The position numbers and the translations under genes were made by a program. This document shows, one piece after another, positions 1 through 64,000 of a stretch of DNA of 64,000 nucleotides. The DNA comes from Convolutriloba macropyga (Eukaryota), in contig NC_134474.1 in assembly GCF_964194025.1 (NCBI RefSeq), positions 13,330,001 through 13,394,000 of the forward strand. The letters run 5' to 3'. Every line of letters begins with the position of its first letter. The stretch's first letter is position 1. The notes beneath the pieces are model-generated. The model had not been told where the DNA came from. It worked only from the letters and a program-made list of their open reading frames with translations, and searched no databases.

Positions 1-715
1 TAAACTCTCAGACCTCAACATTTCATTGCTTTTTTGAAAGCAATTTATTAAAAATTTCTAACGGCCATAAACTTTTTTTTTAAAAATGAAGAGGTGTCTT
101 TGAAACTCTTTAGGAAACCTTGATTCAAGTTGTTCCGATCTGAAATTATTATATAAAAGCAAAAAAAACATGTTTCAAAAGACACAATGACTGAATACAA
201 TCGAAAACAATCTTGGGCTGTGAAAACAACGATTAGACCAAAGCTGACCATGCTATTGCTGTTCATCCGATAGAAATTTTTTTGATAATCCAAATATTAT
301 GAATAAAGATACTTGTCAAAAAATTCAGTAGAACAAAGTTAGATGATGCATTATAGATAATTATGGAGTTCAACAGCACAGTTTTATTTCAAGGATACTC
401 TCAGAGGAAACCCAAGTAAAACTAGCTCTCTTCGGAGTTGTTGAATATGGTTTCAGCAGTTTTGAAGTATGTTATTCTTGCTAATTTAAATAAAGTTGAA
501 AAAAGAAACTTATTTAGTGCCATTTTTCATGGAAAAAACTAAATTTTGAAAAAAAATGTTAAGAAAAATTGTAAAAAACATTAGGATGAAGATTTTCAAA
601 AACTTTTGGAACAGTCTACAGAACACACTTTAATTTTCGCGGATTTAACTATTGTGTTGGCTGAAAAACAACCAATGGACAAATTTTCAAATATGCAAGA
701 CAAAGAACAAAATAA
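1..715 (+). repeat. Direct repeat copy 1 (period ~1408 bp; may extend left of the window)
   Basis: 1 'taaactctcagacctcaacatttcattgct' matches 1409 'taaactcttagacctcgacatttcattgct' and stays colinear to 'aagaacaaaataa' (~715 vs ~2130). Confidence 0.9.
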
Positions 716-1408
716 CTTTTTAAGTCATAATCATTTCCGTCAACACAAGCTTTAATCAATTACGAGTTCACAGGGAAACTACAGACGAAAATCCAAAAGT
801 TTATTTTTTACAGGAAACCTCTGTCGAATCGAATAAAACAAAAATTGTGCTCTATAATCATAAGAAATTTTCAAATCAGTCTTTCCCCAACAGCAATGAT
901 GTCGTATGAGACCTATAAATAATAAAACTAGGCGACAAATGGACGGAAAAGAACGGCAAATTGCAATGTTAAAAATTACGCCAATACATCAAAAAAACAT
1001 TCGATTTTAAAGATGTGGAAAACATTAGCATTCAACTGAAATCAGTAAAGTAATTCCTCTCTTTATCCACGGGTACCCAGTTAGACCTTCGAATATCCTG
1101 AATTTGTCACATGAATACAAAAAAAACAGTAAACAAAGACAAAAATAACAAATTTTTTTTACTTTAGTCGTGAAGACGTTGATAAGCGTAATCCACTATC
1201 TGAAAACTGGATATACTTTTTGAAGGCCAATAAAATGATCTGTGACGTGTCAACTGTGACAAAAAGCAAAAAAGAACCACAATGATTATAATAATGTTCA
1301 ACATCAAAAATTTTTTGTGAAAACTAATAATAAATTTTAGTGCATCAGAAAGAGCATGCGACCTTTAAGAATGCTACATCTAAAAACCAGTTTGACCAAA
1401 ATAGAGAA

Positions 1409-2130
1409 TAAACTCTTAGACCTCGACATTTCATTGCTTATTTTCAAAGCAATTTATTGTAAATTTGTAACGACCATAATTTTTTTTAAAAAATGAAGAG
1501 GCGTCTTTGAAACTCTTTAGGAAACCTTGATTCGAGTTGTTCCGTTCTGAACTTATAATATAAAAGCAAAAAAATTTAAAAAATATGTTTCAAAAGACAC
1601 AGTGACTGAATACAATCGAAAACAATTTTGGGCTGTAAAAACAACGATTAGACTAAAGCTGACCATGCTATTGCTGTTCATCCGATAGAAATTTTTTAGA
1701 TAGTCCAAACATTATGGATAAAAATACTTGTCAAAAATTTCAGTAAAACAAAGTTAGATGATGCATTATAGATAATTATGGAGTTCAACGGCACAATTTT
1801 ATTTCAAGGATACTCTCAGAGGTAACCCAAGTAAAACTAGCTCTCTTCGGAGTTGGCGAATATGGTTTCAGCAGTTTTGAAGTGTGTTATTCTTGCTAAT
1901 TTAAATATATTTGAAAAAAGAAACTTATTTAGTGCCATTTTTCGTGGAAAAAACTAAATTTTGAAAACAAAATTGTTACGAAAAATTGTCAAAACATTAG
2001 GATGAAGATTTTCAAAATATTTCGGAACAGTCTACAGAACACACTTTAATTTTCGCGGATTTAACTAATGTGTTGGCTGAAAAACAACCGATGGACAAGT
2101 TTTCAAATTTGCAAGAAAAAGAACAAAATA
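1409..2130 (+). repeat. Direct repeat copy 2
   Basis: Colinear with 1-715, with scattered substitutions and small indels. Confidence 0.9.
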
Positions 2131-2717
2131 AATCTGTTTTAATTGAAAATTGCTCTCATCTTTGTTAAACTTTTTAAAAAAATTTACAAAATTTCATTAA
2201 GGTTCGAAGTTTCAGCACAGCTATAAAAGATATTATATGGTTTTCATATTAGGTGCCAATTCGTATTAGCACGCCATAATCGTCTCAAGCGTTACATGAC
2301 CATTATAAAAAAAGAAAATTAAGCACTACCAGGTGTGGGTTATAAAAAATAAGGTTGCGAAAAAAGAAAAAAAACCGCTCATTTCTATTTGAGTCACTTC
2401 TTTCTTGATAAAAGCTCTTAGTTATGTGGCATGCTGTAGTCAAAACTTCACTTTCACGTCTTTGCAGCAATATTATTAAGCCATTAACAACTTCGCAGCT
2501 TATAGCAGTGCTTGAAAAGTATCTGGAGCCCATAGAAGCTATTGTCCTAGAAAGAGAGCTCCTGATAATTAAGATGAGCTCAAGCCTTCTACTCTAGTTA
2601 CTATTCATTAATTAGAGAACACTGTGTCTCAACATAAGCAGGAAGACCCCAATTTACTTAAAGGTTAAAGAGCTTTACAGCAGAAGCCTGCGCTTGAGCT
2701 CAAAACCCTCTTTATAT

Positions 2718-3912
2718 TGTTAGCGCAAAATAACGGCCTCCGTCATCGGAACAAACTTCGTACTCGTCGTGCGTTCGAGATGGCGGAACTTACTCGGTCA
2801 CTTGAAAATTTCCCAATTTTGTTTTGTAGTTGGAGTACACCCGCTCACTGTCGGCAAGACTTGGTTTACTCATGTGTTACGGATTAGTTTGTAGTTGGTT
2901 CTCTACAGTAGCGCTTTCCTAAACGTTTCGCTTTCTCCATTTTTTAGTTATTCACTACCGTCCATTTTCCGCAGGTTTTTTTTCGGTTCTTTTTTCGAAT
3001 TAACATTTTTCCTGTCCCAACTTTTGCTCCTTCCTCGTATTTTTCTCCGTTTATCAGTTATATGATATAATAAGTTGATTTTGCTGCAGTAAATTTTTTT
3101 GTTGGTATACTTGTTGGAATGATTGTTTAGTTATGTTGCAAATTAGGTAATGACTTAATATTGTTCTGAAGTTAAGACTGGTTTGTAGCGTGACTGTAAA
3201 CATAATAGTTTGCTAGCTTTTGGTTTAAGCTTGTTTAATTTTTGGTAATAGTCTTTTTTGATGTCGAGGGATGTTGGCTTGATAGGGTGTGACTTAAATT
3301 TAATCTGAAGTTACGGCTAGTAAGTTTCTTGAATTTTTCGACAGTTTTTAGATACTACTTCTTTGCCGAAAACCAATTTAATATTGTTAGATTAAAACCT
3401 TTTTTGACTGGTTCTAGTTTGTGTTGCAGTCGCTTCTCTCCTTCTTTTTATGGTGTGACTGAAATTTGCTCTGGAGTTACGGCTAGTTTGTTGGGTTGTA
3501 GTCTGCATGCGTTAACCTTCTTGTCTTCTCGTATTTTTCGTCGTGCATTCTTTGTCCGTCGTCTCCATCCCGTCCTTATGGTTTTCCCGTTTCTTGGTGC
3601 GCTGTTTCTCCGGCGTCCAGTATCTATCGTATCCCGTGTTGTTGTGCGCTGCTTACCCGCCGTCCCCATCTTGTCCGTCTCGTCTTACCGCTGTGTCGTG
3701 CCTCCTTTTGCACGACTATTCCCTTTCTCCCGTTCTGTAGAGCGTTCCGCTTAATGCCTATATTTTCATTCGCTCGTTAACTCTATACTACACAAAACCT
3801 TTTGCCTTTTGGGGGTTTTGTGGGCAAACTGTCACACTAAGGTTTGGTATATTTTTTTGTGTCATGTGTTGTGTACATGTGAATGTACTTTTGTAACAGT
3901 ACTGAATTAAAC
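2718..3912 (+). repeat. Possible 5' LTR/leader of the Bel/Pao element
   Basis: Starts TGT at 2718, composition shifts, and it is followed by a TGG-initiated PBS-like 'tggttcccc' (3916-3924) just before gag. No matching 3' LTR found. Confidence 0.3.
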
Positions 3913-3930
3913 TTCTGGTTCCCCTTTAAT

Positions 3931-6590
3931 ATGATCATGGCAACATTGCAGGAAAAGTTTCCAAACGTTTATACTGCGAGGGCAGAAATAGAGGCTGAAT
4001 TTTTAAATATCTATAAGTGACATTACCAATGCTATTGATAAGCAAGACAGGAAACTTAGGATTGAGCGTATGATTGTTAAGTCCAAAAAAGCTTTTTCTG
4101 GCCTAATTGATAACAATTAGGAGCTCTTTGATATTGCGTTCAAACTGAAGCTCCTGTTGCCACCTGTAAGAACCAACCTGGAACAATGGCTAGAGACTGT
4201 AAACTAGAAAAATGACAACATTATCGCTGCCATTTGAAGGTACATTGATTCGGTCCAAGACAAAGAGCTAGCGGAGCAGTACAACTCTCACAATTCCAAA
4301 TGCTGATTGCATTTGACTTCCTCAAACCAGCGGCATCGTGACATAGAAATATCAGAACAAAAAAAGAGAACTTGAACAACAGCACAATTTAGAGCTGCGC
4401 ATTGCCAGACAGCGCCCTGAAATTGGAAAACAAATGTAATTGCGAGAATTAGAAATTCAGCAGCTTCTTGGAGGAACATCGCAAGCAGGTGGCTACTGCA
4501 ACCCTAAAAAATTTGAGTTAATGACGAAATCATCAGCGGATTTCTTAGGTCAGACAAAGGGAAGCTGAGCGAGTTGATTACTGAAAGGAACAAGGTAAAG
4601 AGCAGAAAATTTGTTAAAGTTTAGGTCAACTCGTAATTTGCCGGGAAAATGGAAGTTGTTGCAATGTATCCATCAACAATTTAACTTGCATCCCTTGAGT
4701 CTGAACACACAAGGTCAATTTGAGTCTATCATCATCCTCACTGTCAGAAGGCCGTAGAGCCCGGTAAAAAGTTATAATGCTCCTCTTGACACTAACAGCA
4801 TTCACGAACAGCAACAGCCTCAAAATACACCTCCATCACCATCAAAGACTTTGGTATACCAGAACAACTAAAGAATCCGAACACAGCCCGACAGCTGTCT
4901 CATACTACCATGCATTAGCCACCAGCAGACATAAAAGTGCCCAGAGTTCCATCTCAAATCTTTATCCCCATGGATCCGCAAATAAATTTAATTCTACCCG
5001 CATTTCGTTTCAGTCCTGCACCACAAGCGGCATTAAACGTTGCTATTGCAATGGTGGCAAACAAAGGCAATCAGTCACTGCCCTCTCCGCCTACGCAGAA
5101 CTGTTTCTCTCTCGCAATCGTTTTAGTACCGCACTTAACATTATCCACCGGCCCCACGGCAGAAATACAAGACCCTGAGTTCTGTACCCCAAACCATGCA
5201 TCTCTCCTACCGGATCCTAAATTTTGGCCGTTTCCGGCATCAGTCCCAGCTAATGCCATCCCACAGTTGCTACATCAGTAAACTTAAGCAACACACCGCT
5301 GGCAACGTAATACAACCCTTATGTCCCCATATTACTCAAGTTTAAGCAGCAGCAAGGTCCCAAAGTCACGTCACATCAGACTACATGTGACTGAAGTGTA
5401 TCCACTGGTACCGCACCACTGGTACCCTTTTAGTGCTTGTACCCTTTTAGTGCTTCCATTGGTACCGCACCAACCTTGGTCAATCCAAACGTTGCTTCAA
5501 AGCGTGGAGCTACCGTTCAGAAACCGGCCGTGTTGGGGTGACCCACCACATCCCATACCTTCGGCTCCGTCAATTGACTCGGCGGATTTTATAAAACAGT
5601 TGGCAGACCCAATCAAAAGCAAGAAGAACGATCCACCACCCAAGTGGTAATGGTCATAGTTTAAAGGTGCTCCCTGCAGTTTCATGAATTGATCGGGCAA
5701 ATTGGAAGAACCTTTGACTCGCAGTCGTTGACTAATGATGCGAAACTGATTTACTTTAAAACTCTATTAACTGGAAAACCAAAATATGCTTTTGCTGAGT
5801 TTGCATACTGCGGAAAAAAGTGTAAGGTTGCATTTAAGACACTTTAAAGTAAATTTGGCCGACCATAGGTAGTTTTCAGTACACACTTAAACAAATTGAG
5901 CTCTTTTTCCATAACTAAAATTTCCCAATAGTGACCACATAATACTTCGACTTTAATACGACGCTGATTTGAAGATCGTTTTGAAGCCTCGTTTTTTAAT
6001 CCACCTATAATGAAAGATCTTAGTCACTCTTCACGGTCCAAAAGCGTTGTTTAAAACCGACACTCCTCGACTTCAACGACTGGTTAAAACAAAAAGCAGA
6101 AGCGCGTGACGTGAAGAAGGAAACATCAAAGACAAGAACTGAGGATAACAACAATTCATTAGCAAAGGCTAAAGCTCCATCAAAAAAACGTTTGCTGCTA
6201 GCACTCAAACAATAAGCACTCAGCGACCAGCCTCAACATCGGCAACTACACCATCCTCCCGCTGCATTTTGTGTAAGGCTAATCACCGCATATGGGAGTT
6301 TTGGGTATTTAACGAAAAGTCTTCCACTCAGGGAACCAAGGTACTGGCCGAACAAAACTGTGCTTCTCAGGATTAGGGGAAAACATACGTTCCGGCAGTG
6401 CCGTAACCCCAACATAAAACACAGCTCCCATAAAACACATGTCCATGGAGCTGAGAGGGTTTATCCGTCAAAATCCTCTTCAATCAACAACAACGGTAAT
6501 TTTAATGCGGGCGCAAGTCGAAATAAACTTTCTAGTGGGCAATCATTGAGTAAAACCACTACAATGCCAACTGTCAATAATGTGTAAGGC
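3931..6590 (+). pseudogene. Bel/Pao gag (DUF1759-like) remnant
   Basis: ~5620-5800 reads 'KKNDPPPKW...FDSQSLTNDAKLIYFKTLLTGKPKYA'; decayed Cys/His knuckle region ~6260-6440. Confidence 0.75.
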
Positions 6591-7259
6591 TTCCTTCAGT
6601 TGACCGAACTGCTGTTGGCGAACTCATCGGGTAAAGATACAACAGCTTTAGTTTTGTGCGATAATGTTTGCCATAAGTTTTGGGCGTCAAATATTTTTGC
6701 AAATAGATTTGGTTTGCACGGTAAACTAATGAAACTGAAAGACAGGAATATAAATGCCGGGGAGCTTGTTGACACCAAAATGGTCTGACGGATTGTGAAA
6801 AAACAAGGCCAACAAGCTTTCGAACCGTTTAAAGTTAGTCCTAACGAGAAGGAGTATTTGAATGTGGGCGCCAACGCAATCAACATTCATGGACTTCTAG
6901 AATTATATCCGCACCTAGCAGTTCAAGACCGGGTTACACATTGCAATGAAGAAATCGAGACGATACTTAGACCGGATTTATAACACGCCATCTGCTCGTT
7001 AGATAAAATCGTCGCCGACAAGAAGTGCTCGCACTTCGCTGTTCGCTTGCCCATAAGTTGCGTTTTAAGATCCCTATACCCTCGTCTTCTGGTTTACTCT
7101 CGGCTTTATTCAAAGCTAAAAAGGAGCAGGACTTTGAATTTATTAGTCAAGTAAAATGTTGTTACGACATGGAATTTTATGAAGCAATTAGCAAATAGAC
7201 CCATGATCCGCTGCGGAAGCACCTGCGCAGGAAATTCTTAAAAACTCCACATTTCCTAA

Positions 7260-8530
7260 TAAGAAAAGTCAATACGTGCTGAAGATAACATCGAATTGCC
7301 GAAAAATTACTTCTCAGCACTGTTTAATTTAATTTTTTGAAGAAGCGATTTAAGAAATACCAGCATTTAAGGGAAATTTATTCGAATACAATCAAGGAGG
7401 ACTTAGACAAGGATTACGTAGTAAGGGTCAAAAATGCCCACAACGTAGAAAGTTGCTCAAAACAAAATTGGAACCTACCATATCATCCAGTTGTTAATCC
7501 GAACAAGCCGGGCGGGGTTTTTAGGCCACTGAGTGGGGCAGCTAAACTCTGTGGCGCATTTCCTTATAACTCATTACTCACCGGACCTGACTCACTACCT
7601 TACCTTATGCCTGCATTCTTACGGTTCAGACAAAATTCACTTGCCGCGTCCACCGATGTCGAGGGAATGATCAAGTTGAAGTACTACCACGTGATCAGCC
7701 TAAGTTTGTAAGTACCAGATCTGATTGACCCAATTGTTGGGTCTTATCAAACTAAAGAACCGAAGGTCGTCGTTTCAAATAAACAGGAATCAATGCACTT
7801 GCTCAGGCATAAGTGGGGTCACAACAACGATGTTGTTTTAAGCTTGGGTGATAGTTGTAACATAACAAAAAGCATAACACTGCGCTTGGTTCAAGTCTTG
7901 TGTCAGAGGTCTACAACCCAATGGTCTATTCGCACCGTTAACTGTAGGGGCACATTTAACCTTGAAAGACATTTTGCTGGTCAATGGACAACGTTGGGAT
8001 GATGGGTTGCACAAAGACACAATTGATAGATTCCGTACATGGTGTGTTGAACCGCCGCAATTGGCTAAGATCACAAAACCAAGAAGTTAATTTTCAGGAT
8101 TGTTTCAACATCTTGAAATCAGCTTGGAAGACATATTCATTGCTGTAGTATTTCTTGGGTCTCGGGTAAAATACACTTCCGTAGAAACTAATGCAGATGT
8201 GGTGTTCGTCGTGGGCAAGGTCTGCGTTGCACCTATGAAGGTGATGACCGTGTCAAAGTCGGAAGTGCAAGCCGTTCCCCTCACTGCATACTTGAAGAAG
8301 CAAATCTATTGATCACTGACCGTTACTGTAGACAAAGTCTTCATGTTCGCAAATAGTACAATCGGGTTGCAGTTCAACGAACTCATACAACAAACAACCC
8401 ACCTTGAATGGAAATCATGTAAGTGAACTCCTGGAATGCACCAGCGTTAAAAAACGGATCCATGTCACCACTCGTACTAATCCGGCAGACGCCAGCACGC
8501 CTTGTTTGTCCACTGATTCTTTTATTACTT
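7260..8530 (+). pseudogene. Bel/Pao reverse transcriptase (core deleted) plus RNase H remnant
   Basis: 'WNLPYHPVVNPNKPGG...SLLTGPD', 'DVEGM', 'GLFAP', 'NGQRWDD', 'FVVGKVCVAPMKVMTVSKSEVQA'. Confidence 0.85.
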
Positions 8531-8799
8531 TCAATCAAATGCGAAGGTTTTGAATTATTGAGAACTAAGCAATTGCTTTTCATACTAAACAACGACGTCG
8601 GCATTAACATCAAGCTCGGCGTTGTAACGAAGCAACAATGTGATGACTCCAACTCATTTTTAGCCGCATCAGCAACCAAGCCCGCTAAAAAACAAAGCAC
8701 TCATTCGTTCCCTTTTGATAAGTTCAGTTTTTTTAAAGAATTATCTTGTGTCACCGAACCATATATGCTCCTTATTTTATTATTTCACGAAAAAATTGC

Positions 8800-10140
8800 A
8801 CCGTAGACTGTAGCATAACGAACCCTGTTGAGCGGTGACGAAGCCGAGCTTCATCTCCAGTGTTTTGTTCGAAATGAGACCTTTGTACAGAAAGAAAAGG
8901 GTGTTTTTAACAACAATTGCGTCAACAGGAGCAGCAGCATTGCTAAGATTACACCGTTTACTGGTTTTATGATCTCATCTGTTCGTCTGGTTGACTCTGA
9001 CAGCTAGTGTAAATTGACATCGGCACTAACCAGTTTATCGTGCTGCATGCGCGTCAAACATTTGTTAAGTGGTTCTTGCGGAATATTCATCTGAAAATCA
9101 TTATCAGGGCATCATTTATTTACGGTCAAATATACAGGAAACTTATATGATTCTAAACTATGTTCTTCCCTGCGTTTCATCAAATCAAACTTGTGCAGAA
9201 AGCTCCGTGCCGCAACCATTCAACCGATCATGGCAGAGCTCCCAAAGGAGAGACTCGCATACCAGTCTCCTCCATTTAACAACGCAGGTATTTTTTGATT
9301 AATTCTACATCCCCATTCATCGGAGTACTGAAAAGAAGTGAGGGTTTCTCTTCACTTGTCGGACTACTCTAGCTGTCTATGATTAAGTAGTTTTGACCGT
9401 GAAAACTAGTCCTTGTGCAATAGCAATAGATTGATTTGTCTTCCCCGGGGTAATCTAGCTATGGTTTCGTCAGAGAATGATACGAACCTCATCGGAGCGG
9501 GAAAAGAACTCTGGGAAAGTATTGATATATCGAACACGCTAAAAAGCACCGCTGAATTTGCTCAACAGGGGTCTTAAATGGATGTTTAATCTGCCCCAAG
9601 CGCAACTCGGAGGTGACGTCTACAAAAGCTTGGTCCGTAGTTTCAAGAGAAAACTGTATACCATTCTCGGTACACATTGCCTCACAGATGAGCTTTTGAG
9701 CTTTTGAACTTTTGTCTTGATTAAGAAGCACTGAACGCGCGCGCTTTAGCGCCTGTCTGAGCTAGGCGCAATAACACCGAATCTTTTTTAACCTCGTAAC
9801 CAAGCAACGGGAGTTCCGTCGATCGTTGGCGTTGAACAGTTGGATAATCGAAAGCGGTACGCTCGCGTGCAGTCCTACCCCAATGCACTTTGGGCATGTT
9901 GAATTAAGTACTTGCTCTAAACGGCAGACTTAAGTGGCAGATGCCTGTTGAGCAGCACCTCATGATCTCTGATTTGGTTTGGATAGATGAAGAAAGCAAC
10001 GCCAGTGGTTACTATCCCACTGCCCGGATTGAAGAGCTCCGGGAGGGTTCCAAAGCGTCGCCCGCTCCGCATACGTACACACGTCGTCCATATGACTCGT
10101 CCGTGCTCGTCTAAGCTGGTACAGATCCTGTCAACATCTT
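8800..10140 (+). pseudogene. Bel/Pao integrase remnant
   Basis: 'HYQGIIYLRSNIQE' (zinc finger region), 'CRKLRAATIQPIMAELPKERLAYQSPPF', 'GFLFTC', and a C-terminal DUF5641-like tail. Confidence 0.8.
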
Positions 10141-11667
10141 CTTCCGTGCCGGAGGATGCTACTAAGCAAATAAAAGAGCAGCAAGATATGAAATGAGCAA
10201 TCTGTTTATTACGTCTTTTCTTAACCATACGAGTAGTTAAGATTGGCAAAAAATCTGTCCTATTTTCATTAGAAAGCTTAGAAAAAGTGCAAACAACATA
10301 AAGACTACTAATATACTAAATCGATTGCGCTCGTTTTAGGCTTATTTTTTGGGTTTCAAAAACGTATTGTTGACCGATCTTAGTTTATAATCTCTCAAAA
10401 TTTGTTGCTAGATTTGCTATTCTTATGCCGTTTGCTTTTGCCTGCGGATCTTTCGATGGTCAATTTGCTTTCATCCTGATGTCTATACGTCCAATGCATT
10501 ATGATTGGAAACAATTGACGAGAATATTAATCAAATGTTCACAAAGTTTTAACCTCGATAAATGCGTGAAAAAGCCAGATTTCAAAAAAAGTTTTGTTTG
10601 ATAACTTATGCTGGACCGGCTTTCTAATGATACCACTCGAAACCCTTTACGATGAAAATATTGCTCGCCCAAATTGACTGAACAGAAAAATACATTCAAT
10701 TATATACATTTCCTGCCCCAATGAAGTAAAAGGAAACAATAAGATGGGTTTGTATTATTTCCCACATGACGTTGATTGCGGTCCTAAATCACTCAAACTT
10801 GCATTATCATTATTCCTCCTCCCAAAGAGCGTTTATGTATTTTTCTGATTGAACAACGCCTTGAATTGTAGATGGAAATTTGTTTTGTTCATTTTTTAAC
10901 GAAGCCTAAATTAAAGAAATTGAATTTTGAAAATTATCAGGTTTTAAGTCTACGAATGGGGATTCCCAAGGTGAGTTATACTCGTTATTTTTAAAATGAC
11001 ATCATGCTTGCATTTTTTGAGATATAGATTATGTAGATTGTATACGATGACGTCATCTTTGATCATTTTTTGCTTGTCGGTCGACTCTATAGTATTAGAC
11101 TATAATTTCAGTTTTTGCTTTTCACATCCAACACTACAGATTAAGATCCGCAAAAAGCAGAGCTATTGTTTAACATTGGAAAAATAGACAGAACAAATCT
11201 CGCAAAAAATAATGAGGAATAATTTGACTCTTCTTTAGATGCTTTTTCCATGATTCTGAACATGTTCCTTTGTGAAGGAAGTATAGGATTATAGGCGTCG
11301 AGAATTTAATCTTGCTTTGTATTTAAGATTAAGCAGCATGCTCAGTATAAGGATTCGATGAGATCACGTTAATATCTGTGACTGGCCATGTGAATCTCCT
11401 CTTTCATTTTTCGTGGTTGTAATTTATTTCTATCTCGCATATATTCTACAGAATTGATCCAAAAAGAAAGAAAAATCTTGCCTTCGATTTTTGCGACGTT
11501 TGTTCACTTTGGATCTTCTTGAAAAACCTATTGTTTTGCAACAAATTGTACCCACACATTTGTGAAAAGAATCACACCTTTTAGCTTAACTTGTTTTTTT
11601 TTACTCCAGGTCAAGTAAAGCAAAAGGCGTTTTACCACAACATTGAGAGTGAGTTTTCTAAATCACA

Positions 11668-11867
11668 NNNNNNNNNNNNNNNNNNNNNNNNNNNNNNNNN
11701 NNNNNNNNNNNNNNNNNNNNNNNNNNNNNNNNNNNNNNNNNNNNNNNNNNNNNNNNNNNNNNNNNNNNNNNNNNNNNNNNNNNNNNNNNNNNNNNNNNNN
11801 NNNNNNNNNNNNNNNNNNNNNNNNNNNNNNNNNNNNNNNNNNNNNNNNNNNNNNNNNNNNNNNNNNN
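11668..11867. other. Assembly gap (200 N)
   Basis: Run of Ns. Confidence 1.
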
Positions 11868-14307
11868 TGTTAAGTATATGGCTTTAAGCTAACATTTTGG
11901 TATGGGGGTTAAGTTTGCATGTAAACATTTGTTTGTTCAGAACAAATCAAATATCCAAAATATATATATACCAAATTTTTTCTGACCGGACAGCCAGAAA
12001 ACATGATTGTTCGTGTATTGAAAGGCTTTATTGCAAAATTTTACAATTCGTTTGTAAGGGCTTCGCTGAGATTCTTTTTGCGACCTCTAAAACAACCGAA
12101 TGTAAATAGTGAAAGGGATCAGCTTGACAAAGCGATACAAAAGGTGTTCTTACTCAAAGGAAACTTGATGAGAGAGATGAACCAGAAGAAAATAGAAAAA
12201 AGTTAACGAAGTTTGAATAAATTAAGACTTGGTGATGTAATGGTAGGCAAACTAGGCCTTAGGCCTGCAAGTTAGAAGATGTTAAAACTATTGGCTGAAT
12301 AATGACTTATTTTCGCTGTAGGTTCGTATGTTGTATGTTTAGACCCCCTCCCCCCCCCCCCCCCCCCCCCCCCCCAAAAAAAAACCATTACATTAGTTTG
12401 ATTTTGTTTTGTATGAGTTTTACAAGGAAAGACTCTTTTCCTTCTCCTTCTCGTGTTCCTGGTCCTGGCTGACGTTGTCACTCTGGGCATCGTCAACATT
12501 CGTAGTCTTCAAAAATGAATCGGAACCGGTTGAAGAAGAATTCTGCGCATCTTGGCTGGAAGCTGCTTGTTCTAAAACAGATTTTAACCATCTAATTTAC
12601 CCTCCCCCACCCCGTTTATGCCCCCCCCCCCCCCCTACAATTCATAAGTCGTTTTAGAGCCACGTACGTTACTATGTGAGGAAATATCCAGGTGGGGGTG
12701 GTTAATATGCAACTATTAGTAGGTTTCGTTTTTGATAATCAGTTCTTCTGGTCAAAATATAATAAAAATTCCTTGTTATAGTAAAGAGTTTTTGGTAAGT
12801 TTTTCAAATAAAAGATGTGAAAAACTATTTGAAACTTTAGAAAAAATCGGCTGTTTTCAGCGCGTTTCTTACATAATTTCAGCGTTCTTCAGCGGAAATT
12901 TATGTAAGAATTCTCAGCTAAAACTTTGCAATATTCAACAAAAATCTGCTTATTTCTCAAATTATTCATCAGAAATTGCCTCGACCAGGGTAGAAATTTA
13001 AAATTTATTATTTCAGGCCTTAAGCACAGCAGATAAAGATATTATTACTTACTTTTGCCCATTTTTGTCAATTAAAAGACAATGTCGTTGATTTGTAACT
13101 ATCAGAGACAGGAAATGGAAACAATTCAGTGTTGGTATTTTTAAACAGTGCTATTTTAATTCTGTTTTTCTGTAGCTTGGCAACTTTGATTTACAGCAAA
13201 TCAGTTTTAATTGTGTGACTTCAGGCTACTTTTTCACTACATAACTATATACAAATAAGCACTCACATTTTTGGTTGCAAGGCATTATGTATATAAATTG
13301 AGATAAATTTTAAAACACTAGCCGTGTTATCATATATCAGTTAGCCTGTGATACAATAAACAATTGTTCACAATTTCCTACCACTGAAACTTGTGAAAAA
13401 GTATACTTAATTTGATTCCAGCCTTTTTAGAGTAGAAACCTTTGCAGCCGGATCATTCAAGAAAACCTCGATGGAAAAATGTCAAAGTTCAAAAATGTTT
13501 CAACCGGTGACTGCTCTGCAACTTCAAATTTAACATAGTGTAAATTTCGAGGAAAATGTGGTGAACTCTTTGTTTTCCATGCCGTACCCAAATTCGAGTC
13601 ACTTGATCTAAGTTGGCCTGTTTGTTAAAGGTACTTACAGTGTTCTGTTGACTTTGAACCAGTATCTTGAGTGCCTTAGATGCCCGAATTGGTCCTGGTC
13701 GAGACTACCCCGCGCGCGCAGCATCGCAAAATTGCATAAATGGAATTTTGGACACCTTTTTGCTGGGGATCAGTCATTGATGAGCTATAAACATATACTT
13801 TACCCTTGTACACCTTGAGGCTTATAAAAGAACCCAAGTATGGTCCGCCTATGAGTTACGTTGCGACCAGTGAGTTAAATATCTAACCGTAAAAAACTCA
13901 TCGAAATTAAACACAAAAATCTCATATTTATACATATTTTCTAAAAAAAATAAATACTCAAACAAAAATTAAACAAAAGAAGACACTTTTTCTACATCCT
14001 AGGGAAGAAACCCATAAACAGAAAAATGTAATCCCTCATCTCAGCCGAAATTGCATACACCGCGGAAGATATATTCTCTTTTCAACGAAAGGACTTACAC
14101 TCAGAAGTTGAAAAACGAATTTGTATATTTTAAATGCCAATAATTCAAGATCTTTCCCTTTTAGTTTGTACAGCTTGACAATTAGAACCCCCAAAAATAA
14201 TACAAGAACTACAACCTTTTCCAAATCTATAATAAAACTTGACAAGTTGCTAGAACAATTGTATCATACATGATAGATATTTTGCGCTATATACTTACAA
14301 TTGCAAC

Positions 14308-16060
14308 AATACTATCTATACGCTACCCTATAAATGGCCGCAACAACCCTCTAATATAGGATACACTATTTTGCGGTCTGACAAACAGTCTTTTTGAACT
14401 ACTAAAGGAACTATAGCTGTTGTTCCTGGTGACAAATCGTGCGGTAAGTTTTTGAGGAGGAAAAAATTTTTCTCTCAATTTTGTCGGAGGAACCACAGGT
14501 TGTTAAAAATTTCTCGATTTGTGGGGAAAAAAGTTTTAGTCAATTTTGTGCGGTGAGAAAAACTTTTGAAATTTTTGCCATAATTCTTTGGTGGGCAAAA
14601 TTTATGATATATCCAGTTATTTTGTGCGGGGGATAAAAACTTGTTTGAATTTTACAGTTTCTGGAATTATTGAAAAAGTAGTAAAAATTTTGCAATTTCT
14701 GGGTGTCCATAAAGTTGATTTTAAATCTTAAGAAATCTTAAACTCTTTTTCAGTCAAAAAGACTATTCATGGGTTTTTAAGAGACATATAATGACTTACT
14801 TTTTCCTTATTTTAATTTCAGATAAGTTTTATGTAATACATTGACATTAAAACGCAATTGAGTAAAATTTTGGTGGTTTTGATCCAACATCTGGTTTTAA
14901 TTTGATAGTTTTATTGACCAAATTTTATCCCAGATTACTGATTGTGGGAAGATTAGAAAATGAATAAAACTTAAGTGCAGGGCTCCAGATTGAGAATTAT
15001 TGCGTTTGGTATGAAATTTGCAGCGTTAGAGGTGAAAAGAGTGCAACTTTGCATAGAATAAGGAAGAATTATTCGTATGAAGTGAACTAAAATTGATTGC
15101 TGAAAGCTATATGAAATGTTCCAAGAAAATACTGAAAAAGTGTTTGAAAGTGTGCGGTAAAGCAACTCATTTACCAATTTTAAATCATAGGAAAGATGAA
15201 ATCGAGTAAAAATTTGTGTATTTTTAGAGTAAAAAAAGCAATTCCTTTATGCACAAAACACTTTGCATTGTGAATGGCAATTATTTGCAAGTGTTGGCCG
15301 GTAAATTGTGTAACACAAGGTGTTTGGGGGATAATGCAATTGTGATCTTGTAATATAGTGTAAAACATGGGGAAAATTATGAATTATGACAAAATTTTAA
15401 CGGTAAAAACTGATGCCCGAATAAGCCTTACCGCGTAAATTAGGCAAATTGATAGAATGCGCCATCTTTTTTCTGTATATACTAACAAAACTAACTTCAT
15501 TTCATTTTCTGAAGGAAATTCTATTTTTTTCCTTACTTTAATGAACAATTTTCCTGTTCTGCTTTTGTTTTCCTATTAGCTTTATAGAACTAACAATAAA
15601 AAAGCTGTATGTCTACAGTGTTCGTCTATTTTTATGTAATATGGATTCATTTTGCCAACCTCTGCTGGGTTGAAAGCAGGCTGAACATTAATTTTATACT
15701 GGTGCATGTGACAATATATGTTTTTGGTTTTTTGTATCGCAAGTTTTGGTCTTGGCGTTGGCGATAGGTTGGCCGAGTTCTAAGAATTATTATATCTAAT
15801 AGATGGGCCAACATGTGTTTTTTATTACCATAAGCAATTCAGTGAAGTCGTTTCAGCTTCTCTGATTGGTCATTCGATTTTAAGCTTTATAACCGTCTTG
15901 CACTTATTTCAACACGTATTGTTTTATTATCAAAGAAAATGTGTGGTCACAGATTTGAGTTTGTGTTTAAAAAAAGTAGTATGTCGTTGTCTCAAGATTA
16001 TTTTGGTTTCTATTACAATATAGCGCAATCTGAAAAACGGTATATAGTCGCCTGTGTGAA
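14308..16060 (+). repeat. Polinton left TIR (outer end truncated)
   Basis: Block-by-block reverse complement of 25290-27335, e.g. 14370 'tttgcggtctgacaaacagtc' vs 27255 'gactgtttgtcagaccgcaaa', and 15826 'taccataagcaattcagtg' vs 25608 'cactgaattgcttatggta'. Confidence 0.9.
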
Positions 16061-16277
16061 ATTATATGATAAGACAGGAACTTATATATCGCTTAAATTT
16101 TTCAAAAAAAAAACGGAGACAACGACTTTCGTTTCAACCAATAACCCAATCTCTCTGTCCACGAATTGGAGCGAAAGGGAGAAAATATTGATGCTATCAG
16201 AAGAAAAAAATCTTTCAAGGTTTGCGAATGAGCAGAGCAGCTCTGGCAAAATGAAGTTCCAGATGAGAAACCAATAG
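15981..16277 (+). pseudogene. Polinton accessory ORF, possibly a PC4-like ssDNA-binding fold
   Basis: 'MSLSQDYF..RYIVACVKLYDKTGTYISLKFFKK' then, after a frameshift, 'LSVHELE'. Pattern resemblance to PC4 only. Confidence 0.35.
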
Positions 16278-16956
16278 TCAGATTCGTAGCTGCAGATTCA
16301 AAAAATCAAAAAAAAAACTCGGAGAGTGATAAAGAGACTTAAATAGCCAATGAACTTTTGCAATAGTTAGCCTCAACGTGATTCTAATTCTTAAGAAAAC
16401 TTCGCATACAGCCAGCTGAGAAATACAGATCATTGCAAATTTCAACAATTTCCTACCCATGTCATTGCTGCTGTTGATCAACTACTGCACTTTTTCAATG
16501 ATACTTCTTCTAAACCATATAAACTTCCATGTCTCTTCACTTGTTTTCAACCCCTCATTCGTGGGTTTTTTCACAAATTGCATAATGGCGAAGTAATGGA
16601 AAAATCTTAAGAGGCAGTCAGTTTCAACCACCAGCACAATCTAACTGTTTCAAATTCCAAGAAAGAATTACCAAATGTCAAAATGATAATGACACATGAG
16701 GTTCAATCTCGAACTGACTTTTTGCCAAATTGTACAATTGATAGATTTCATAGTATTTATAATGGTGGTTTGTAAGTTGAGCATTCCAAAATACTTGACA
16801 TATTAAATAGTGGCTATGGTAGTTTGCATGTTGATAATAGTTTGATTTTGATAAAATTTGATATGGAAACGAAACTTTTTATACAACAATTCTCTTGTTT
16901 TGTTGTCTTTTAACAAAAAATTTAGCAGTAGAAAATTTAATAAAAATAAAAAAGTA

Positions 16957-17381
16957 TTAGAGCATGTGATTAGCAGAGCGCAGCAAATAATTATTGTTCA
17001 TATTTAACATCAAAGGATATTCGTAACCAAACATCACATGCGCAATAGGAATGCCAAAAACTCCAGAGCGTTTTGAGTTTTGATTTTGAATTGGCCTATG
17101 TTTGACTGTTTGAGTTACTTCATTGTAAATTTTTACCAAATGGCAATAAAATAACTGATAGTTTTGTAAGGGGGATTCCAAGCGGATCTGCCAAAAAAAT
17201 TTTGTTTTCGTGGGACAAAAGAACCATCCAATGACTTCCTGCATGTTGCAATGGTGAAGCAAGGACTATGATGAATCCTGCGCCAGTTAACTTTAAGAAC
17301 TTGTCTGCTGCAAAAACTCCATAAAAAATATTTCAAATGAATACATTTTCCCAAAAGATAGCGTTTTTCATCACTATTCAT
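16957..17381 (-). pseudogene. Adenain-like (C5) cysteine protease remnant
   Basis: Frameshifted 'AGSHWMV', 'ADPLGIP', 'IQNQNSKRSG' (the Q...CG motif with Ser at the Cys position). Confidence 0.85.
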
Positions 17382-18669
17382 CTCTGGGGTAGGTTACATC
17401 TTTTTTCCCGAAATAAGATAAAATGTTGAGCTTCTTTCACCCAGAAATAGAATTTCTACAATGGCTACCAATGCTTCGTCAAATGTAAGTTGAACTGAAA
17501 TTGAGCAATATGTATGTTCTGGATGGATAGAATCTTTAGAAGCCTTTTGCGTTGAAGTTAAGTCAAAAGCTGAAACAAAGTGATTGAGATAGTTGTCCAG
17601 AGTTATGACTTGCCCACTTTTGTCAGGGAAATCTAAGACTTCCTGAGTATTGATGTAAATGCAATGGTTAAATTTGTTGAGACCGGAGTTCCAACATTAG
17701 TTTGACCATTTCTATGAACAACAGTTTGGCTCAAACTAATTTTCTGGTAGTGAAAACGGTTATCGCAATTAGTTCCGAGGTATACTTGATTTGTGAACAT
17801 TGCAATTACCATACGTCTGAATGGTTCTTTCGAAAAAATATCCTCATGGCTCCAACTTCCTTTTGCAATTTTAGCAAAAAAAGTTCGTGGCAACACTTCT
17901 GTATATGGATACACTGCAGGTCTTTTTAGCAGAGTTTTCTCAATTGCCGTCAAAACGTGATACGCTACTGTTATTTATTTAACGCAGAGATTAGTTTCAC
18001 TTTTTTTAAATTTTTAATGTTTGTTGGACTCAAAAATCACAACAAAATTGTTCTTAGACCTTCTTAATGAAATTTGCAATTTGACACCACTACACAAAGT
18101 AAGTGTTTATCACAAGTTAAAATGTCACTCGCCGGCTTTCCGATAAAATAGTTTCTCTGAGAGTCAGCTACAAGAATTCTTCTGGCCACTACATTGTCCG
18201 CGCGACCGCCGGTGCCGTCAATTTTAGCTGGCTCGTCCTCGTAATAAAATCCCTGACAAATCAGCAATGTCTTTTCTGCAGTTTTTATTGACAAAATTTC
18301 CGTTTCAAGATTGCTTTGTGCGCATAGTTTTCGTTTGTGTCGGAAACTTTAACACCATGGATAGATACAGTGCATTCTGAAAATAAAGAAGGTAGTGCGT
18401 TTTTGCTTAGGTTGGTGCGTGTGTATTTGCAGCGTCAGCGCCTGCCCTCTTATCGCCGTCATTGTTTCGGGAGATTTTACATTTGATTTCAAGGAGATCT
18501 TTTTCTAAGTCTAGGAAACTGTTCCTGTCACCCAAAATTTTGAACATAAGCACTGGACCGTTCGGGCAAAATGAGTAAAACCATTGTCAAAATTTATAAG
18601 CAGAGGCTGTTTATCGAACAAATCAAGTGTGGTGTGTGTTGCCTCTGCGGGCAGTAAAGAAGTAATCAT
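17378..18669 (-). pseudogene. Polinton major capsid protein (double jelly-roll) remnant
   Basis: 'MITSLLPAEATHTTLDLFDKQP', 'CQGFYYEDEP', 'SDILTCDKHLL', 'YPYTEVLPRTF...EPFRRMVIAM..NQVYLG...HYQK'. Confidence 0.85.
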
Positions 18670-19024
18670 TTTGAATATTAGAAAAGAAATTTTACCGACT
18701 TCTTGTCAAAAGCTTCTTCTTACGGATGCCTTGACTTCCACTGTTGCTTTCAATTTACGCTTTCTTCTTGCTTTTGATTCGCCCACTTGTTTCCTTACAG
18801 TTTTTTGCACACTCAATTTTTTGCGAGTTTGGATTCTTTTCTTTCTGACTATCTTAAATGGCTCAGGAGCTGCCTGGACAATTAGTTAACGTCCAATCTT
18901 TTTGGCTACAGACCACAAAATTTTACTGGCAATTGGCATTGCAGCCTCAAAAAGCACTGCCTCGTTGGCAAAATTGTCCTTAAAAGTACGGTGAAACTGA
19001 TTGTTGGTGATAGTAGGCTTCCAT
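18665..19024 (-). pseudogene. Basic core-protein-like (PX-type) ORF remnant
   Basis: 'MEAYYHQQSVSPYF*GQFCQRGS...' with a QRGS/G protease-site-like motif and a K/R-rich C-terminus, lying between penton and MCP. Confidence 0.6.
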
Positions 19025-19029
19025 CTAAT

Positions 19030-19867
19030 CAATTTTTGTTCAATCATAGAGTCAAAATAACTTTCCTTGTTTCAGCGAATGGAACCAATTGTCCGGTTTC
19101 TGTCCGCAATTGATATTCTATTGACTGGAATTTTTCGCTGTTAACTTTTTAGTATTCAAAGTTGCTGACAACAATTCTGTGTGTTGGCTCTATTTGGCAT
19201 GGACTACAGTTTTTTAGTCGTTGATTTGAATCACTGACACAAACAGGAGCAGCTTTAGTATCACCTACGTTTTGACATTTGATTATGTTAACGTAAAAAA
19301 ATCAGTTGCTTCCCTGCAGACTAGTTGAAAGGATAATCACCGACAAAAGTTATTTTCTTCGTCATCTGCCATGATCGGATTTTCAAAAGTGTCCAACATC
19401 TTGTATCCAATATGATAACCAAACCCATCATGAATACCAATGAAAAATTTAAGTCTTAAAATTTTGATGTCCCGAGAAGTATTTCCTTTATTTTTACAAA
19501 AAAGAGGAACAAAACTCCATTGATATTGTTATTTTGATAGTAAAAAAGAGATAAACCGGAAGCTGCTTGTATGTATTTCAGAAGATGGTCAAGGTTTTCA
19601 TAAGAATCAACTATCTATGGCCTGGAGACAGCATCATAGTGATAATTTTTCTCAAAAATCTTAAGGCCTTCAGAAGAAAATATGTTTAAATTGTTTTTGT
19701 TCTCTTGATATACTTTTGCCGGGAATACAATTACGCTTATTGCAACTCGCCAAACCCCTTCTAAATTTATTTCTTCATTAAAAAAAATTTTGAATGAGGA
19801 CAATGTGTTTTGAGGAAAAAAAGTTCTTAGAGGCAAATGAAACTAAGTGAACCGTGACTTCAGTCAT
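19030..19867 (-). pseudogene. Polinton minor capsid (penton) remnant
   Basis: 'VHLVS..FPQNTLSSFKIFFNEEINLEGVWRVAISVIVFP' at the N-terminus; 'NVGDTKA' and 'RTETGQLVPF...VILTL' at the C-terminus. Confidence 0.8.
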
Positions 19868-20831
19868 GATTTGTTATTTCACTATCATTGTTTCTTTGTT
19901 TGACCAGTTCTAGTTCATAAACTTTTCTTTTGACTGGTTCCTGAGATGCTTCAAAAAGACTATAAGTAGGGGGATTTGTTGTAGGGTTTCTGTTGTGTTG
20001 AAAGTCCGAAAAACTTTGTTCGCTTATATCCTTTTCTAAAAGGAAGATCCACTTTTGATATTTGCACAAAGTCCCCAACGTAAGATTTTGGTCGCAAAAC
20101 CAGTGTTGCTTGCGCAATAAGATAAATGATAGCAAGTAAGCAACATCGTTCTTGGTCACTTTATTGGGCGCCAATTTCGTTACCCTGTTAACTCTAGAGT
20201 TAAGGGTTTGTACAAATCTCTGCAATTGAATAATATACGAGTATGTCCAATTGTCCTCTAAATACTTTTATATCAAATTCTTTAGCGATCTTATATTTCT
20301 TTCTATAAATGAGAATTTTTTCTTGCAAAAATTTTATAAACATCAAATTCGTTTTTCTGACGCAGAGTTTCGAAAGAGCCCTTAATTTCCTTACCAGCAT
20401 CTACTCACCCTTTTTTTAATTCGTTTGTTTTTTGTCATTATCCAGAATGCATTGGCTGTTAATGGGGGTACTTTGATTTAAAGGGTTCCACGCTTACATA
20501 ACGTGAGAGACAATAAACCGCAACCAACAAGTAGAGTACATCTTTGTTCTCTTTTGCTATCTTATCCACGTGAGCTAAGTCTTGCGAACAAATTTCGTTT
20601 ATTTCGTAGGCAATAACTTTCAGCGTTGGAATTTTTTCTTCTATACTTTTTGTGCTTTGTGTGGGCATTTTTGCCCACCAGATATAATTTCACTCTACTT
20701 GGTTTCAAATTTGTAGTTTTCTGTAGGTTTTGCACGCTTCCGTATGCTGCGGGACCTTTTGTATATTTTAAATCACTTTGAGTTCACTTTGGCAACACTT
20801 TGAGTTCTTTTCCGGATTGCACCTTGAGCAT
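19860..20831 (-). pseudogene. Retroviral-like (rve) integrase remnant
   Basis: 'YTKGPAAYGSVQNL', 'KVIAYEINEICSQDLAHVDK..LLVAVYCLSRY', 'FVQTLNSRVNRVTKLAPNKV', 'TNPPTYSL'. Confidence 0.88.
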
Positions 20832-21328
20832 TGCTGTTGATCACCAAGTCTGTCTGCTTTTATGTTTAGAGCCTCAAGAATCTTAAAATAATCTAGATTA
20901 CTTAGTTTTTTTGTTGATTGTTGCAAATCATAGAGAAGAATTGGAACATTTATACCGGTTGTTTTTCCGTAAACAAAAAAATTTTGATTTTCCTCTGTTA
21001 CAATCTTTTTTTTAACTCTTTAATGAGGTTTACTACTTTCTCCCTCCATGTAAATTTTGCTGGCACTAGGACGTTAAGAGTTTGAAGAATTTTGATGGCA
21101 ATTTTTTTTTTGACAACACAGTGGGATCAGTTGTTTCCCTTGTATCCTAAGTCTCCCAGTACTCTTTATTACTGTTTTCATTTGGTTGCATACGGTACAA
21201 AAACGAAAAATGAGCACAGGTATGCTGAACACTGGGATCATTTAGAACTTGTGAGGAATACTGTTGCTCTTTCATAAACTTATTTTCGGGAATCAAAGTA
21301 ATTTTTTCTGCAGTTGACATTGTTCAAC

Positions 21329-21616
21329 TCAAAGGAAAAAAAAACAAAATTTATTAATGAGTTGGATCACTTCGAAACCAGTTTTTGTTAGAAAAAGCGC
21401 TCGTCGTGTAGCCTTATTCTTAAGAGCACTTTCAAATATTTGTCTACATGTTTCTAAGTCTTTTACTTTTACTCTGACATGACCCAGTAAAACATTGTGA
21501 CGATATTCGCATAAAACCAGTGTAACAACACTATCACAACTACACGAGCATTTCATTTGCTGTTTTGGTTGCAAATGCAACATTTGCTTCAGTATAGATA
21601 ATTTTATCTCTCTCAT
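21329..21616 (-). pseudogene. Small Polinton ORF of unknown function
   Basis: Open frame 'MREIKLSILKQM...LCEYRHNVLLGHV...' between the ATPase and integrase. Confidence 0.4.
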
Positions 21617-22194
21617 TGTTTCGAGGGGTTGTTTCTGCTTTATCAGATGGACGATAGAGCACTGTAGGACCTGGCTCAGTAATATTTGAACTAAGTCGTA
21701 AACAATCAGAAATTTTGGATCAAGATCACTAAGCAAATGTTTTGAAAACTTAACAAGGTTTAACTGCTTGCCTAAAAATTTGACTTGTTGAATATCGCGG
21801 GCAGTTTTGAACAAATTTTTTTTTGATGTGTTCCAGTCTATTGTACAAGACAACTTGCTCTGCTGATAATGATTGTGTTTTTTTTGCAAATATTATCAAT
21901 ATGTTCGATAGAGGCCAATTTAACAAAATTTTTGTCGTTATAACTTCCTTCGCTTGAGTCGTCAGGATCAATTTTATTCAAAAATTCTAAATTAGCATCT
22001 TTTTACTTAAAATAATTCGAAAAAGTTTTTGTTCCATTTTGATGTATATTTGTTGCATTTCCTGGTATAAAAATATAATGTGGTTTAATTTTGCGTAAAA
22101 TGGGTTTTCATTCAACAATTTGAAAATAAACTGTGTTTTGCTTCAATCTGAAGGCCATAAAGACAATATCTTGCGTAGATAAAATTTTATTCAT
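21540..22194 (-). pseudogene. A32/FtsK-like packaging ATPase remnant
   Basis: Decayed Walker A 'WPSD*SKT', decayed Walker B region, then 'KHNHYQQSK..TID.N...LFKTARDIQQVKFLGKQL', 'DLDP'. Confidence 0.8.
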
Positions 22195-22466
22195 AGTCTT
22201 GGATTTGGTAAAATGTATCAATTTAAACTTGACAATATGGATATCCAAAATGAAGCTTTTTAAAAATTTGATTTTAAGACGTTTAACTTGACACTACAAA
22301 GTGATTTTAACAATAATATAAGAAACATACGTACAAAAAATGCAACTTTTGATTGTGGCAAAGTTGTTTGGTCACAAAATTTCCAAGAAAAAATGCTACT
22401 CTTTTCTTTTTCAAAAAAATTTTCCACGCTAACAGCGTCAATTTGATCATTTGTTACTCCTTCCAT
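22190..22466 (-). pseudogene. Small predicted membrane protein of the Polinton
   Basis: 'WKFCDQTTLPQSKVAFF' plus a hydrophobic stretch, then 'WISILSS...YILPNPRL' abutting the ATPase start. Confidence 0.55.
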
Positions 22467-22989
22467 CTCAACACAAAATAAAACTTGTTATAATACTATG
22501 AATTTGATATCAGTTCACATAAAACAACCCATAGCAATTGAACTCAATTAGAACGTCTTTCATATGAACCATAAATCACTCAGAAAGGCTCTCATTGTTG
22601 TCATAATGAACAATTTTTTTGCAGTCTTTCTTCCTCCACCAAATATTGAATCTCTTTTTGGCATTTTTTGGCAAAGATCGTGTTTGCCTTTTTCGTAACA
22701 ACTGGGTGCTTGAACATCAGTAAGAGTTTCAGAGGACAGTACCTGGATTGAGATTTTGACATTCTGCTTTCACCACTGAGGAAAACGTTCAATATAATGT
22801 ACTAAGTGAGTGGAAGACAAATTTTGTCCTCAAGCAGCAACCATTTATTTTTCACGGTAAAAACTGATATCCGGATTTTATGGTTTTGTCTTTGGAATTT
22901 AAAAGACTCAGATTCCCGTCCCCGTAATAAGGCACTAATTGTTGAACTACTCAGTGACAGGGGTACCTCCACTTTTGTCAATGCTTCTC

Positions 22990-23263
22990 TCATTGGTTAA
23001 CTGGTTGAAATAGAAAATGAATTATTCGTGTAAGAAAATTATAGGGTTAATTTCCTCTGTTTCAATCAATACCGTGCAAATTTCAAATCAACCAACTGAG
23101 AAATTGCTTTTGTTGAGTGGTTAACTCAGCATAACTTGTTGTTGGTAAAAATGACACAATCAAGGTATTCCTCAGTACAAATAACAAACTTTTTAACAAT
23201 AATTTTTCCCTTTCTTTGAGGAAATTGCTCAATGTCTAACACAACTGTTTTGCTGATCAGCAT
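22990..23263 (-). pseudogene. DnaQ/DEDD-like exonuclease-fold Polinton ORF remnant
   Basis: 'VVLDIEQF...IVKK' then 'FLP...WL..NLHGI...PY'. Confidence 0.45.
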
Positions 23264-23949
23264 TCCAATAAGTGAAAAAATGACGGATGAAAAATCTTTA
23301 TATATAAGCAAAATAATATTCCCGGCAAATGACCGCTGAAACAGTTTCTGCATTTCCACGAAAGCATATAAAACAACCAGGTCCTTGGTTATATATTTCA
23401 TATATGAAACCACCTGCATCGTGTAAAAAAACATGCAATTGTAAAATTTTTGATACTTTTATATACCTGTCGTGAGACAATTTGTCGATGGCAATTACAG
23501 CACCATACGGACGCAACTATAAAGCAATATCAAGATCAAGGCAGTCCAATTCGCTAAAATATTCACTTGCTGGCAGGAAATAGTTTAATCTTATTGATTT
23601 TTCAAGATAAGATATGGAAATGGACAAGTATTTTTAGTGAATGTTTTCCGAACAGTTTCTACAAACAACTGGTTGATCAATACGCATGCGAAGTCGTTTT
23701 TTACTTACCAAACTGCAACCCAACAAAGTTTTTAATGGTTTTCTTGGAGGAATCTAAACCATTTACTACTAACAATCCTTAAACAACGAGTGAAAAAGAT
23801 TTAGTAATTCTAAGAAAAGCGACAGATTAACTTATAGAGTTCCGAACAGATAGAGTTCCGAATTTTATTATGTTAACCACTAAAAATTCATAACTGCAAT
23901 GCTAACTGCATGTTTCTTCTTGTTTGTCCACGAATTCTTCAATTGGTTA

Positions 23950-24650
23950 TGATAAGACGTGACGTAGAACAACGCATTCATGCTCTCTGTAGTTGCTCGT
24001 CTTTCGCCTTAACTGACATATGATTAACTTTCAAAATTTGCTGATTTTTGATTGGCTAAAATAAAACCAAATACTTACAAGTATTGAACTCTACGTGACA
24101 AGTGTAGTTTTGAGCTATTCCTAGAAGCAATACGCGTAAACATGTAGGAAAAAAATCCAACACAAACGATTTTTTCCATTAATACTTGCATATTGTTTGA
24201 TTGCTCATCAAAACCAAATCATTGCTCTACAACTGAAACTTAAAATGGTATTCAAACTATTTTCACAGTCTTTCTTCATTTCTGTTTCTCTTTCTTCTCT
24301 ATTGTTAACAATCTAATTATTCTCAAATCTTGACTTCAAATAACTATTATAGCAAAACTTATATAAACTGATACTCAATTCTTATCTTTTAAAACAAAAA
24401 GTGTTATCCTTTGATTATATATAAAAAAGCTGACCAAAAATTTTCACGACTTGATAAATCACTACAATTGATTATATTCAACATTGTCTTCAATGTTTGA
24501 ACATGTCTCAGGTGGCAATTATTTTGAAAGAAGAGTTCAATCCCGATTTGAGAACAATAGCAAATAAAAATTAACAAGAGAAAGACGTGACTCTTAAACA
24601 AGAGTTGCGGGACAATGAGTAGAGTGCTTTTAACCACATGGCGCTAACAA
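23950..24650 (-). mobile_element. Possible highly decayed LINE 3' fragment inside the Polinton
   Basis: 'KALYSLSRN' and 'ICYCSQI' resemble the post-RT region of the LINE at ~49400-49510 ('ISYACQVW'). Confidence 0.3.
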
Positions 24651-25289
24651 TTGTAATTTTTGACAACATCTAATCATTCAAATTTGAAAAGACGGTGATG
24701 AAAAATGCACAGTACATGATCGATCATGTTACCGGCTACGTAAGATAATTTGTGTTTAATCCAAAGACAATAGACGAAAATGAGAGGAAGTTTTGTATGA
24801 CTGTGATATCAAAATGATTCCTCTATACAAATATCAGGAAGGTTACTGGAAGGACCTGGTAATTATTGATAGTTTTTGGCGGATTCCAACCAGCTCCGAC
24901 AGTCCAGGATTTACAGTTTCCCCTCGACCAGACTCAACGCCGACTCACTCAACTACCCAGGTAGCGGAAGTTCCCATAATTGCCATCAGCAGTCCTGAGA
25001 ATCCACCAGTGAGCCTTTTCTTTGCTCCAAAGAAACAAAAACTTGATATCAACTACAAGATCTCAATTAAAGACATTGTTTCTTTTTTCTGAGTTCTTCT
25101 AGTGTTGAAATTATTTTGTGTTCGTTTGTTCTTTAGTTCTTTTGAAGTTATTTTGTGTTTTTTTGGTCCTTTTTCCGATGTTATTAAGCCTCACATTTCT
25201 TTCTCCTTTTATTCTCAACGCACAATGTGCCATTTTAAATTGAATTTTTGCTTCCACATCAGTTTTATTTTTTAAACAGTGAACAGTAT

Positions 25290-27457
25290 ACACCTCCTAT
25301 TGAACATGTGATATCGTGACAGAAATCAAAGTAATCTTGAGACGACGACGTACTTCTTTCTTTCTAAACACAAACTGAAACTTGTCTTTGATGAAAAAAC
25401 AACACGGGTTCAAACATGTGCAAGACAGTAAAAAATCATGTACTCGACTGACCAATCAGAGAAGCGGAGACGACCACAGTGAACTGCTTAGGGTATTAAA
25501 AGAGACCACACCTTGTCTTTGATAATAGAACAACACGTGTTCAAACGTTTGCAAGACGGTAATAAAGCTTAAACTCGACGGCCCAATCAGAAAAGCTGAG
25601 TCAAGTACACTGAATTGCTTATGGTAATGAAACACACGTTTTGACACATGCAGTAGACACAAAAATTTCCAAAGCTCGGCCAAACTGATACAAACGCCGA
25701 GAGCGGAACTTGCGAAGCAAAAAAATAAAAAAACCATTGTTTCTATATGCACCAGACTGAAATTAATCTTCAGCCCGTTTTCAACCAATTAGAGGCCGGC
25801 AAAAAATACAAAGTAGATAAAAATAGACGAAAAATGTAGACATACAGCATTATTTATTGTTAGTGCTATGAAACTATTATGGGAAAAAAACAGAACAGAA
25901 AAATTCTTCATTGAAGCAAAAAAAGAAAAAAATAGAATTTCCTTCAGAAAATGAAATGAAGTTAGTTTTTTTAGTAAATAACAAAAAAATATGCTCATTT
26001 TATCATGATGCCTAAGTTACGCAGTAAAGTTTAGTCGGACATCAGTTTTTGCTGTTAAAAATTTGTGATTTTTCATAATTTTTCCCAAGTTTTACACTAT
26101 ATTACGTAATCACATTTGCATTATCCCTCAAAAACCTTGCGTTACACAACTTATCGAACTACACAGGTTGTCATTTACAATGCAAAACAATAGGTGCAAA
26201 AGGAATTGCTTTTCGTGGATGTATTTTGCATAAATTTGTCCGAAAATAACAATTTTTACTCAAAGAATACACATTTTTCTCTCGATTTCTACATCTCCCG
26301 ACATTTAAACGTGATAAAAGAATTGCTTTGCCGCAGAATTTCAATCACTTTCTCAGTAGTTTTTTGGAACATTTCAAATAATTTTGAAAATTTGCCTTGT
26401 CCATTTCATACGTTTATTTCTTCCATAATCTCTGCAAATTCGCAATCCCGTCACCTCTGATGCTTCAAATTTCATACCAGACACAATAATTATCAATCTG
26501 GAGCCCTGCACTTAAATTGTATCGGTTTTCGAATCTCCCCACACTCACTAATCTGGGATAACGTATGTTCAATAAAAGTATCAAATTTAAATCAGATTTG
26601 GGATCAAAACTACCAAAATTTGACTCCATTTCGTTTTACTGTCGATCTATAACATAAAACTTATCAAGAGATTGAAATAAAGAAAAGTTAAGTCGGTTAT
26701 ATGTCTTTTAAAAACCCATGAATGGTCTTTTTGACTAAAAAAGTGTTTAAGATTTTTTAACTTTAAAATCAACTTTATGGACCCCAGAAATTGCTGAATT
26801 TTATAAGTTTTTCAATATTTCCACAAACTGAAAAATTTTTATCAAGCGCACAAAATAGCTGGAAATATCATAAGTTTTGCCCAGCAAAGAATTTTGGCAA
26901 ATATTTTACAAGTTTTTCTCACCGCACAAAAATGACAAAATTTTTGTCCCCCAAAAAGAGTGCAGAAAGTTTTACAATTTTTTGTCCCGGCAAAAATCGA
27001 GAAATTTTTTACAAGTTTTTGGTCCCTCCGACAAAATTGAGATGCAAAAATTTTTTAACTCAAAAATGTACCACACGATTTGTCACGGGGGGACGCCCCC
27101 ACCCGTGGCAAAACGTTATGCATGATTCGTCACGGGGGATGGACGTCCCCCCGTGACAATACGTGCATTTTAGTATACTACTTATATTAGAGAGTTTTTG
27201 CGGCCAGTTATAGGGTAACGTACAGATAGTATTATTCCTTTTGTAGTTCAACGAGACTGTTTGTCAGACCGCAAAAAAGTGTATCCAATATTGCAGGATT
27301 GTTGCGGCCAGTTATAGAGCAGCGTATTGATAGTTTTTTCCGATGTACTTCAAAGAGACTGTCTGTCAGACCGCAAAATAGTGTATTTTATATTAGAAGA
27401 CTCTTGCGGCCAGACAGGGCAGCGTATACTTCTGTCTGGCAGTCTCTTTGAATTACT
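25290..27457 (-). repeat. Polinton right TIR
   Basis: Inverted counterpart of 14308-16060, plus GC-rich hairpins (27081-27157) and ~103-bp subterminal repeats (27185-27428). Confidence 0.9.
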
Positions 27458-28927
27458 CAAAGAAATTCAAACAAAAAATTCAACCAAAAAATAAATGCAA
27501 CCTAATGAACAAATCAAACATCCGTCAGAAGAATTTTAAAAAACTGAGCACTATCATTTAATGCAGATACAGTTAAACAACGAGCCGAAAATGTACAAAA
27601 ACTGCACCACAAGAAAAAGAAGGTCTCGCTCAATTATTTAAAGATTTCGTAAATACGTTCACAGACAGCGACTTATCCGAATAAAGAAACAGGAGAAAAT
27701 CTAACATTTTTTCCTGGTTCAAACACCGTTTTTGGTGTAGCTTTGTATGCAAATTTGAAGACGGTTTGAAGTTTACCTATGATCTGTACTGCCTGCCTGA
27801 AGATTATTTATGTATAACAGAAGTTTAAATACAGGTGAAACCACATTAAAAAACCCCAAGGCTGAAAATCAAGCGTTCACCATGGAAAACCCAACTACAC
27901 AAAGCACCTCTTTAGGGGTGTCTCCAAAAGATAAAGAAAATCTATATTCAATAGAACACGACTCGGTAACTACGGATCTAAACCCAGCTCTTTTAGAGAC
28001 CTTTCTTCTCCTTATCACCTTTTAACATCTTATCTCTCGATTATACAACGAACATTTATAAGAATCAGTTAAAAACATTTCAATCAACAAAACTTCTTCC
28101 ATTTTTAAATCAAAACTTAAATACTACTTCACCCACACAGCAAAAGCCAAAACACCGCTATAAAAACTTCAAAAAGAGAATTCAAACCATTTCATTGCTC
28201 AGCCAATTATACTAAGTAGGTCACAAAAAAGTTAAGAATCACTGAGGAACAAACAAAGCATGCAAATGGTATAGCGAACTGTAACCCTAGCGGAACAATT
28301 TACTCGAGATAACAATCAGGCAGTCACGAATGCCCCAACTCCAAATTACCTACAATTCGCTCCAACACAAAATAGTTTGTCCTGTAGTGAGAAGAATTAA
28401 TCACGTGATTTACCCTTGTTTAAGCGGCTCAACTTTTTTGCAACAGTCGCTAAGACAATTTGACGGTACAGAATGGTACAGACCAAACATAGAGCAGAAA
28501 AAAAGTATTTTTATCTTTGCAAAAAAAAGGTCATGACGGCGGGCCATAATAAAAATGTTTGACTTCTAACTAAGAAGTCGAACAAAACTATCAACCTTTT
28601 GTCACGAAATTAATCAACAGTCAAAAACACGAGCATATTTACTTTTAGAAAGTGTTACACGCTCATCTCGGGAGAGCAAATTATAAATTTTCCATTTAGA
28701 ATAGAGGAAAAACTCGAAAATTTTTTGATAATAATGCATTGCACATGAGAAACACACAAAAGGTCAATTAACATTACAAGTAAACGATTACTGTTTGCAT
28801 CTTGTCCTCAAAGCAATTGCCGAGATTAGAGAAACTCTTCTTGACCAATTTTGCTTTGGTCACCATGTTATTTGTGTCAACCATACACAAGACCAGCCAG
28901 TTATCAAAACAGTAGATCCGCTAATAC

Positions 28928-31900
28928 ATATAAAGAAAAAAAACTCTGAATTTCAATGACCAAATTATTGATGAGACGAAATTGACTCTGGAAGACCTCT
29001 TTTGAGGAATTCTACTTGTGACAAACGACACAAAAGTAGCGCAATTTAGACCAACAACCGATGACACGATGACACCACGGATGATCGCATGACACCACAA
29101 AATCTCATTAGAACATCTATCTATCGACTTCCTCTTGCAACCTGACCAAAATACACAAAAAGGATATTTTAATCGTCAAGACGTCCGTAATCTTTCAAGG
29201 AACAAAATGTTTTTTCATCTTACTCAAAAACTGATTTTTTAGTACTACACCTAACTCTTAGCAAAAGGAGTTTTGGTCTCTTTGGTCACAAACGCACTTT
29301 GAAAAGGATTTTCAGTTTGACGCGGGAGCAAAAACAATTTTTTTAAATTACCATGCTTTGAACAAAATAACAGAATATTACAAATGCATTCTAGCAGCAT
29401 CTCAGTTTGTTGTCTCAGCAGCAAACAATGCAAAACTACATCAAAAGGAAGGTACGATTGTTGCATCTTTTTACTGATTTTACTACACGTGGAGACACGT
29501 TTTAGACACGAAAATCATGGTGCTAGGGAAAATATTTCTAGAAAAAAAGATAACTCGAAACAATGCACAAGACACCAACTACAAATTAAACATCATTTAA
29601 ACATTCGAAACATTAGGACATGCTAATTCTTAATGAAATCATTTCCATATCAATATGAAGTTTTTCCAGTTATATGAGACAAAAGTTTGCTTTACAAAAA
29701 CTGCTGTTTTACTTGTGCACTAACATCATACGAAGTTAAAAACCGTTATCCCATCGGACCTCAAGTTTACAAGCCTGATATTTCATTGTCAGAACTTATA
29801 TTTTTAAAATATTTTCTAAATGTTTATAAACAATATTGAAAAACCAATCTATTTTGAACTTTTTTCAAATTTGAAAATCTTCAAATAATCTTTTAAAGCT
29901 AAAATTTCTACAATTGGACTAACTGGTTACCCAAAACAAGACATTTTATTAGCAGAAACAAATACAACTAAATACCAGTTAAATGAAATCTTAGAGTCTT
30001 TGAAGGCATTTATTGCAAACTTTTCAAGTCATGAAACCTTTAACAAATCAAAAACTAGATAAGAAATAAACACCAGACCTTACGATTAAACCAAAAAGAC
30101 TGCGTTTTTTGTTTCGCACATATCTTTCCAGAACACCAAACAACAGCTTTTCGATACGTTCAGCATTGAACATATAAAACTCACCAAAGCACAATTCAAA
30201 CACAAAACTCATCTCTTAACAAAAGATGAAAAGGCTACACTTCCTCTAAGTTTAAAGAAGGTAAATATAAATAGGTTTCAGTTATTTCAGCTTACCATCT
30301 AATCCACCTAGCGTGTTAAAAAACAACGCCTACGCAACCTACAAGCGATTGTTAAGCAAGTTGTTATTGGGTGAGCAAGGCTCCTCGGGGTGGGGGGGAG
30401 GGGTAGACCCCATGTTTTAGGATAGTGTATAGGAGTATTTGTTTGAGCGGGACTACTATAATTTAATGAGATAGAGAAAAAATCTTGGGGCGTGTGCAGT
30501 AAGGGAGGAACAGATGAGGACATTTTTCCAGAATCACTTGTCACTTGATTTTAGAGGTCATTTAGGGGTTAGGAGGGGAATTGTTCCCTCGCAGTAATGT
30601 TTTAAGATTAGGTGTAGCCGCCTAAAATTGAGAAGATTTAAAATTCATAAAAGAATGATTTATGAAGGTACAAAAAGACAGACAAAATTTAAATCAAGTA
30701 CATTACAAGTAACTCTAAACACAACAGAGAGCGCTTACAACAACATGAAAAGCAATTATGCAGTTTACAAGTTTAGGGGTACAGTATGAATTCCATCAGA
30801 TAACACTTTTCGTTCAGGATAAAAAAAGTGAAAATAATTTTTTTGTTTGTTCAAATACAGCGACCCAGTGGTTGATTGTCCAAAATCAGCTATTTGTAGA
30901 TGCTAAGTCGATAGTTTCCTCCATCACTCGCCGATACTTTGCCAATGGTCCATCTCAAGTCTCTTCCAATGTTCTGTTATTTAGTCCTCTGCTGCTGAAT
31001 CTGATTTGGCATCGTAGCAACAATACATTTTGCTACAAAAACAAATTTTTTCAGCATATCTGAATTGAAAAAATCTGGTTCATTCTTTTTGTTAGTTTCA
31101 TGTTTATCATAACGGGTTCTAGGAAAGAAGATATTTACAGCATCAACTTTTTGAAACAATCATCACAATCGGGTTCCCTCAGAGGTTCCCACTCTTTTTT
31201 CTTAGATGGACCAATGCAATATAAAGAAAAAAACTCTGAATTTAAATGACCAAATAATTGATGAGACAAAATTGACTCTGGAAGACCTCATTGAGGAATT
31301 GTCCTTGTGACATACGACACAAAAGTAACGCAATTTAGACCAACAACCGATGGCACGATGACACCACGGATGATCGCATGACACCACAAAATCTCATTAG
31401 AACATCTATCTATCGACTTCCTCTTGCAACCTGACCAAAATACACAAAAAGGATATTTTAATCGTCAAGACGTCCGTAATCTTTCAAGGAACAAAATGTT
31501 TTTTCATCTTACTCAAAAACTGATTTTTTAGTACTACACCTAACTCTTAGCAAAAGGAGTTAGTCTCTTTGGTCACAAACGCACTTTGAAAAGGATTTTC
31601 AGTTTGACGCGGGAGCAAAAACAATTTTTTTAAATTACCATGCTTTGAACAAAATAACAGAATATTACAAATGCATACTAGCAGCATCTCAGTTTGTTGT
31701 CTCAGCAGCAAACAATGCAAAACTACATCAAAAGGAAGGTACGATTGTTGCGTATTTTTACTGATTTTACTACACGTGGAGATACGTTTTAGACACAAAA
31801 ATCATGGTGCTAGGGAAAATAATTATAGAAATAAAGATAACTCGAAACAATGCACAAGACACCAACTACAGATTAAACATCTTTTAAACATTCGAAACAT

Positions 31901-33498
31901 TAGGACAAGTTAATCCTTAATGAAATCATTTCCATATCAATATGAAGTTTTTCCAGTTATATGAGACAAAAGTTTGCTTTACAAAAACTGCTGTTTTATT
32001 TGTGCACTGACATCTTACGAAGTTAAAAACCGTTATCCCATCGGACCTCATTTTTACAAGCCTGACATTTCATTGTCAGAACTTATATTTTTTTTAAATA
32101 TTTTCTAAATGTTTATAAACAATAATGACAACCCAATCTATTTTGTAATTTTTTCAAATTTGAAATTCTTCAAATAATCTTTTAAAGCTAAAATTTCTAC
32201 AATTGGAATAACTGGTTACCCAAAACAAGACATTTTATTAGCAGAAACAAATACAACTAAATACCAGTTAAATGAAGTCTTAGAGTCTTTGAAGGCATTT
32301 ATTGCAAACTTTTCAAGTCATGAAACCTTTAACAAATCAAAAACTAGATAAGAAATAAACACCAGACCTTACGATTAAACCAAAAAGACTTTGCTTTTTT
32401 TGTTTCGCACATATCTTTCCAGAACACCAAACAACAGCTTTTCGATACATTCAGCATTGAACATATAAAACTCACCGAAGCACAATTCAAACACAAAACT
32501 CATCTCTTAACAAAAAATGAAAAAGCTACACTTCCTCTAAGTTTAAAGAAGGTAAAATATAAATAGGTTTCAGTTATTTCAGCTTACAATCTAATCCACC
32601 TAGCAAGCTAAAAAACAACGCCTACACAACCTACAAGCGATTGTTAAGCAAGTTTTTATTGGGTGAGCAAGGCTCCTCGGGGGGGGGGGGGTTAGACCCC
32701 GTGTTTTAGGATAGTGTATAGGAGTATTTGTTTGAGCGGGACTACTATAATTTAATGCGATAGAGTATAAATCTTGGGGCGTGTGCAGTAAGTGAGGAAC
32801 AGATGAGGACATCACTTGTCACTTGATTTTAGAGGTCATTTAGGGGTTAGGAGTGGAATTGTTTCCTCGCAGTAATGTTTTAAGATTAGGTGTAGCCGCC
32901 TAAAATTGAGAAAATTTAAAATTCATAAACGAATGATTTATGAAGGTACAAAAAGACAGACAAAATATAAATCAAGTACATTACAAGTAACTCTAAACAC
33001 AACAGAGAGCGCTTACAACAACATGAAAAGCAATTATGCAGTTTACAAATTTAGGGGTACAGTATGAATTCCATCAGATAACACTTTTCGTTCAGGATAA
33101 AAAAAGTGAAAATAATTTTTTTGTTTGTTCAAATACAGCGACCCAGTGGTTGATTGTCCAAAATCAGCTATTTGTAGATGCTAAGTCGATAGTTTCCTCC
33201 ATCACTCGCCGATACTTTGCCAATGGTCCATCTCAAGTCTCTTCCAATGTTCTGTTATTTAGTCCTCTGCTGCTGAATCTGATTTGGCATCGTAGCAACA
33301 ATAAATTTTGCTACAAAAGCAAATCTTTTCAGCACATCTAAATTGAACAAATCTGGTTAATTCTTTTTGTGAATTTCATGTTTATCATAACGGGTTCTAG
33401 GAAAGAAGATTTTTACAGCATCAACTTTTTGAAACAATCATCACAATCGCGTTCCCTCAGAGGTTCCCACTCTGTTTTTTTAGATGGACGAATGCAAT
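28928..33498 (+). repeat. Tandem duplication, 2 x ~2.29 kb (28928-31218, 31219-33498), including the pPolB 3' end
   Basis: Both units start 'atataaagaaaaaaa(a)ctctgaattt' and end 'tagatggac(c/g)aatgcaat'; paired ORFs appear in the track (29384/31671, 30758/33036). Confidence 0.95.
30765..31218 (-). pseudogene. Duplicated C-terminal fragment of pPolB
   Basis: 'FFPRT', 'DGPLAKYRRV', 'DGIHTVPL'; copy of 33043-33498. Confidence 0.8.
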
Positions 33499-36400
33499 CG
33501 TACAATTTTTTGTTTGCTTGGTCTAAGTATATGGAGTCAGTGTCCTTTTCTATCTCTTTAATGGATTCCACATCGCGAAGTTTATCAAAAATTGTAATAA
33601 AGCTCCAGCATACGTTTTTTTGCTTACTGAAGTATTTAAAAAAGCCGACATATCGGTTCGCGATGCTAAATTTTTGATTTTACAGTTTCAACTTCGTATA
33701 GTTCCTTCAACACATTGTTAAGTCTCTTAGACAACTTCCTGTTGATAGCCTTGTGTTTTTCATCGTTCAGTTATTTTGCCTCTGTATGTCTGCTTCATTC
33801 CACAATTTCGTAACCATAGGAACTACTGTTCCTTACCAATTTCCTTGTCTCTGCTACAAGGCTTGATTCAAGGTTTTCATCTCCAGCTCTTCTAGCATCA
33901 ACAATTGACTGGAAAAAAATGTTGAAGCGTTTTTTGGGAGTGTACTAAACCAAGCAATAAATCTTTGAGCATTTAAGCCCAAGACTAGGGTTAAAGTTGA
34001 GTAAAGGTGTTATGACTGTTCCATTCTCCATCTTGAAGCTCGAAATCCACATGCATTGTGTTTCCTTCAGTTAATCGTTATCAATTGAATAGACCCTCAT
34101 ATAATCACCAATATCTGCTCGACAAACATTGAAGTTCTCAAAGACTGGTTGAAAGTTTGGGAACTTCTATATCAACCCATCTGGAATTTCGAGATCACTC
34201 TGAACGTAACTAAACAATTTCTATTTTCTTAGCTTAGCAAGAAGAAATTATTACGTCAGAGTTAATTTGAAAAAGAAAAGTGTTTCTCACGTAAATTTTC
34301 AAAGAATCATTGTCTTTGAGAGTTTCCCACCAGAACTGTTCCCATATTTCGACAACTTTGTATTCTTTGTTCCGCAATTATCCTTGTCTCAGTTCGTCAT
34401 ATTGCCGTTTCTTGAGTCCTCTCTGGGTCTCCTATTCTGATTTTTTTTCTTGCTTCCTGACATGCACAAGAGTGAAAGTAGCAACCCATTGCTTCAAATA
34501 GAGTTCTGAAGTGGGCACATAATCTGTCTTCATTAAAACAATCAATCTTTTTCTGACTTTTAGTTGTGTAGTGACTTTCAATAGTGCAGGTAGGATGCTG
34601 AGTACGATTTAACAATGCTATCAATTTTCGTTGTTTTATTTTGCCTAGCTTTAAACTTCTGAGAGTCTGTATCAATTTCCCATGTAGTGTAAAGCCCAGT
34701 GGGCATTTGTTGACACCTTAATAAGGGATTATGTTGACTGGCGTCTATACCCACAATTGACTTGCAAATGTTTTTTGAGTTTTAAACATTTGTTTGATCT
34801 TCAACTTTTTTTTCTAGTAGAAACAATAGAGGGACCACCGGTCGTATTCTCACATATTTTTGTCAAGTAAATCTTTTGTCTGCTTCAACGAAAGGATAGA
34901 AATTGTTATCAATTAATTTCCAAAAATTGCACGTTTTACTTCCCGTGGGGGACAAATCCTTCAACATTTCTTTTTCAGAGCCTCTTGTTGGGAACGTCCA
35001 CTATTCAACAATATTGTGAAATCCGTAAATTTTTTCTCCAAGAGATTGTTGTCATTCGACTTAAAAAAAGAAAGAATTGTAAGGGGGAATGAAAAATGCA
35101 TCTAATTTGTTTGGTGAGTCAAACCACATAAGAGAAAATCCTTTGAGCTCACTTGTGTTGTAGGCTTTGACGAACGAATCTGTGACGTTGTTCCTCCAAG
35201 AATGTTTAAAATATAGAGAAGTTGTATATTATCAAAAAAAAGATACAAAATGATTTGCCTTTTTTTAATAACGGTTGGCTGAATATTTTTTTCGTGAATA
35301 GGGTAGGGCAATAAACAAGACTTGCAAAATAAAATTCAAATCACTTTTTCTGCTGTTGAATCTAAATAGAGTTAAAGTGTTAACATAATGTTCAAAATGT
35401 TGTTGTAGTTTGAGAAGTTGAATTCTCTGAATTGGGAGGAAATGAGTTGACATGTCAATTTTTATCTTCGATATATTGAAAATCAAGCATTGGAGAACTT
35501 TCAATTTTCCATTCAATTAGATTCCCGAAAATGGTATTTGTTCAGGTTTTAATTGCATCTTCAATGGTGAAAAAAATTGCAACATTTCTGCTTTACTTTT
35601 GCTAGCTAGTTCTTCTACAGTTTCAACAAATTGTACAATCAGTGTCTTGGGGTATCTGTTGCATACGAAAATGGGTTCTCTTTAGAAATTAGAGAAAATT
35701 GACAAACGGATTGGTTCGTGTTTTTCTATCCAAGTAGTTGTATGGTCAAATTGTTGTATGGTCAAATCCAAGTAGTTGCATGCAAGTCAAATACATCCAA
35801 GTTTTTGAAAATTTTTTGGTCTTCCACATATTTTCCAGATCCACCAAGTTTATCGAACAAAGTTTCTCTTAAAGCGTAATTACTCTTTGGATTAGCGTGC
35901 TGTATCCTATCTTTGCAAGATTTCATGCGACGGTGGAAATTACCAGCACGCCTAAAAAATATCATAGTTAGGACACCGGAATCGTTTGAAAAACGTGTTG
36001 ATATCACCAACAAGGCAAATGTGGTTTTTGTATAGCAGTAGATTATTGAGTCTCTTGTACAACTCAATGCCTGTTCTTGCAGGTTCACCTACAAAATCCG
36101 CGTCCGCAATCTCAATGTCATAAACGAAAATGTTATGTTTTATAGCATTTCAACAAACACAAGGTGATCCTACTATAATTGAAGGTAAATATATACAATT
36201 GACGTTAACGTGAGTCGAACCACATAAGAGAAAATCCTTTGAGCTCACTTGTGTTTTAGGCTTTGACGAACGAATCTGTGACGTTGTTCCTCCAAGAATG
36301 TTTAAAATATAGAGAAGTTGTATATTATCAGAAAAAAGATACAAAATGATTTGCCTTTTTTTAATAACGGTTGGCTGAATATTTTTTTCGTGAATAGGGT

Positions 36401-38750
36401 AGGGCAATAAAGAAGACTTGCAAAATTAAATTCAAATCACTTTTTCTGCTGTTGAATCCAAATAGAGTTAAAGTGTTAACATAATGTTCAAAATGTTGTT
36501 GTAGTTTGAGAAGTTGAATTCTCTGAATTGGGAGGAAATGAGTTGACATGTCAATTTTTATCTTCGATATATTGAAAATCAAGCATTGGAGAACTTTCAA
36601 TTTTCCATTCAATTAGATTCCCGAAAATGGTATTTGTTCAGGTTTTAATTGCATCTTCAATGGTGAAAAAAATTGCAACATTTCTGCTTTACTTTTGCTA
36701 GCTAGTTCTTCTACAGTTTCAGCAACTTGTACAATCAGTGTCTTGGGGTATCTGTTGCATACGAAAATGGGTTCTCTTTAGAAATTAGAGAAAATTGACA
36801 AACGGATTGGTTCGTGTTTTTCTATCCAAGTAGTTGTATGGTCAAATTGTTGTATGGTCAAATCCAAGTAGTTGCATGCAAGTCAAATACATCCAAGTTT
36901 TTGAAAATTTTTTGGTCTTCCACATATTTTCCAGATCCACCAAGTTTATCGAACAAAGTTTCTCTTAAAGCGTAATTACTCTTTGGATTAGCGTGCTGTA
37001 TCCTATCTTTGCAAGATTTCATGCGACGGTGGAAATTACCAGCACGCCTAAAAAATATCATAGTTAGGACACCGGAATCGTTTGAAAAACGTGTTGATAT
37101 CACCAACAAGGCAAATGTGGTTTTTGTATAGCAGTAGATTATTGAGTCTCTTGTACAACTCAATGCCTGTTCTTGCAGGTTCACCTACAAAATCCGCGTC
37201 CGCAATCTCAATGTCATAAACGAAAATGTTATGTTTTATAGCATTTCAACAAACACAAGGTGATCCTACTATAATTGAAGGTAAATATATACAATTGACG
37301 TTAACGTGAGTCGAACCACATAAGAGAAAACCTTTTGAGCTCACTTGTGTTTTAGGCTTTGACGAACGAATCTGTGACGTTGTTCCTCCAAGAATGTTTA
37401 AAATATAGAGAAGTTGTATATTATCAAAAAAAAGATACAAAATGATTTGCCTTTTTTTAATAACGGTTGGCTGAATATTTTTTTCGTGAATAGGGTAGGG
37501 CAATAAAGAAGACTTGCAAAATTAAATTCAAATCACTTTTTCTGCTGTTGAATCCAAATAGAGTTAAAGTGTTAACATAATGTTCAAAATGTTGTTGTAG
37601 TTTGAGAAGTTGAATTCTCTGAATTGGGAGGAAATGAGTTGACATGTCAATTTTTATCTTCGATATATTGAAAATCAAGCATTGGAGAACTTTCAATTTT
37701 CCATTCAATTAGATTCCCGAAAATGGTATTTGTTCAGGTTTTAATTGCATCTTCAATGGTGAAAAAAATTGCAACATTTCTGCTTTACTTTTGCTAGCTA
37801 GTTCTTCTACAGTTTCAACAACTTGTACAATCAGTGTCTTGGGGTATCTGTTGCATACGAAAATGGGTTCTCTTTAGAAATTAGAGAAAATTGACAAACG
37901 GATTGGTTCGTGTTTTTCTATCCAAGTAGTTGTATGGTCAAATTGTTGTATGGTCAAATCCAAGTAGTTGCATGCAAGTCAAATACATCCAAGTTTTTGA
38001 AAATTTTTTGGTCTTCCACATATTTTCCAGATCCACCAAGTTTATCGAACAAAGTTTCTCTTAAAGCGTAATTACTCTTTGGATTAGCGTGCTGTATCCT
38101 ATCTTTGCAAGATTTCATGCGACGGTGGAAATTACCAGCACGCCTAAAAAATATCATAGTTAGGACACCGGAATCGTTTGAAAAACGTGTTGATATCACC
38201 AACAAGGCAAATGTGGTTTTTGTATAGCAGTAGATTATTGAGTCTCTTGTACAACTCAATGCCTGTTCTTGCAGGTTCACCTACAAAATCCGCGTCCGCA
38301 ATCTCAATGTCATAAACGAAAATGTTATGTTTTATAGCATTTCAACAAACACAAGGTGATCCTACTATAATTGAAGGTAAATATATACAATTGACGTTAA
38401 CGTGATTATGTTACAAACAACAAACCAATCAAGTTTTAGTTTTGAAAAACTTGTTCAAATAGTTAATGATATCGCTTTGTTCATCTCTTTGTCTCCTATA
38501 ACATTTTCTATTTTAATTGAATTATACGTAAAATTTAACGTATTTGTGAAGCATTTTGTCGAAAAACTACCTACAAAATTCGGAGAAGATTTTGAAGAGA
38601 AGAGAAGGATTACTTGATGCAAACAAAATTGACGAATTTGATGTAGATTCCTACTTTTTTACAATTTCTTGGGTATTTTCAAAGAATCCAACGAAAAAAT
38701 CCGATTTATCAACGGTTTTGAGTATTCAACGTTCTTAATTAAAAAACTTG
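33043..38750 (-). pseudogene. Protein-primed family B DNA polymerase (Polinton pPolB), decayed and internally triplicated
   Basis: 'NHICLVGDIN..FRCP', 'ETLFDKL', 'FGFNSRKSDLN', 'GGPSIV..KSIVGIDASQ', 'FEAMGCYFHSC', 'NSSSYGY', 'DGIHTVPLNL*'. Confidence 0.9.
35114..38401 (+). repeat. Tandem triplication, 3 x 1096 bp (35114, 36210, 37306) within pPolB
   Basis: Identical 108-aa ORFs at 1096-bp spacing (35762/36858/37954); GTGA microhomology at the junctions. Confidence 0.97.
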
Positions 38751-39399
38751 AATGTAAGGAGTTTAATGCAAATTAGTCTTTCGATTTATCCTCAGAATTG
38801 CATGTAAGCAAATACGAATTGCGTCACTTTGAACTCCGTACCCGATTTATTGGAACAGTAAAGATATATTTCACAAAAAAAAACTTTTTTCTGCCCCCAC
38901 ACCCATTAACAAAAATTTCTCTAATACAGAGAGCTTTGTATTTTCATTGTTAAAACAACTACAGTGTAATGGGAGTACGGATCTAATTAGGAATTCGTTT
39001 GGCTAACGCATATACACAAAAATTTGATTCCAAAAATGAAACATTTTCCGAAATTGATCTGAGAATGGACGAATTGGAAAAAGCTTATCAACGCTTGACT
39101 TTCTAGGTAAATTATGTAACCTCAATTCAACAACATTAGAATTTTTTAAGTAAAAAGCGTAGTCTGAAACTTGTACGTATCCTTCACTTCATACCCCGTT
39201 ATTAAATCTTTCCCAAATTTGGATTTAAACTTTTGTTCTGTCAGTAATGTTAAGCTAAACGTCACTTTTTCCAGTAAAATCTTCCATCTTTGGTTGCTGT
39301 TCTCTGATTGCATAGAGCAACCTATATATAGAGGAACTGAATTCAGAAATTATCGTTTGACCCAACTTCTCTGAAATTATTGTCGCTACTGTTTCTCAT

Positions 39400-41510
39400 C
39401 ATTTTACGAACTACTCGTCAACATAAGACAAGCTGCAGAGCAAACTTATAGAACGGTGTTTTTCAATCGTTGATCTAATTTTGTCTTTGGAAGAAAAAGT
39501 ATCTGCTCTTTGATATTCCAATATATTGTAAAGTATCTTTATTTAAGCTTGTTTTGAAAATCAGCATTAGTGATTTAGGGCAATTTATTTAGAACTTTGC
39601 TTTTCTTTCGATGGGGATCGCAAGCTTTGTTTGTTTGGAGCTTTCTCAGATTTTTCGTATCTTTATTTCATCAGTTTCAAATCAAACGAAGCGTTTTTTT
39701 TCATAGATTTATTGTTGAATTTAGTGACCTTTTAGGAATACGCTTGAAAAAAATGCTGAATAATTTGTTTTGACCTAGATCGTCATTATTTTTTTGCTCG
39801 TTATATGTCAAGGTTTCGGGGTATCTTACGGACTTATGTAACAATTTTAAGTATTTTCTGACGATCAGAGAACCTATCTCGAAAAAATGGCTGTCGAACT
39901 CGGATTGTCTACATTAAGCGCAATGCTCTCACTTTTTTCAGTCCGCTTTAGTTTAATTTGCAGGCTGAGATCAGAACTTATTACAATTTTCTTCTCTGGG
40001 TTGAAGTGATTTTCATGAGTTGAGAAGTCCCTTTTGTGAAACAAAAAGAAAGATTGGATCTTTGAAAGCTTTTTATAGAGATATTGTGTTTAAGAGGTTC
40101 TTCGAGCCATTTATATCAATTTCTCTTAAGTTCATCAACACTGCTGTAGCAGTATGGGTTAAAAAGATGTTCTTCGATGTAACTCTTTAAATTTTCCTAA
40201 TTCACTTTTTGAATATATATCTGTGCTGTTTACATCTTTTCCTGATTTCTGTTTCCAGTTTGAGAGTGCCCGTAAAAACTGTGTGGTCAGGTTTAAAAGT
40301 TTTGATGAACTCATTGCTTTCACATTTGTTGATGATTGCAAATACAGAAATTTGTTAAGAAGACATTGAGTTTGTTGTAATCTTTCTTATTTGGGACTTC
40401 AAGGAAATTTAACGCCTAATAGTTTTCATTGATCTTACTTTCATATTCGAAGTTAGAGCTTTATGTTTAACATTTAGTGCTTTTGAAGACTATGTCTCCA
40501 GTAAACGTAAATATTTGACAGTTTTTGTTATTGGCGCTTTCCTGGTTTTTTATATGAGGGAAGTCGTTGATTAGTCACTGCATCTAAAAACCTGTTTTTT
40601 GGAGGTTTTTAAAGACTCAATACAATCGATGCATTCTTTGGCTTAACCATGATCGCAACATAGTCAATTTTCAGCTTAAGATCTATTCTTTCATGACGTA
40701 ACTTTGTTACCATCACAAGTACACCTCCATGTTTTGATTTATAATCAAGTGTTTTTCTAACCTTTTGTTGAATCGTATAATATTTATGAATTTCTCTTTC
40801 GGTACATCATCTCTTAGCCCTGTCTCCGTTGAAAAAAAATCTATTTTTTTGTTCAACTGCTCTAGAGTTCGCGAGGATTGCTCGTCTTTTCGCATCAAGT
40901 AAACTTCCTACCTTGAACGTTAATTGTTTCATCATAATTTTTAGTCATTCATTTTAGTGGTTCGCGTTTTGATCAACAAGGGTAGTTTCTGTATTGATGC
41001 AATTTTTGACAATTTTTTGCTGCATTTTGAAGCTTCTGAATCTTGTTTGGTTGTTCTGATGCCATTATTTATTATACTACGACGTTTTTGCAGTAATTCA
41101 TTTTCAGTTTTTCGTTCATCGGAATTGATTTTTCCACTAATGAAGACAGGGATTTTGTAGTCATCCATTTTCCTCAGTCATAGGAATTTTCATCTGTTGG
41201 CATAATCGCCATCAATTTTGGCTATGAAGGTGCGATCTTTTCCTTCACTAAATTTAACATGTTTTTCAAAATCAGTTACGTTACCAATTAAACTAAATTG
41301 CTTTGTGATGAAATTTATTTGTTTCAGATCGTTTTCATATCTTTCACGGCTGTTTTTGAAATTCAGTTCAGGAATGCATCTGAACCTTATTAAATGCTCT
41401 CCAACGAAGTTTGTAGCAATTATATTAGTCCTTTCGGTATTTTTTATGCGATTTTTTGCTTAAAGGTTCGTCATTTTTTGAGATGCTAATTTTTGAGGTC
41501 TCGTAATTTC
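39400..41510 (-). mobile_element. Heavily decayed CR1/L2-like LINE (ORF1 C-terminus, endonuclease, partial RT)
   Basis: 'PVFISGKINSDERKTENELLQKRRSII' (ORF1 CTD) and 'TGDIVF...NVFLTN' (APE remnant). Confidence 0.55.
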
Positions 41511-41514
41511 ATCC

Positions 41515-43100
41515 TGACATTCTAGAAAAATACTTGGAAGGTCATTCAAAAAGATGAAAAACAGAAACGGGTCAAGTACGGAACGTTGTGGTACTCCACT
41601 AGTGACCAAAATCGGATCAGAAAAATAACCATCAAGATTTACAATTTGGGAACGGTTCTCCAGATAGGAGAAGAATAGGGTACAGAGCTCCTCCTCGAAG
41701 CCAAAAAGGTTCAGTTTGGCGATTAGATTTTCACGCGGAACTTTGTCAAAGGCCATTTCATAGTCCAAGTAAATCGTAAAAAGGGTATGGGATTTATTGC
41801 TGTACAATGTTTCCATATAGTCGGTTAATTGCAGAACTGCATTTTTTCGTGACTGGAAGCCGAACTGTTTGGGATGGATTTGGTGTTTAAATAATTCATA
41901 AAGATAATTGAAAAGTAAGCGTTCAAAAATCAAAGAGACTATTGGAAGTAAACTGATATGGCGGTAGTTTTCGATGTTGGATTTGAAAAGCTTTTTGTGC
42001 AAGGGCCTAACATAGGCTACTTTCTAAATAGCGGAAAAAGATCGAGATTCAGCAATTGAGTGAAAGAGATAAGATAGCAAATCTGCAGACAGATGTGGAG
42101 TTAACTAAAGGAGAGAACAAGGCAAGAAATCATTCGTCACGTAAGTTGCTGTTTTTGTGTTCAATATCTCATCTAAGAACAAATCAGGTCTTATGGATGA
42201 ACTGAAAAACTTGATTTTGATTGACTCGGCTGGAGCAAGTGGATTGCGGACATATGAGTTTGCGCTGATTTTTTTTAAAGAAATTGTTGAAGCAGTTTGC
42301 GATAGCTATAGAATCTTCAAGCGCTTTGTGTTTACACAACATTTGTTTGGGATAAGATGAAGTTTTCAGGCAATGTAGTAAATCAAAACAATCGGGTAGA
42401 CATGTGGTCATTGAACCGTTAAAAAAGCAAACCTTATCCATTTCGAAAAACGATTCAAACTCCGAGGCAAGTCGAAATATTTGAGATCAGTTGCTTTTTG
42501 TTGGGTTCCGGGCAGCTCGTTTACGCACCGTATTCAATTGGTTTAAAGTGTGCATAGTTAACAAGCTATAATAGAATGGATTTGCTTTGCGTTTTGATCG
42601 CTTACGCTGGAAGTTAGTTCGGATGCTGTTACACAGAAAATTATAGAAAGTTGTTACGTCGCTGCTAATCGACGAGGAATCAAAATTGAAATAAGTCCAA
42701 GATTCAACAAATTTATTGAGATTTGTTGCCTTGTAGATTTGTTTTTGCTTGCGGACAATGGTAGATATACGCACATAAAAACAAGAGCTTCAGACGAATT
42801 GTCTACCGCGAAAGCAGTTCAAAAGTCACTTTTGAGAAGTTTAAGTTGTCGCGTTACTAAGTCATTTGAAGTCTTACGTAGAACAGCAAATCCCCCATGT
42901 TGACCCTTGAGTTTGTCAACTCTCGTACTAGCTCATACTGACCAAAAAGTTTGAAGTTATCACTCATTGTGGAGGAATCGAGCCAGGTTTCTGTCAGGAT
43001 TGCTGTTTCTATTTCGTTGAGTATGAGGTAATTCAGTAAAGCTGATTGTTTGTCCATAGATTTAAATTATTGAACAGTAAGTAGTAGTATGCGTGACCTC
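41515..43100 (-). pseudogene. LINE ORF2 (APE endonuclease plus RT) remnant
   Basis: 'ILTETWL', 'NYRHISLLPIVSLIFERL', 'QFGFQ', 'YLDYEMAFDKVP', 'TSGVPQRSVLDPFLFFIFLNDL'. Confidence 0.9.
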
Positions 43101-43129
43101 AAAGATTGTCTTTCGTTTGGCACAGTTGT

Positions 43130-43906
43130 GGTTACCGAATTTGCCGATGATTTCAGTTTCTCAGACAAGAGAGGTCGTCCAAATCAGCAGAGTCAATCTG
43201 CATGCCGTTATGAAATAACTTAAGATCTCTGAGTCTGAGCAAGTCCCGATCTATGCCAAGCTGAATCAACTCAAATCGTTTGTGAAGCAGATCTTTTTCT
43301 GTGAGCCGATCTTTGCAGCAGAGTTTTGGTATAGCGAGTGACAGTTGGATAAAGTTATACGGCGACCGTAGATCGAGGCTAGCTGGATTTTCACTGGGCG
43401 AGGCCTAACTTATGCCTCCGGTTTGCGTTTGCCAAGGCGGACAATGTTATTTATTTTTTCAGGAACAATTTTGAGCTTATCGCAAAAAGTTTGTACATTA
43501 GAATCATCTTGGGAGGATCTGACCTCGGCAATGTTGAATAGAACATTAGTCTCTTCAGCTTTGATGTCATAATCCCGCTCATCGAGGGTTCTTTTGACGG
43601 CATCGGCTTAGTTGGTGTGTTGACTGGAGCTCAGGCCTTGATGATTCAGGGCAACCGTTTCAATATTCACAAGTTTCCTTTCAATGAATTTGACTGCTTA
43701 AGCAGTTTCTGAGATGATTCCACTAAATTTTTCCATTTTTTTACAGTCATTCAATTGCGACAGGGTTTCACGAAGCAAACATTCCAGGGTACTCTCTTTA
43801 GCTTTTGATGTGAAAATCGATAATTCATTTGGGGCAGCGGCGAGGAGTTCGCTAATTGTGGGGTAATAGTCTTACTAGAGGTTGAACGGTTACGGTGTTC
43901 AGTCAT
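43130..43906 (-). pseudogene. LINE ORF1 remnant (coiled coil plus RRM-like/CTD)
   Basis: ATG at 43906; 'IVRLGKRKP..RPRPVKIQL', 'EKDLLHKRFELIQLGIDRDLLRLRDLKLF'. Confidence 0.7.
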
Positions 43907-43933
43907 TTTTAAAATGGGAAGGAAGAAGAAAAA

Positions 43934-44597
43934 TCACCAAACCAGCAAGTACCCTGTGGCACCTACTAGAGGAGACCTGCGGATACTTACTTTGAATGTG
44001 CAGTTACAGTGTTTGTAGAGACACTCGAACACCTGAGCGTTGTTTTCAATCGCTGCACCTTTATCGTACATCACCTTGTTCTTCATCACCTTCTTCTTCT
44101 TGTTCTTGATTGAATGCCTCGCGACCTTCGGCACTTAGGTGGTAACCGTTGTTACCCAAATGGTCCTCGCAGTAGATTTTTTCAGACACTCCCCGATACT
44201 TCCATCGACTTGACTGAGCAACCTTTCGAATTTCAGCGTTCACCGTGGATGCACGTGCGCGGGCGTCTCCGCGATGAGGAATACCAAGTACAAATACCGA
44301 ACTCGCGAGGTCACACAAGGAATCGGCAAGAAGAGCTAGTTCTTTGGCTATGTCTAAAGCTGGTACTGTTAAAGGTGTCCGTCGGTCGTAAACGTCGTTT
44401 CCACCAACGAAAAGTACAATAGTTTTATATTGGTTCTTTCGAGGATAGAAATTAGCTGTAACGTTTCCAATACGGGCTCCGGGGATAGATAAAATATTGA
44501 ATTTAGAAAATTGCAGATCTTTTGCTTAAGAGTCAGCTATCAAAAGGTTGTTAGAAGATGTATCTTTGAAGGTGTGAGATCTTTTCACAGTAGTCAT
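43934..44597 (-). pseudogene. SGNH hydrolase/esterase ORF (SGNH-B)
   Basis: Blocks I 'LLIADS*', II 'SIPGARI', III 'LFVGGND', V 'NGYH'; C-terminal 'ECLYKHCNC'. One stop and one frameshift. Confidence 0.85.
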
Positions 44598-44859
44598 AGG
44601 GGATAACCACGGCTATCTCAGTAAATCAATAATTATCTGAAACTCTATTTATCAATATTTATCTGAAAGGTATTTATCTGAAAGGTATTATCTTCAAGCA
44701 TGATAATACCTTAATCGCTGTCCAGGGATCTATTGTATACGTCTTAACTGGGATTACTTTGACGACCGAAATAGGGGGATTAAGGGATATAGAAATGAAC
44801 GGCGAAGGGCAGCAAGAAGGACCGTGGCCGCCGCACGGGGCCTATGGCTTTCTAACCAG

Positions 44860-45309
44860 AGAAAGAACCAACGACAACTGCTTTGCCGGGGACGCTCAGA
44901 ATCTTTGGGATGGCTTCTGCTGGCACTCTTGTTCGAATACAGGACCTTGTTTTTATTTGGCGATGCGAGGTTTCCTTTCCCTTTATCGTTAATGTGCACG
45001 TAGTAGTTACCAAACAACTGGGCATTCGACCAAACTGCGTAACTTATGCCGCGAAAATCCCAACTGTACTTGTCTGATTTCTCGCTTAATCGCTTGTTTA
45101 GTGTAAATTAGCGAAACAATTCGTGGTCCTGATAATTAGCTTGAAACGTTTCAAGTTCATCTTTCGGGGGCCAACGTGGGGGGATGCCAAAGACAAACAC
45201 CTTTTCAATAATTTTAAATGTTTTTTTGCTAAGTCGGCTATCATCGACAACTTCCTGTATGGTCAATTTGGAAGGGAGGTAACTGTTGTACAGGTCGTTT
45301 CCTCTAATT
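44860..45309 (-). pseudogene. SGNH-A, C-terminal part
   Basis: 'IRGNDLY', 'KVFVFGIPPR', 'WDFRGIS', 'YVHIN..G..NL..KNKVLY..HP'. Confidence 0.8.
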
Positions 45310-45332
45310 GTTGTGATAAACTTATTAAATAG
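45304..45332 (+). other. Spliced-leader-like 5' terminal motif (ctaattgttgtgataaacttattaaatag)
   Basis: 22/22 identity (45310-45331) to the reverse complement of 50305-50326; ends in AG. The SL identity is an inference. Confidence 0.55.
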
Positions 45333-45521
45333 AGTCAATATTAGCCAACGCCCCGAATGACTCCGAACAAATTTACAAACCGTGTGATTTCAGATCATTT
45401 GAAGCTAGGAACTATATCAATAAGACCACCGGTACCAGTTATTGGTTCCAACGGTTTATATCTATCTTTCCTTCAAGCCCCGTCCGTTCCTAGCTTGGAC
45501 GGGTGAATAAAAGAAGACTGA

Positions 45522-46140
45522 ATGCGATTTCATATCTTTAAAACTTCCAAGACCAGAAACATAATTTTTGCAGATTCCCAATTGAAACATCTCCGATTTC
45601 CAAATTTTAACATTCTATCACTTCCAGGAGCGCAAATTCGACATCTATCAGAAATCTTACCGGAAAAAAGGTAATACGACAATATAGTTTTATTCATTGG
45701 TGGAAACGACATCTTCACCGGCTCAACACCATCGAACAAAGAACCAGAAGTAACATGCCTTACTAGCCGAAGAACTTTTGCCCCTTGCGACAGAGAAAGT
45801 ATTTGTAATTGGCATCCCATCACGAGGAAGCGACAGTGCGAGTAAAAAGAAGGCCAAAGCAACAAACGAATTCATCAACAAATTACAAAAAAAGAGTAAA
45901 AAGTGGGAATACAGAGGCATCACTGAAGAAGTTTATTCCCCGGAATTACACTTGAGTAACGACGCCGTCCACCTCAACGGGAAGGCCTTTGGAGGAATCT
46001 GCTCCAAATTAAAGAACAAAATCCTACGCACAACTTTCAGCGCAAACATAGACAAAAAAGACCATCCAAAGGAATACCACTGTGCTGGGAACTGCGAGTG
46101 TGGTTCGTACAACCCCACGATTTACCAACGGTACCAGTAA
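45522..46140 (+). pseudogene. SGNH hydrolase/esterase ORF (SGNH-C)
   Basis: 'IIFADSQ', 'SLPGAQI', 'LFIGGND', 'NDAVHL' (DxxH), tail 'HPKEYHCAGNCECG'. One stop and one frameshift. Confidence 0.88.
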
Positions 46141-46228
46141 TTGGTTCCAAAGGTAAATAAGTTTTTCTTTCCCCAATTTTCCACCCGTTTAAACTTCGAA
46201 TTTTTCTATAAATCACACACACAACGGA

Positions 46229-47085
46229 ATGAGTTCCAAAATATCTGGTAAACAAATTCAATTAGAGGGTATGAGTATCCAATGTGAAACCTGTTCTAAG
46301 CCAATTGGTAAAAAAGAAGCAATCTTCCGTTGCGTATGCTCTGCCACAATCATGCACATGTCCCCAAGCTGCACAAAACTTAGCATCGAAATAATAAATG
46401 CACTTCAACAGGTCAATCAAAACGTTCTGCTTCTATGCAACGCTTGCGTACAGCAGAACAAACGTGATGTGATTCTGGACATCAAAAAAAGTCCACCACA
46501 AAAACAAAACAATCTAGAAATCAAATAGGACATTCAAACCACAATCAAAGAAACTATTAGCAGCAAAATAAATGAAATTGGGAATAAACTGCCAACAGCT
46601 AACAACAACATTGAAAAAACCCCACAGTAAAGGCTAGAACTGCAAATGACCTGGCAATCAGAATAAGAGGAATAGATGAAAGTAAGAAAGAAACCGCTCG
46701 TGAAAGAGCTGAAGAAGATATACAAGAAATACAGTCAATCCTCAAATTCCTCAAGCTAGACTGCCAAATTACGGACTGCAGGCGCATGGGTGCTTTCAAA
46801 GATGGAAGGCATCGTACCATTCTTGCAACCATGCCATGCATGTATGACAAACGCATCTTACTACTCTCACTCTCAAGATTGAAACGATATAGCAAAACAG
46901 TGTACATTAGCAAAGGCTACTCCCTACAAGAAGAAGAGCACTTGAATAACTGTCTGAAAAAGCGAAAAGACTTAATAGACGCAGGTTTCCCCAGAAAAAA
47001 CTTGAAAGTAATGAATCTGACATTATACGAAAAACAAGATGAAAATTGGGTCGAATACTTAGACAATGCTCGGTATTCCACCTGA
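46229..47085 (+). pseudogene. LINE ORF1 with N-terminal PHD finger
   Basis: 'CETC...CVC....H...C...LLCNAC' PHD-like pattern, coiled coil, 'RRMGAFKDGRHRTIL', 'LKKRKDLIDAG'; stops and frameshifts around 46490-46680. Confidence 0.85.
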
Positions 47086-47089
47086 CTCG

Positions 47090-50000
47090 CAAAAAATACA
47101 GACAAAAAACAAGAGGTATCATTTCTAACGTTTAATTTACATAGTTTCATTGATCTACCACGTAGATTTGCATTTGCAAACGCTATTGTCCCCTACAATC
47201 CAGACATTCTTTGCCTAACCGAGACATGGCTCACAGAAGAAGTTCCAAACGAAGCACTCTTTCTCAAAAGTTTTGTCATTCACAGAAATGACACAACTTC
47301 AAAATGCGGTGTCTCAAAACATGGAGGTGTTCTAGTGGCGGTAAAAGACAACATTCAATCTAAACAATTGTTTGTTAAGAACACATGTGAGGGTTGCCTA
47401 ATCGTAAAAATTAACACTAAAAATGACTCAATCCTATTGTCTGTATTTACAACCCACCTAAAAGCAGCCCATACAGATGGTGCAAGCAGAAGTTTGAAGA
47501 CCTCACACAAACGCTAAAGTTTTTAGAGAAGAAAACAAAGCCAAAATCAATCATCATTACAGGAGATCTCAACTTCTCAACCACTGACTGGAAACAAATG
47601 TCGTCACCAGATGAACTTGACAACACCTGGCTCAACTATTTCGTAGATGAAAATTTTGAACAAATGCTAAACTTCACTGACCTTTTGGGGTACAAAAAAC
47701 GGCTAGATGTCTTCCTAACAAACGAACCACAATTTTAGATCAATTCGAAAATCGAAGCCAAAATTAGTAATAACTATGCCCTCAACAACAAATAATGCTC
47801 AGATCATTACGCTTACATAACACGATACGAATGCAACTACGATCAAGCGACCGATCGCAGCAGACCAAAATACGCTTACAAAAGAATATATTGGATTAAA
47901 TTCAACTGCAACATCTCAAAAAACCCATTTAACCCCTATTGTTACAGTAACGTTGACGAACTTCTTAAACAATGATATGAATGGTTCAATCGCCTTTTCG
48001 ATCAAAAGGTCCCAAAAGTAACTCAGCACAGATCACAGCTCCCCCCGTAGGTGTCAAAATGCACATCCCATGAAATGAAAAAACTATCAACTTTGAAACG
48101 AAAAGCAATTGCCCATCCAAGTCCTGCTCCAAACACACTAAACAAAATAGATTGTCTCGAAGAAAAAGTCAACACACTTTGTAAAAACGATCAAGTCATC
48201 TATGAAAGCAAGATTTTCGCAACACGTCAATTCAGCTTTATTCAAAAATATTTACGATCAATTAAAAAAGTCACACCATTCCAAAGCGAGATGCACCTAA
48301 ATGAACAAACTGCTAACACCAATGAAGAGAAAGCCGAGTTGTTCAATTTATTTTTCCAGAGTGTTTTCAATTCAAAAACATCAAATATTGAGAACCAGTT
48401 CAATTTTGAAGAAAAAGATCCTAATCACTTTGATATTTCAGAAAAAGAAATTGAAAGTATACTAAACAAACTTGATACTAGTAAAGCCAACGGCCCTGAT
48501 GATATAAGTAACCTGTTTTTGAAAAATCTATCTAAAACATTAAGCAGATCCTTACTTCTACTTTTTCAAACATTCATTAACAAAGGTAAATTTCCAGCAT
48601 ATTGGAAACAAAGTGACATAACACCAATACACAAAGAGGGCGATAAAGCCACAATCAAAATGTATAGACCAATTATTTGCCTATGTTGCCTCCCAAAAGT
48701 TTTCGAGAAACTTATTTTCAACAAACTCTATGAGCACGTTAAAGGAACACTTCACGATTCCCATTTTTGTTTTCGGCCTCAACGTTAAGCAATTATTCAA
48801 ATGTTATGCTTTCTAGACCAACTGTACAAAGAAGTCGACTCAATTGAACATGATGAACTTTTCGTTTTCTACCTAGATTTCCAGAAAGCGTTTGATACAG
48901 TACCCCACCACCGCGTTAATGCAAAACTGTCGGAATCAGGGATCGGGGGAAAAGCGCTCAGATTAATAGCCAACTACTGTGACGACAGAAAACAACGTGT
49001 TCGCATTGGAACCTCAACGTCGAGCCTTCGTGACGTCACTAGCGGCGTACCGCAAGGTTCAATCCTGGGGCCACTACTTTTTCTCGTCTACATAAATAAT
49101 TTACCACAAAAAATCGAATACAGTCAAACCTACGGTTATGCAGATGATTAAAAATTGCTCTCTAATAACAAACATGAACTTCAAACTGATCTCCAGAAAT
49201 TAAATGAATGGTGCAATAACAACGAAATGCGCCTCCATGAAAACAAATGCAAGATCCTCTGTTTCAAGAAAAACTCACTCTTTACAATAAAAAATGAAAT
49301 TGTCAACATCTCGTCTCATCAAAAGATCTCGGAATACAAGTTTGTGATAACCTCACTTGGCATCAAAACGCAAGCACACGAGCCTCCAAAATTCTTTAAG
49401 CACTTTGGTACCTCGAAGAAATCTTCACCACAGAACTCTCCCTCAAGTTAAATTAAACGCATACACGGGTTACATTGTACCAATTATATCCTACGCCTGC
49501 CAAGTGTGGTATCCTTCTTAATGCGATCTAGTACTCATCGAAAGAATCCAAAAAAGTGCGACGAAATGGATAATAGGTTCTTCTCTCACATATAAGGAGC
49601 GTTTAGTCAAACTGAAAATTCTACCTCTGCCTTTTTACTTCGAACTTCACAGCTTATTACTACTATGTGATATCATAAACAATAAATACAACATTGCCAT
49701 AGAAAAGTTTATACATTTCAACAACAATAATCGGACGAGACAAGGCGCGAAATGTGAAATCAAACTTACGAAAAAACGATTATTCAAAAGCGACGAAAAT
49801 TTCTGGTCGAGAACAGCCTATCTCTATAATATTGTCAACAAACAGACAGACCTTACAGACAACAAAAATATAAAATATCGGATCAGCGACATTTATTGGA
49901 AATTCTTTTTTAGAAGTTTTAACGAAATTGACATGTGCACTTGGAGAATTTGCTGCCTGTGCAAAAACTGTAACCCCATTTCGAAAATATCTCATTTATA
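47090..50000 (+). pseudogene. LINE ORF2 (APE endonuclease plus RT)
   Basis: 'FLTFN', 'DILCLTETWL', 'TGDLN', 'SDH', 'GPDDI', 'YLDFQKAFDTVPH', 'SGVPQGSILGPLLFLVYINNL', 'YADD', C-terminal 'WRICCLCKNC'. Several stops. Confidence 0.93.
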
Positions 50001-50064
50001 ACGATCAACAAGGGTGCTTCAACCCGTGCATTGCAGAAGCCTGAACTACTAATACTACTACTAC

Positions 50065-50238
50065 AATTAGCAAAGCAATCCGGTCGTACTGGACAGGAGC
50101 TGGAAGAAATTGATGGACGTTTTCTACTCTGGCAGCAGGCAGCTATAGGACATTGATTTCAGGGTATTAGATGTGCTTCACTTAAGAATCTCCAATTAGG
50201 AGACCTTTGTTGTTAGATGATTTGAAGGTATATCTCAT
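50065..50238 (-). pseudogene. SGNH-A, N-terminal part
   Basis: 'MRYTFKSSNNKGLLIGDS*VKHI*YPEINVL*LPAARVENVHQFLPAPVQYDRIALLI'; joins 'RGND' at 45305 in frame. Confidence 0.8.
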
Positions 50239-50303
50239 ATCACATACACGCAGGTCTCCAAAAAACTTCGATTGAAGGTACTCCACACCACGCGTTTGAA
50301 GAC

Positions 50304-50330
50304 ATATTTAATAAGTTTATCACAACCATT
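50304..50330 (-). other. Spliced-leader-like 5' terminal motif of the older LINE
   Basis: Reverse complement reads 'aatggttgtgataaacttattaaatat', ~70-90 nt upstream of the SGNH-A ATG. Confidence 0.5.
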
Positions 50331-50703
50331 GACTTCAGCGGAGTCACGTAACCCAGCTTAAAACAAAATTGGCAGGTTTGAATATGTGGAAAGCCCAGGG
50401 AAGTGACCTGAGACTGGATACTATTAAGTTTTCTATGAGTCGACAGAAAATCGATAATTTTTGGTTGCTCTAAACTTGAAAAAGGACCAAATTGCTTCCT
50501 TTAAAATTTTTGCCAGCGTTCTGTATAAAACCCTTAGTCGAGTTCCACGTGAAATCTCTTCAATTGGAGCATGCCTCCATTGTTTTTTTGAAGTTCTTGC
50601 ATAGTAACTGTCAGTTTGAGTTTTTTTTATCGAGATGACCAGATTTAACGTTTACTTTTGGTAACGCGTAAATATAGTTCGGCAACGCCCTCGATTTGCT
50701 TTG

Positions 50704-50807
50704 AGAAAAGTTGGGTCTTTCTAATTATACCCTCCCCCCCCCCCCCCCCCCAATATAGTCCCCCCATTAAACGGGGGGACGCTATAATGTGAAAGACCCC
50801 CTTTTCT
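50704..50807. repeat. Short palindromic MITE-like element
   Basis: 'agaaaag..gggtctttc..attata' and 'tataat..gaaagaccc..cttttct' arms around an inner 'gtcccccc/ggggggac' stem and a poly-C run. Confidence 0.55.
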
Positions 50808-50928
50808 GTTGACGCCTTCTGCATCCTGAAGCAGCTTGGCAGCGTGAGGCATTGTTCTCGCAATAAATAGTGGTTTATCTTCCACAAGCAGAAACATAGA
50901 AGGTGAAACTGAATCAATTTCAGAGTTA

Positions 50929-51996
50929 ATGAATAGGGAGTTTCAGCCAACCTGCGATGGCTATGGCAATAACCATCGTTATAGTAACGGAAAGTTTTTC
51001 AATCCCTGGTCTCGTGAAGCTAAAGGCCTGGGTTTCACAGGCATTACATGGGAATTTCTGAAGTATATGCGCATGCATAAGAATCCCGACACATTGGCAC
51101 CAGGTGAAGAAAATTTATCCGAACAAGAATTTTTGGACAAACGGCTTCCAGTCTTAAATTTTGATGGCAGAACTGCAGAGAATGCCAAGGCGCCAGATAA
51201 AGGAATGCGATGCGTATGGCTTGGTCATGCATCGTGCTTAGTTCAGTTTGACAATATATCAATTTTGGCTGATCCCCTATTCAGCGACCACTGTGCTCCG
51301 TTTCAGTTTAAAACAATGCCTAAAAGGCTTCGAAAAGTTCCATGTACAGTTGAGGAGTTGCCACCTATTGATATTGTGGTTATAAGTCATAACCATTATG
51401 ACCATTTGGACTATCATTCCGTCAAAGCATTAAACGAATCACAGGGTTCCAGAGTTAGTTGGTTTGTCGGCCTTGGTTTGAAAAAATGGTTTAAAGATAT
51501 GGGAATTGAAAACGTTTATGAACTGGATTGGTGGGAGGAGCATAAACTTAACGAAAATATCACGGTAGTTTTCACTCCTACGCAACATTGGTCAAAGCGA
51601 ACGCCGTTTGATACCAACTGGACTTTGTGGGGAAGCTGGTTGGTTAGAAGTGCTAATTATAAATTTTTATTTCTCGGCGATACAGGATACTGTCAAACGT
51701 TTAAAACAATCGGTGATAAGTTTGGACCAATAGACTTAGCCGCTATCCCGATCGGAGCTTATCACCCTAGAAAGTTTCTAGAATTACAGCACGTAGATCC
51801 AAAGCAAGCGGTGCAAATACACAAGGACGTGCAAGCAAAGAAGAGTATTGGAATACACTGGGGAACTTTTACTCTGGGTCGCGAAGCCCATATGCAACCA
51901 AAGGATGATCTAGCTAGAGAAGTTAGAGCAGCTAATTTGACAAATGAAGATTTCTTCACTACTAATATCGGCGAATGTGTTCATTTATTTACGTAA
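50929..51996 (+). CDS. NAPEPLD: N-acyl-phosphatidylethanolamine-hydrolysing phospholipase D (metallo-beta-lactamase fold)
   Basis: Intact 355-aa ORF with 'FFNPW', 'WLGHAS', 'DPLFS', 'SHNHYDHLD' (HxHxDH), 'ELDWW', 'QHWSKR', 'LWGSW', 'GDTGY', 'PIGAY', 'HVDP', 'IHWGTF'. The frame is open from 50848, so the true start may be upstream. Confidence 0.93.
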   Translation: MNREFQPTCDGYGNNHRYSNGKFFNPWSREAKGLGFTGITWEFLKYMRMHKNPDTLAPGEENLSEQEFLDKRLPVLNFDGRTAENAKAPDKGMRCVWLGHASCLVQFDNISILADPLFSDHCAPFQFKTMPKRLRKVPCTVEELPPIDIVVISHNHYDHLDYHSVKALNESQGSRVSWFVGLGLKKWFKDMGIENVYELDWWEEHKLNENITVVFTPTQHWSKRTPFDTNWTLWGSWLVRSANYKFLFLGDTGYCQTFKTIGDKFGPIDLAAIPIGAYHPRKFLELQHVDPKQAVQIHKDVQAKKSIGIHWGTFTLGREAHMQPKDDLAREVRAANLTNEDFFTTNIGECVHLFT

Positions 51997-53224
51997 TTTT
52001 ACGTAATACTTGTTTCCACGCTAAATCATATTAATTTGAAATTGGTGCTGTGAATAATCTGATCCATTTTACTAAGGATATCTTGGCTAATTGTTTGATA
52101 CCTAATTTTTGAGGTACCTAATTTTCGACTTGATTAATTTTAGTACGTAAAATGATACGTAAGCTTTGACTTGTTTAATTTTATTACAAATTATAGCACT
52201 CATTCAAATTCAGTACAATCAACGCTTGCGAAGCTCGTCCAAACCAATTTTGATTTTGACTAGAACAAAGAAATCCATATGTGAAAAGAACTTTGTTTAG
52301 AGCTGTGAGACTGGGAAATTTAGTTCAAACTTGTACGAGTCTCAATATTGTTATGGACTCCTGTCTTTTTAAAAGCAAACTTAAAACTCTTTCACTTGCT
52401 TTTATTAATGAAAAATTTGATAGTAATCATTTTAGTTGTTTATTCTGATTTCCTTTGATATATAATGCCTCATGAAGCAATTAGTTCTTTTTACTACTAC
52501 TACTCTTTACCCTCAATGTTTTAAAATTCTGAATTCGTTAGCGGGAATCTATATTCTTGAGAGATAGGTTATATTTATAAAATTATGTGTAATAAGTTGA
52601 CACAAATTAAGGCTTCTTCTCTAAAAGCGCGTAACCTTGCCGTACCAGCATCTTGAACTACATACTTTTATGCGTCAAATTGACAATAAAACAAAGATTG
52701 TGCGCTAGAACAGATATGGTGAAAAATGTGTCTTTCAGTGTTGTCCAAAAATGACTGAAAGTTTGAATTAATTAAACCTTTGGATGAAAGAAATGTGAAA
52801 TGTCGTTGCAACCAGTAATGTCACAACGGAGAAGAACACTGGCACCTCTGGAAACCAGTTTTCTGGAAAAGAAAAAAGCCCGCCGAACTCAAAGGTTTAA
52901 CGCCTTCCTGAAATCGGTAGGTCAGCGAGGTTTTTCAGCAAGTCGAAATTAACGCTTAGTTGATCGTATATATATATATATATGCGTCGCTGTGCATTTG
53001 CCGGAGCGTATAATAAAACCATTGTAGAAGAGGTGCGGTCTTAAACCATTTTTTTAAATCAATTCTCAGCTGCACTTCGCATATGCCCTTGATCTTGACT
53101 ACTGTAAGATTTTATTAATTGCTCTCAAACGAAATTTGTAGCAATTACATTAGTCCTGTTAGTCCTTCTTTTTTAATGCGATTTTTCGTCTGACGCATTT
53201 GACTTTTCGTCCTTAAAAACGAGA

Positions 53225-54090
53225 TAAACAGGTAGCGCCCAGCGGGCATTAAGGTTCATTAGAGGCCCTTAACCGCGTTTAGCAGTCCTTCAAGTGCTTA
53301 GTGTGATGAAGTTACCGGGAAGGCCGTAGTTTAAAGTTAAAAGGTCACTTTTGGGAGCTTTGAGCCCAAAATGTTGCAATTTTTTGTGTTTTTTGTCATT
53401 TTTCGATTTTGTTGGACCAGTCTAAAATTGAGTTCGGTTTAAGTTGATAATGGCAAGACATCAGTACTTTTTATGACCATTTTAAGAGCTATATGTTTTG
53501 GTACTTTAAGCAAAAACACGCAATTTTATACTAATTTTCACAATAGTCTCTAGTGGTAATGGAATGGCTTTCAACATTTTAACATCATGAATTTTTAGCA
53601 TTTTTTGACAAAATTTGCAATTTTTTTTTCATTTTTTTGACATTTATCATTTTGAAAAAACCCCTGAGGTAAACATAATAAGTTACAGGAAAATCTTTAT
53701 TGGTCATGCAATTGTTTTCGATTTTCAATATCACAAATTTTATCTTTATGTTTTTCAACTTGCATTTAAGATTTTTGAGAATTTTTGTGATTTGTTGGGT
53801 TTTTCCGGCCTCAAGAGCCACGGAACATAATCTAGGGTTTGATAATAGGTTACTGCATAGTTTTCAGATGTAATGAAATGTTTTTCAAGATTTAAAAATA
53901 ACGAATTTAAGCTTTTTTAAAATAAAAATATTTTCAGTTTTTTCAGGTTTTTGAATATTTTAATTTTTTTCCGGCAGCAGGGGCCCAGGTACGAGTTTAA
54001 CGATCATTACTGGCCAACGAAACTTTTTAAGTCTTGCAGATGGTTTACATGACTTTTTCCATAGACAAGAATGGTTTTCAACAAATTTTT
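53225..54090 (+). repeat. Dispersed repeat family A, copy 1
   Basis: 'taaacaggta..cagcgggcattaaggttcattagaggcc...gtccttcaagt' is colinear with 57721-58640. Confidence 0.7.
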
Positions 54091-54394
54091 CACTGCGAAA
54101 TGTGGAAGCTTATTTGAATTTTGCACTTTCAGTTTCTTTTCTATATGATTTAATTACTAACGAGGCGAGAAAACTAGAAGTTGCAGGGTCGAATTTCATC
54201 ATGCAAAATATTCCTAGAGCTCTTACTCTCCTCTGTCGTTTGGGGTTTCTCTCCTCTCTCTCGTTCAGGTTTTATCTCGCACAATCTATCTTTCTCTCTT
54301 TCCTTAACTCTTTTCGTTATGCCGCACTTCAGCGGCTGTTATGTGTCGTGGTGTTATCATCTATTAACTTGACCTCACGGCCCTTCAATTAAGC

Positions 54395-54470
54395 TAAAGC
54401 TAGCCTCACTAAACCGTGACTAGGTACTGAGAAGCCAACCGCACGACGGTCGTTTGAGAGGAATTCGCCC
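54395..54470 (+). repeat. Short dispersed repeat B (second copy at 56287-56365)
   Basis: 'taaagctagcctc(a/c)ctaa...ttgagag(g/c)aattcgcc' occurs at both sites. Confidence 0.55.
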
Positions 54471-55144
54471 GATGTTAGTTGGTTATGTTATATCAATCAT
54501 ATTAGAGTTATTCGAGGGACGCGTCTGAAAAGCAGACTTAAGTGCTAATCAAGCTGAGAAACCATGGACTTTCTGTGTTTTTAGGCCGTAATTTACTGTT
54601 TTTTGAGACTACAGTTTTACGAAGCTATGGAAGTTACTTTGTACAACCATACGAGCGGTGCTTAATTGCGCTCAAACGGAATTCGTTGCAATTATGTTAG
54701 CCTTGTTTGTTTCTTTTATTACGAGCCGCAAAGCGATAGCTGGGGCGCTTATAGGCCTTCTCTTAATTTTTTCACAATACAGAAATTTGAGTTGTATTGG
54801 GGCGCTGTTTTTTATGGGAGCGAATTTTTTTGCTTTAATTTTAGGTAGAGTGAGAATGGCGTCAGAACAAGAAGTTTTTTTTTGTCTAGCGGTTTTTTTT
54901 CACGTGCGGCTTTTTGAAAATAATTGCTCTCGAATGAGAGGCATTTTTTGTAAACATGTGTCTTTTTTATGCAAAATTTTTTTCGCTTGACCGTATTGTG
55001 CTTTTCTAGAATGATCTTTGACTTCTCAAGTTTACTTTTTCACGCACTTCTTGATTTTTGAGTGGTTTCAATTGCTCTTACTCCGAAATAAAGTTTGTTG
55101 TTCTATCAAAACCGATTGTTAGAGAGGCGGTGACAAGGACTTGA

Positions 55145-55225
55145 TAGCCGATTGGTTTATAACTCTCCTGATAGCCGAGGTGACGGAATCGTACTCAGGA
55201 GGTCGGGGTTCGAATCCTACCTACA
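55145..55225 (+). mobile_element. tRNA-derived SINE-like head (Pol III A/B boxes)
   Basis: A-box-like 'tagccgattgg' (55145) and 'tagccgagg' (55172); B box 'ggttcgaatcc' (55207-55217); no full cloverleaf. Confidence 0.5.
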
Positions 55226-57720
55226 ATGATGTTTTTGCACCCATAAAGAATAATTTAGCTATTCAGTGAATCAAATTGCGCTGCCCGTCATTCGAGAGCA
55301 ATTTTTCCGACGTTGGTCAGTTTGTTTTTTTTATTGTTTTTTCGATTTCTAGTCTGGTTTTCTGAAGGGCTTTCCAGTCTTTTCTTATTCCGTTCTTGGT
55401 CTTGTTTTTTGTTTAGTCTATGAAAATTCTTTGAAATGTGCCGCTAATTGTCCTGCTGGTTTTTTATTTTGTCTTCAAGACTTTTGTTGCGAGCATATGA
55501 ATATAGCATCACTCTCTTCAAATCTGCTTTTTGTTCATCCGTTTGAACAATTTCAACTGAATTGCGTGCTTGACGTCATTTTGCATTTCAGTGGAGCTAG
55601 TTCTTTGATAATGCGTGTGATTGAGTCTTTGGTCATACGTGACTTACCTCACTGTCAAAATTGACCTCCTCACTCTAAAATTGACTCTTCTTTACTTAAA
55701 TTCGGTTAAGTGTATGTCACTCTAATTGAAGGTTATTTGAGAGCAGCCTTTAATCAAAATATGCCATCTCAGCATTTATCAAAAAGAAATTTCTTTTTGG
55801 CTTAAGACCGCTGATCTACAAAGCTTTTGCGGCTATTTTCTGACAATCTGCCAGCTATGTTGCATATTTCTTGTACTCTCGACCTTACGTCTGATCATGT
55901 ATTTTTTCGTTTGAGATTTTGATACCTCTAAGATACCTTTAAAGTTTACCTGCTAACATTCCATTCATTGAACAGGTTAATAGTTTCGGGTTATTGATTC
56001 AGGTTACAATACATGTAGATTTTAATAAATATAAGTAATTAGTCTTAATCGATTTTTAATTATTCGTTTTAAAATCTTTGACTGCGAATATTGAAGTGTT
56101 AGTTTCTAACAATTATATTAGTCCCGTAGTCTTTCTGTAATTCGATTTTTTGTCCTTTTTGACATCCTCTTTCTACACTGCGCGCCCTCCCCCAATTAAT
56201 CCCTGCCCCTTTTGTGCCTCCACTTCATTGTACAACCCCGTACGCTCAACCCCCCCCCCTCTGGGACGCCCATCCTTCCCCCTGAGTAAAGCTAGCCTCC
56301 CTAAGCGTCAGCCAACTACTGTCAAAGCCCAACAATCGCCAGCCGCTTGAGAGCAATTCGCCGACGCTAGACAGTTGTGTTAATGGACTTTTTGCTTTGA
56401 TTTTAAAGCGTTGGTTAAATAAAACTTGATTTAAAGCAGAGGTATGACGTAGGAAACCTTCGATAGTTCAAAAAGCTGTGAACAATAATTTGACAAATGT
56501 TTTTTTTGTAGATTCAGCATAGTTTTAAGCAAAAACTTAAACTGTGCAATTATTTTTTGATATCCTTCGGTAAACCAGTTTTTTTAAGTTTCCCTAACAG
56601 AAATCTCTTATTACCAACATCAAGAGAAATCGAAAACTTTGGATCTTCAGAGAAGAAATAAATTTGAGTAAGTTGGATGATAAAGGCTTAACAAATGTCA
56701 AGGCAATCAATTTTAGAATTTTTCGTCAACTCACATTTGGCAACCAAGCTGAAGAGATTTTTATGAATAGGTCACTATGAAAGTGAGAAAATCGGGCAGG
56801 CACTCTTCGAGAACCGTGTTGCGGTTTATGCGCATGTTTTGAAATCAATTCTTGATTGAATCACGCGTTTTTGTACTTTTGGCCACGTTGGGGGAAGGGG
56901 GGCCTGTACTCGTTAGCGACTTTGTTTTCCTCATGTTCAGGTGAATGTCAGGTGCGAGGAGTTGGGGCGTACGCCTCAGCAAAAGCCACAGGTGGTGATG
57001 AGGTACGAGCCCAGGCTGAGTGGATGGGCTCCCTCTCCCAGATGGAAAACCCACGACAGACAGAATGACGCCATACAATCAGTAATTAATTATTCAACTC
57101 TAGATAATTACTTTTCTGGCATTGTTTGTGGTAGAATTGCCCCCGTCAATTTCGGAGGGTTATCTTTTGTGATCTGGCGAGACAGCATATAATGAAAGCT
57201 GGCCTTTTCGAGCCTTTACTCCACTTTGGGTTCACACATGCACATTCTCAAAAACAATTTAAAAACATTTTTAGCTGAAAAATTTTGGGCTGATTTTCGT
57301 TATTTGTTTTTGCAAGAATCGAGTTTGAGAGAAAATTTATAACTACGAATATACATACTAAATCAGTGAAAAACTAATTATTTTAAGTAAATATAATTTT
57401 CAGCGTTGTTTTTCCCCCGATCAAAAGTTTCCTGGGCAGCCGATTTAAGTCAATCAGAAAATCAGCAAGTCATTAATTCGGTTTTGGTCATTCAGAAATT
57501 ATACCGATAATTAATTCACGGTAGTTTACTAGTGAAAGTCTAATGAAAAGTGAATCGAAATTGGGAATTCAGTCAACATTGTATATTTAATAGCCGCGAA
57601 GTGATATCGGCTATTTATTATTGGGGACATCGTAGTTTTTTATAATCCAAAGAATTTGTATTGTATTGGTGCGCTGTGTTTTCACACATTTTCCAATGAC
57701 TTTGATCTTTCTAAACAGGA

Positions 57721-58640
57721 TAAACAGGTAAAGACCAGTGGGCAATAAGCTTCATTACAGGCCCAAAGTGGGCGTTAGTAGTCCTTCAAGTACTTAGAGT
57801 GGTTCATCTGCTGGTTAGGCCTTAATTTAAGGTTAAAAAGTCATTTTAGGAGTTTTTGAGCTCAAAATGGTGCAATTGTTCGTTTTTCAAAAAAAAATTT
57901 TTGAGTGTTTTGTTGAATTAGTCTTAGGTTTAAGTTTTAAAAGTCGATGAAGGTATTTTGCGTGACAAAATTACTTGTTATACCATTGCCACTCAGGGGC
58001 CAGGGAATCTCCTTTAAGGTTTAATAGTAGCGAACTGCTTAGTTTTTAGTAACAATCGGATGTCTTCCAAATTTTGATATCTCGAATTTTAGCATTTTTT
58101 GATGAAATCTTCATTTTTTTTCAAGTTTTCCTTAAAATTTTTGTCGATTTTTGATTTTTGTCCAGCATCAAGGGCCAAAAACCTTTTCCACGGTCTGACT
58201 TTTGTCTTTTATCAAATTTTTCTTACCTCAATAGCCAGGTAAACTCCCCCAGGTTATGGTAGTACGTTTTTTCATAGTTGCTCGGGGAAATGGATTGGTT
58301 TTAACATTTTAATAGGACGAAGTTCTTTTTTTGATAAAGATTGTAATTTGTTCTAATAATTCTTGTCTTTTAACTAGTTTATCGATCTTCATGAGGCAAT
58401 AATTTTTTAAGGCTTGTAATTGGGTCACTGGATAAACTCCAGAGACGCAGAAATAGTTCTGAAGATATCAATATTACGATTTTCAGCAACATTTCATTAA
58501 AATTTGCAGGTGGTTGGAATTTTGAATTTTTCTGTCACTTTCTGTTTGTCGATCTTCAAGGGCCAATTAATTTTTTCAGGTCTTGCAGATAAAACACTGG
58601 ACCGATTTCAGAGACAAAAATTGGTTTTGAACATATTTTG
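57721..58640 (+). repeat. Dispersed repeat family A, copy 2
   Basis: Diverged match to 53225-54090. Confidence 0.7.
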
Positions 58641-58994
58641 AAATAAGTATCTATTTTATAAAGATCAAATTTCGCCTTCGGGGTCCAAGGTTCCCTAGTT
58701 TTAGCAATGCGTATATTTTTGTTTAGTTTGTTTGATTAATTGATTTAGTTTCTCAAATTTTTTGATGATTTTGTTTGTGTTTTGGTTGGCACTGTTCAAT
58801 TGATCTGCTGGCCAGGGAGAGTACTTCTAAGTATTTCATTCATTTCTTTGCATTGTATTTCAGGACTTGTCCTGCTATGGTTTTTTTTAATTCGTTGATG
58901 TAGCTGTTGCCCTAGAGCTGAAATTCGCAGGTATTTTTGGCTGTATATAGGCGCTTATTGCTTGTTTTTAACTGGTAACCTAGTTGCTCTTGTT

Positions 58995-59580
58995 TAATAA
59001 TAATAATAGTAGTAGATGAACTAGCAGTAGTGTGTGACTGCCTATCCACAACTTGCTTGTGGTGCGGTGGCCTTTCTGCATCTACGCCATTGTGAATGAC
59101 ATGCGGTCCCCGGGCTAGATGAGCAGGAGGGGTATCATCAACATCAGGGGAAGGGGCAAGGAAGGCGAATTATTCTGTGCAGTGTGGTCGTGTAGGACAT
59201 TGATTAAGTCCAGACATTTAGCTAGCTCTATTCGACTTTCCCACATGTTAATCACTTTCAGGTCCGTGGTGTTCTTACTGCAGTTGAAAATGTGGTTTAC
59301 GTCATGTGGTGCTACATCACGTTTGGGGCAGCGGGTAGCAACATTGTCACAGATCTTACTTAAGAGTTTAGCAGGGGACAGTATTCAGCTCTGTTGTGCT
59401 AATCAGATACGTACAATTCGTGGCTGCATTTGTTCTTCTGCTATCTTTGGTGGAGGTGTACCTAGTTGCTTGCTGTCTTTATTAAACTGACTATGGACCG
59501 TGTGTCGATGGATGCTTTGGTTGCAGTTTTGTATTCTTTGCGGTTTAATTGCTCTTTATTGTTTGTGTGTTGTTTCACGC
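58995..59580 (-). mobile_element. 5'-truncated non-LTR retrotransposon (RTEX/I-like C-terminus)
   Basis: 'LGTPPPKIAEE...RCPKRDVAPHDVNHIFNC' (decayed CCHC knuckle) plus a (TAC)/(TAT)n tail at 58995-59015. Confidence 0.7.
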
Positions 59581-59669
59581 GGTCTCATAGGACGAAAACT
59601 GGTTGAAGAGGGTTTTTATGATCAGCACTATGGCTCTGATCACTGCCGGCTGGAAAAAATACAAAATGA

Positions 59670-60105
59670 AAAATAAAAAAATTACAAAAATAAAAAATAG
59701 AAAAACACGTGATCCAATAAAATGGCTTCAATAGCTGAACTGTCCAATAAAAGGTTAGAATAAGTGCTTGTAAATTAAGCACATTAGACTACTGCTTTTC
59801 TCTACTCCTCATTAATGGTTTCACGTGGACTCTCGGCTTCGTTTCTATGCCGTGGTCTAAAGTATGTTATAATACAGTCCAGGGCAGCCTAAAGCAGTAA
59901 GAGCTCAGGCGAAGGCATTGTCACTCGGTGCTGAGCTTTAATTGCCGAAGGAGTCGCACTGTTATATTCCAACTTGCGTTTACCCAAATTTTGTTTCTAT
60001 TTGATATAACTATAATATTTAAAAAACCTGATTCAGATCTATTCTTTTGTGTTGCTGTTCCTATTTGATTTAACTATATTTTGAAAAACCTGATATAGAG
60101 CTGCT
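59670..60105 (+). repeat. Direct repeat C, copy 1
   Basis: 'gtgcttgtaaattaagcacattagactactgcttttct' and following sequence match 60990-61403. Confidence 0.85.
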
Positions 60106-60989
60106 ATTTTTTTATTCGTCGTCTCCATTGATGATTCTTGCGAACTGACTTCTTTGAATTGAATTTTTCAATTTCAGTGATTTCTACTGCTTTGCAGTTA
60201 TTATGTGTGCGTGACGTCATTTGTTCTGCTTTTAGGTCAATTGCTTGACTTAGCTCACTCAAAAAAATGACTTCTGAACTCGATTAATGAAATTTGGAAT
60301 TTATGAACATTTACTAGTTAAAGGTCAATAGTGTGCATCTTAGTTGTGCCAAACGTATATGTTCTAATTCTGGATTATTAGAGTCTTGGGTTCTTATTTT
60401 GAATGTTGATTTTGAAAAAGCTCCATTATGGCGTTTTCCTTAAAGAGCGTATGTGTCTCATAAATCTGACAATCAGAATCTAACCAATAAGTCTTAGTGA
60501 TTATAAAAATTCTAATTAGTAATTTGTAATTTGACTTCTACCGCTAATTAGTTGAATTTCAGTTGTGATTTTTTTTGCTCAGCTCTTGTGATTCTGCGTG
60601 TATCGGTTTTGATTAGTGTGATAATACTTAACTGTGTTCATGTGGTGAATCATTGGCACTTGTGTCGTCTGTAGAACAAGTTTTTATCACGGTAAAATGA
60701 TTTTGAGGTAGCTTTAAATTTAATAAAAATATCGAGTATGAATCTGTTTGGTTTTCATTTGAAAGTTTTTTTCCGGGTTCATAGTTTTGGGTAGAATCAG
60801 ATTTCGGCTACGTCTATTTTGAGCATACGGTTATAATGCATGTTGATTTTAATAAATGTAACTTATTTTTAATCGAACTTTAATTTTTTAATTGTTTATA
60901 AAGCAATGTGCATTATTTTTCTACCCTTTTGCGTGTTATTTTCTACACTTACTGCGTCAGATTTTCGGTCACGTGCTGGGTTACTTTTT

Positions 60990-61403
60990 AAAAATAAAAA
61001 GAAAATAATTTTCAGAAATAAAAAATATGAAAATACGTGATCCAAAAACATGACTATTTAGTAGCTCAACTGGCCAATAATAGATTGAAATGTGTGCTTG
61101 TAAATTAAGCACATTAGACTACTGCTTTTCTATACTCCTAATTAATGGTTTCACATGGACTCTCGCTTCTTTTCTATTTATCAATAACTCGATACGTTGA
61201 AATGCCGTGGTCAAAAGTATTTGTTAGAATACAGTCCTGGGAAGCCTAAGGCAGTTAGAACTCAGCCGAAGGCTTTGCCAATCGGTGCTGAGCTTGAATT
61301 GCCGAAGGATTCGCATGGTTATATTCTAACTTATGTAGACCCAAATTTTGCTGTTTTTTTAAACTATAATATTTAATTTTAAAAACCTGATTTAGATCTG
61401 CTA
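60990..61403 (+). repeat. Direct repeat C, copy 2
   Basis: Colinear with 59670-60105, with a ~25-bp insertion. Confidence 0.85.
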
Positions 61404-64000
61404 CTCAGTTCAAATCAGTTCTCTTGTAACGAGTCATTACGTTAGATAGGTTCTATCATCAACTAGACCATCAACTAGACGGTTTGTGTAGTTTTTGTAC
61501 ATGTTTCTTGTGACATCTGATTCAATTTTCCGACACTTTTTCTAAATTTTTGATTAGATTCAGATCGGTACGCTGTGGCCATTCAGGTACATCCGGCTCT
61601 TTTTGTTAGCCGGTTACTATTTGGTGTCGTTTGAATTCATATTTACTAGATCTTAATCTTGAGCTGTTCTTGTTTTTTTGGCCATGAAAATTGGACATTT
61701 CGAATCGCAGAAGCGTGGCAAACAGTAAAATAACAAAGCAGCTTAACTATCTTTTCTGTGTAAATCGAGAAAATGAGAATGAAATTTCGTTTAAAAGTTC
61801 AAGATTTTATGCATTTCTTCACGCCTTAGCTCAAATCAAACGTTTTGAGCTATAGTAAAGCTTAAAGGGCACAAATTGTGCTCTTCGGAGCTTTTTGGTA
61901 CCAAAGTCTATTATGATTAAATCAAGTGAACAGATTAATTATTTTGTTTTCCTCAAAATAATTAGTTTATTTCTTTGTTAATGTAAAATAACTTCTCTAT
62001 ATTTGATATCGGAACTCCGTTCTTTATTAGCTATTTCAGAAACATCAGCAAATTCAGGAATTTTCATCAGCAATGTTCATCAGTTTTGTTGAAGTAGTGT
62101 GCTCTGGTTTTGAGGAGCCAGATATAAGTTTTCCAACACCTGTTCTTGAGGCAGAATTATGTATTGAACTGAATAGATAGCAGAATGTAATGAGTTTTTT
62201 TGCAAACATTCACCATATTACCAATGCTACGAGTTAATCACGTTAAATGTCGCTGAAGTTATTATACGCAGTTAATTGTGCCCAAAATAGCCGGGATTAT
62301 TCGTCTGCGTTTTCTACTTAATAGCTGTGGTATGCGATATTATCTGTGATTTAATTTTTTTTCAGCTATGTCTTTTTTAGGTTGTCTATCTTCCGTTGAC
62401 GATTGAGGAGATAAGTCTCTCTTAATTTAGAGATGTACTACGTTTTCAAAGCGTTTCACAAATGTGTTAACAAAATTATTCGTTGAACTGAATCGTTGGG
62501 CTTCTAGTTAATATTCTTTTAATAGATCCTTGGCCAAAGTTTTTCACCGAAGATTGATTTTTATTAATTTATGGCTACGGTAACAGTAAGCAGGAATTCC
62601 TTGCTAATTTTTTCTCTTTACTACATTGTTATTCATTTTTTTAAAAAAAATGTCTCTAATTAATTGCTATATGCTATGCTGCCAACAGTTTAGGCGTATT
62701 CCCATTCATTCATTGAACATTTAATATTCGTATAAGCTGACCTAAATGTTAAACGGTATGCTAAACTATTGTTCTTCTCGCTGTATCGTTTTCACCTTAA
62801 AAAATTTTTGTTGATGCGTATATATTTTGAAAGCTGTTCGTAATGGAAAGAACTTACTGAAATAAACTGACTTTAGTATCAAAGAGCTCATTGAAGCTGC
62901 GCTTAGTGAAGCTTTTAATTGTCAACGTGCCGCAAATTTCCTTTGCAATCATATCTTGATTACTGCGGCCACATAACAGTTACTACATATAGAAGTATCT
63001 TTATTTATGAAGTTCAGTATCAGGTTGATTGGCAAGTCAGATAGTTCTGATTTTTTTTGGCGAAAGTATATAAATTAAAAATAACCGCTAGGTTAAAGAC
63101 TTACATGTTCACAAATATCAGGAATTACTTATTAAGTGTCGAAATTATTATTGCAACTTTGGCTGGTTGCTCTCATAGATAAAACTACTATTTGAACGCT
63201 TTTTGTCCCTTCTCAATTATTTTTCAATGTTGATTAACGTGATTTATTTGTTGTAGCAATTTAAACCTTTTTCTAAGATTGGATAAAGGCATTTTAATTT
63301 TCCTTTTACAATTAGATGTAATTTATTGCTGATTTGAGGAATATTGACTTAATTTGGTCTCAGAGGGAGGAACCAATTATTCCATTCACGTCTGTATGTT
63401 TTATTGTGAATGAAATGGCACTAGGTGCCAGAAATGAATTTTGTTTTTGTTGAAGTTGACGGTCGTCATGTTTGTTTTGGCGTAGCCTCAGCATATTTTA
63501 AGACTTTATTGAAGTTTTGTCTGCCGATTATGGGATCGAGCCAATTTGTTTTGCTGTTTTAATTTAGTTTTGAAGCTTTTTGAGATTACAATCAAATACA
63601 AATGCGGTAAGGACCCTTCTTTAAATGATAATTTCTGAATAGCATTTTTCATACGCTGAACGTGAGACTTACTTTGATGTTAGAAGGCCAAGAAAGAACG
63701 ACCTAATATAAATTGTGAACAATACGGCTCGTGCGAGTCTGTGCATAGCACAGAATGTTCCAGCGTATCTCTCTGCAATCTTGAAATGCTGTTAGAGAAA
63801 CCCAAAAAACTTTATTTCTGGAAATTGGTCAATACTGAAGGGTTGTCACTGTTCAATTAGCTTTTTTGTTTTTTTTTTCTAAAAATTAGGCGTTGACTTT
63901 TTAAGGCAATTGTATCGGTTACTGTAATTTTGACGCTGAACTGTATTTTGACACTTTTTCAATTTTGACTTTTCATGAGAATAATTGGACAATTAGTTTT

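What the first reader, a model, noticed from the sequence alone, without database searches (positions are those of the whole stretch)
45304..50330. Two divergent LINEs start with the same spliced-leader-like sequence: candidate SL-capped retrotransposons
Seen: the 5' boundary of the plus LINE, fixed independently by the split SGNH-A gene, begins GTTGTGATAAACTTATTAAATA(G) at 45310. The older minus-strand LINE begins with the identical 22-mer (50326-50305), extending to AAT(T/G) upstream. Identity stops abruptly after it (agtcaat.. vs tgtcttc..), and the UTRs and proteins are otherwise highly diverged. Known: a short invariant 5' exon ending in AG with unrelated downstream sequence is the signature of SL trans-splicing, and relict SLs mark retroposed mRNAs in dinoflagellates. 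I recall acoel transcript leaders of similar sequence but cannot verify that here. Inference: these LINEs retrotranspose from SL-trans-spliced RNA and need no internal promoter; the leader's own terminal AG could serve as the acceptor for the next round from host read-through transcripts. This differs from NeSL/SLACS elements, which insert into SL genes.
Basis: partly seen in the sequence, partly recalled or inferred. Interest (0 to 1): 0.88.

Follow-up and report, generated by a model that had tools for sequence, protein, structure and literature searches.

The report
Spliced leader heads acoel LINE retrotransposons
The shared 22-base start of the two elements is this acoel worm's own trans-spliced mRNA leader, so LINE jumping genes here were spliced like host messages and copied back into DNA with the leader attached, at roughly 1,700 places in the genome.

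Summary
The 22-mer lies at 45310-45331 (+) and 50326-50305 (-), with none expected by chance. It is the 3' two-thirds of the published Symsagittifera roscoffensis spliced leader (SL).

This genome holds about 1,400 true SL RNA genes. They have a GTAAGT donor, lie in tandem arrays and are linked to 5S rRNA. About 1,700 further SL copies are dispersed. In a sample of 30 dispersed copies:
- upstream flanks are unrelated;
- none continues into the SL intron;
- at least 25, probably all, head LINE-type coding sequence, from about 20 families whose RT cores are 30-60% identical.

Within families the leader is joined at different positions. Longer variants carry TTYYAG exactly where shorter ones are joined. 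Five of seven tandem SL-SL pairs have a second leader lacking its first AG. This indicates repeated SL trans-splicing of LINE RNA followed by full-length retrotransposition.

One correction: the minus-strand SL-headed element is a ~0.9-kb unit encoding only an esterase ORF1, not the neighbouring RT-bearing LINE.

Promoter independence and reuse of the leader's terminal AG remain inferred. Similar SL-TE fusions were noted briefly in parasitic flatworms, and SL-bearing TE transcripts in Hydra. This scan reached the same conclusion elsewhere in this genome (s1-214592).

The parts
45304..45332 (+). DNA copy of the spliced leader (SL nt 4-32) at the 5' end of the plus LINE. The first SL bases are replaced by, or overlap, target sequence (genomic CCTCTAATT versus canonical AGCCTAATT).
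   Evidence: Identical to the published SL and to the exon of the SL RNA genes.
45333..45359 (+). 27-nt stretch between the leader and the family's usual junction (ACTCCGAAC at 45360). It is unique to this copy, so here the leader was joined further upstream than in sister copies.
   Evidence: Sister copies align only from query position 24-34. 16 sister copies have the leader joined directly at or beside 45360. Alignment with L059.
45388..45393 (+). TTTCAG 3' splice-site-like motif inside the 5' UTR. In other copies of this family the leader is joined directly to 45394.
   Evidence: 5 BLAST matches start at query position 61. Contigs in three DNA runs join 45330 to 45392 (table 5).
45304..50064 (+). 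Plus-strand LINE, a decayed copy. ORF1 holds an SGNH esterase (45522-46140) and a Cys-rich finger (46229-46528). Endonuclease remnants lie at about 47200-47900, RT at 48051-49521 and the ORF2 C-terminus runs to about 49997. The 3' tail is an (ACT/TAC)n simple repeat at 50045-50064.
   Evidence: (RVT_1 6.9e-14).
50065..50068 (+). AATT, repeated at 45306-45309. Either a 4-bp target-site duplication or microhomology with the leader's CTAATT.
   Evidence: the reading frame of the split esterase is restored with a single AATT.
50304..50330 (-). DNA copy of the spliced leader at the 5' end of minus element M1. The 5' part has diverged (AATG for AATT) and the last base is T instead of G.
   Evidence: 5 of 14 related copies align into the leader in the same register.
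44702..50330 (-). M1: SL-headed unit of about 0.93 kb, plus the nested plus LINE. It is an ORF1-only LINE derivative, comparable to HAL1.
   Evidence: Sister copies on C6 are 880 bp long, and their alignments stop at 44708-44702.
41460..44674 (-). M2: a separate minus-strand LINE (second esterase at 44590-44061, endonuclease near 43057, RT at 42170-41535). No canonical leader at its 5' end.
   Evidence: (family matches start at query 327-374).

Best explanation
The shared motif is the host spliced leader (SL). LINE transcripts in this acoel are processed like host pre-mRNAs. The 32-nt SL exon from the SL RNA is trans-spliced onto an AG acceptor in the LINE 5' region. The capped, SL-headed RNA is translated. 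The LINE's own reverse transcriptase then copies it to its very first base, so each new insertion carries a DNA copy of the leader at its 5' end.

Shown:
- the motif is identical to the SL exon;
- it stops at the exon/donor boundary;
- it heads many unrelated LINE families;
- junction positions vary within families and coincide with AG acceptors;
- leader-bearing copies were spliced again.

Inferred: transcription comes from outside the element (read-through), so no internal promoter is needed. The DNA copy of the leader, which ends in AG, would itself serve as a portable 3' splice site that regenerates the same 5' end each round.
For: Identity of the motif:
- It matches the published SL of S. 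roscoffensis.
- SL RNA genes carry AGCCTAATT + the 22-mer + G, followed by GTAAGT. They lie in tandem arrays on C9, linked to 5S rRNA (116 bits). About 1,393 copies exist, and the RNA folds as an SL RNA (z = -5.1).

Genome-wide distribution:
- 3,118 genomic hits against 5 for the reversed control, so about 1,700 copies are not SL genes.
- In 30 sampled dispersed copies, the 9 nt upstream read AGCCTAATT in 20 (one mismatch in 5 more), and the next base is G in 27.
- Their flanks are unrelated (median 28% identity), none resembles the SL-gene promoter, and none continues with GTAAGT.

Association with LINEs:
- 14 of 20 copies with 6.3 kb of downstream sequence have a same-strand RT 2-3.7 kb away.
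- Long open EN+RT ORF2s of 877-982 aa are present.
- The remaining copies share LINE ORF1/ORF2 homologues.
- There are 22 distinct 5' UTR clusters, and RT cores are only 30-60% identical.

Alternative acceptors:
- L045 has the leader joined exactly where L049, L052 and L053 have ..TGTTTCAG.
- Of 54 copies with the AGATGAGCC start, 13 are joined directly. The other 41 carry an insert, a 6-nt TTYYAG in all but one and ending in AG in 38.
- The plus-LINE family uses at least three junctions: 45333, 45360 and 45394, the last directly after TTTCAG.

Repeated rounds:
- 5 of 7 tandem leader pairs read ..AAATAG|CCTAATTG.., so the second leader lacks exactly its first AG. None keeps it.
- Relict leaders also occur in two plus-family copies.

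RNA: run X6, which behaves like RNA, holds hundreds of contigs with the leader followed by unrelated sequences.
Against: - No run labelled as RNA was available.
- In X6 the plus-LINE body is almost uncovered.
- Because genomic copies already contain the leader, SL-LINE reads would not by themselves prove fresh splicing.
- Target-site duplications abutting the leader were no more frequent than in shifted controls. Apart from the window's split ORF, the 5' boundary therefore rests on flank divergence.
- Not every LINE has the leader: M2 does not.
- A few master copies per family could account for many of the shared junctions.
- Reuse of the terminal AG leaves no trace in DNA and is untested.
Confidence: 0.88

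Rival explanations
1. The leader was acquired once, or rarely, by a master copy of each family and is since inherited as ordinary element DNA. Transcription starts at or near its first base, with no ongoing trans-splicing.
For: Copies of a subfamily share the same junction, e.g. 7 ACTCC-type and 6 ATTCT-type copies. Genomic copies encode the leader, so inheritance alone would reproduce it.
Against: Several junction positions occur within single families, each at an AG acceptor. Relict leaders show that leader-bearing copies were transcribed from upstream and spliced again. The same perfect 32 nt occurs on about 20 families with RT cores 30-60% identical.
Confidence: 0.08
2. Chimeras made by reverse-transcriptase template switching from the LINE RNA 5' end onto SL RNA or onto other SL-bearing mRNAs, like the U6-L1 chimeras of mammals.
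For: Short duplicated leader 5' fragments lie just upstream of some full leaders (L009, L010, L019), which suggests some end-jumping by the RT.
Against: Only the exon part of the SL RNA is present, never the intron (0 of 30). Junctions fall at TTYYAG acceptors rather than at random positions. A second leader lacks exactly its first AG.
Confidence: 0.04
3. A conserved LINE terminal or promoter motif unrelated to the host leader.
For: None beyond its position at element 5' ends.
Against: It is identical to the published host SL and to the exon of about 1,400 SL RNA genes, and it ends at their splice donor. It is invariant across families that share nothing else.
Confidence: 0.01
4. NeSL/SLACS-like elements that insert specifically into SL RNA genes and are therefore flanked by leader sequence.
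For: One CRE-type element inside a leader copy was reported elsewhere in this genome (scan note s1-200734) and judged a one-off.
Against: Upstream flanks of 30 dispersed copies are unrelated to each other and to the SL-gene promoter (maximum 47% identity). The sites lie far from the C9 arrays. The ORF2 endonuclease is APE-type, not restriction-like.
Confidence: 0.01

Closest known systems
Leader-bearing mobile-element loci in parasitic flatworms (Calvelo et al. 2025, PMC12582326; Boroni et al. 2018, PMC5832876)
   Same: Genomic leader sequences fused to LINE/LTR elements. The authors interpret them as integration of retrotransposon transcripts that had received the SL.
   Different: There it is a side remark on discarded loci: 597 loci over 24 species with 'partial leader sequences', or 6 loci in S. 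mansoni, possibly assembly artefacts. Here there are about 1,700 mostly full-length leaders in one acoel genome, on about 20 LINE families, with alternative-acceptor and relict-leader evidence.
SL on transposable-element transcripts in Hydra (PMC12220107)
   Same: About 30% of TE Iso-Seq reads carry the host SL, so TEs use the host trans-splicing machinery.
   Different: That is RNA-level evidence only. The passages found for the splicing terms do not mention leader copies at genomic LINE 5' ends.
Relict spliced leaders on dinoflagellate retrogenes (e.g. PMC5585692, PMC12014239)
   Same: The leader is encoded in DNA at the 5' end of retrocopies. Tandem relict leaders truncated at an AG record repeated rounds of transcription, trans-splicing and retroposition.
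   Different: The cargo there is host genes. Here 0 of 30 sampled copies is an ordinary host gene and all are LINE-type.
NeSL-1 / SLACS / CZAR (LINEs that target SL genes)
   Same: LINE sequence is found next to leader sequence.
   Different: Those insert into SL RNA genes using a restriction-like endonuclease. Here the leader is part of the retrotransposed RNA, the insertions are dispersed, and the endonuclease is APE-type.
Ribozyme-processed LINE 5' ends (HDV-like in R2 and L1Tc, PMC3185411; twister variants in S. mansoni, PMC8501958)
   Same: Functionally analogous: a way to cut a defined LINE 5' end out of a host co-transcript without an element-owned promoter.
   Different: Self-cleavage leaves an uncapped 5' end. 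SL trans-splicing would donate a capped host leader.
HAL1 (ORF1-only L1 derivative of mammals)
   Same: M1 is a short multi-copy unit that keeps only a LINE-type ORF1.
   Different: M1's ORF1 is an SGNH esterase of the CR1/L2 type, and the unit is SL-headed.

Membership tests
SL trans-splicing substrate | Leader identical to the exon of the host SL RNA gene | tested here: met
   The 32 nt are identical to the exon of the arrayed SL RNA genes and to the published SL.
SL trans-splicing substrate | Leader ends exactly at the SL RNA splice donor; no intron sequence is carried over | tested here: met
   0 of 30 dispersed copies continue with GTAAGT. The base after the 22-mer is G in 27 of 30.
SL trans-splicing substrate | Junction lies at a 3' splice-site AG visible in longer variants | tested here: met
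   TGTTTCAG precedes the L045 junction. TTYYAG is present in 38 of 41 long forms. TTTCAG at 45388-45393.
SL trans-splicing substrate | RNA molecules with a freshly added leader on LINE transcripts | tested here: inconclusive
   No run was labelled RNA. The RNA-like run X6 shows the leader on many RNAs but hardly covers this LINE.
APE-type LINE (non-LTR retrotransposon) | Reverse transcriptase of the LINE type | tested here: met
   RVT_1 at 6.9e-14 in the window copy and 3e-34 in sister SL-headed copies.
APE-type LINE (non-LTR retrotransposon) | Apurinic-type endonuclease N-terminal to the RT | tested here: met
   Exo_endo_phos domains in L036, L054, L055 and L025. Only weak remnants in the window copy.
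APE-type LINE (non-LTR retrotransposon) | No LTRs, simple-repeat 3' tail, target-site duplication | tested here: inconclusive
   An (ACT)n tail ends at 50064 and the host ORF rejoins exactly. The duplication is only 4 bp (AATT) and overlaps the leader. In other loci duplications did not exceed controls.
NeSL/SLACS/CZAR | Insertion inside an SL RNA gene, so that flanks are SL-gene sequence | tested here: not met
   Flanks are unrelated and lack the SL-gene promoter and intron.
NeSL/SLACS/CZAR | Restriction-enzyme-like endonuclease | tested here: not met
   The endonuclease is APE-type.
snRNA-LINE template-switch chimeras (U6-L1 type) | Whole small RNA fused at variable positions of a truncated LINE | tested here: not met
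   Only the exon is present, and junctions fall at defined acceptors.
Relict-leader retrocopies (dinoflagellate type) | Tandem leaders, the downstream one truncated at an AG | tested here: met
   5 of 7 tandem pairs read AAATAG|CCTAATTG, as does L033.
Relict-leader retrocopies (dinoflagellate type) | Cargo is ordinary host genes | tested here: not met
   0 of 30 sampled copies.

The most novel reading that the evidence does not exclude
SL trans-splicing is the regular, promoter-independent way in which a whole community of LINE families is expressed. Under this reading, the DNA copy of the leader at each element's 5' end is a portable 3' splice site. Any host read-through transcript would then be converted into a capped, full-length, translatable LINE mRNA with a self-renewing 5' end. 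That would be a new solution to the LINE 5'-end problem, alongside internal promoters and 5' ribozymes.
Probability: 0.4. Interest if true: 0.8.

Novelty: new variant of a known kind. Interest (0 to 1): 0.6.

Why it matters
LINEs lose everything upstream of their transcription start each time they copy themselves. The known remedies are internal promoters or self-cleaving 5' ribozymes. Here many unrelated LINE families instead carry the host's spliced leader, and they have been re-spliced over several generations. This suggests that host trans-splicing can supply the cap and a defined 5' end.

It also has practical consequences. About half of the leader-like loci in this genome are LINE heads rather than SL RNA genes. 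This matters for SL-gene annotation, for counts of trans-spliced genes (leader-bearing RNA-seq reads can come from LINE copies), and for models of how SL trans-splicing and transposons shape each other in early-branching bilaterians.

Tried and rejected
- **Terminal inverted repeats of a DNA transposon.** The 26-nt inverted pair lies 5 kb apart. Rejected because the content is one plus-strand LINE nested in a minus-strand unit.
- **One minus LINE running from 50326 to the RT at 42000.** Rejected because genomic relatives cover either side of 44702/44674 but never both.
- **A leader on the RT-bearing minus LINE M2.** Its GATAAATATTGATAAATAG is family sequence, and no copy with a canonical leader at that junction exists.
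- **Target-site duplications next to the leader in 20 loci.** Matches of 10 nt or more occurred in 5 of 20 loci against 21% of shifted controls. Several of them are head-to-tail tandems, so this gives no support.
- **SL-RNA-like Sm site in LINE 5' UTRs (L010 type).** No similarity to the real SL RNA intron.
- **RNA evidence.** Both run searches returned only unlabelled runs. The single read-laying run gave contigs only. The X6 joints from the leader to 50735 (a poly-C tract) and to 48337 have 22-nt sides and no AG, and are not interpreted.
- **More sampling.** The sample is therefore the first 30 exact matches on one chromosome.


Full report
**Observation.** The 22-mer GTTGTGATAAACTTATTAAATA occurs twice in the window, at 45310-45331 on the plus strand and 50305-50326 on the minus strand. 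None is expected in shuffles. With the preceding AAT(T/G) it forms a 26-nt inverted pair. Downstream of the motif the two copies share nothing.

**What the motif is.** A full-text search found the sequence in one work, the genome paper of the acoel Symsagittifera roscoffensis. That paper gives GCCTAATTGTTGTGATAAACTTATTAAATAGA as the spliced leader (SL) present on 30.2% of genes (PMC9911081 and its preprint). It says nothing about LINEs.

In the window's own genome (1.18 Gb) the 22-mer, with up to 2 mismatches, has 3,118 hits against 5 for the reversed control. True SL RNA genes are present:
- A conserved upstream region is followed by AGCCTAATT, the 22-mer and G, then a consensus donor GTAAGT.
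- They are repeated every 1.1-1.8 kb in arrays on contig C9, with 5S rRNA genes on the opposite strand.
- About 1,393 copies match the leader 3' half plus the intron start.
- The first 100 nt fold into a stem-loop that holds the donor, a U-rich single strand and a second stem-loop (z = -5.1).

This leaves roughly 1,700 leader copies that are not SL genes.

**Window anatomy.** The plus LINE runs from the leader copy (45304-45332) to an (ACT)n tail ending at 50064.
- Its ORF1 has an SGNH esterase and a Cys-rich finger. Endonuclease remnants, an RT (RVT_1, 6.9e-14) and an ORF2 C-terminus follow.
- It interrupts a minus-strand esterase reading frame. That frame rejoins as YDRIALLI|RGNDLY when 45310-50064 is removed, leaving one AATT. 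This fixes the 5' boundary within the leader.
- The minus-strand leader copy (50330-50304) heads that same esterase unit, here called M1.
- Genomic relatives of M1 are 880 bp long and their alignments stop at 44708-44702.
- A different, younger family (90-96% identity) begins at 44674-44647 and contains the minus-strand endonuclease and RT.

M1 is an SL-headed, ORF1-only unit. M2 is an RT-bearing LINE for which no canonical leader could be found. Five of 14 M1 relatives align into the leader in the same register.

**Genome-wide sample.** The sample is the first 30 exact hits on chromosome C1.
- The nine bases upstream of the 22-mer read AGCCTAATT in 20 copies, with one mismatch in 5 more. The next base is G in 27.
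- The 40 nt further upstream are unrelated between loci (median 28% identity; only two duplicated pairs). None resembles the SL-gene promoter.
- None continues with the SL intron.
- For 20 of these sites I had 6.3 kb of downstream sequence. 14 have a same-strand LINE RT 2-3.7 kb from the leader. Some have long open endonuclease+RT frames of 877-982 aa.
- The others share ORF1 or ORF2 homologues with these copies, carry an APE endonuclease or an L1-type ORF1 domain, or (5 loci) carry an SGNH-esterase-like ORF that the Atlas groups with LINE proteins.
- None is an ordinary host gene.
- The 5' UTRs fall into 22 clusters. The most conserved ~100 aa of the RT are only 30-60% identical between families.

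A leader that is perfect on families this far apart, and identical to the host exon, cannot be an inherited LINE motif.

**Evidence that splicing added the leader, repeatedly.**
1. Only the exon is present, ending at the donor.
2. Junction positions differ within families and coincide with acceptors.
   - L045 is joined exactly where L049, L052 and L053 have a 40-nt extension ending in TGTTTCAG.
   - Of 54 copies that start with AGATGAGCC, 13 are joined directly. The other 41 carry an insert, a 6-nt TTYYAG in all but one and ending in AG in 38.
   - In the plus-LINE family, 16 copies are joined at or beside 45360. At least five are joined at 45394, directly after TTTCAG. The window copy alone is joined 27 nt further upstream.
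3. Of seven tandem leader pairs, five read AAATAG|CCTAATTG, so the downstream leader lacks exactly its first AG. None retains it (L033). Two plus-family copies carry relict partial leaders.

Such relicts require transcription that began upstream of an existing leader copy, a new trans-splicing event and a new retrotransposition.

**RNA data.** No run labelled RNA was served. One unlabelled run (X6, 79 Mb of contigs) behaves like a transcriptome:
- Its depth is 23,834 over the leader and near zero over the LINE body, which is multi-copy in the DNA runs. Depth is 1,553 over the neighbouring metallo-beta-lactamase-fold gene.
- It holds hundreds of contigs that consist of the leader followed by unrelated sequences.

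This agrees with the published SL, but it does not show fresh splicing of LINE RNA.

**Mechanism.**
- Shown: LINE RNAs carrying the host leader at their first base were reverse transcribed in full, many times and in many families.
- Inferred: these elements are transcribed by read-through from outside, and the leader copy's terminal AG (or the TTYYAG just behind it) is the acceptor for the next round.
- The persistence and diversification of 'long-form' lineages fits reuse of that AG, because their only upstream AG in DNA is the leader's own. A few master loci could give the same picture.

**Rivals.** Four alternatives fail on the tests above:
- a DNA-inherited leader without ongoing splicing;
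- template switching onto SL RNA;
- a LINE-owned motif;
- NeSL-like targeting of SL genes.

**Novelty.** Three precedents exist:
- Leader sequences fused to LINE/LTR loci were noted in passing in parasitic flatworms and interpreted the same way (PMC12582326, PMC5832876).
- Hydra TE transcripts carry the SL (PMC12220107).
- Dinoflagellate retrogenes carry relict leaders.

This scan also reached the same conclusion on another piece of this genome (s1-214592). The additions here are the scale in an acoel, the restriction to LINEs, the alternative-acceptor series and AG-truncated relict leaders, and the corrected anatomy of this window.

**Limits.**
- Target-site duplications did not exceed controls.
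- Clade names for the LINE families were not established.
- The species is inferred from the identity of the leader.

Noticed in passing
L005, L009, L015, L019, L020, L021, L027 (first 20-26 nt after the leader); 54 exact genomic copies: A 20-nt motif, AGATGAGCCAGCGAGGCATG (reads MSQRGM), follows the leader in three LINE families. Their sequences are unrelated from the next base on, and their RT cores are only about 60% identical. It occurs nowhere else in the fetched loci. It could be a shared ORF1 start, a splicing or translation element, or a swapped 5' module. Unexplained.
   Followed up: partly
L033:320-395 (+), L039:6235-6310 (-), L034:2866-2941 (-): In some LINE families the first ~16 nt after the leader are its reverse complement. 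This gives a 13-15 bp hairpin (z = -3.9 and -3.5 in two of them) that mimics stem I of the SL RNA and is followed by a TTTCAG/TTTTAG. The window's plus LINE and L055 lack it.
   Followed up: partly
window 50929-51996 (+): An intronless 355-aa ORF with a metallo-beta-lactamase fold (Lactamase_B_2, 6e-38). In the RNA-like run X6 it is deeply covered, and a contig ends at 50938, just after GAATAG at 50931-50936. It is probably an SL-accepting host gene.
   Followed up: partly
window 50010-50708: A 699-nt X6 contig is colinear with the genome across the M1 leader copy and into its flank. If X6 is RNA, this is read-through transcription over a genomic leader copy; the strand is unknown (table 8).
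   Followed up: no
30 dispersed leader copies, position -1 relative to AGCC: The base before AGCC is T in 22 of 30 copies, and position -5 is A in 19 of 30. The SL gene also has TTTT before AGCC. Either the SL RNA starts 1-2 nt further upstream than published, or the endonuclease prefers such sites.
   Followed up: partly
L055, L052/L053, L037/L038; C6:62281963-62284953; C5:57128311-57131029: Head-to-tail tandems of LINE copies, each with its own leader. The flank upstream of the leader is the 3' end of the same family in L055 and L053. M1 relatives lie 2.1 kb apart and M2 relatives about 1.2 kb apart.
   Followed up: partly
L009, L010, L019, L021, L002 (20-40 nt upstream of the full leader): Partial copies of the leader's 5' part lie just upstream of complete leaders. 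Possible causes are end-jumping by the reverse transcriptase or insertion into older leader copies.
   Followed up: no
G000 contig C9, 23.14-23.78 Mb and 62.05-62.12 Mb; also C8:54177849 and C2:54173649: SL RNA genes come in array-specific variants: intron GTAAGTATTAAC versus GTAAGTATCAAC, and exon variants GATAAAATT and AAACAG. Some copies have the donor changed to GTTAAG. They are interleaved with 5S rRNA genes.
   Followed up: partly
window 50713-50799: A 20-nt poly-C run (50733-50752) lies inside a 27-nt inverted repeat (50713-50739 / 50773-50799), between M1 and the beta-lactamase-fold gene.
   Followed up: no

Follow-up and report, generated by a model that had tools for sequence, protein, structure and literature searches.

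In LINE retrotransposons, esterase-type and RRM/PHD-type ORF1 proteins have been described only as alternatives in ORF1 surveys (PMC4120745, PMC3905857), and the two have hitherto been treated as alternative solutions to RNP assembly. The esterase-type (Type IV) ORF1p of CR1/L2 LINEs is represented by ZfL2-1 from zebrafish (PDB 4c1a/4c1b; Kapitonov & Jurka 2003; Schneider et al. 2013, PMC3905857). In this element the esterase is the ORF1p itself. It is encoded by the sole upstream ORF, carries an N-terminal coiled coil, lacks an RRM and was crystallised as separable half-domains in 4c1b (PMC3905857). Type IIC ORF1 combines a PHD with a transposase_22-like CC/RRM/CTD region and is found in L2 subgroup 6 and CR1 subgroup 5 (Metcalfe & Casane 2014, PMC4120745). 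A GDSL esterase is also encoded by ORF3 of Vesta LTR retrotransposons and of Athena/Terminon elements from bdelloid rotifers (Rodriguez et al. 2017, PMC5408684), a study that reported independent captures for the esterases of rotifers and of LINEs.

Here we describe a LINE family in which a separate esterase gene lies ahead of a complete RRM-type ORF1 with a PHD-like finger. Three separate genes, for an esterase, ORF1 and ORF2, were not found together in the full-text literature and ORF1 surveys that were covered. The first-pass annotation's refuting condition, an architecture already catalogued, found no support within these limits. The copy in the window, which denotes the whole stretch of 64,000 nt that was analysed, is called element P. 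It is full-length and dead, and the LINE family to which it belongs has a high copy number in an acoel-type genome. The working layout of the family is a spliced-leader (SL) 5' end with a 5' UTR, ORF0, a spacer, ORF1, a UGA-CUC junction, ORF2 and an (ACT)n tail. Translation located the ORF0, ORF1 and ORF2 parts of P at the coordinates given here together with the other features of the region:

41526-44585, minus strand: element M1, with a decayed SGNH ORF0, an RRM-like ORF1 remnant, an APE motif and RT (Pfam, tblastn, translation)
44841-45305, minus strand: continuation of the SGNH ORF of element M0, residues ~50-200 (tblastn to P0025: 33% identity, E 1.6e-23)
45306-50064, plus strand: element P, the whole LINE copy
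45306-45332, 27 nt, plus strand: SL-derived 5' end of P, AATTGTTGTGATAAACTTATTAAATAG (match to published SL)
45333-45521, plus strand: 5' UTR of P, conserved in L001-L004
45425-45471, plus strand: hairpin motif in the 5' UTR, folding at -10.4 kcal/mol
45522-46140, plus strand: ORF0, an SGNH/GDSL esterase gene standing on its own, disrupted in this copy (translations, five-copy alignment)
46124-46172, plus strand: second hairpin copy, in direct orientation and 82% identical to the one at 45425-45471, with the ORF0 stop UAA in its loop
46141-46228, plus strand: ATG-free spacer between ORF0 and ORF1 (alignment, ATG counts)
46229-47085, plus strand: ORF1, with a predicted PHD-like finger, helix and LINE-1 ORF1p-like RRM/CTD, broken here (fold match of intact P0127)
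47086-50001, plus strand: ORF2, in frame with ORF1 and carrying many lesions, for an APE endonuclease and a reverse transcriptase (Pfam)
50002-50064, plus strand: 3' UTR and (ACT)n-type microsatellite tail, without poly(A)
50065-50330, minus strand: 5' part of M0, with an SL-like start at 50330-50304 (SL match) and the N-terminal part of SGNH at 50247-50074 (tblastn, residues 1-59)

The esterase gene had been read as an ORF from 45522 to 46140 with its own stop. The terminal TAA at 46138-46140 is present and kept in the family, but these 619 nt are not divisible by 3 and do not form one open frame in the window copy, where the frame is interrupted by a TAA (45672-45674) and shifted by the loss of 11 nt after 45751. 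Several further breaks lie in ORF1 and ORF2 of P. Because the window copy is dead, its own stop codon proves nothing. Both ORF0 lesions are private to this copy, and position 45672 is a C in all other contigs. In 5/5 aligned copies, P and four further family members (84-94% identical), the TAA at 46138-46140 is kept together with the spacer, the start codon of ORF1 and a +1 frame offset. The spacer of 88 nt was confirmed, with the ORF1 ATG at 46229; it measures 94 nt in the others (range 88-94 nt), and a 6-nt deletion after 46178 is private to the window copy.

The same conclusion is reached at the protein level. An exhaustive search returned 122 representatives of ORF0 relatives, 120 of which are no longer than 253 aa; the other two are a protein of 320 aa and a weak match of 2128 aa. 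No fusion of ORF0 to ORF1 was found among the 122. Full-length relatives have ~195-215 aa (mode ~200 aa) with the domain starting near residue 22, and there are clusters with dozens of near-identical proteins that measure exactly 195 or 204 aa. In the P family the ORF0 product has ~206 aa and a C-terminal His/Cys motif. This motif, H-x(4-7)-C-x(3-5)-C-x-C, is kept across families and the stop follows 5-8 residues later. SGNH and ORF1 thus do not share one frame, in the five copies or in the relatives.

The three-gene look could still be an artefact, namely one esterase-PHD-RRM ORF1 with a mutational stop, or an SGNH sequence that belongs to a nested or neighbouring element. The region would invite such a reading: decay has gone far in the window copy, whose SGNH part contains a stop and a frameshift, and it lies in a pile of nested elements in which P itself sits inside the SGNH ORF of another element. 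We regard this explanation as highly improbable, since it is already contradicted by the alignment, the protein search and the intact copies. Apart from the stop and offset common to five copies and the missing fusion protein, the alignment of the copies extends without division from the 5' UTR through the 3' tail, with the SL upstream of SGNH, contig coverage of ORF0 is similar to that of ORF1, and intact three-ORF copies are present in other assemblies. Furthermore, the divergent families L006 and L008, from other assemblies, have SGNH in the same position and the same layout. The expectation that SGNH occurs in other copies was therefore borne out. The proposal of a conserved lineage instead of a chance chimera is supported; neither a fused frame, nor copies lacking SGNH, nor an earlier description in the literature covered speaks against it.

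The neighbouring elements are on the minus strand. M0 is an older element that was split by the insertion of P; joining its two parts over P gives back the reading ALLI|RGNDLY. In M1 the SGNH ORF0 (44585-44124, with a tail to ~43937) matches Pfam Lipase_GDSL_2 with an E value of 5.5e-6 and is 50% identical to the intact protein P0006. The APE motif ILTETWL is found by translation near 43020 and RT by tblastn at 42086-41526. The claim that the layout recurs in a minus-strand element stands for the SGNH ORF, an ORF1-like stretch, APE and RT; it does not stand for the PHD, which is not visible, and the ORF1 is recognised at motif level only.

All four catalytic blocks attributed to the esterase were located in the translation of the window copy. 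These are FADSQ (block I, Ser codon 45576-45578), LPGA (block II, Gly 45627-45629), GGND (block III, Asn 45705-45707) and DAVH (block V, Asp 45961-45963, His 45970-45972). In an alignment of 24 sequences, conservation is 90% or higher at the Gln of DSQ, the block II Gly, the G and N of block III and the D and H of block V; the block I Ser is outside the nearly invariant columns, and DSQ is present in most full-length members. An intact 204-aa relative, P0009, aligned with the window ORF0 by tblastn in two halves with 68% and 49% identity. It scored 35.8 bits against Lipase_GDSL_2 (gathering cut-off 32.9), a profile that matches 15/24 members. The AF2 model of an intact relative (pLDDT 91.9) matched SGNH structures with Z scores of 14-16.6 over ~160 residues; the values for PAF-AH Ib and sialate O-acetylesterase were Z 16 over more than 160 residues at 2.4-2.6 A. 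By its blocks, profile and modelled alpha/beta/alpha fold ORF0 belongs to the SGNH/GDSL hydrolase superfamily, and its product is a predicted hydrolase. An N-terminal coiled coil was not seen in ORF0: block I begins at ~residue 17-22, the model has strands from residue 4 and there is no long N-terminal helix. The ZfL2-1 esterase 4c1b, a structure of separable half-domains, was absent from the PDB profile search (E up to 1) and from the best 50 rows of the Foldseek and VIA structure comparisons, so homology to the known LINE esterases is shown at the superfamily level. We also considered ORF0 as a Type IV ORF1p and rejected this assignment on account of its own conserved stop, the separate RRM-type ORF1 downstream and the lack of the N-terminal coiled coil.

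ORF1 of the window copy contains a TAG at 46526-46528 and a 1-nt deletion after 46613; it ends with a TGA at 47083-47085, followed by CTC. An intact ORF1 is the 285-aa protein P0127, found in L001. The top 11 Foldseek matches of its AF2 model are all human LINE-1 ORF1p (2yko, 2ykq, 2ldy, 2w7a; E 1.4e-5 to 2e-3), and the predicted RRM and CTD (residues 143-276) have a pLDDT of ~80-89. A match to the Pygopus PHD (TM 0.65-0.68 by target, E ~0.015) falls in a region with a pLDDT of 55-78. The Pfam PHD model does not match ORF1 of the P family, in which the zinc-finger spacing is atypical (His-x4-Cys); its Cys/His pattern aligns with the Pfam-recognised PHD ORF1 of another LINE. Residues 96-119, between PHD and RRM, are modelled as a single helix with a pLDDT below 60. 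The fold search supports the PHD/coiled-coil/RRM architecture proposed for ORF1 in its RRM/CTD part and makes the N-terminal finger a candidate PHD; the helix may form a coiled coil.

The assignment of ORF2 as APE-RT was confirmed by Pfam, which gave Exo_endo_phos (1.1e-6), Exo_endo_phos_2 (7.9e-8) and RVT_1 (6.9e-14) in the window copy; ORF2 of L006 likewise matches all three profiles. The (ACT)n tail is present in P, L001-L003 and L008, and L006 has (CAA)n. ORF2 lies in frame with ORF1 beyond one UGA, and the TGA-CTC junction is kept in all copies of the P family. Four families have an in-frame ORF2 after TGA-CTA or TGA-CTC, with UGA-CUA in three related families. UGA-CUA(G) is a context for stop-codon readthrough, and stop-codon readthrough is known for retroviral gag-pol. 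The conserved junction suggests that ribosomes may occasionally read through the UGA and so produce ORF2 fused to ORF1. For LINE ORF1-ORF2, UGA readthrough is not described in the review PMC3894237.

The 5' end of P matches positions 5-31 of the spliced leader published for Symsagittifera roscoffensis, GCCTAATTGTTGTGATAAACTTATTAAATAGA (PMC9911081). The SL 22-mer occurs twice in the window, with 0 occurrences expected. In other copies the SL is joined at different acceptor positions, and at least three alternative acceptors are found in the 5' UTR. The element also carries structured repeats. The second of the two hairpins in P folds at -12.8 kcal/mol (z -2.86), and the outer stems of the two copies differ by compensating changes. 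L001 carries the same pair and all other spacers examined contain 2-7 hairpin repeats; the sequence and number of the motif and its distance to the AUG vary between families. The presence of hairpin repeats in every spacer is unexplained by leaky scanning.

The expression of three genes from one element was examined in the light of the distribution of start codons. Over the ~700 nt from the ORF0 AUG to the ORF1 AUG there is almost no other AUG. From the SL junction to the start codon of ORF1 we counted 1-3 ATG (0-2 extra, all frames) against ~13 expected. Four intact ORF0s contain 0, 0, 0 and 1 out-of-frame ATG, compared with 4.5, 5.6, 2.8 and 1.7 after synonymous-codon shuffling; for one of the four, that of L008, depletion at the synonymous level is not significant. 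The same shuffles detected no ATG depletion in ORF1 or ORF2. Internal Met makes up 0.3-0.4% of the ORF0 proteins and is absent from 20 of 29 full-length ones. The ORF0 AUG is followed by a pyrimidine at +4 and frequently has another at -3, whereas the ORF1 AUG has purines at both positions; exceptions are L005 and L006 with an A at -3 of the ORF0 AUG. The scarcity of ATG in ORF0 together with the weaker context of its AUG points to leaky scanning. According to this scheme the element RNA would be trans-spliced to the host spliced leader and serve as one mRNA; ribosomes that skip the poorer ORF0 AUG would scan on and initiate at ORF1. Among sequencing runs recorded as RNA, none was found to contain this part of the genome.

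Two other routes to ORF1 have to be weighed. SL trans-splicing could resolve the polycistron, such that an acceptor in the spacer gives ORF1/ORF2 its own capped mRNA and ORF0 is translated from the full-length RNA. The host uses the SL, the element RNA is itself SL-spliced within its 5' UTR and most copies have a polypyrimidine run ending in AG in the spacer (tttttctttccccaatttattAG). However, among the best-supported joints listed the SL runs to 45392 and 45367 and none to the spacer, and 0 SL-bearing 5' ends at 13 loci start at the spacer. The strong avoidance of ATG in ORF0, which includes synonymous sites, would moreover be needless if ORF1 had its own mRNA. We consider this route unlikely. 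ORF1 could also be reached by termination-reinitiation or by a structured RNA (IRES/shunt), with the stop-spanning hairpin holding or recruiting ribosomes. This fits the position of the 49-nt motif, which in the P family precedes the start of ORF0 and that of ORF1 alike by ~50-60 nt, the compensating changes that preserve the outer stem and the recurrence of hairpins in the other spacers. Neither mechanism, however, predicts a near-total loss of ATG across ORF0, and the hairpins differ between families as described above. Reinitiation after an ORF of 200 codons is normally inefficient in eukaryotes, which also argues against it. We judge this second route a little less likely still. Leaky scanning remains the preferred reading. 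The whole explanation, in which an SL-bearing LINE with three genes would use leaky scanning and UGA readthrough and carry an accessory esterase on a portable ORF0 cassette, appears probable to us from the sequence comparisons. The near-AUG-free ORF0 and the UGA-CUA junction would then make this a LINE with virus-like translation devices, by which a single mRNA yields three proteins in set ratios.

ORF0 is found on other retroelements too. Taken together, the 5' UTR and ORF0 of the P family match L010 with 66% nucleotide identity over ~650 nt (E 3e-41); the long ORF of L010 is of the PHD-RT-CCHC/RLE type and unrelated to ORF2 of P. An LTR element, L007, is also headed by an ORF0 homologue. The occurrence of the leader-plus-ORF0 module on unrelated backbones suggests that retroelements of one host lineage have exchanged modules. 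ORF0 with its leader may thus be a portable cassette, the same module heading an RLE-type LINE and an LTR retrotransposon. We see an even chance that the AUG-free esterase with its SL-accepting, hairpin-bearing leader is a portable acoel 5' cassette, which moved between APE-LINEs, RLE-LINEs and LTR elements and acts as first cistron of a tricistronic mRNA expressed by leaky scanning and UGA readthrough. If true, a lipid esterase would be a general, exchangeable accessory factor of retroelements and not one alternative form of ORF1.

How does the P family compare with the known systems? Rice tungro bacilliform virus expresses its ORFs I-III from a polycistronic RNA by leaky scanning, with an AUG-depleted upstream coding region and a poor first start. 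The P family resembles it in having an AUG-depleted upstream ORF with a poor initiation site; the virus, however, is a plant pararetrovirus and not a LINE, and the proteins are unrelated. With readthrough systems the family has in common that the upstream structural protein and the polymerase share a frame, with only one UGA in a leaky context between them. Like LINEs of the CR1/L2 group (Jockey superfamily), P has APE followed by RT in ORF2 and a microsatellite 3' end without poly(A); the likeness is by these features. The rotifer GDSL ORF3 and ORF0 are both stand-alone extra genes common to different classes of retroelements (here APE-LINE, RLE-LINE and LTR), but the former lies downstream of pol in LTR elements, while ORF0 is the first cistron and occurs in a different host phylum. 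Type IIC ORF1 has the same order of an N-terminal PHD-like finger, a helix and an L1 ORF1p-like RRM/CTD as is predicted for ORF1 of the P family, in which the zinc finger differs by its atypical His-x4-Cys spacing without a Pfam PHD match; Type IIC elements are described with two ORFs, and the P family adds an esterase gene before ORF1. ZfL2-1 and the P family share an SGNH esterase with catalytic blocks upstream of an APE-RT ORF2, a microsatellite-type 3' end and an esterase structure, modelled in our case, that is closest to PAF-AH-type SGNH hydrolases. Unlike that of ZfL2-1, the esterase of the P family is separate, has ~200 aa without a coiled coil, ends in a His/Cys motif and precedes a complete RRM-type ORF1. 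By analogy with the proposal for the esterase-type ORF1p of ZfL2-1, the ORF0 esterase is most likely an accessory factor for the association of the element RNP with lipids or membranes. The retention of an esterase gene alongside a separate RRM-type ORF1 gene indicates a distinct task for the esterase, and the P family offers a natural system for testing this task independently of RNA binding.

The DNA of the window is eukaryotic and AT-rich, and three-frame translation of 45200-50200 made a LINE copy visible on the + strand. This copy, called P, is organized as follows.

Layout of element P
45522-46140, + strand: SGNH-like esterase region (ORF0), from translation
after 46140, + strand: ORF0-ORF1 spacer of 88 nt, from translation
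ATG at 46229 to TGA at 47083-47085, + strand: ORF1, zinc-finger/helix/RRM-like, from translation
to 50001, + strand: ORF2, an APE-RT in the frame of ORF1, from translation, with APE and RT identified by Pfam
end at 50064, + strand: short 3' UTR with an (ACT)n-type tail

P is a decayed relic and is dead. Its SGNH region is interrupted by an in-frame TAA (45672-45674) and has lost 11 nt after 45751, ORF1 is damaged by one TAG and one 1-nt deletion, and ORF2 has many breaks. Because the SGNH region of P is not literally open, the separateness of the esterase had to be judged on other copies; the statements about the family rest on copy-to-copy comparison.

A word-based protein search with a 120-aa C-terminal SGNH piece as the query found four close relatives of P. 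These loci (L001-L004, ENA assembly ERZ25071359) align with P from the 5' UTR through the 3' tail at 84-94% identity. All five aligned copies have the SGNH stop (TAC CAG TAA, or CAA TAA in one), a spacer of 88-94 nt, the ORF1 ATG and an ORF1 frame that is +1 relative to SGNH, while the lesions differ from copy to copy. Contigs of public runs, no run being recorded as RNA, are numerous over all of P, with ORF0 coverage comparable to that of ORF1; they have a C at the position of P's TAA (45672), and P alone carries the 11-nt deletion, a 6-nt deletion and several deletions of 1 nt. When 1.84 billion representatives were searched exhaustively by phmmer with a 154-aa minus-strand SGNH query, 122 hits resulted, among which no fused esterase-ORF1 protein was found. 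All except two of them are at most 253 aa long; the remaining two are a 320-aa protein and a weak 2128-aa hit. Full-length ORF0 relatives cluster at 195-215 aa, with the domain starting near residue 22, and most members of the three 90% clusters (n=24, 62 and 32) are exactly 204, 195 and 204 aa long, respectively. The first-pass annotation had described an SGNH ORF with its own stop. This holds for the family but not for P itself, whose ORF is interrupted. Its interpretation of the esterase as an additional gene in front of ORF1 is supported, and the three-gene observation is real at the family level. In one of the four relatives (L002, 7689-11115) the segment equivalent to window 45934-47405, which reaches from the C-terminal end of ORF0 across the spacer and ORF1 into the start of APE, is present as four tandem repeats.

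Intact or nearly intact three-ORF units also occur in two divergent families from other assemblies, so that the presence of SGNH in other copies extends beyond the close relatives of P.

Three-ORF units in other assemblies
L006 (ERZ25071366): 195-aa ORF0, ORF1, APE-RT
L008 (ERZ26859043): 204-aa ORF0, 312-aa ORF1, APE-RT

Locus L008 contains in addition, at 3668-600 on the minus strand, a LINE with a full spliced leader (SL) whose ORF1 is of the canonical PHD type (Pfam PHD_Pygo) and which has APE and RT but lacks an esterase gene; hence two-ORF relatives coexist with three-ORF ones.

The 5' end of P at 45306, AATTGTTGTGATAAACTTATTAAATAG, matches GCCTAATTGTTGTGATAAACTTATTAAATAGA, the SL published for the acoel Symsagittifera roscoffensis (PMC9911081); the 22-mer core of this leader occurs twice in the window, where no occurrence is expected. 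P furthermore interrupts an older minus-strand element, M0.

Element M0, split by P
50330-50065 and 45305-44841, - strand: the two parts of M0, with an SL-like start at 50330-50304

P lies exactly between the N-terminal (50247-50074) and C-terminal (45353-44841) parts of the M0 SGNH, and the frame joined across P restores ALLI/RGNDLY (slash at the joint). The exact split and the restored frame mean that P is a complete insertion unit, with SGNH as its first coding region.

About 250 nt past the SGNH of M0 there is a second, different SGNH gene without a spliced leader of its own (M1, 44585-41526, - strand). M0 and M1 may belong to a single element that carries two esterase genes, or the arrangement may have arisen by nested insertion; the tandem reading found no support, the one M0-type relative compared (L009) having a single SGNH. 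The proposed recurrence of the three-gene layout on the minus strand is borne out in part. M1 has an ORF0 (44585-44124, - strand) that is 50% identical to that of L006, together with an APE motif and RT, but its ORF1 is recognisable at the motif level only and its PHD is not recognisable. A candidate PHD remnant at about 44060-43960 was dismissed, as the C-terminal tail of M1 ORF0, shifted in frame, occupies this stretch. The truncated RT of M1 adjoins a third decayed LINE fragment (M2, 41441-39700, - strand), which starts within an RRM-type ORF1 and continues into APE/RT. Just past this pile of transposons, at 50929-51996 on the + strand, lies an intact 355-aa ORF with a metallo-beta-lactamase fold (Pfam Lactamase_B_2, E 6e-38), which is probably a host gene.

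The ORF0 product was characterized on aligned family members and on an intact 204-aa relative (P0009, 55-68% identical to the P family). Pfam Lipase_GDSL_2 matches 15 of the 24 aligned members, P0009 exceeding the gathering cut-off. The residues of blocks II, III and V are at least 90% conserved at a mean identity of 36%, and most full-length members carry the DSQ of block I. The window's own short SGNH fragments gave no Pfam match because they are too short; the longer minus-strand piece and the intact relatives do match. A mixed alignment of the window fragments was too ragged for profile use. The AlphaFold model of P0009 (pLDDT 91.9) resembles sialate O-acetylesterase and PAF-acetylhydrolase Ib (Z 16, more than 160 residues, 2.4-2.6 A). 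The esterase of the zebrafish ZfL2-1 ORF1p (4c1b) was absent from the profile hits and the top 50 structural matches; against PDB sequences, phmmer with the 154-aa piece and the 24-sequence profile gave marginal GDSL matches only, none of them to the ZfL2-1 esterase. At the very end of the protein (window 46066-46110, + strand, and the ORF0 protein alignment), divergent families share the motif H-x(4-7)-C-x(3-5)-C-x-C with the stop 5-8 residues on; the motif is a candidate zinc-binding tail. Between families, ORF0 identity is only 35-45%, at which synonymous sites would be saturated for dN/dS, and copies inside one family decay neutrally.

Fold comparison supports the reading of ORF1 as a PHD-like/RRM protein. 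In the model of the intact 285-aa ORF1 (P0127) the N-terminal finger matches the Pygopus PHD, and the best 11 PDB matches of the confident C-terminal domain are all human LINE-1 ORF1p. The P-family ORF1 also aligns with a Pfam-recognised PHD ORF1 from another LINE and, with its PHD-like finger, corresponds to what Metcalfe & Casane call a 'Type IIC' ORF1 (PMC4120745).

ATG triplets are rare between the SL junction and the ORF1 ATG, with 1-3 over all frames compared with about 13 expected, whereas ATG numbers in ORF1 and ORF2 are normal. Four intact ORF0s have 0, 0, 0 and 1 out-of-frame ATGs versus 4.5, 5.6, 2.8 and 1.7 in shuffles that preserve protein sequence and codon usage; the same test found no depletion in ORF1 or ORF2. 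Internal Met makes up 0.3-0.4% of ORF0 residues and is missing from 20 of the 29 full-length proteins. At +4 the ORF0 AUG is followed by a pyrimidine, which is also frequent at -3; around the ORF1 AUG both positions hold a purine. Taken together, these sequence features look like a signature of leaky scanning, by which ribosomes would pass ORF0 and reach the ORF1 AUG. The alternative, an operon-type trans-splicing of the SL to an acceptor-like site in the ORF0-ORF1 spacer (about 46184), would give ORF1 and ORF2 a capped mRNA of their own; it is weakened by the fact that no SL joints to the spacer are among the joints listed from public-run contigs. In four divergent LINE families the stop of ORF1 is a TGA with CTA or CTC behind it; ORF2 lacks a start codon and extends the frame of ORF1.

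TGA-CTC/CTA junctions
window 47083-47088, + strand
L006, 8134
L008, 8359
L008, 2604, minus strand

This context suggests a candidate programmed UGA readthrough, which would occasionally yield an ORF1-ORF2 fusion.

Several LINE copies start with the SL.

SL starts of LINE copies
window 45306-45332, + strand
window 50330-50304, - strand
L003, 5851-5873
L008, 3668-3658
L010, 229-258

The SL is joined to the 5' UTR at several different acceptor positions, which indicates that the element RNAs had undergone trans-splicing before they were reverse-transcribed. P's ORF0 has its closest intact relative (P0009 cluster) in L010.

Element in L010 (ENA ERZ16600325)
229-4671: full 31-nt SL, 5' UTR, ORF0, then a single 1066-aa ORF

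In this 1066-aa ORF, RT lies between a PHD-like finger and a CCHC/restriction-like endonuclease tail, and the ORF is unrelated to the ORF2 of P; the 5' UTR and ORF0 share 66% nucleotide identity with the P family over about 650 nt (E 3e-41). In L007 (6501-10345) an ORF0 homologue heads an LTR retrotransposon with RT-RNaseH-integrase. The leader and ORF0 thus appear to be a portable cassette, heading an APE-LINE, an RLE-type LINE and an LTR element. In the P family a 49-nt hairpin motif lies on both sides of ORF0 (window 45425-45471 and 46124-46172, + strand), with the ORF0 stop within the loop of the second copy, and every ORF0-ORF1 spacer examined has 2-7 hairpin repeats.

Spacer hairpins
L005/L010
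L006, 7102-7214
L007, 7106-7172
L008, 7114-7348

Speculatively, the hairpin pair flanking ORF0 in the P family would fit an acquisition of ORF0 through recombination in a shared leader.

Literature searches brought up nothing relevant on three-ORF or ORF0 esterase LINEs, and the architecture proposed in the first-pass annotation is without a match in the papers covered. Esterase ORF1s are known from CR1, L2, RTEX and Penelope-like elements (PMC3905857), and PHD/RRM ORF1s from CR1/L2 (PMC4120745). Neither these two surveys nor a 2026 survey of the vertebrate CR1 group (PMC13343379) describe more than a single ORF ahead of ORF2, whereas the P family has two, ORF0 and ORF1. The LINE esterases in the papers compared are not described with a His/Cys tail like that of ORF0. 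In rotifer LTR elements a stand-alone GDSL ORF is ORF3 (PMC5408684); in the P family the stand-alone esterase is the first gene.
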